From the NCBI RefSeq assembly GCF_009914755.1, contig NC_060935.1: a stretch of DNA of 64,000 bases; one strand, 5' to 3'. Positions 1 through 64,000 of this stretch are shown piece by piece (the first letter of the stretch is position 1; each line of letters opens with the position of its first letter). The position numbers and the translations under genes are program-made. This stretch comes from the human T2T-CHM13v2.0 reference genome, Homo sapiens. Under the pieces are notes generated by a model, which was not told the origin of the DNA, did no database searches, and saw nothing but the letters and a program-made list of their open reading frames with translations.

Positions 1-620
1 GGCGGGCGGGCGCAGGTCCGCGGAGCCAGGCGGCAGGCGCGGTGTGGGCGCCGGGGCTGAATGCGGCCGCGGCCTGGGCTGGGTGGGCCCGCGGCTCTCG
101 ACCCGGGACTCGGGGGGCGGGGGCGGGGCCGGCGGAAGAGCGCTGGTCGGGGCGGGGGCTGCATGGTGGAAGGGGAGCCGCTCCCAGGGCCAGGGGGCGC
201 GGAACCGCCTACCCCCACCCCCTGAACCGCGGCACAGAGGAGGCAGCGGGGTGTGTCACCGCTCAGGCGACCCTCGGCTCCGACGTCGTAAATCCAGAAA
301 ACCGGGACTCGCATGAGGCGGGAGAAGGCACTGGAGCGATGCCACTTTGGGGGGCGGGGAGCGGGCTGGAGTTTCGGCCGAGATTTGTGTTAAAAGCTCA
401 GAGCTTCAGCCGCTCGCACAGGTCCTTCCTCCTCCCCCACAACACTGGTGGCCGGGTCGGAGTGAGGGTCGGGCCGGTGGGGGGCGTGGGCCCCCAAATT
501 TTCGTTGGGCTCCGGCTGCTAGTCCCGCGCAGTGAGCCGAGACGGTGGGACAGGCGCCCGCTGCGCCCCGCTTGCCCTTAAAGCAGAGGTGGGATCGGGT
601 CTCACCTCTGCTAGAAACGC
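1..620. promoter_or_regulatory. OVOL1: CpG island, 3' part of the OVOL1 promoter/exon 1 island (start of intron 1)
   Basis: Very high GC and CpG density with several GGGCGG boxes; lies upstream of OVOL1 exon 2, and exon 1 is not in the window. Confidence 0.85.
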
Positions 621-1524
621 ACTTCCTTCACCTTGCGGAGGGCACAATTGCATGGAAAGCAGCTGCAGGGAGCCCACCCCACAGCGGAGGGCCAGGCCCG
701 GGGAAGCTGGTGTACCCAGTTATTTTTGGCAGACGCCTAGACAGCGTCGACTGTGAGAGTTGCTTCTTCCTCCAGCGGCATCTTCCCCTGAACGCCCCAA
801 GAACACTCCTACCCCTTCTGTCCTCCCCCACCCCCAACAAAGTCTTTGGTCTGGAGAAAGCCTGCTTCCTTCCGAACGCCCCCTCCCCAGGCCTTGGGGG
901 CGGGGCGTGGACGCTCTGAACGCCCAGCCCAGCCCCTCCGAGGGGGGAGGGGAGGAGTAATTAACCAACTGACTTTGACCCTTGATCTGCAGACTCCCTG
1001 GCACCGCCCCAGGCCTTGTAGGAAAGTGGGGAAATGAGGGCAGCAGTGAGGGGCCCCGTGAGGGCTCTTGCTCAGTTTCCCTCCTGAATAAGCTGTTGGA
1101 GACAGTGTCCTGGTGAGGTCTTTGTGGCCTGACCTTCCAGGACCCAGTGGCCTGTGGCGCTGGCAGGATGTTTCACAGCTTAACCTGATCTCAAGGGGAC
1201 CCCTCTTCCACCGTTCCTTAAAACAAGGGAATGTGCCAGAAGACCCTGGTAACCCCAGTGGGGAAACTGAGGCAAAAAGGGAAGTGAGTGGCCTCCCCAC
1301 CTGAGGCAGATTAGGGTGTGGGCTCAGAATTCTGTGTATAGCTTCTTGCTTGGCCACACTCCCTGGTGAGCTGGCTGGTTCTCTACCTGGGGGTTGGTGG
1401 GGGCACGCAGAGGGCCAGAGCCCCCTCCCCGCTCCGCCCTCCGCCCTCCACCCTCACCTGTGTTTGACTTGCTGCTTAGCTGCTCCTTGGGATCTGATAA
1501 ACTGAACTTGGACCGTGGTAAAGG

Positions 1525-3340
1525 TGAGCTGAGCCCTGAGCCAGGCTCAGTGTGCTGTTATTTTTAGTTTTATTTCACATCCCAATCAGTAACAGATCAT
1601 GTGTTGATTTTTACAAAGGACAAAGAAATTCCGTTGGTTGAAATCATTGACTTCTTTTTGTCCTAGCTATTTTCTCTGCCACACTTCCAGTGGCCACAGT
1701 GGAAGTGGCAGGGGAGAGGTATGCCCCAGGGGCTTCCTGTCAGGTGCAGGAGAGGGCCTCTGGGTGGTCCAGGCCACCCGCTGGCACCATCCAGGTGAGG
1801 GAGACCTGCCGGCTTCTCTGTAGGCTCCTCCAGGATGTGTGGCGGGAGTCCAATCTCAAGGATGAAGGGAGAATTTGTCCTCATCCCCATGGCAAGGAGA
1901 GAATCCTGTGGGTCAAGTAAAGGGTAGAAGATAGAGAACTTAATTTTACCTCTGAAAGTCATGTGGCCCACTGGAGAGTTTTCCCACAGTTTTTGGCAAT
2001 GAGAAAGGGACTGTCCTCAGTCCACGCTCGGGTGCCTCAGATGGCTGGAGAGTGGGGGTGCGTTTTGTGCTGGCCTGTCCCCTGGCTGGGCCATTCCATC
2101 ACCAGCCAACCATGACCCCAGAGCCAGCTGGGCACGTTTCCGTTCACCTCACAGATTCCTGGTAAGTTGTGACCAGCTAAGCGTTGACCCCATTTCCAGT
2201 GGAGGGCCCAGGAATGTGGGAGTGTTTGAGTTCTGACCTTCCTGCCAGGTTCCTCTGAGACCCTCAAAGCCTCCCAGAAGGTTTTGGGAGAAGGTTTTAC
2301 AGGCCAGAGACACTGGTCCCCAGCCCGACAGCACTGATTCCAGGGCCCCAGTTTGACAATCCCATCAGCCTCTCTCCCCAAGGCAGAATTCTAGAGCTTC
2401 TTACTCCCGGGGCAGAATCTTTCCCCTGGGAAGAGGTGAAGATGGTTGCAAGCACCCTGGAGATTTGAAAGGATTACTGGCTAGGAAGCCACCTTGAACC
2501 GCTCCCCCACCCACCCCCCCAACCACCCTCCCCTCGCCTTCCTTTGTTATGTCAATATTGACTTGGAGTGACAGGGAGTAATGCTGGTTCCTTGAGGATA
2601 AACCTAGGCACCTGTACCCAGGGGGTAAATTCTACCTCCTGGACCCACCAGGGAAGGGCTCCAGGAACAGGGTTGAAGCTGGTTCCCCCGAGCCCCACCC
2701 CATGCTGAGTGAAATCTCCAGGCCAGGAAAGGACCTGAGGACAGACTGAGGCTGGAAGCTGGAGTCAAGGAGCATCCCAGGGCCTCTCCCAGGCCTCCCA
2801 CCACTGCTTCCCAGCCTCCCCTCTGTCACTGGGCTGGCCACAGTCTGCTCTGCCACTCGCCTGGTGGACACTCGAGCTCAGGGAGGCCAGCAGGCTGGGC
2901 GGTGGGACACTGGAGCTTCCTTCAAGGAATGTGGTCCAGCCTGGCTCTACCACTAGGTAGTGTGGGCACTTGGGCAGATCTCTTTCCAGCTGGTCAGGAA
3001 AGCTGAGAGTGAGCTTTGGGGCCCAAGGATGTGTCGGGAGTGAGGATAGTGAGAGCTCCGGCCTCTGATGGGATGGTTACCCTGTAGTCATTCCTGGGCC
3101 GTGTTTGGCAGCGAAGGAGATGTTTGCTGTGCTTGCCAGGGAGCGGGGCTGGGAGAGTGGACAGCCACACAGTGGACAGAGACAGAAGAGCAGCATGGGC
3201 CTGGGCAGCCAGCTAGATGAGACTCCTACCTGTCCCCTGGGATCCTGTCACCCAGGCTGCTAGGCTGTCTGTGCTGAGCTTGGGTGTCCCGAGGCGGAAA
3301 CCTGGCAGATGATTTGTCTCAGAAAGAACAGGTGAGGGCG
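1525..3340 (-). ncRNA. Possible antisense lncRNA in OVOL1 intron 1 (OVOL1-AS1-like); boundaries approximate
   Basis: Minus-strand AATAAA at 1574-1569 and a donor-like AG|GTAAAA near 1950. Existence and extent rest on my recollection of an annotated OVOL1 antisense RNA and cannot be shown from sequence alone. Confidence 0.35.
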
Positions 3341-6300
3341 AGTCCTTTGGCTGCAGGGAGGATGGCGAGGGAAGCTGGCCATGGGTGAAGTCGGGGCTCC
3401 TTTGTATCATCGGCCATTTCAACAAGTCCTGGATGGAGTCCCACAGAGGCACTGGGCCTGTGCCTGGCTGGGTGGGGGCTGCAACAGGAAGCACTGCTCC
3501 CACTGTTCTGGGCGGGCACCCTGGCGCGAGGGCCGAGGCACAGTTTTAACTTCTTTGTGGATACCCAGTGAAAAGCGGTTGGGAAAGAGGGAAAATACAC
3601 TGTCTGAGGCGACCTGTGGCAGTTCACAGCGTGGAAACAGAAGGCCAAGAGACTGGCCCATGCGTTACCGGGCCGGCCTGCCTCTGGCTGGTGCTGGGTC
3701 CTTTTGGATGATTGCTAGCTGACCTATGGGGACCAGAGGAGATGGGCACGGGGGGCACCAGCCCTTCCTGATAAGGGTGCAAGGCTGCTGAGAACCAGCT
3801 GCACTGTGCTGACATGCTGGGCCCCCGTCTCACCTTCAGAACTGGGCTGACCCCCATGTTCTGGGGCAGCACCCATGTGGTCAGTGGGGCCCAGGAGGGG
3901 GTCATCCTTGCATCTGCTTCACTTACTCTCCCCAGAGAGCCAGGGACAGGCCTCATGCCCAGCCCTGTCCTGAGGCCTTGGATGGGGGGACCCGGCACTT
4001 TCCCCAACATCTGGGCCAGCAGCTTTCCATCCAAGAGATGGAGGACTTACAGAGGCCAAGGCAGGAGACAGGCCTCGATGGGCAGCTGCCCTGGACACAG
4101 TCCCTCGGTGTCCGTGCCTCTGCTCTGAGCCTGGCCCTCAACATTGTCCAGGTAGAGGCAAGTAGGGCCAGCAGGAGGGGACCCATAAGCCCCCAGGCAG
4201 TAGGAAGAGGGCCAAGCTAGTTTGGCCTTGCCATACTCCACAGCTGTGGGCGGGTGATGAGTAGTCATAGCGCCACCGCCTTGCCGGAAACATCTAATTA
4301 GGGACAGAGAGCACCACAAGCAGGGCCCAACCAGTTCTGCTTCCTGCCTCCTGCCACTCAGCGACACTCAGTGCCAGGTGGCACGCCAGTGTGCACTCCC
4401 TGTGCGTGTGGCCGCAGAAGGGACACGCTCATGGGGGTGGCAGGGAGACAGGTTTGGCAGGGTGGGTGGGATGAGGCAAACATCCCCACCCTGGCAGCGG
4501 GTGGCCGCCCATCCAGCCTCCTCTGCCCCTCGCTCAGGGTGGAGGTGGACCAGAGAGCCAAAGCAGGCAGGCCCACTCCCTGGCCCCGGTCTCCCAGCAC
4601 CAGCTCAGCCAGGTTTGTGTGGAACAGCAGAGGTGGGCAAAGGACACAGGTCTCCTCCCAAATGCATGGATCTCAGGACCCTAACCATGAGCCTCCCCTC
4701 TCGTGGAGCAAGGCAGCCCAGAGCAGCCACCCTTGTGGGCTCAGCCCGTCCCTCACCTGCTGTCTCCTGCCCTGCTGTGGTGCAGCTGGGGGACCTCGCT
4801 CACACCATCCAGTACTAACAGGCAGAGGAGGGTAGAGGTTCCTGTTTGTCTCCACCTGGATTGAGAAATGAAAACTGTCATCCAGCTTTGAATTCTCAGC
4901 CAAGGTCTCCAATAGCTGGTGAGCCTGCATCAGAAGTTCACCATCGCCCCTGCCCACCCCCAGCCCTGTGGGCACAGACAGCTCCTGCGGCAGGGGAACA
5001 GGCCTGGGTAGACAGCCAGACCCCGACGACTTGAGCCTGACACTCAGACTCAGAGAAAGGTGCAATGCCAGCCCAGAGGCCAGGCCGGGGCCAGGCGCTG
5101 GTGAATCAACCCTAGGAATGAGGTGGCTCATTAAAGGTCCCCGGACAGACGGACGCCAGTGCCTGCAGGACGGGTTCTGGGCGGCGGCGGGTGCATTCTT
5201 CTCTCTCAGACCTTTGTTGTGTTTTGAGGGGGCGAGAGCTGGGGCCTCTCCCGAAACTTCAGCACTGTCAAACGCACCCTTGCTCCACAATCACATTTCT
5301 CTGCTTCCCCCATGTCCCTGTCCTCCTGGGAGAAGAGGTGAGGGCGGCAGCCCTCCTGCCCAGGCCCAAGCCCGTTCTCTGTCTCGCCGGCTGTGGGATG
5401 GCAGGGTGCACAGGGCCGTGCTCCTGCTTCTGCAATCCCACATCAGCCTCCCTCGGAAGCTCACTTATCCTTTTGGTCATAGGCCCCTCGTGATTTTTCC
5501 TTCTGAAGCTTGGAAGATGTCCTTAGCTTACAGGTTTCAAGTACTGAGCTCAGGCTCTTTGGAAGAAAAATATTAAGTTGAAAAATTTGCCCCGGCTCTG
5601 TTGGCTTTGAGAATTGCCTGTCTGTGTCCCTCGAGAGTGCTCTCTTTCTGGTCCTCTCTAGTCAGCACTGGGCTCAGGGTCTGAAGCCAAGCCTCCCCGG
5701 CCCGTTCGGTGTGAGGTGTCTGCCTCGGGGCGTGGCTGCATCCAAGGGCTGCCAGGTATCGGTGCTGCCGCTGCTGAGGGAGCCCAGCCCGACATGCCCC
5801 GGCGAGCGGTCCTGCCGAGGGGGAGGGTTGCATAAGCCTGGGCAGGCTGCCGAGACTGTTAGGCTGCATCCACCTGCGGCTCCCTGACCTCCTCCCTGTT
5901 CCACCCACCTGGCCTGTTTCCCTGCAGAGCTGGGACCAGCTGGGAGTGGAGAGCCTGGAGCCCTGGGGTGCAACAGCAGGGACCGGCCTGCTGGGGTGGG
6001 GGTGGGAGGCAGGGCTAGGACCACCCAAACCCCCAAGGCCAGCAGCCAAATCTGTTGGAGAGGCCTGGAGTGGCCCAGACCACCAGGGACCCTTCTGATG
6101 AGGCTCCAAGAGCTGTCCCTGGGCAGAAGGTCTCCACTGGTGCCCTTTGTCCCTGCAGGAGAGTGGATGAGGCCTGGAATTCAGAGGGACCAGCCCAGGT
6201 GGGGCAGGCAGAAAACTCCGGAGGGATAATTGGCAGGGCAGTTCGGTCCTCCCAGTTCCGCTAAGACACAAATTACTCAGCGGGCAGTGGCGCTTGGCTG

Positions 6301-6498
6301 GCATCACCTGCAATTACCTTAATAGGGCGGGAAGGCGGTGCAGCAGTGGTGGTCGGGGCAGCCCCGCTCTGCTGCATGCCTGCGATGGGAGGGACGGAGT
6401 CTCCAGGTTCCAGCCGTCTCATGGCTAGGGAAGTTTCCAGAAACCCGCTGGACCCTCTCTTCTCCACCAAGCCTCTCACCTGTCTGTTCTCTCCCCAG

Positions 6499-6716
6499 TC
6501 AGCCTGGGCTTCTGCCCACCACAGCCCTACCGGGAGCCGGAACCCTCTGTGGCCGAACCCCCTTCCTGCCCGCTGGCTTTGAACATGAGCCTTCGAGACT
6601 CTAGCTACAGCATGGCCCCCGGGCCCTGTGTGGTGGCCCAGCTGCCCTCTGAAGACATGGGCCACTTGACAGACCCCCAGAGCAGAGACCATGGCTTCCT
6701 GCGCACCAAGATGAAG
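6499..6716 (+). CDS. OVOL1: OVOL1 coding exon 2 (218 nt; SLGFCPPQPYREPEP...FLRTKMK)
   Basis: Acceptor ttctctccccag|TC, donor AAG|gtaatg; translation matches the OVOL1 N-terminal region; phase 1 in, phase 0 out. Confidence 0.97.
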
Positions 6717-6804
6717 GTAATGCCACTCGCGCTGTCTCCGAGGGCCGGGGGCGTGCATGTAGACCTGCGTCCAGCTCATGAGACATGGCACAAATGAGAT
6801 GTAG

Positions 6805-7335
<531 letters not shown>

Positions 7336-7513
7336 TGAGCTCATCAGTTAGGAGTTTTGATTTGAGAGTCACTCGGGAAGTTGGTGTTGGACAGGCCTCC
7401 GTCCATCCCTTGGCCCTAGAGGCAGGGGTCCTGTCCTTTCTGTGTCTGGAAGCAGCCGACAGCCTCTGAAGTCCCTGCCAGGTCTCTGATGCTGGCCCCT
7501 GTCCTCCCCACAG

Positions 7514-7809
7514 GCGTGCGGCCCTACAAGTGCAGCCTGTGTGACAAGGCCTTCACGCAGCGCTGCTCTCTGGAGTCTCACCTCAAGAAGATCCATGGTG
7601 TGCAGCAGAAGTACGCGTACAAGGAGCGGCGGGCCAAGCTGTACGTGTGTGAGGAGTGCGGCTGCACATCTGAGAGCCAGGAGGGCCACGTCCTGCACCT
7701 GAAGGAGCACCACCCTGACAGCCCGCTGCTGCGCAAGACCTCCAAGAAGGTGGCCGTGGCACTACAGAACACTGTCACTTCCCTGCTGCAGGGCAGCCCC
7801 CACCTGTGA
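7514..7809 (+). CDS. OVOL1: OVOL1 last coding exon (zinc fingers 3-4, stop TGA 7807-7809)
   Basis: ccccacag|GC GTG CGG CCC; encodes YKCSLCDKAFTQRCSLESHLKKIH...LYVCEECG...QGSPHL*. 218+190+296 nt plus a 100-nt exon 1 CDS gives 267 aa. Confidence 0.98.
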
Positions 7810-8460
7810 GTGGCTCGAGCCCTGGGGGTGCTCCTGGAAGCCCCAAGAGCATCCAGGATTGCCTCCCAGCTGCCTGGCCAGCCCACCCTCCTGCAACCTC
7901 TCACCCGAACACCAGTGATCAGGACTGGAGCCCCCGTGCCTTGGTCTCCCCCCTGGGCACACGTGCTCACTCAGGCCCAGCAATGACCTCTGCTCATTTT
8001 TGCATTTTTGACTTATGGGCCGAGGCTGTTCTGAGCCTGGGAAGATGTACCTATGTCAAGAGAAGGGATGAGGCCAAGGCTGCCTTCAATTAGAAGCAGC
8101 CGCCCACAGAGACAGGCACTGTGTGCCTGGCAGCAGGACTTCCTACCCAGAGGAGGTTCGAGCTAGGATCCCACTGCCCCCGCCTCTCAGCACAGGGCAG
8201 GGGCTGCAGGTCCCCAGTGGACATCAGAGTCAAAAGCACTGGCAAAGGGTACCCCTGCAAACAACTGTGGTGGGGGCTGGCAGCAGACCCCCCACCTGGC
8301 AGGGCTTCTAATGCTCAGGGTTCTGGAGGGCTCTGTCCTTCCGGCAAGGAGAGGCACACATGTGTGCCCAGCCGTGTGTGTGCGTGTGCTTGTGTGTGTG
8401 CACTGCTGTGTGTGTGTGCACGCACAGGAAGCCTTTCCACATATCACCTCATTTCTAAGA

Positions 8461-8466
8461 AATAAA
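8461..8466 (+). terminator. OVOL1: Proximal poly(A) signal AATAAA in the OVOL1 3'UTR
   Basis: Canonical hexamer with a T-rich tract at ~8486-8506. Confidence 0.55.
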
Positions 8467-9663
8467 CTACAAGGTGCCAAGAAGGTTTTATTTCCTTTTA
8501 TTTTTTAAAGATGACAAATGTACAGATGTTAATATATTTTTGGTGCCAATGGCGATGTTTTTAAGAGTGGGATGGAGCTGGCTTTTCTCCATTCCCGTGC
8601 GCTTCTATTTATCCTGGACATTTCAAACCTCCTCTGTGCCTTGGCTCTGGGCGGGGGCTGCCCCAACCCACCCCCGTTCTTTGTACGTGCTGAGACAGCC
8701 ACTAGAAGATCTTCCTCCAGCGGCGCCCTGGACGGCTGCTCCTGCGAACAGCCCATGGCATCTTCTGCTCTTCCCTCCCGGCTCTGCCCTGCACATCCTG
8801 TTGAGCCAAGCCCCAGTGACCCGGAGAGCTGGCCTGATGCTGAGAGTGTGTCCTCCTGGGGCTTTAGGGGGCAGGAAGGTGGGACGAATGACGATGCCCA
8901 TCCACTACCTGAAGCACTAGGACACTCTTGCAGGGCCAGGCTGGAAGACCGGCCCTTTTCTTGGTTGAGTCAAAAGCCTTAGCACAGTGGCAAAAAATGG
9001 GACAGAATGATGACCAGCACCTCAGAAACTTCCAGAGGGAGGAGAGGATTTGATGGCTACCAAATTGTATCTGTTGCCTTTTTTCTGACTTTTTCACCTG
9101 ACCAGGCTGGGGTTTGGAGTGGCTGTGGGGAGACCCGTCCTGGCTGGCTGGCTGGCTCCCTTGCTCCCTTGCTGCAGCTGGGAAAGGGGTTCTGGGTGTA
9201 AAGAGGTGTGCGTCTTGTGGGCCAAAGGGAAAAACAGGCAGGGGTCAGAGCCAGCCTGCCAGAGGCAAATGCAAAAGAGGTCCCCAGAACACAGCCAGCT
9301 GGGCAGCCCCTTAAAGCCAAACCCCACCTGAAGCAGAACCACTTTGGCCTCCCCTGCCCAAAATGGGTAGTGTCTACACGTCCCCGGGCTCAGGCTCAGG
9401 CCCAGCCCTGGGCTGACCTGAGAGGAAGGCTCCTTCCTGGACTGCCCTCTGAAATGTGTATAGATTGATTCTAAAATCTCTTGTTTCACTTGACTTTAGA
9501 GTGTCTGGGACGCTGCTGTATTCTGAAAGTCACATAGCACACAGTAATGTTATCTGGAAGCTCTGTTTTTGTTTACATTTCTGTATCCCTGGGTTGACTG
9601 CCAATCCGAGGCCGTCATGAAGCTCTGTGTTGTCTGTTTTATTTTATAACCTTCCTCTCAACT

Positions 9664-9669
9664 ATTAAA
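9664..9669 (+). terminator. OVOL1: Distal poly(A) signal ATTAAA of OVOL1
   Basis: T-rich upstream element and downstream tgttttctgtgttt...tgtttttgtc. Confidence 0.75.
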
Positions 9670-10106
9670 ATTAGAGATCTAATGTTTTCTGTGTTTCCGA
9701 TGTTTTTGTCTTATGGGCCCCTTTTTCCCCATGCAGAGAAGTAATGGAAACAATTGACACATTCTTATCCAAACCCTTCCTCGTTACGGTCACTGGGGGG
9801 CCCTGGTCAAGACAAGAGCCTGGCCCAGATAGCTTAAGTGACCTGCCCAGGGCCTCAGACAGTCACTGCCTGCTGAGTCCTGGTTTAGCATGCTCTGCTC
9901 TCAGCAGCGGCAGCAGCGGGGCACCCTGAGCTCCATCCATCAGCCTCATACTACCCTGCATCTACCTCTGCCAGGCCGAGACCGCCAGGCTTTATGTAGT
10001 CACCCGGGGATCCAGTCTTGGCCTCCCAGGACCCTCCCAGGGTTAGACCACAGAAGGAGCCACAGTCCCAAAAAGAGGGTGCAAAGCTCACATCACTTCT
10101 GGTCAG

Positions 10107-10492
10107 ACACTTAGGGACGGCCACACTCTGTGTCCACACACCTAGGGACAGCCATATGCTGTGTCCATGCACCTAGGGATGGCCACACCTGTGCCCACGC
10201 ACCTAGGGACAGCCACACTCTGCATCCAGGCACCTAGGGACAGCCACACTCTGTGTCCACGCACCTAGGGACGGCCACACCTTGTCCACGCACCGAGGGA
10301 CAGCCACACCTGTATCCACACACCTAAGGATGGCCACACCTGTGTCCACGCACCGAGGGATGGCCGCACCTCTGTCCAGGCACCTGGGGAGAGCCACACC
10401 TGTGTCCATGCACCGAGGGATGGCCACACCTGTGTCCAGGCACCCAGGGACGGCCACACCTGTGTCCATGCACCGAGGGACGGCTGCACCTG
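10107..10492. repeat. Minisatellite, ~30-bp unit (gcacc[t/g]aggga[c/t][a/g]gccacacctgtgtcca[c/g/t]), ~13 copies
   Basis: Visible tandem units; 10-aa periodicity in overlapping ORFs (e.g. VSTHRGTATP). Confidence 0.92.
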
Positions 10493-11937
10493 CACAACCC
10501 TTGTGCTGTGCCATGCACACTCAGAAGTGTGTTATGTATATTGGCTCACTTGACTCAACTCGCTTCTGAGGCAGGTTCTGTGACCACCCCCACCCTGGCA
10601 GACAGAATTTGGGTAGCTGACACAGTGTCTCACAACTGACCAGCAGTGGAGCTAGGCTGCCACCCGCCTGGCCTGGCCCAGGGTCTGCTCGGTAACTGCT
10701 CACGCTATGGATGGAGAAAGCAGGAAGGGACGTAGGGTCCCTCTAGGCAATTCAAACTAGGAAATTTGGAGCTTGCCTGGCTTTCCCTATCGCTTACCAG
10801 GATTGCTCTGGGAGACTGATCTCTTTGGGGGCCCTGGTCCCTGGGTCCCAATTCGTGTTTTCCACCATGGCCTGGCCAGATGGATAAGAAAGCTACAGGT
10901 CTGGGACGCTGGTCTTGTTCCAGGAGGCGTGGGAAGGGTTGGTACCAGGCGCTGTGAGGCGAGGGAAGACATCCTTTTCCAAGGCTCCCTGTAGCCGCCC
11001 ACAGGACTAAAAAGGGCCCCAACCAATTTTCTGTCTCTAAATAGCTGGCCATGAAGGATTTCTCTTATCCAGAGAGGCCTCTCTGTGAAAGGCCAACTAA
11101 ATCCCATTTCCTATCCCAAGACGTGCATCCCGCTGTTGGGAACCCAGGGGACTACCCACCACATGAACTTCAGGAGGCAGGACAGCCTCCAGGAAGCAGG
11201 GGCAGTGTAGGGGTGGAAGAGGCTCCCTCTGAGCCTCTGTACTCCCTCCCATGCCTCAGATGAGCTCAGGTGGGTGCCGTGCCCTGTGCCACCCAGAAGA
11301 GCTCTTCCCTAGCAGGGCGGGGCCAGTCACATTTCCAGGCCCAGAATATTCTCCAGGCTCTGTTGGATTGTAGCTGTGAGGGAAATGAAAAGTGTACAGG
11401 GCTCTGCTGACTGGGAAAAAGAGAGGAGATTATCTAACCCAGAACAAATGGCGTGGCCAAACTACAAACACTATGGAACCCAAAAGCAGTCTTTTGCATC
11501 AGAAAGAACAAAGGCTTCTTGGAAGAGGTGGGTCTGCGGCTGGGCTGGAAGAACAGGAGGATGTGAGTAGAACAGAGGAGGAGGTGTTTCGGGGAAGGAA
11601 AGTGGGCTCAGACACCAGGGGAGATGAGCGAAGCCAGGAGCGGGGTGGAAGGCGTCCCTGTTTCCACTAAAGCCGATGCCTCTTCATTCAGCCAGTCACA
11701 CTGTAGGCATTTTTCTAGTCCCGCCTAGGTGTCAGGAAGAACTGGTAACTATACAAGATTCTGAGACACAGGAGAACTGGGGGATGTAGCCAGACAGCCT
11801 TATCAAGGATGAACGGAGAGTCCTATTTTTATACCTAAAAACAAAGCAACCAAGGGCAGGGTGGGAAAAGCTTTACAACAACAGTAAGTGCCATTAAGAT
11901 TTATATTCTATCTTGGAATATTTTCCAATATATATAT

Positions 11938-13540
<1,603 letters not shown>

Positions 13541-14492
13541 ATAAAAACTCTTGAAGACACTTGCTGGCAAACTGGCAGAGGTGAGGAGGCTAAAGGCTGG
13601 GAGGTTGCCCTGCAGGAGGGGCCAAGGGCGGGGAGGCCAGGAGAGCAGTGCAGGCAGCTGGAGACTTCCAAGCACCCCATGCCCCAGCTGCTGGGAACGG
13701 CTGGAGGGCTGCTGGCCTGGCTGGGGGTCATTTGCTGGGACTCACTAAAGGGACCTAATTCTGGCACTGCAGGTGGGACACAGCCACAAAATCTCCTAGC
13801 CACAAAATCCTCTAAGGTCAAAGTGCGCTGGCCGTGATTTCCAGGCCTGCTCATCAGATCCAAGAAGGCAGAGCCAGGGAGAAAATGCTGCTGAGCTGAG
13901 TGGGATGGAAGAGACAGCCGAGCAGACAGCAAGACCTGCAGCAAGGTGGCTCCCTGCACTGAACCTGGACTCGCCACGGGCAGGCGCTCCCCTCTGATCC
14001 TCTCACTGTCCTCTGGGTCCACTCCCTCGGGCGATGGCAGCCACCTGACCCAGGATGTCCCGCTCTTTTCACAGCCAAATCTCTCTTCCTGAGCTCTGGA
14101 GTCTGTCTGGCTCCTGCTCTCCCACCTTAGGCTCCAGGGCCTGGCTCTTTCAGTCCCTACAACCAACCAGTCAGCTCCCAGTTCACCGCCCTCCCCCAAC
14201 ACCCCAGCTCTCCCAGGCAGAGGTGGCATGGAGGCAGCGGAGGCGGCAGGCAGGCTGCATGTGGGGGCTCAGGTACCTCGCCCCTGTGGGGCCCATGCCA
14301 GGGGTAGGTTGACTCAAGTGTGGAGATCGGGGTCTTGGGCAAGGGCGCTCCTTTGTGACTTAGATCTTCCAGGCTCTGTTTCCTGATTGTAAGAGCTGGG
14401 TATCAGTGCCTGATTTCCTCCGTTCCTCACTTTCTGTCTGTGACATGATTCCATACAATCCTACTTTGATCAATCTTTTAAAATAGAAAAAA

Positions 14493-15160
<668 letters not shown>

Positions 15161-15269
15161 AGACCAAGAGTTCTTGGGGCAAGATTTGGCTTTGGGGCCA
15201 GAAGTAAATAGTCCTGTAATAGCAGCTAATCACGACTTGCACTACCTGAGCTCCTACTACGTGTCAGGC

Positions 15270-15990
15270 CGAAGCCTCTGACATCATCTCTAGTCCCCAA
15301 AACAACCCTAGGAGGTAGCTATTATTGTTGCTATCTTTAGACAAAAAAACTGAGGCTCAGGGAAATTAACCATCTTGCTCAAGGTCACACGGTGAGCAAG
15401 TGGTGAAGCTGGGCTCTGACCTGACGCCTGCTAGACTCTAAAGTTTGGGCTCTTGTCTCTCAGGTCCTCAAGTGCTTATGAAACTCCTTCCCTTTCAGTT
15501 CTTCATTTTGTCTCCGAACATTCGGTCTCTGCACCCACTCTGTGCCGGGGCGGTGCTCAGGTTTTGAGGGTGCAAAGATGCCTAAGATGACCTCCGTCCA
15601 GAAGGTCACCTTCGAGTGGGGGAAACAAATATGGCCCAGTCCAGGCAGCGGAAGAGGAGGGTGAGAAGTGGAGACTGGAGGGGGCCAGGCTGCCCCAGGG
15701 CACAGAGACTCCACCACCACAGACTCCACCCTCCAGCAGGAATCTCTTGAGCTCCCGAATGTCACCCCATGTCAAGACAGTTGAGAAAAGACAAAGGAGG
15801 AAGAAATACTAACACGGGTGGGCACCTACCTGCCATCTGTCTGGCATATTGCACATGGCATCTCATTTAATCTTCCAGCAACCCTGAGAGGCTGGCACTG
15901 TTACTGTCACTTTCTAGACAAGGGCAGTCAAACCTAAAGAAGTTAAGAAACAGCCAAGGTCAGCCCACGTTCCCTGCAGAGCGGAGTGTC
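15270..15990. mobile_element. MIR fragments (~15270-15450 and ~15840-15990)
   Basis: MIR core-like text: aaactgaggctcag...ttgctcaaggtcacac; tctcatttaatcttc..caaccctgag. Confidence 0.7.
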
Positions 15991-17015
15991 CCGGCTCCGA
16001 GCCTGGGCTCTCTCTAGAGCATGCCACTGTCTTTCCAAGAATGTGTAGAAGTAGAAGGAAAGAGAGTGGGGACACCCCAAAGCCCAACTGCAGGGAACTA
16101 AACCCAAGACCCGGAGGGAGACCACAGGTGCCCGGGGCTGGCCCCGCCATACCATTGTCAGGTGTGTTTGCTCCTGCTAATGTCGCAGCCACAGCTGTCT
16201 CTTAAATGTCCCAAACCTGGAGGAAGGGTGGGACGGAAGTGCAGGAAGGAAGATGCTGGGGGATCCGGAGTGAGCGAGGACATTCCAAACCCACAGGAGC
16301 TCTGGAAGGAACTCCCGACGTCCATCCCCGACATGCCCTGAACTCCTCCCTACAGTTCCAATTTTCCAAAGTAATGATCTTGGTGGGTAAGAAACTCATC
16401 CTGTCCTCACCGCCTCGGCCTTGGAGGGCCAGTCCAGCCGGCTCCCTCCGCCTCTCCCCGTTGAGGACTCCAGGCAGGTAACAGGCCTGAGCGCTTCCCT
16501 CCCCATGCACAGCGGACAGGCAAGACCAGGAGGACTGGAAGGACTTGTGTCCCTGTCACCAGCAGCACAAATGAAGCCGCCAGAGGTAATAACAGGGCAA
16601 GGGCGCGCTCACCAGCTCTCAGGCCGTGCTAGAGCACGGGCCCTGGAGGAGTGGGGTTCCCTGTGTGCCAGACTGGTGGTGCCTCCTGCCCTCCCTAACC
16701 AGCACACTCTCCTCTGACTCAAACGCCCCCTAACTGTTTGCTCCCCTCCACTCCCTTCCGGGAGCTGTAAGAGGTTCCTGCCAGGGTTCTCAGAAGCCTT
16801 GTGTAGGGACCTCTGTGGGGCCACCACAGCCCTCAGGCCACAGCCCTGTAAGAGAGGTGGTAGGTGCTGGAGTCAGGGCAGAGGGGCTGAGAGCTGCCCT
16901 GGCTGAGTTTCATGCCCAGGTGGGGAGGAAGCGTTCCCTAAGGAGGCGAGGAGCCCTCTAAGAAGTTTGATTTGTTTGGGGTTTGAAATTTCAGCCTTAA
17001 TATAAAGAGTTCCTA

Positions 17016-19581
<2,566 letters not shown>

Positions 19582-19882
19582 TTAGCTTTCTGAGACTGAC
19601 TGTTCATAAAGTGGAAGTAAGAGCAATGTAGGATGATGGTGAAGATTAAGATAATGAGTTGCTTTGTGAAGCAGAAAGCTCTAAACAAATGCTGGATGCA
19701 GCAGATAATAACATCCATGTCTGGTTTAGCTTCGGTAAGATGGGCGGTGGCTGCTGTAGTTGAATTTGCCCTGACTGCTGAGAACGCTGGGCACGTTGCA
19801 GCTGAGAGACAATTTTCCCATAGGGTACAGGCAAACTCTTGGATTTTCCGGTCCACAGTAATACAGAATATAAAAATAAACT

Positions 19883-20526
<644 letters not shown>

Positions 20527-22839
20527 TATTCTGAGTTCAGAGGAAGGTGTTTGGTGACCTGCTGACTACCCTTTCAGGAGTGAATATACGGCCCCTGATG
20601 AGAACCCCTGGTTAGTCGTGTGCTGAGCACTGGGAAGGAGAGAAAACGGCACAAAATGGAGACACCTGTGACCTCCTTCACCTATACCTGCTTACTGATG
20701 TTTTGGCGAAATGCTTGGGGGCTGAGTTGGGTGGACCGAGGATGCCAGAGCTTGTCATCTAAGGAGGCTGGGAGAGGCTGGGTGGTGGTTCCGGTTAGAT
20801 GGGTCTCCACCCTGCACGAGATAGATGGGCAGGCTCATGAATCATGAGCCCCTCGTGTTCATAACCGATTAGCTAGTTTGTTGCGGCGCCACTCTTGACT
20901 TTCCCACAATATGGGCCCTGACATCCTCAGAGGGTACCACGTTCTTCAGTCCACCCAGATGAAATGGATTTACAAATCCAATGATGAGCTTTCTGAGTAC
21001 TGACTGTGTTTGGAGACTCGTTCTTGACTGTGCCACTCCAAGTCCTTCAAATGAAAGACAATGTTCACCCTTTTTTTCCTTCCTTTTCTGCTCCTTCTAG
21101 GATACCCCTCGCCACGTTTTCTGTTTTACCTCCTTTTCTTTCAAGGAATCATTTTAATTGCTCTTCCTCTCCTTGTTCCTCAGTTTCCCTCACCTTCTCC
21201 TCATGTCCTCCTCTCTCTGCCTCTGGATCTAGCCAGCGTCTTCCTCTGTGCTCTTCATGTCACAGGCACCTGCCACCAGGAGCCACCGATGCCAGGCTGT
21301 CCTGAGCTAACGCACAGGGAGGACTGTATGACGAGGGAGTGCAGACGGCAAGACAGCCACTCAACAGCAGAATGGGGGCTGCCCTTGCCGCCCAGGCCAC
21401 CCAGGCTGTGGCTCCTGAGCTGCGTGGTCCTCCCTTCATCACTCGCCCCCTCTCTGAATTCTCCCACAGCCTTTTACAATCTTTTTAAACAGCTTTTCTC
21501 CCCATACTCCTGCCAGCCCTCCTCCCCTGCCCTCCCTCCGAAGGAGCCCTTGGATTTATCCACACCTGCTGGTGCCAACATGCCCCAGACTGAGCGCGCC
21601 GCTCCAGGTGTGGTTTTGCCTGGTGAATGGAGAGGCACGGGGCGGCTCTGTGTCCAGAGGTGGGAGAGGCCGTCCAGGGCCAGCCTTGCACCTGGGTTCA
21701 GCCAGCGCAGCTGCCCCCAACCATGCCAGGCCGCTCTGTTGATCCCCGCTATCGAGCGGAGCGTCAGGACAGGAGCTTTTGCTGTCTCCTTCCTGCCTCA
21801 GAACCCCACCCACTATGTTTTTTCTCATCTGAATCTCAGTTCGAAATCTCCAGCCCAAGGGGTTTCCCAACACCTCCTAGTTTTGAATCAACCTGCTGAT
21901 GCCAGCATTCCCAGATGAGGAATAGAGATGTGAGGTGGGACCTGGCCTGGCACTGCGTGGTGAAGACACTCCTGTACCCGCAACGGTCATCCAACTGGTG
22001 GCATCTGGACAAACAAACCCAGTCCCCTCCTTAGCTTCCATGAAGGAAAAAAACAAGTGGGTACAAGCTGAGGACACGGCTGGGAGTGGAACTGTAGGAA
22101 CAAGGACTGGCCAGATGGCGACACCAAGGCGGCCATGCTCCTACCCTGAAGCCGCAGCTGCAGGTCTGGTCTGCACCAGGTGGTCCTCTCCGGCAACCAA
22201 AGAATTCTCTGCCCCCAACAGTGCCTCGGTGGAAACCATGCCCAGTCTCTCTCGGGGTCACCCCACAGGAATATGCCTTTTAGTCCCCCACCTATGGCTT
22301 CATGGGGAAGACTTCTGGCAGCAGAGGCCCGGGCATGGCAGCAGGAAACAGAGAACTGGGTCAGTCTTCTTCTTTGTCCTACTGTGGCCTCGGGGTCTGG
22401 TCATTCTCCGAATGGGGCTGAAGGACAGCAATAGGGCCAGAACGGCAATCTGGGTCTGTGCATCATGTTCTAGCCAACAAAACATCCCACCTTGGATTTT
22501 ATTTTTTAAATCTATTCAAAGCTTCGGTTCCTCATCCAATTCCCAGAGAGGCCATCCCCTTGTCCAAATGGGCAGAGTGGCATGCCAGCACTGAGCCACC
22601 TCTGGAGGGGGCTGGCCACCTCTGGATGGGTCGGCACCCTCTCACAGGGGTGAACACTGCAGACTGGAACTGAGCTTCTCTCTGCTCCTCTGATTTGAGG
22701 AGAGAGCACACCTGATACCACAGCAAGCACTTGTTCTTGGCACTTGGTGTCACTCTTGCTTCATCTTGGCTCAGCTTAAACCCTTCAACTGAATGGTGGC
22801 GATCACCACAGAGGAGAACTCTCTTCTTCCCCCTCCGTG

Positions 22840-23152
22840 CCACATGCACACACATGCACACTCACACACGCACACAATTGTACACACATGCACACTCACA
22901 TACGTGCACAATTATACACACACGCAATCACACACATGCACTCACATGCACACACGTAGACACACGCACAATTGCACACACATGCACACGTGCACTCACG
23001 CGTACACACTCGCACACACATGCACACTCGCACACACGTTCAGACGTGCACTCACGTATACACTCCCACACACGTTCAGACGTGCACTCACGTGCACACT
23101 CGCAAACACGCACACTCACACATGCACACTCACACACATGCACACTCACATG
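22840..23152. repeat. Degenerate (CA)n/CACG low-complexity repeat
   Basis: cacatgcacacacatgcacactcacac... for ~310 bp. Confidence 0.92.
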
Positions 23153-23902
23153 CCCGCCAGGGCAGGAGCCTGGCTCTCCAGGAGGCAGGGCAAGTGTCCA
23201 GACAGAAGGATGAGAGCCATGTTGTGGCACAGGAGGGCCCCATGGTGGATGATGGGGAGGAAGGGCCATGTGGACAGGCAGGGGTGGGGTTGGGAGGGGC
23301 TCCTCATCTTTCCTGAGCAGGGCCCGGGTGGAACCAAGTCTCCTGGAATTGTTCATTGTTGACTTCACCAACATATTCTTAAAACTTGAAATTGCTCAGA
23401 AGATAATCTAACAGCACAAACATGCACACATAAACAGTAAGAGTCCCTTGGCATCAAACTGGCAAACTGTGGTGGCAGAAACACAGGAAGGATCCACTCC
23501 CGGTGTGAGGCTTGCTGTCCCTCCCTCTTCAATGCGCTGGCTACCAAGCCTTTGCCAATCCCCAGTGCAGCAGTTCACAGACTTTTTACTGCTAAGAACG
23601 GCTTTTGGCAACCCCAAAAATGTGATGTGCCCTTTCGGTGGGTAGAATTAATTGGCGTAATAGAACGTGTCCTCCTCTCAGGCATCAGCACTGCTGCTGC
23701 ATCTTCGCAGCCTCTCTCAGCCTCGGTTCTGCCACCTTTCCTCACTCATACAACAACAGGCTCCTCCTATCGAGGAGGTAATGAGCTCCCACTGGACTTT
23801 GGGGTCCTCTAGAGTCACCTGCAAACTCCACTCCTCCCTCCCAACGTCGTCTCTAGAAGATTCCTTTGTCCTCGAGGCTCTCCTTTCAGTGAAGGACCCT
23901 CA

Positions 23903-26288
<2,386 letters not shown>

Positions 26289-28319
26289 CATCTCTGACCA
26301 ATTCTTCCAGAATGTTCCACAGGTTTCTTCTTCACACTTTATGATTCTATTTTACTGACCCAAACAATTCGCCCTCCAATGTTTCGTGGAGGGGATAACA
26401 ACTCTGGGTATTTGAAGATGTTTTCTGACATCTTATCTGTTTCCTTCCCTCCTTGGTCTGCGCTGGGCTACCTGAAATGCCTCCTACACGCGCGCTTCCC
26501 TTATGAACATTCATTAGATGGGTACTTGTCCTGCTTAACTCCTACAAATTCACAAGTTCTCTAATGCTCAAATTCAAAGCACTTGCATCTCTAGGTAATC
26601 ACTGTTTGCTAAAATGCTCTTTAGCTTTTTCTATCTACAATGTTTCTGAACGTTAATTTAATTGAACTTAAAAGCGATTGTGCATAATGTGCCGCAACTT
26701 GGCACTCAGCTCATGTAAACAGTGTCTTGCTGACAGGGTAGGTCTAGTGCAGGAAATAACCCCGTCAGCAGCGCTGTCCCACATAGGACTACAAATCCAT
26801 GACAGCCTCAGGGGCTCCCCACGAGGCACAATGGGTGATGTCATTCTTCTGGGGCTTGGCTAGGCCATGACTGGGTCTAGAGGCACTCTCTCTTCCCAGT
26901 CCGTTTTTAGAACTAATATTTGCAATGCCACTTCCACATTTCCCTCTATTTCTGATTCATGTCAGCCTGAGGCCTGAGACAGAACAAGCCTGCAGCTGAA
27001 CACATGGTTACCACTTTTTTTCCAAAACCTTAGGAAAACGTTGTTAATGTTCAGGGCTATGAGTGACCTTGCCGTCCCACATCATGGAACTATTTATTAA
27101 ACAGATGGATGGACAACCTTATAATTAGGTCAACTACGTATACTCCGATTCAAGCCCTTGGTTTCATTCCTTTTCTCTCTAAGATTAGGGAATTTCTCAA
27201 TGACCAATAACGCAGAAATACACCCCCTCACATCCCGAGGGAGATTGCTCAGCCTACAGCCACCCCGTGAAGATCCCATGACTTCTGGCATCTGCCCTAA
27301 TAACCCAAGTCTCTTATCTGTGAGTTTTGGTTTGTCAGACCCTGTTGTTCGCATTAATCTTCCTGTGCCTGTGAGGACAGAACCCGGACAAAGTGGGAGT
27401 CCTGAACCTGCGTATGCTGGTTGAATAGGTAAACACCCTCAGATAAGGAGGCCTTGGGAAAACCATTGTGACGTCCTAAGAATGCAAGGTGTAAAAGTTC
27501 CAATCCCACTCTCCCACCCCTAAACCAGTTGAGACACAGACCTGCCCTTCCCCAGGTTGACTTGGCCCGACTAGATAGCATCTGCAATCTGCACTCGCTC
27601 CCTCCCTCCCAAGTGAATCAGTCCCCAACCGGTTACCTCCCCAGGCTCCTTGGAGACAATGCCAAGTACAGCCTAGGGGGTGATGGCTCCATTTGAGGAG
27701 CCTGGCATCTTGGAGAGTGCCACCCCAATCCCCCGCTTTGGGCAGGTGCATAGGGAGGACTCAGGAAAGAGGTGTTCTGCCATGGACCAGTCCAGGTCCA
27801 AAAAGTCTCGAGAAGCGCCCGGGAGCCAGGAGAAAAGCCGAGAGATGAAAGGAGATGCCTGAGGTGCCGCAGCCCAGGTCTGAGCCGGGCTAGAAACCGC
27901 GTGACAAAACAAAGATGCGTTCTTAGCCGTGATGGAACTCCCAGATTAGCTTGGCTTTCTTCCTTTGTTTTGTTTTGTTTTATTCATCTCTGTCGCATCT
28001 ATTTTCCTCTGGGCATGTGACACTTCCACTCTTTCTCTTCTTTAGTCCTCTTCCAGAAGTTCTGTTCTGTGCTGGATTAGGTCAGGAGTGATGGATTGTT
28101 CTTATACACACGGGATATGGTGGATGAATGTGTTGATCTGACACTCACTGAGAGTTCTAAACAGGGAATTATAGCAGTGACAAGTGGTGAAAGACATGGC
28201 CCCTGCCTCTTGAGCTTCTGTGGGACCCAGCAGGCTGGAGGGGCGCACCCAGCTTTATGCATCTGCCCTCAGGAGAGCTGCACAGGCTCCAATTTTTCTA
28301 CTTTTATTTTTAATTTAAT

Positions 28320-30170
<1,851 letters not shown>

Positions 30171-30399
30171 TTATTCCAAAAGAATGCTTTATGGTTAAAA
30201 TTAAACCACAGTCCAAAAGCTATTAGAACTGGACTTTGAACAAATGCCAAAGAGGACAGTTATGAACATATTCTTGACAGAAAAAGAAAGAGACCCACCA
30301 GAAGGAAGAAATCTAAAACAAACAAAAAATTAAGTAAAATGTTGAAACCTGTTCAACCACCCTACTTCAGATAGAACGCACTTTTTAACCACATTAGGA

Positions 30400-30900
30400 A
30401 AGCGAAACTCGCCGTGGGTGGGGTGGAAACGCTGCCAGGTCATCCTGTCTAAAGAAACTCTGGTCGCGCCTACCTGAGGGACGTGCGGGCGCGGCTCGGC
30501 CCCCACGAGGCGCCCCGACACCGCGCCGGCCGCGCGGCTCCCGCAGGCACAGCGCCCGCCCCGGCGAGCACCAGTGCATCACCCCGGTGACGTGGGTCAC
30601 CTGCCCTGATGCGTTATTCCGCCGCTTGATGAAGAAACCAGCATTTAGGAAAACACAGAGGCGCACATTAGCGTGCACGAAATCGCCCGAGGGAGCTGAG
30701 AGCTGGCGAGGTCACGAGTGCCGGGCTCCGGGCGGGGGGTGGGGCAGGGCGGCGGGGCAAGGCCGGGGCGGGAGCGGCGATCCGAGGCCGGGTCAGCAGC
30801 GCCCCCTCCTGGAACGCCGGGAGCGCCGCGCGCGCGGATGCCGCTCTCCTTCCAGCCTGGCGCGCCGCTGCCCCCTATCGGACAAACGCTTTGACCGTTG
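30400..30900. promoter_or_regulatory. Orphan CpG island with two CTCF-like motifs
   Basis: CpG-dense; minus-strand CCAGGAGGGGGCGC (30812-30799) and CCGATAGGGGGCAGC (30881-30867); GTGACGTG at ~30587. Confidence 0.75.
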
Positions 30901-31289
30901 GCTAAAGCAAGTATCAGACGTCAGCCCCTCCAGGTGGCAAGCACGCCTGGCCAAGCCTCAGTTTCCACATCTCTCAAATGGGAGCGATGGCAACACTATC
31001 TACCCTTGCACACCTCAGAGGGTGACCAGGAGCAAATGAAGGAAGCACCGCTGTTTCTTCCTGGGCCGGCCTCGCTGCTTAGGCCCCAGCAAAATCCAGG
31101 TCGCCTCCCCGAGGTCATCTTTGTCCCCCGTGTCTGAACTGGGAGCACAGTTATAAAACCAGTCATGTTGTTCTGAGAGTGGCGTCTCTCTTCCAGTAGC
31201 TTCGATAACTCCACAAATGTATTTAACATAATTTTCAAAACATTTTTTCTTATAAGCATGTATCATAATTTAGTTTTCCGGCAATTATC

Positions 31290-35330
<4,041 letters not shown>

Positions 35331-35415
35331 CTCTGAAACTGAATTTCTATAGAAAACTCCAAGCTTTGTAAACTGTGGTCCACACCCCCATAAACATGCA
35401 CAGGTGCGCGCGTGT

Positions 35416-35448
<33 letters not shown>
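35416..35448. repeat. (CA)n microsatellite
   Basis: Perfect CA run of ~16 units. Confidence 0.95.
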
Positions 35449-35451
<3 letters not shown>

Positions 35452-35511
35452 TTCCCCCACAGCTTCCTTATCATATGTCCAAAGTACGCAGCTCAAAATT
35501 CAAACAAATTA

Positions 35512-35517
35512 TTTATT
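35512..35517 (-). terminator. Minus-strand poly(A) signal AATAAA
   Basis: AATAAA with T-rich upstream and T/GT-rich downstream context on the minus strand, in unique sequence. Confidence 0.5.
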
Positions 35518-36651
35518 ACAAAACAAATTTTAAAAAATCACAACGTGATTCGCATACTGGCAATAGGCTGTTACTTGCCATTTGCCAGGGTATGATTTGT
35601 ATTTTGTTTTAATTTATGCTGGTTTCAGGAACTATGGCCATTTGCCTTTTTCCTGCACTACCCGTGCGCCTCCTGTGGGCACTCAGCATGGGGGGGCATG
35701 TAGTTTTTCTCACTTCCCGCAGCACGTTTTTATCTTATATTGCCTACAATTCAGAAAAGGTATTTAGCCATCAGTGGAGGCCTGGGCTTGGCGTGCATTC
35801 AATGCACAAACACAGCCTGGCTTCAAAGCCAAGCTGAGTGGCACACCTCGTGACAGAACAGCAGAAAGGCAGACCCAGGTGCCTGCGGAGGTGGCAGGGA
35901 CCCCAGGCAGGCCAGTGGGGCCTGGCCAACAGGGGGGCACAGGCCCCAGCTGAAGGAAACAGAGAGAGGCAACTCCAGTTCCTATATGGGCCCAGTGTGG
36001 CCAGATCTTCTCATTTTCCAAGAAAAGCCAGAAACTCACTCTTTAATGTGAATCTCTGCATTTTAAAAAGGTACCAATTAATTCTAAACATGGTCTTAAA
36101 ATATTCTTTGGGGCAAACATAACACATCTATGGCCGATGTGGCATCAGAGCCACCTAACTGTGAGCTCTCCGGAGCAGAAGATGGTTCCAGCAGGCTTCT
36201 GGCCCGAATCCGCCATTCATTCACTGCTGACTAGGGTGGTCGCTTCACCTCCCAATCACATGGCACTGAAGACCCAGCCAGCTGGTAGAGCTACCACATA
36301 GGTCCAAAACCTCCTCACACCACCACTTACTACCAACACATACTAGCTATGTCGTTTCGATTGACCACTCTGACGGGCTTCAATGCCACCTATAAAATGT
36401 GGATAGTAATACAATTGCGGTTGTGGGATTAAGTGAGATAATGTGTGTAACACGCCTAATGCAGAGTAAGCATTTCACGTCAGCTACTGCTATCCATGCG
36501 CCTGGCGCCTCATTCCTCACCATCCATTCACATTAATCAGCCAATTCTGTTAAATGGGACTTTTAATACTCTCTCAAGTCTTGTTTTTATTCCTCCTCTC
36601 TCCGCTGTAATTCATAACCTCATCCTCTCTACCCTGAACTATTTATTTATT

Positions 36652-39428
<2,777 letters not shown>

Positions 39429-40568
39429 TGAAGCGCTCATCCAGTAAGTATGCGCCGAATGAATGGAGGGGTTGCTGCACAGCCTCATTCCCTACCCCCA
39501 TTCAGGATCCCAGGCCTTGCTTTGGCAGGTGAGGAAGCCAAGGTTCAGGGCTTGTCTGGTAGGAATAGAGGAGGCCATTCAGCAGACAGAGCGGTTTCCA
39601 GCTCAGCTCTGGAGTCAGGCTGCCTGGACTCTGTGCCTGGCTCTGGCAGTGTCTACTGGGTAGAGTCGATAGAGTAATAGTTCCTATCTCAAAGAGCTAT
39701 TGGACTAAATTATAGAGAACATGTAAAGTGCTTAGCATGGTGCTGATTAAATTACCCTGATTATTACAAGAATTCAGTAAATGTTAGCTATTATAATCAT
39801 TTGTCAAGAAGATCCTACCATGAGGCTTGAGCCATCTATAGCTTATCTTTACAACTCTGCCCACTCCCTATTAATATCTCCACTTTATTGTCTAACAATG
39901 GGATCAGAGTTCCTAGAAAATGAAAGAGCAAGCTATCAGCTTCTGCCCAATAAAGAAGGAGAAATAGCGGAGCTGGGGAGAAGCAAACAGATCTCATACA
40001 CAGAACGCCTGGTTGTGCAACTGGCTCAGCTTAGAAATAGATCTGGACTCTCAATGGCCATGCAGAAAGGAAGAAAACAAAGGCGCACGTCTTCAGGCTG
40101 CTGAGGGAAACTCTATATCCAGAAAAACCTCAAGTACAAGTATGGAACAAAGACAGTTTCAGGCTTTTGAGGTTTCAAAAAATGTGACATTCTAAGAAAC
40201 AGGGTAAATTATTATAGCAATTTCTCAATAGATATTAAATAGTACTGAGACTGATGAAGTCACTGAATATGATGGGTTGATTTATTCTGCAGACACATGC
40301 TGAGTGCTACTATGTGCTGGTTACACACTGGACTAGAGAGGGTAACCAGACTGACACATATTGCTGCCCTCATAGAGCTCATTTACATCCTAGTGAGGAC
40401 AGATAGATGTAAACAGCTACAGTAGGAAAGTTCTGAGTCAGAAGGTGATGAACGTGATGGAGAAAGAGAAGCCAGGGCCTCTAGCCTCAACTTCCAGGAA
40501 CTGGAACTACAGAACTACAGGAACTATAGCAGACAGATGAACGAACTACGGCTGGGCGTGGTGGCTCA

Positions 40569-41260
<692 letters not shown>

Positions 41261-41351
41261 ACCTTAAGGAGCAAGAAAAATGGGACAGTACTAGAGGGAA
41301 ATGTAGGGTACAGAGAAGTTTTTTGTTTTTGTTTTTTAAGATGGGAAAAGT

Positions 41352-43785
<2,434 letters not shown>

Positions 43786-44324
43786 TTATCTCCTCTCTTG
43801 CTTTTGTCACTTGGGAGCCCTTCATTCTTCAGGCTCCTCTTTCAGAAATTTTGCCCACTTCAGTCTGCACCTTCTTCCACAACTCTCAAAATCTACCCTT
43901 TATCCTGCTGCAATTCTCCATCTCATAGACCCCATTTAGTGTCAGACTAAATCCTTCTAGCCCATCCTCCATCCTTTTCTCAAACATTTCCCTATGAGCT
44001 CCCAGTCACAGCTTTTCTCCCAATATCCAAGTGTCCTCTGTCAACACATTACCAAGTCTTCTCTTTCTCCTCCATATGTTCCCACTTCCCTCTGAACCAG
44101 AGACTCCTCTTTGCTTCCTTTGATCCTGGCCTCCGCCTTCAGCCCCAGAAGCTCTTTTCCTCACTTCCACTCTCTTTTATTTTAGGCTCAGACTCTCTCC
44201 TTTCCTTTCTCAACTTTACCCCTTCAGTGTCAATAATGTTCTGTCTGGCTCTAATTTCTCCTCTGACTTTCAGTACTTCTCCTGTCTGCCTCTTTCCTTC
44301 TTTGGTGTCAATCCTTCATCTGCC

Positions 44325-45926
44325 TCATTCACTGGTACCTTCACCTATAATATCTTTTTTTTCCATAGAAACAGATTCATCAGTGATATCTTTCACTTCA
44401 CTCAAGATGCCCCCCTCAACTCCCACTCCTTTCTCAGTCCCTTGTAGTTCCTCACTCCCTTTGACACTTTCAAAAGGAATTTCCATCTCATCATGAGTAA
44501 ATGCCATCACTCTTTCATCGCCAGTAACTTCTACCACTTTTTCAATGTTCTTCTCATTTATGCTCCCCATTCTTGAACCCTCCAATTTCTCCCCGCTGGT
44601 CCCTAACTTCTCCTCACTAGATCTCAGCTTCTCCGCACTTGACCCCAGCTTCTCTCCACTCAACCTCAGCTTCTCTCTGCTTGATCTCAGCTTCTCTCCA
44701 CTGGTTCCCAGCTTCTCTCTGCTTGATCTCAGCTTCTCTCCACTCAACCTCAGCTTCTCATCACTTGTTCCCAGCTTCTCTCCACTCAATCTCAGCTTCT
44801 CTCTGCTTGATCTTAGCTTCTCTCCACTCAACCTCAGCTTCTCTCTGCTTGATCTTAGCTTCTCTCCACTCAACCTCAGCTTCTCATCACTGGTTCCCAG
44901 CTTCTCTCCACTCAACCTCAGCTTCTCTCTGCTTGATCTCAGCTTCTCTCCACTCAACCTCAGCTTCTCTCCACTCAACCTCAGCTTCTCATCACTGGTT
45001 CCCAGCTTCTCTCCACTCAACCTCAGCTTCTCTCTGATTGATCTCAGCGTCTCTCCACTCAACCTCAGCTTCTCATCACTGGTTCCCAGCTTCTCTCCAC
45101 TTGATCTCAGCTTCTCTCCACTAGTTCCCAGCTTCTCTCCACTCCATCTCAGCTTCTCTCTACTTGATCTCAAATTCTCTCCACTTGATCTCAGCTTTCT
45201 GCCACTGGACCTCAGCTTCACTCCACTGGACCCCTGCTTCTCTCCCCTGCACACCAGCTTCTCACTAGTAGACCTCAGCTTCTCTACACTTGATCTCATC
45301 TTGTCTACACTAGACCTCAACCCCTTCTCATCCTGTCCCAGTTTATATCCATTGGATCTCAAGTCCTCTCCACTGGTCCCTACCTTCTCCCCAGCAGACC
45401 TCAACCTCTCTTCAAACCCAGACCCCTTCATAGGCCCTGCTGTCATCCCTGCACTCTTAGATTTAGCCTTTATTTCGTGTTTGACCTCTTGCTTTCCCCA
45501 AATACCCCTTGGGCTGTCTTTCCCCAAATCTGCTGAAGCTTGTGATGCACTTGCTCCACGGTATAGCAGCTTCACATCCATCCTTTCCTGACTCGGGCCT
45601 GACTTCCCTTTCAAGACCGTCTTTTCCACATCTTCCAGTCTCCAGTACTCAGACTCCAGCTTCGGCTTTCGAGTGTTTCTAGTCAGGAGCTCCACTCTCT
45701 TCCCAATTACCATGAGCCCGTTCCAAGGTCCCCAGGTTTTCTCTCGCAGCATCGGCACCCCCTTGCAGCCCCGCTCCAGTGGCGACCGTTCGCGGACCCC
45801 GGCCTCGCTTGGGGCGCCCTGGCCGCGGGACTTGTGGAGCTCCCTAGTCCTCCTAGGCTGCTTACCCCGCCGCTCCCTCCCGTCCAAGAGCGGAAACCTA
45901 AACAGACCCCCCTTCTCCACAGACAT
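44325..45926 (-). CDS. Candidate unrecognised protein-coding ORF, 533 aa from ATG 45926 (545 aa from ATG 45962), with 39 tandem 7-aa repeats
   Basis: 1.6-kb uninterrupted frame; ATG context ACAATGT (A at -3); ~170 unique N-terminal codons and ~85 acidic C-terminal codons are also stop-free; begins just inside the SNX32 CpG island in divergent orientation. Confidence 0.55.
   Translation of the reverse strand: MSVEKGGLFRFPLLDGRERRGKQPRRTRELHKSRGQGAPSEAGVRERSPLERGCKGVPMLREKTWGPWNGLMVIGKRVELLTRNTRKPKLESEYWRLEDVEKTVLKGKSGPSQERMDVKLLYRGASASQASADLGKDSPRGIWGKQEVKHEIKAKSKSAGMTAGPMKGSGFEERLRSAGEKVGTSGEDLRSNGYKLGQDEKGLRSSVDKMRSSVEKLRSTSEKLVCRGEKQGSSGVKLRSSGRKLRSSGENLRSSREKLRWSGEKLGTSGEKLRSSGEKLGTSDEKLRLSGETLRSIREKLRLSGEKLGTSDEKLRLSGEKLRLSGEKLRSSREKLRLSGEKLGTSDEKLRLSGEKLRSSREKLRLSGEKLRSSREKLRLSGEKLGTSDEKLRLSGEKLRSSREKLGTSGEKLRSSREKLRLSGEKLGSSAEKLRSSEEKLGTSGEKLEGSRMGSINEKNIEKVVEVTGDERVMAFTHDEMEIPFESVKGSEELQGTEKGVGVEGGILSEVKDITDESVSMEKKDIIGEGTSE
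44589..45407 (-). repeat. 21-bp minisatellite, 39 units (minus-strand consensus ~AAGCTGAGATCAAGTGGAGAG)
   Basis: Visible on + as ctcagcttctctccact...; 819 bp = 39 x 21 with no phase break. Confidence 0.95.
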
Positions 45927-46560
45927 TGTCCCCTGCCCTCGCCCCTGGTCCACCACCCACATCCCCACCACTGCTTCCCATTCCCTGTCCCCACCCTGCC
46001 ACCCTCACCCTCTTCCCCTTCCCCTTCCCCTTCCCCACTGCCTGGTGGGCGCCAAACTGGGCGAGTGCGCACGCGCAGGCCGCACGTGGCCGTTGGAAGG
46101 AGGGGCCCGGAACGGCGGCACGGGGTTGTTGTGGGGGTCAGTCCCCCGGGGACTGGAGGGAGACGCGGCACGCGGCCTCTGCGACCCTATGAACTCTGAC
46201 CCCAGCTCCCACACTGTCGCCTATCACCGGCCCACTCTCCGTGCCGCGTGTCCCTTAAAAGCTGGGGCCTGGGACAGGAACGACAGACAATGCAGCCAAT
46301 GGCGTCACGCGCGGTGCCCCGCTACCCAATCGAAAGGCGTGGCTGAGGGAAACGCGGTGGGAACCGCCCCCGACTCCAGGCGACTCCTTGGCCGGGCGGG
46401 GGAGAGCGTCCCCGTCAGCTGAGAGCATCCTCACTCGGTCAGTTCCTCGGGCGAGTTACGGGGACGACCTGCGGGAGCACGCGGGCAGTGGCCGGACGCT
46501 GAAGCCCAGGAGAGCGATGGAGACGTATGCGGAGGTTGGGAAGGAGGGCAAGGTAGAGAA
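45700..46560. promoter_or_regulatory. SNX32: CpG-island promoter of SNX32, probably bidirectional
   Basis: CCAAT at 46296-46300 and 46326-46330, GC boxes ~46365 and ~46394, CRE-like GGCGTCA ~46301, NRF1 motif TGCGCACGCGCA 46066-46077, CACGTG 46083-46088, E2F-like TTTGGCGC (minus, 46056-46049). Confidence 0.85.
46517..46552 (+). CDS. SNX32: SNX32 exon 1 coding part (METYAEVGKEGK)
   Basis: GCGATGG strong Kozak context; donor AAG|gtagag; joins exon 2 in frame. Confidence 0.92.
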
Positions 46561-46626
46561 AGGATGAAGACCCCCACCCCAGCCTCCCCTCACTCCATGA
46601 AAGCCCGTGATGCCCAATCATGCGGT

Positions 46627-47600
46627 GGTGTGTGTGTGTCTGTGTGTGTGTGGTCTGCCTCTGTGTGTTTCTGTGTGTGTCTGTGTGTGTATAGTCTGCA
46701 TGTGTCTGTTTCTCTGTGTGTCTGTGTGTATGTCGATGTGCCTGCATATGTCTGTGTGTGTGTGTATCTGTGTATGTCTGTATTTGTGTCTCTGTGTGTC
46801 TGTGTGTCTGTGTGTGTCTCAGTGTGTGTCTGTGTCTTTGTGTGTCTCTGTGTATCTGTGTGTGTGTCTGTGTGTCTCCGTGTCTCTGTGTGTGTGTGTA
46901 TGGCCTGTGTGTGTCTGTGTGTGTGCACGTATGCGTCCATGTGGGTGTTTGTGCGTGCATGTCTGTGTCTGTCTCTGTGTGTGTCTGTGCATGTCTGTGT
47001 GTGTGTGTCTGTGTGTCTGTGTCTGTGTATGGTCTGCGTGTGTCTTTGTGTCTGTGTCTGTCTGTGTGTATGGTCTGCATGTGTGCATGTATGCATCTGT
47101 GTGTGTCTCTGTGTGTATCTGTGTGTGCACGCATGTGCCTGTGTGTGTCTGCGCAGGTCTGTGTCTCTTTGTGTCTGAGTGTGTGTCTGTCTCTGTGTCT
47201 ATGTATGGTCTGCGTGCATCTTTATGTCTGTGTGTGTGTGTCTCTGTGTGTGTGTATGGTCTGCGTGTGTCTGTGTGTGTGTGTCTGTGTATTTCTGGGT
47301 CTGTGTGTGTGTTTGCATGTGTCTGTGTGTGTCTGTATCCGTGTGTCTTTGTATATCTGTGTGTGTCTATGTCAGTGTGTCTGTGTGTGCATCTGTGTGT
47401 GTCTGTGTGCCTGTGTATGATCTGTGTATGTCGTTGTGTGTGTCTGTGTGTGTGTTTCTCTGTGCCTGTGTGTTTGTGTGTGTCTGTGTATCTGTGTGTG
47501 TTTCTATGTGTGTCTGTGTGTGCGTGTGTCTGTGTTTGTCTCGTGTGTCTGTGTGTGTGTATGTGCCCATGTGTCTCTGTGTGTATGTGTGTGTCTGCGC
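46627..47600. repeat. ~1-kb compound (TG)n/(TGTC)n low-complexity repeat at the start of SNX32 intron 1
   Basis: Directly visible; it produces the spurious Cys/Val and His/Thr ORFs in the track. Confidence 0.97.
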
Positions 47601-48798
47601 AAGTGAGAGAAAGGAGACTTGAGCAAGGGAGTGGGGAGCCTCTGTGGCACCTGTGTGCGGACTGATGAGGATGCCAAGGGAGGCAGGGTTTTGCCTTTGT
47701 CCTTACAGATGGAAAGGGACCCGTCACTGTCACTCTTACCCTCCCCAAGACCAACTCAGGCTGTCTTGATGGGGGTAGGTGGGTAGGGGGTGGGAGGTGA
47801 GGGCGGGGAGGAGGGCAGGATGTTAGGGATTGAGCAGAGGCTGGCGTCCTCTTCTCCTTTCCCAAGGCGAGAGAATCCTGTTCAGCCCTAATGGCTTCAC
47901 TTGTGTTCTGAGTTCATGTAATGATAAGACCATTTCTTCCTTTTGACTTCCTTCAGCAAAGAGTTGTCGAGCATCCACGTTGTGCCAAGGATGGTTAGAG
48001 CATGGAGAGGTGCACCCTTTTGGGAGATGGAGGCATATGCATAGTGGGCCGTGGCTGAGGATGAGGATGGAGCAGCTGTGGTCCACCTTTGAGGCCCATC
48101 TCCCTCAAGCAGCTACCAAGCAGTGTAGGTCAGAGTAGAGATACTAAGGCAGGAGGAAAGAGGCTGGGGACTAGGGGACCTGCTGCACCAGTTAGCCAGA
48201 CTGCATGTGTTTGGGGTCTGGGGCAAGGGGAAAGCCTGCCTTGGGAGTGTCAGAGAAGCCAAGAAATGAGGAGCGGGGTTCAAGTGGTTTAGAGGGGCAA
48301 GAGGGGCTGAGAGACACAAAGCATGGAACAGAATGGTCTGCTTCAATGTTTATCTATGTATGTTCATCTTCATGGTTAAAGGAGTTAACATATATAAAAT
48401 GCTTAGGGCATATACATGAAATGGTTAGAGTGGTGCCTAGCATATTGTAAGGGCCAACATAAGGGTTAGCTATTATATTATTATTATTGTTATATTATTT
48501 TTGCTGTATGTTCTGAGGATGTGCTGAGCTATTGAACAGATGGATGCACCCCCCAGCCTTTGCAGGAGCCATACTCTGAAAGTTCACTACCAGTACTTAT
48601 CCTCTAGGTTAGGTGTTGCCTTCTCTAAGATCTTCCTTTAAATATAGAGACATTAAAAGAATATATAAGCAAAAATATAATAGAGGAGAAAATGAAATAA
48701 TATAAAATACTGGCCAGGCGTGGTGGCTCAAGCCTGTAATCGCAGCACTCTGGGAGGCCAAAGCAGGCAAATCACTTGAGGTCAGGAATTCAAGACTA

Positions 48799-61740
<12,942 letters not shown>

Positions 61741-61947
61741 CCTGCCTCCAAGGATGGGAGGGTTAAAATGTTTTGGCAGTTGCAAAACTCAGGTCAGTGC
61801 CTTATCAGGACCCCTCTCTGGTGACCTGGGGCATTGCTGAAGCAGTGCTGCTGAAGAGGGTTCTGCAGGTGGATCAGAAAGCCTGCAGGGCAAGGAAGGG
61901 CAAAGGGGCCATGCTCAGCCAGGCCAGAGACCTCCCCTCCTCCGCAG

Positions 61948-62052
61948 CCTTCCTGTGCATCGGTGGATCTGCAGGGAGACAGCTCCTTACAGGTGGAGAT
62001 TTCTGACGCAGTGAGTGAGCGGGACAAGGTGAAATTCACTGTTCAAACAAAG
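61948..62052 (+). CDS. SNX32: SNX32 exon 2 (PSCASVDLQG...KFTVQTK)
   Basis: ccgcag|CCT...AAG|gtgagg; 105 nt; start of an SNX5/6-type PX domain. Confidence 0.96.
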
Positions 62053-62388
62053 GTGAGGCAGTGCGGGGCACGAGGAAAGGTCCTGGTGGCTGCCCGCAGG
62101 AGGCCTCCCCCAGGGGTGGTAGGCATGTGCCAACACAGCCTGTGGGCACTCTTCCTCCACCTGGCACTTGCCCTCAGCCCCTCCTGGAAAGTGAGCCTCT
62201 TAGCTCTGCCTAAGGCCCCGAGTCCTAATCATTCCTGTCCACCATTCTAAATGAAATCATGCACACCTGAGCTCTAACTTTGTCCTCCCTGGGATGTGGG
62301 ATGAGGGGGGCCCAAAAGTGCATGCCCAGACTTGCTGAGGCAGGGCTTGGGGCAGAGAGAGGACCTCAGTTGGCCTTCCCGCTTCCAG

Positions 62389-62499
62389 AGCTGCCTCCCT
62401 CACTTCGCCCAGACCGAGTTCTCAGTCGTGCGGCAGCACGAGGAGTTCATCTGGCTGCATGATGCCTACGTGGAGAATGAGGAGTACGCCGGCCTCATC
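62389..62499 (+). CDS. SNX32: SNX32 exon 3 (SCLPHF...VRQHEEFIWLHD...AGLI)
   Basis: ttccag|AGC...ATC|gtgagg; 111 nt. Confidence 0.96.
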
Positions 62500-62618
62500 G
62501 TGAGGAGGGGCTGGGCAGGGGCTGGGAGGGACAGGCAGAGCACTTGGGTGAGGACCAAAGGCTGTGATGGCCGTCTCGGCAGTGAGAGGCCTCCCAGCTC
62601 CGTCCCTCCTTTGAGCAG

Positions 62619-62740
62619 ATCCCCCCAGCCCCTCCGAGGCCAGACTTTGAGGCTTCGAGGGAAAAGCTACAGAAATTGGGCGAGGGGGACAGCTCTGTCA
62701 CTCGGGAAGAGTTTGCCAAGATGAAGCAGGAGCTGGAAGC
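62619..62740 (+). CDS. SNX32: SNX32 exon 4 ([23 protein letters not shown]...ELEA)
   Basis: gagcag|ATC...GC|gtgagt; 122 nt; SNX5/6/32 helical insertion region. Confidence 0.96.
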
Positions 62741-62899
62741 GTGAGTGCCCCCTCCTTTCCCTGCCATCCCCAGAGTCCAGATGTCTTCCCCAGCTATCTC
62801 CCCATGAATGTTTAGCAACCCTGACCTCTGACCCCAGAAAGGGGGCAGGCAGGATGATGGGGGCTGAGGAGGGCCGGTGAGCTGCTGCCACTCTCGCAG

Positions 62900-63023
62900 G
62901 GAGTACCTGGCCATCTTTAAGAAGACAGTTGCGATGCACGAAGTCTTTCTGCAGCGCCTGGCGGCCCACCCCACCCTGCGTCGAGACCACAACTTCTTTG
63001 TGTTTTTGGAATATGGACAGGAT
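62900..63023 (+). CDS. SNX32: SNX32 exon 5 ([20 protein letters not shown]...YGQD)
   Basis: tcgcag|G...GAT|gtgagc; 124 nt; phase [10 protein letters not shown]. Confidence 0.96.
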
Positions 63024-63219
63024 GTGAGCTGGGCCGAATCCCTGGGGTCACCCTTGGGCCAGGAGTCTACCTTGGGTGGGGAGGCACCCAGGGGTGGCAG
63101 GGCTGGAGAAGGGGCCCAAGTGGGCCCAATCCTGTGTCACAGCTCCGTGAGTGGCTTGCAACTTGGGGTGGGAGGTGAGAACGCCCACCCCAGCATCATA
63201 CCCTCCCTGTGTGCCTCAG

Positions 63220-63324
63220 CTGAGTGTCCGGGGGAAGAACAGGAAGGAGCTCCTCGGAGGGTTTCTGAGGAATATTGTGAAGTCCGCGGATGAAGCCCTC
63301 ATCACGGGCATGTCAGGGCTCAAG
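63220..63324 (+). CDS. SNX32: SNX32 exon 6 ([10 protein letters not shown]...MSGLK)
   Basis: cctcag|CTG...AAG|gtaacc; 105 nt. Confidence 0.96.
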
Positions 63325-63523
63325 GTAACCCCTGGTGCTCCTCTCCGGATTCAACCCAGCACCTCAAGTCCACAGCACAGATTGAGGCCCAGGCTGGGTG
63401 TGGGAAGGAAGCCACTGGTGGGGCCTGGCCTGGTTTGGAAGGAGATTTTGCCAACCCTGGGTGCCTGTGTTGTCAAGCCCCGTGGTGACCCAGTGTAAAT
63501 GGGGTCCTGCCTGGCTCCCTTAG

Positions 63524-63629
63524 GAGGTGGATGACTTCTTTGAGCATGAGAGGACCTTCCTGTTGGAGTATCACACCCGTATCCGAGATGCCTGCCTGCG
63601 GGCCGACCGCGTCATGCGCGCCCACAAGT
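63524..63629 (+). CDS. SNX32: SNX32 exon 7 (EVDDFFEHERTFLLEYH...RAHK), start of BAR domain
   Basis: ccttag|GAG...AAGT|gtacgc; 106 nt. Confidence 0.95.
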
Positions 63630-63796
63630 GTACGCAGGGCCCAAGGGGTCCTGGATCCCCCTGCCCCTCTCCCCAGCGGTTCAACTCCTTGGGGGAGAGA
63701 AGAGAGCAGGGCGTGCCTTGTTGTTTGTCTGTGGCCACAAGCACCAAGGCTTGACATGCAGATGTAGGGGCTCTGATGGGGGCTGTTCCCCAACAG

Positions 63797-63872
63797 GCCT
63801 GGCAGACGATTATATCCCTATCTCAGCTGCGCTGAGCAGTCTGGGAACACAGGAAGTCAACCAGCTAAGGAC
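63797..63872 (+). CDS. SNX32: SNX32 exon 8 (CLADDYIPISAALSSLGTQEVNQLR); gene continues beyond the window
   Basis: caacag|GC...AC|gtgagg; 76 nt; phase [14 protein letters not shown] exon 7. Confidence 0.95.
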
Positions 63873-64000
63873 GTGAGGACTCCCCCCACCCCTACCCTCT
63901 CCCTGTGCCTGTAATACCATGTCTTCCCATGAGGGGTCACTCTGTAGATGTCTACTGTCAGCTCTAGGTGGGAGGTGTAGGCTCTCCTGTTGGGGGATGG

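What the first reader, a model, noticed from the sequence alone, without database searches (positions are those of the whole stretch)
44325..45962. Intact 533-545 aa heptad-repeat ORF transcribed head-to-head with SNX32
Seen: a stop-free minus-strand frame of 1.6 kb starting ~590 bp from the SNX32 ATG, inside the same CpG island. It has three parts: a basic unique N-terminus (~170 aa), 39 x 7-aa repeats (KLRSSGE/KLRLSGE/KLGTSDE), and an acidic tail (VVEVTGDE...EVKDITDES). The unique flanks are also open, whereas sequence just past the stop hits stops frequently in the frames I read. Even the most diverged units (DLRSNGY, KLGQDEK, KLVCRGE) keep exact 21-bp phase. A minus-strand AATAAA lies at 44181-44176, so a single-exon mRNA is possible, although it lacks a GU-rich downstream element. 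I do not recognise a named gene here. Inference: an unannotated or poorly annotated protein-coding gene, plausibly germ-line expressed, encoding a disordered Ser-rich, charge-alternating phosphoprotein. Gly/Ser content argues against a classical coiled coil despite the heptad period.
Basis: partly seen in the sequence, partly recalled or inferred. Interest (0 to 1): 0.9.

Follow-up and report, generated by a model that had tools for sequence, protein, structure and literature searches.

The report
Conserved unstudied heptad-repeat gene near SNX32
The long open reading frame next to SNX32 is real and is kept intact across placental mammals, so it is most likely a genuine protein-coding gene, but public annotation already lists it as an unnamed predicted gene and nothing is known about what it does.

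Summary
Window 44325-45962 (minus strand) is a 545-codon ORF with a basic N-terminal part (184 aa), exactly 39 in-phase 7-aa units, and an 88-aa acidic tail. The non-repeat flanks are open far beyond chance: 1 of 5000 and 0 of 5000 shuffles had no stop.

The ORF is not unannotated. It is exactly the CDS of RefSeq LOC124902693, which has four Gnomon models and no curated record.

Three protein searches returned 72 predicted proteins from about 58 placental species in all four superorders. They share the three-part layout, and 33 of 43 aligned species end within 3 residues of the human stop. The gene tree follows the species tree. The unique parts have no human paralogue and no match in Pfam or the PDB. 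I found no paper on the gene.

Verdict: a real, fast-evolving, placental-wide orphan gene, already in databases but uncharacterised. My functional reading, a disordered and strongly charged protein with many phosphorylatable repeats, is inference only. Germ-line expression could not be tested. The structure predictor was closed.

The parts
43728..46250 (-). First exon of all four RefSeq Gnomon models of LOC124902693. It holds the whole CDS. A GT splice donor lies just beyond its 3' end at 43727-43726.
   Evidence: Annotation table; donor sequence read.
45963..46250 (-). Annotated 5' UTR, 288 nt, 70% G+C. It contains one out-of-frame upstream ATG at 45981, whose 27-codon ORF overlaps the main ATG.
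45600..46600 (.). CpG-rich stretch shared with the SNX32 promoter. It acts as a bidirectional promoter region: the annotated starts are at 46250 (minus) and 46414 (plus), 164 bp apart.
   Evidence: CpG observed/expected 0.54-0.89 and G+C 0.57-0.71 in 200-bp bins; composition profile; annotation supplied with the finding.
45411..45962 (-). Codons 1-184, the basic non-repeat N-terminal part (pI 10.4). Start ATG at 45962-45960. The second in-frame ATG, at 45926 (codon 13), matches the predicted start of many non-primate orthologues.
45573..45752 (-). Codons 71-130, the most conserved segment of the family. It holds the near-invariant W-x-P-W-N-G-L-I/M-V-I-G-K-R-x-E-L-L stretch.
   Evidence: Invariant columns R73, W77, P79, W80, N81, L83, V85, I86, G87 and others. 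Mean consensus frequency is 0.83 for residues 71-100, against 0.59 for residues 24-70.
44592..45410 (-). Codons 185-457: 39 in-phase 21-bp / 7-aa units. The family-wide consensus is EKLRSSG. The commonest human variants are EKLRLSG x10, EKLRSSR x5, EKLGTSD x4 and EKLGTSG x3. The array is net basic (pI 10.4).
44328..44591 (-). Codons 458-545: the last degenerate unit plus the acidic C-terminal tail (pI 4.4). The tail is conserved from armadillo, sloth and elephant to human.
44325..44327 (-). TGA stop codon. In the 43-species alignment, 19 sequences (the human row and 18 others) end at exactly this aligned position, and 14 more end 2-3 residues later.
44176..44181 (-). AATAAA, 144 nt after the stop. 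It is a possible poly(A) signal for a single-exon mRNA. Its use was not tested.

Best explanation
Window 44325-45962 (minus strand) is the coding sequence of a genuine, single-copy gene found across placental mammals. RefSeq already lists it as the predicted gene LOC124902693. It is transcribed divergently from the CpG-island promoter it shares with SNX32.

Shown here. The ORF and its three-part layout are real. The non-repeat flanks are open beyond chance. Colinear predicted orthologues occur in all four placental superorders. The gene descends vertically, because the gene tree matches the species tree. The unique parts have no human paralogue and no Pfam or PDB relative.

Inferred. Selection mainly keeps the frame, the length and the composition. 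The conserved elements are a short N-terminal core (residues 71-130), the heptad pattern and the acidic tail. Elsewhere residues change quickly. The product is most likely a non-secreted, largely disordered, strongly charged protein, built as a long basic region (about +46 net charge over residues 1-457) followed by an acidic tail (about -13).

Each heptad offers one or two serines with a basic residue two or three positions before them and an acidic residue three positions after. In muroid rodents, ruminants and armadillo the units read ...RRGS... or ...KRGS.... From recalled knowledge, these are the contexts preferred by basophilic kinases and by CK2-type kinases. My best guess at mechanism is therefore a multivalent, phosphorylation-switchable polyampholyte scaffold. 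The conserved core and acidic tail would act as docking modules, and the number of heptads would set valency.

The confidence below applies to 'real conserved protein-coding gene, already annotated, orphan family'. I put the mechanistic part at only about 0.3.
For: - ORF and anatomy.
- Flanks open beyond chance: 1 of 5000 (N flank) and 0 of 5000 (C flank) shuffles had no stop, while the other two sense frames carry 7 and 9, and 6 and 14, stops.
- The CDS matches the RefSeq Gnomon CDS exactly.
- Homologues: 26 hits, 61 hits and 31 hits, giving 72 distinct proteins from 59 named taxa by my count of the listings. They include primates, rodents, rabbit, carnivores, artiodactyls and whales, rhinos, bats, a mole, armadillo, sloth and elephant.
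- Several entries come from annotation pipelines other than Gnomon ('hypothetical protein' or 'unnamed protein product' in Diceros, Rangifer, Capra, Camelus dromedarius, Vulpes, Lynx and Lemmus).
- Layout: 71 of 72 proteins carry the N-core motif, and 57 of 72 carry both the core and the far C-terminal motif, using my own regular expressions.
- Of the 43 aligned species, 19 (the human row and 18 others) end at the human stop position, 13 end 3 residues later and 1 ends 2 residues later.
- Conservation is uneven along the protein, highest in residues 71-100.
- The tree of 43 species recovers Euarchontoglires (support 98), Laurasiatheria (99), Carnivora (99) and Xenarthra (98). The nine taxon labels need the minimum of 8 changes; 0 of 200 label shuffles did as well.
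- Single copy: the N part and the tail match only themselves in the human genome.
- No signal peptide or membrane segment: the highest 19-residue hydropathy window scores 0.25. All three parts fall on the disordered side of the charge-hydropathy boundary.
- The heptad consensus E-K/R-L/R-R/G-S-S-G is shared by 23 of 23 species examined.
Against: - I saw no expression, ribosome-profiling or peptide evidence of any kind.
- All human models are computational (XM_ records).
- In all four models the stop lies 597 nt upstream of a splice junction. By the usual 50-55 nt rule (recalled) this predicts nonsense-mediated decay, unless the AATAAA at 44176 is used.
- The longest model shares its last two exons with the lncRNA OVOL1-AS1.
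- An out-of-frame upstream ATG overlaps the start codon.
- Amino-acid divergence is very high. Human versus macaque is 161 of 184 identical in the N part and 81 of 88 in the tail. Human versus orangutan is 174 of 184. By my rough estimate from recalled genome-wide divergences, this is close to what unconstrained codons would show.
- Catarrhines have lost five residues next to the core, and macaque and colobus changed an otherwise conserved Gly in it.
- Orthologues are predictions. Species in which the frame is broken would simply be missing from protein databases, so the sample is biased towards intact copies.
- I could not obtain any non-human DNA, so there is no dN/dS or PhyloCSF test.
- The structure predictor was closed, so disorder is inferred from composition only.
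Confidence: 0.85

Rival explanations
1. The transcript is a long non-coding RNA, a promoter-upstream or divergent transcript of SNX32 that reads into OVOL1-AS1. On this view the ORF is a by-product of a stop-free 21-bp minisatellite in purine-rich DNA, and Gnomon calls it coding only because it is long.
For: - The array is also open on the opposite strand, as a 348-aa plus-strand ORF at 44545-45591.
- The minus strand is purine-rich from about 43800 to 45900.
- There are only Gnomon models; the CDS sits in the first exon with introns downstream; and the longest model shares its 3' exons with OVOL1-AS1.
- An upstream ATG overlaps the start codon.
- No paper was found on the gene.
Against: - Composition does not explain the open flanks. 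The other two sense frames are full of stops, and shuffles almost never give an open flank.
- The purine-rich stretch continues past the stop codon, yet there the same frame closes repeatedly.
- The unique N and C parts are conserved and colinear, 33 of 43 aligned species end within 3 residues of the human stop, and the family spans all four placental superorders.
- Conservation is uneven, peaking in a 30-60 residue core.
- No Rfam family matches 43000-47000.
Confidence: 0.06
2. The gene codes for a functional protein in most placentals, but in catarrhine primates, humans included, constraint is relaxed. On this view the human ORF is intact but drifting, and may no longer be needed.
For: - Human and macaque are only 86-90% identical in every N-terminal segment, the core included.
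- Catarrhines have a 5-residue deletion next to the core. Macaque and colobus have Glu at a core Gly that every other aligned species keeps, and human has Met where non-catarrhine species mostly have Ile (one Val, one Phe).
- The catarrhine stem branch is long, at 0.17 changes per column.
- The human repeat array is expanded to 39 units with near-identical DNA copies.
Against: - The frame is intact over all 545 codons in human, over 544 in rhesus macaque and over 432 in colobus. It is also intact as far as the partial orangutan record goes.
- By my rough estimate, unconstrained sequence of this length should have picked up stops or frameshifts since those lineages split.
- The C tail is 92% identical between human and macaque.
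- Fast change could equally reflect disorder or positive selection.
Confidence: 0.1
3. A rival for mechanism only: the heptads form a regular structure, either a long alpha-helical coiled coil or a single stable helix, so the protein is a rod-like structural or cytoskeletal element rather than a disordered scaffold.
For: - The array keeps a strict 7-residue period with Leu at a fixed position and E/K/R pairs spaced 3-4 residues apart.
- A family profile weakly matches a designed coiled coil (8qae, E = 5e-4) and a coiled-coil adhesin construct (7o23, E = 1e-3).
- Automatic names given to some orthologues (golgin-like, cingulin-like, trichoplein-like) come from coiled-coil proteins.
Against: - Only one position per heptad is [12 protein letters not shown] hydrophobic, so the two-position hydrophobic seam that defines coiled coils is missing.
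- Every unit carries Gly plus one or two Ser.
- The region lies on the disordered side of the charge-hydropathy plot.
- The PDB matches are weak and confined to the repeat. No Pfam coiled-coil family reaches its cut-off.
Confidence: 0.15

Closest known systems
RefSeq LOC124902693 (human, Gnomon models XM_054370686.1 and XM_047445894-6.1) and its predicted 'uncharacterized protein LOC...' orthologues in other placentals
   Same: This is the same object. The annotated CDS is exactly window 44325-45962. The orthologues share the N core, the heptads and the acidic tail.
   Different: Nothing differs in sequence. 
Proteins whose names were automatically lent to orthologues: cylicin-2, Ycf2, seminal vesicle secretory protein 2, golgin A6-like, cingulin-like, ERC2-like, trichoplein-like, EFCAB5, titin homolog
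   Same: They resemble this protein only in being charged, repetitive, low-complexity sequence. The repeat alone also matches other human repeat arrays at 30-35% identity, such as those at chr15 20-30 Mb.
   Different: The labels disagree from species to species for one and the same orthologue. No Pfam family of any kind reaches its cut-off in 15 members or in the isolated flanks. The unique N and C parts have no paralogue in the human genome. I treat these names as annotation artefacts.
Single-coding-exon, tandem-repeat, fast-evolving mammalian structural genes, for example involucrin-type genes of the epidermal differentiation complex (comparison recalled, not tested)
   Same: The whole CDS sits in one exon. 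There is an internal array of short peptide repeats whose number differs between species, from about 10 to 40 units here. Sequence evolves quickly.
   Different: The genomic location differs. No S100 or other known head domain is present. The repeat is Ser/Gly/charged rather than Gln-rich. No expression data were available here.
Phospho-regulated tandem-repeat tails such as the heptad C-terminal domain of RNA polymerase II (analogy recalled, not tested)
   Same: Both have dozens of Ser-rich 7-residue units in strict phase, which suggests a multivalent platform read through phosphorylation.
   Different: The consensus is unrelated. Here the array is a free-standing protein, flanked by its own conserved core and acidic tail. 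No phosphorylation data were seen.
OVOL1-AS1 lncRNA (NR_108085.1)
   Same: Same strand. The longest LOC124902693 model ends in the same two exons, 1469-1905 and 3230-3336/3552.
   Different: OVOL1-AS1 as curated starts more than 40 kb downstream of the ORF and does not contain it. The four papers that mention it were seen only as search listings.

Membership tests
Placental LOC124902693 orthologue family (unnamed) | A conserved N-terminal core containing the W-x-P-W-N-G-L-(I/M/V)-V-I-G stretch | tested here: met
   Human residues 77-87. 71 of 72 retrieved proteins carry the motif; the one without it is an N-terminally truncated 209-aa record. The invariant columns are listed.
Placental LOC124902693 orthologue family (unnamed) | A central array of 7-residue units with consensus E-K/R-L/R-R/G-S-S-G | tested here: met
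   Human has 39 in-phase units. The same consensus appears in 23 of 23 species examined.
Placental LOC124902693 orthologue family (unnamed) | An acidic C-terminal tail that is colinear with the family's and ends at the same stop position | tested here: met
   The human tail aligns end to end with armadillo, sloth, elephant, dog and lemur. Of the 43 aligned rows, 19 (human and 18 others) end at the human stop position and 14 end within +2 or +3 residues.
Placental LOC124902693 orthologue family (unnamed) | Single-copy vertical descent (orthology) | tested here: met
   There is no paralogue of the N part or the tail in the human genome. The gene tree follows the species tree. Synteny in other species could not be checked.
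Protein-coding gene, as opposed to lncRNA | An ORF preserved beyond chance and across species | tested here: met
   Shuffle tests; predicted orthologues in 59 named taxa.
Protein-coding gene, as opposed to lncRNA | A codon-level signature of purifying selection (dN/dS or PhyloCSF) | not testable with these tools
   No non-human mammalian DNA was reachable. Protein-level identities show fast change.
Protein-coding gene, as opposed to lncRNA | Evidence of transcription and translation | not testable with these tools
   No reads, CAGE, Ribo-seq or mass-spectrometry data were available. Full-text searches gave 0 papers. Supplementary tables were closed.
Cylicin, and the other families whose names were lent automatically | A match to the family's Pfam domain(s) above the curated cut-off | tested here: not met
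   No Pfam family reaches its cut-off in the human protein, in 15 members, or in the isolated flanks.
Canonical coiled coil | Hydrophobic residues at two positions per heptad (a and d), with few helix breakers | tested here: not met
   Only one position is [12 protein letters not shown] Leu. Gly and Ser-Ser occur in nearly every unit. Only weak PDB matches were found.
Secreted or membrane protein | An N-terminal signal peptide or a hydrophobic segment | tested here: not met
   The highest 19-residue Kyte-Doolittle window scores 0.25, at residues 76-94. No dedicated signal-peptide predictor was available.
Known structured RNA | A match to an Rfam covariance model | tested here: not met
   0 matches at gathering score over 43000-47000 on both strands.

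The most novel reading that the evidence does not exclude
LOC124902693 encodes a previously unstudied protein family present across placental mammals, with no detectable relative. Its coding minisatellite sets the number of phosphorylatable heptads, from about 10 to 40 units between species and possibly variable between people. Because it shares a bidirectional promoter with the brain-enriched SNX32, and its long transcript spans the OVOL1-SNX32 interval that disease-association studies treat as intergenic, it could be an overlooked candidate gene at that locus.
Probability: 0.25. Interest if true: 0.7.

Novelty: already known. Interest (0 to 1): 0.4.

Why it matters
The ORF is already in RefSeq, so nothing new is discovered at the level of annotation.

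- The frame, the layout and (within 3 residues, in 33 of 43 aligned species) the stop position are shared across all four placental superorders.
- The gene is single-copy.
- It belongs to no described family.
- I could find no paper on it.

Genes of this kind, with a long conserved ORF, only a LOC number and no literature, are easily left out of candidate-gene lists. One example is an Alzheimer's disease short-tandem-repeat association study, which I read only as passages. It describes its signal between OVOL1 and SNX32 as intergenic and discusses only those two genes. By the distances that paper gives, the signal lies within the span of the longest LOC124902693 model.

The coding 21-bp array is also a plausible site of protein-length variation. 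If translation is confirmed, the gene deserves a name, curation and a knock-out. A mouse-type orthologue exists in the databases.

Tried and rejected
**Domain and fold searches.** Pfam on the whole human protein, on 15 family members and on the isolated flanks gave nothing above cut-off. The weak hits (TTHA0829-like ACT, DUF16, DUF3540, UPF0449, tape measure) all lie in the repeat and are compositional. The PDB searches returned only heptad-driven weak matches for the family profile, nothing for the N part, and one hit at E = 1.3 for the tail. The ESM Atlas holds the exact sequence but gave no usable neighbour and has no model of it.

**Paralogue search in the human genome.** The N part and the tail match only themselves. 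The repeat alone matches many unrelated repeat arrays at 30-35% identity (chr15 20-30 Mb, PAR1, acrocentric short arms). I rejected these as compositional.

**Rfam.** No match.

**Literature.**
- 0 papers for LOC124902693.
- 0 papers for six orthologue LOC ids.
- 0 papers for accessions.
- 0 papers for four peptide strings.
- 0 papers for SNX32 + PhyloCSF.
- OVOL1-AS1 is mentioned in 4 papers, which I saw only as a search listing.
- SNX32 + VNTR gave one review (passages read). It led to the STR association paper (passages read). That paper concerns a dinucleotide repeat elsewhere in the interval, not the 21-bp array.
- I tried two older clone-based lncRNA names recalled from memory. The 5 listed papers did not obviously concern this locus, and I did not open them.
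- Gene, ORF and peptide lists usually sit in supplementary files. These were closed and I did not request them, so zero full-text hits does not show that the gene is absent from such lists.

**Other steps that led nowhere.**
- I looked in the window for the published dinucleotide-repeat allele string and found no match. I did not pursue it.
- My first attempt to anchor the C tails with a regular expression was [12 protein letters not shown], so I replaced it with 'last 100 residues'.

**Ideas considered and rejected.** A beta-solenoid or antifreeze-type repeat (one weak Pfam hit in 1 of 15 members), an amphipathic lipid-binding helix (only one hydrophobic position per unit), and a secreted seminal protein (no hydrophobic N-terminus).

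**Limits of the homologue sample.** No marsupial, monotreme or non-mammalian hit appeared in the three protein searches. Those searches are word-seeded, length-limited and restricted to named sources, so 'placental-wide' is a minimum range, not a proven origin.

**Rows left out of the tree and.** From the 72 proteins I took one per species (42 plus human). I dropped isoforms and second records: P0004, P0005, P0009, P0016-P0025, P0029-P0032, P0037, P0040, P0042, P0043, P0048, P0050, P0052, P0055, P0059, P0065, P0067, P0071. I also dropped the partial orangutan record, P0001.


Full report
**1. The observation**

Translating window 45962->44325 on the minus strand gives 545 codons followed by TGA. 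The frame is open from a stop at 46007 down to 44327. The mechanical ORF list shows it as 44325-45971, 548 aa counted from an upstream GTG.

A script cut the protein at its own landmarks:
- residues 1-184 are unique and basic (pI 10.4; 39 K+R against 22 D+E);
- residues 185-457 are exactly 39 heptads in unbroken 21-bp phase (pI 10.4; 62 Ser/Thr and 34 Gly in 273 residues);
- one more degenerate unit and an acidic tail run to residue 545 (pI 4.4).

The commonest units are EKLRLSG (10 copies), EKLRSSR (5), EKLGTSD (4) and EKLGTSG (3). In the middle of the array they are nearly identical at the DNA level and form 42- and 63-bp higher-order periods. The AATAAA at 44181-44176 is present. The ATG-to-ATG distance to SNX32 is 555 bp, not about 590. 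Only about the first 360 bp of the ORF lie in the CpG-rich stretch at roughly 45600-46600.

**2. Is it more than chance?**

A stop-free 21-bp unit makes an open frame on its own. The array is indeed also open on the opposite strand, as a 348-aa plus-strand ORF. The minus strand is purine-rich from about 43800 to 45900, which lowers the frequency of stops.

The non-repeat flanks are what decide the question. In the N flank the other two sense frames have 7 and 9 stops, and in the C flank 6 and 14, while the ORF frame has none. Dinucleotide-preserving shuffles gave a stop-free frame in 1 of 5000 (N flank) and 0 of 5000 (C flank). The purine-rich composition continues past the stop codon, yet there the same frame closes at 44318, 44141, 44051, 43994 and onward.

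**3. What is annotated**

The annotation file shows four transcripts of LOC124902693. All are Gnomon XM_ models, and all have the CDS 65826325-65827962, which is window 44325-45962. So the ORF is already in public annotation, but only as a computational prediction.

The CDS lies entirely in the first exon (43728-46250). Every model then splices onward from a GT donor at 43727. The longest model ends in the two exons of the lncRNA OVOL1-AS1. The annotated start at 46250 is 164 bp from the SNX32 start at 46414, which makes this a divergent promoter.

The 288-nt 5' UTR has one out-of-frame ATG at 45981, whose 27-codon ORF overlaps the main ATG. A stop lying 597 nt upstream of a splice junction would, by the usual rule (recalled), invite nonsense-mediated decay, unless the AATAAA 144 nt after the stop is used. 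I could not test which happens.

**4. Relatives**

I ran three protein searches.
- The human N part (residues 1-185) found 26 proteins.
- A profile of 11 family members found 61.
- The N part of the Apodemus protein found 31.

Together these are 72 distinct proteins from 59 named taxa, by my count of the listings, and every one is a placental mammal. They include apes and monkeys, a lemur, squirrels, marmot, beaver, mole-rat, rabbit, many muroid rodents, dogs, foxes, bears, panda, seals, mustelids, cats, hyena, meerkat, camels, hippo, whales, reindeer, goat, sheep, rhinos, horseshoe bats, a mole, armadillo, sloth and elephant. One EukProt record, XP_017173811.1, has an organism name cut off at '[Mu'.

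Most are named 'uncharacterized protein LOC...'. The rest carry mutually [12 protein letters not shown] automatic names (cylicin-2, Ycf2, seminal vesicle secretory protein 2-like, golgin A6-like, cingulin-like, EFCAB5, titin homolog). Several come from annotation pipelines other than Gnomon.

The sequences and the 15-species alignment show the same three parts everywhere: a basic N part with a near-invariant core, heptads, and an acidic tail.

- 71 of the 72 proteins have the core motif, and 57 have both the core and the far C-terminal motif.
- The 15 without both are truncated records, three cases my regular expression missed, and three divergent tails (mole, rabbit, sand rat).
- Of the 43 rows in the one-per-species alignment, 19 (the human row and 18 others) end at the human stop position, 13 end three residues later and 1 ends two later. 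Reindeer and goat run 27 residues further and a ground squirrel 14. Seven end earlier, mostly partial or divergent records.
- The human sequence just after the stop still resembles the ruminant extension, so the stop has moved in those lineages.

**5. Descent and rate**

I built a maximum-likelihood tree from the N piece plus the last 100 residues of 43 species (274 columns kept). It recovers Euarchontoglires (support 98), Laurasiatheria (99), Carnivora (99) and Xenarthra (98). The nine taxon labels need only the minimum of 8 changes, and 0 of 200 label shuffles did as well. The unique parts have no second copy in the human genome. This is a single-copy gene inherited vertically since at least the placental ancestor.

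It evolves fast. Human versus macaque is 60/70, 54/60, 47/54 and 81/88 identical in the four non-repeat segments. Human versus dog is 17/40, 47/60, 26/54 and 52/88. Conservation is uneven: the mean consensus frequency is 0.83 for residues 71-100 against 0.59 for residues 24-70.

By my rough estimate from recalled genome-wide divergences, the primate amino-acid differences are near what unconstrained codons would show. In contrast, the intact frame in every sampled lineage is not what unconstrained DNA would show. I read this as selection on frame, length, composition and a few short motifs, which is typical of disordered proteins. Without non-human DNA I could not compute dN/dS. Also, because broken copies never enter protein databases, the sample is biased towards intact ones. 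Catarrhines show extra changes in the core, namely a 5-residue deletion and, in macaque and colobus, a Gly-to-Glu change. Relaxed constraint in our own lineage therefore remains a live rival.

**6. What the protein looks like**

No Pfam family reaches its cut-off in the human protein, in 15 members or in the isolated flanks. The N part has no PDB match, and the tail has one at E = 1.3. A family profile gives only weak, repeat-driven matches to a designed coiled coil and an adhesin construct. The Atlas holds the exact sequence but offers no neighbour or model. The structure predictor was closed, so no fold search was possible.

From sequence alone:
- there is no hydrophobic segment (best 19-residue window 0.25);
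- all three parts lie on the disordered side of the charge-hydropathy boundary;
- charged residues make up 0.33-0.42 of each part.

The heptad has one fixed Leu, one Gly and one or two Ser, which does not make a coiled-coil seam. Across 23 species the unit keeps E at position 1, K/R at 2, S at 5 and/or 6, and G/R at 7. Muroid rodents have a 14-residue double unit reading ...ERRGSIREKVSDSG..., and ruminants and armadillo have ERRGSRG-type units. A basic residue two or three positions before Ser and an acidic residue three after are, from recalled knowledge, the contexts of basophilic and CK2-type kinases.

My working model is a multivalent, phosphorylation-switchable polyampholyte. Its long basic arm carries about +46 net charge and its acidic tail about -13. 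The conserved core and the tail would serve as docking modules. I put this at about 0.3.

**7. Expression**

The only hint is indirect. SNX32, the promoter partner, is described as predominantly brain-expressed in a paper I read as passages.

**8. Literature and locus context**

Searches for the gene id, six orthologue ids, accessions, four peptide strings and SNX32 + PhyloCSF returned no paper. Supplementary tables, where such genes and peptides are usually listed, were closed and not requested.

A short-tandem-repeat association study of Alzheimer's disease (PMC13237113, passages read; reached through a review) calls its signal between OVOL1 and SNX32 intergenic and discusses only those two genes. 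By the distances it gives (about 13.2 kb from OVOL1 and about 23.5 kb from SNX32), the signal lies near window 22.9 kb. That is inside an intron of the longest LOC124902693 model. This shows only that the gene is being overlooked. It does not show that the gene is involved.

**9. Verdict**

The coding interpretation is well supported, at 0.85. The novelty of the ORF itself is nil, because RefSeq has it. The family is an uncharacterised placental orphan. The mechanism is inferred, and expression is unknown.

Noticed in passing
window 44545-45591, + strand: A 348-aa ATG-started ORF runs antisense through the 21-bp array. Plus-strand frame 2 has stops only at 43948, 44494 and 45589. It looks like a by-product of a repeat unit that lacks stops in that frame, and it does not extend into the conserved flanks.
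   Followed up: partly
window 46628 to beyond 47000 (SNX32 intron 1): A long GT-rich microsatellite (periods 2 and 10, at least 370 bp) starts about 75 bp after SNX32 exon 1, next to the shared promoter. This stretch is masked as repeat in the annotation file.
   Followed up: no
about window 22.9 kb (estimated from distances given in a paper, not located in the sequence): A published Alzheimer's disease STR association signal, described as intergenic between OVOL1 and SNX32, would fall inside an intron of the longest LOC124902693 model. The paper does not consider this gene (passages read). A search for the allele string found no match in the window, and I did not pursue it.
   Followed up: partly
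window 44200-44324, minus strand (just after the stop): Read on in frame, the sequence after the human stop still resembles the 27-residue C-terminal extension of the reindeer and goat proteins. The stop position has therefore shifted in ruminants, and by 14 residues in a ground squirrel.
   Followed up: partly
orthologues P0015-P0021 (dingo): The predicted dingo isoforms measure 406, 399, 392, 378 and 364 aa, differing by multiples of 7 residues. This suggests length variation inside the array in the underlying transcript evidence, either allelic or an alignment artefact.
   Followed up: no
window 45573-45752 (codons 71-130) compared with the orthologues: There are catarrhine-specific changes in the otherwise most conserved segment. 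A 5-residue block present in all non-catarrhine species is lost. Macaque and colobus have Glu at a core Gly that every other aligned species keeps, and human has Met where non-catarrhine species mostly have Ile (one Val, one Phe).
   Followed up: partly
window 43494-43722: A masked repeat ends in an A-rich tract on the plus strand (43648-43719). It lies immediately beyond the splice donor of the first exon. It looks like a retroposon tail, but I did not identify it.
   Followed up: no
human genome, chr15 20-30 Mb, chrX/Y about 0.32-0.34 Mb, and the acrocentric short arms: The heptad array used alone as a protein query matches many other repeat arrays at 30-35% identity, some open and some full of stops. 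I judged these to be compositional matches, not paralogues.
   Followed up: no
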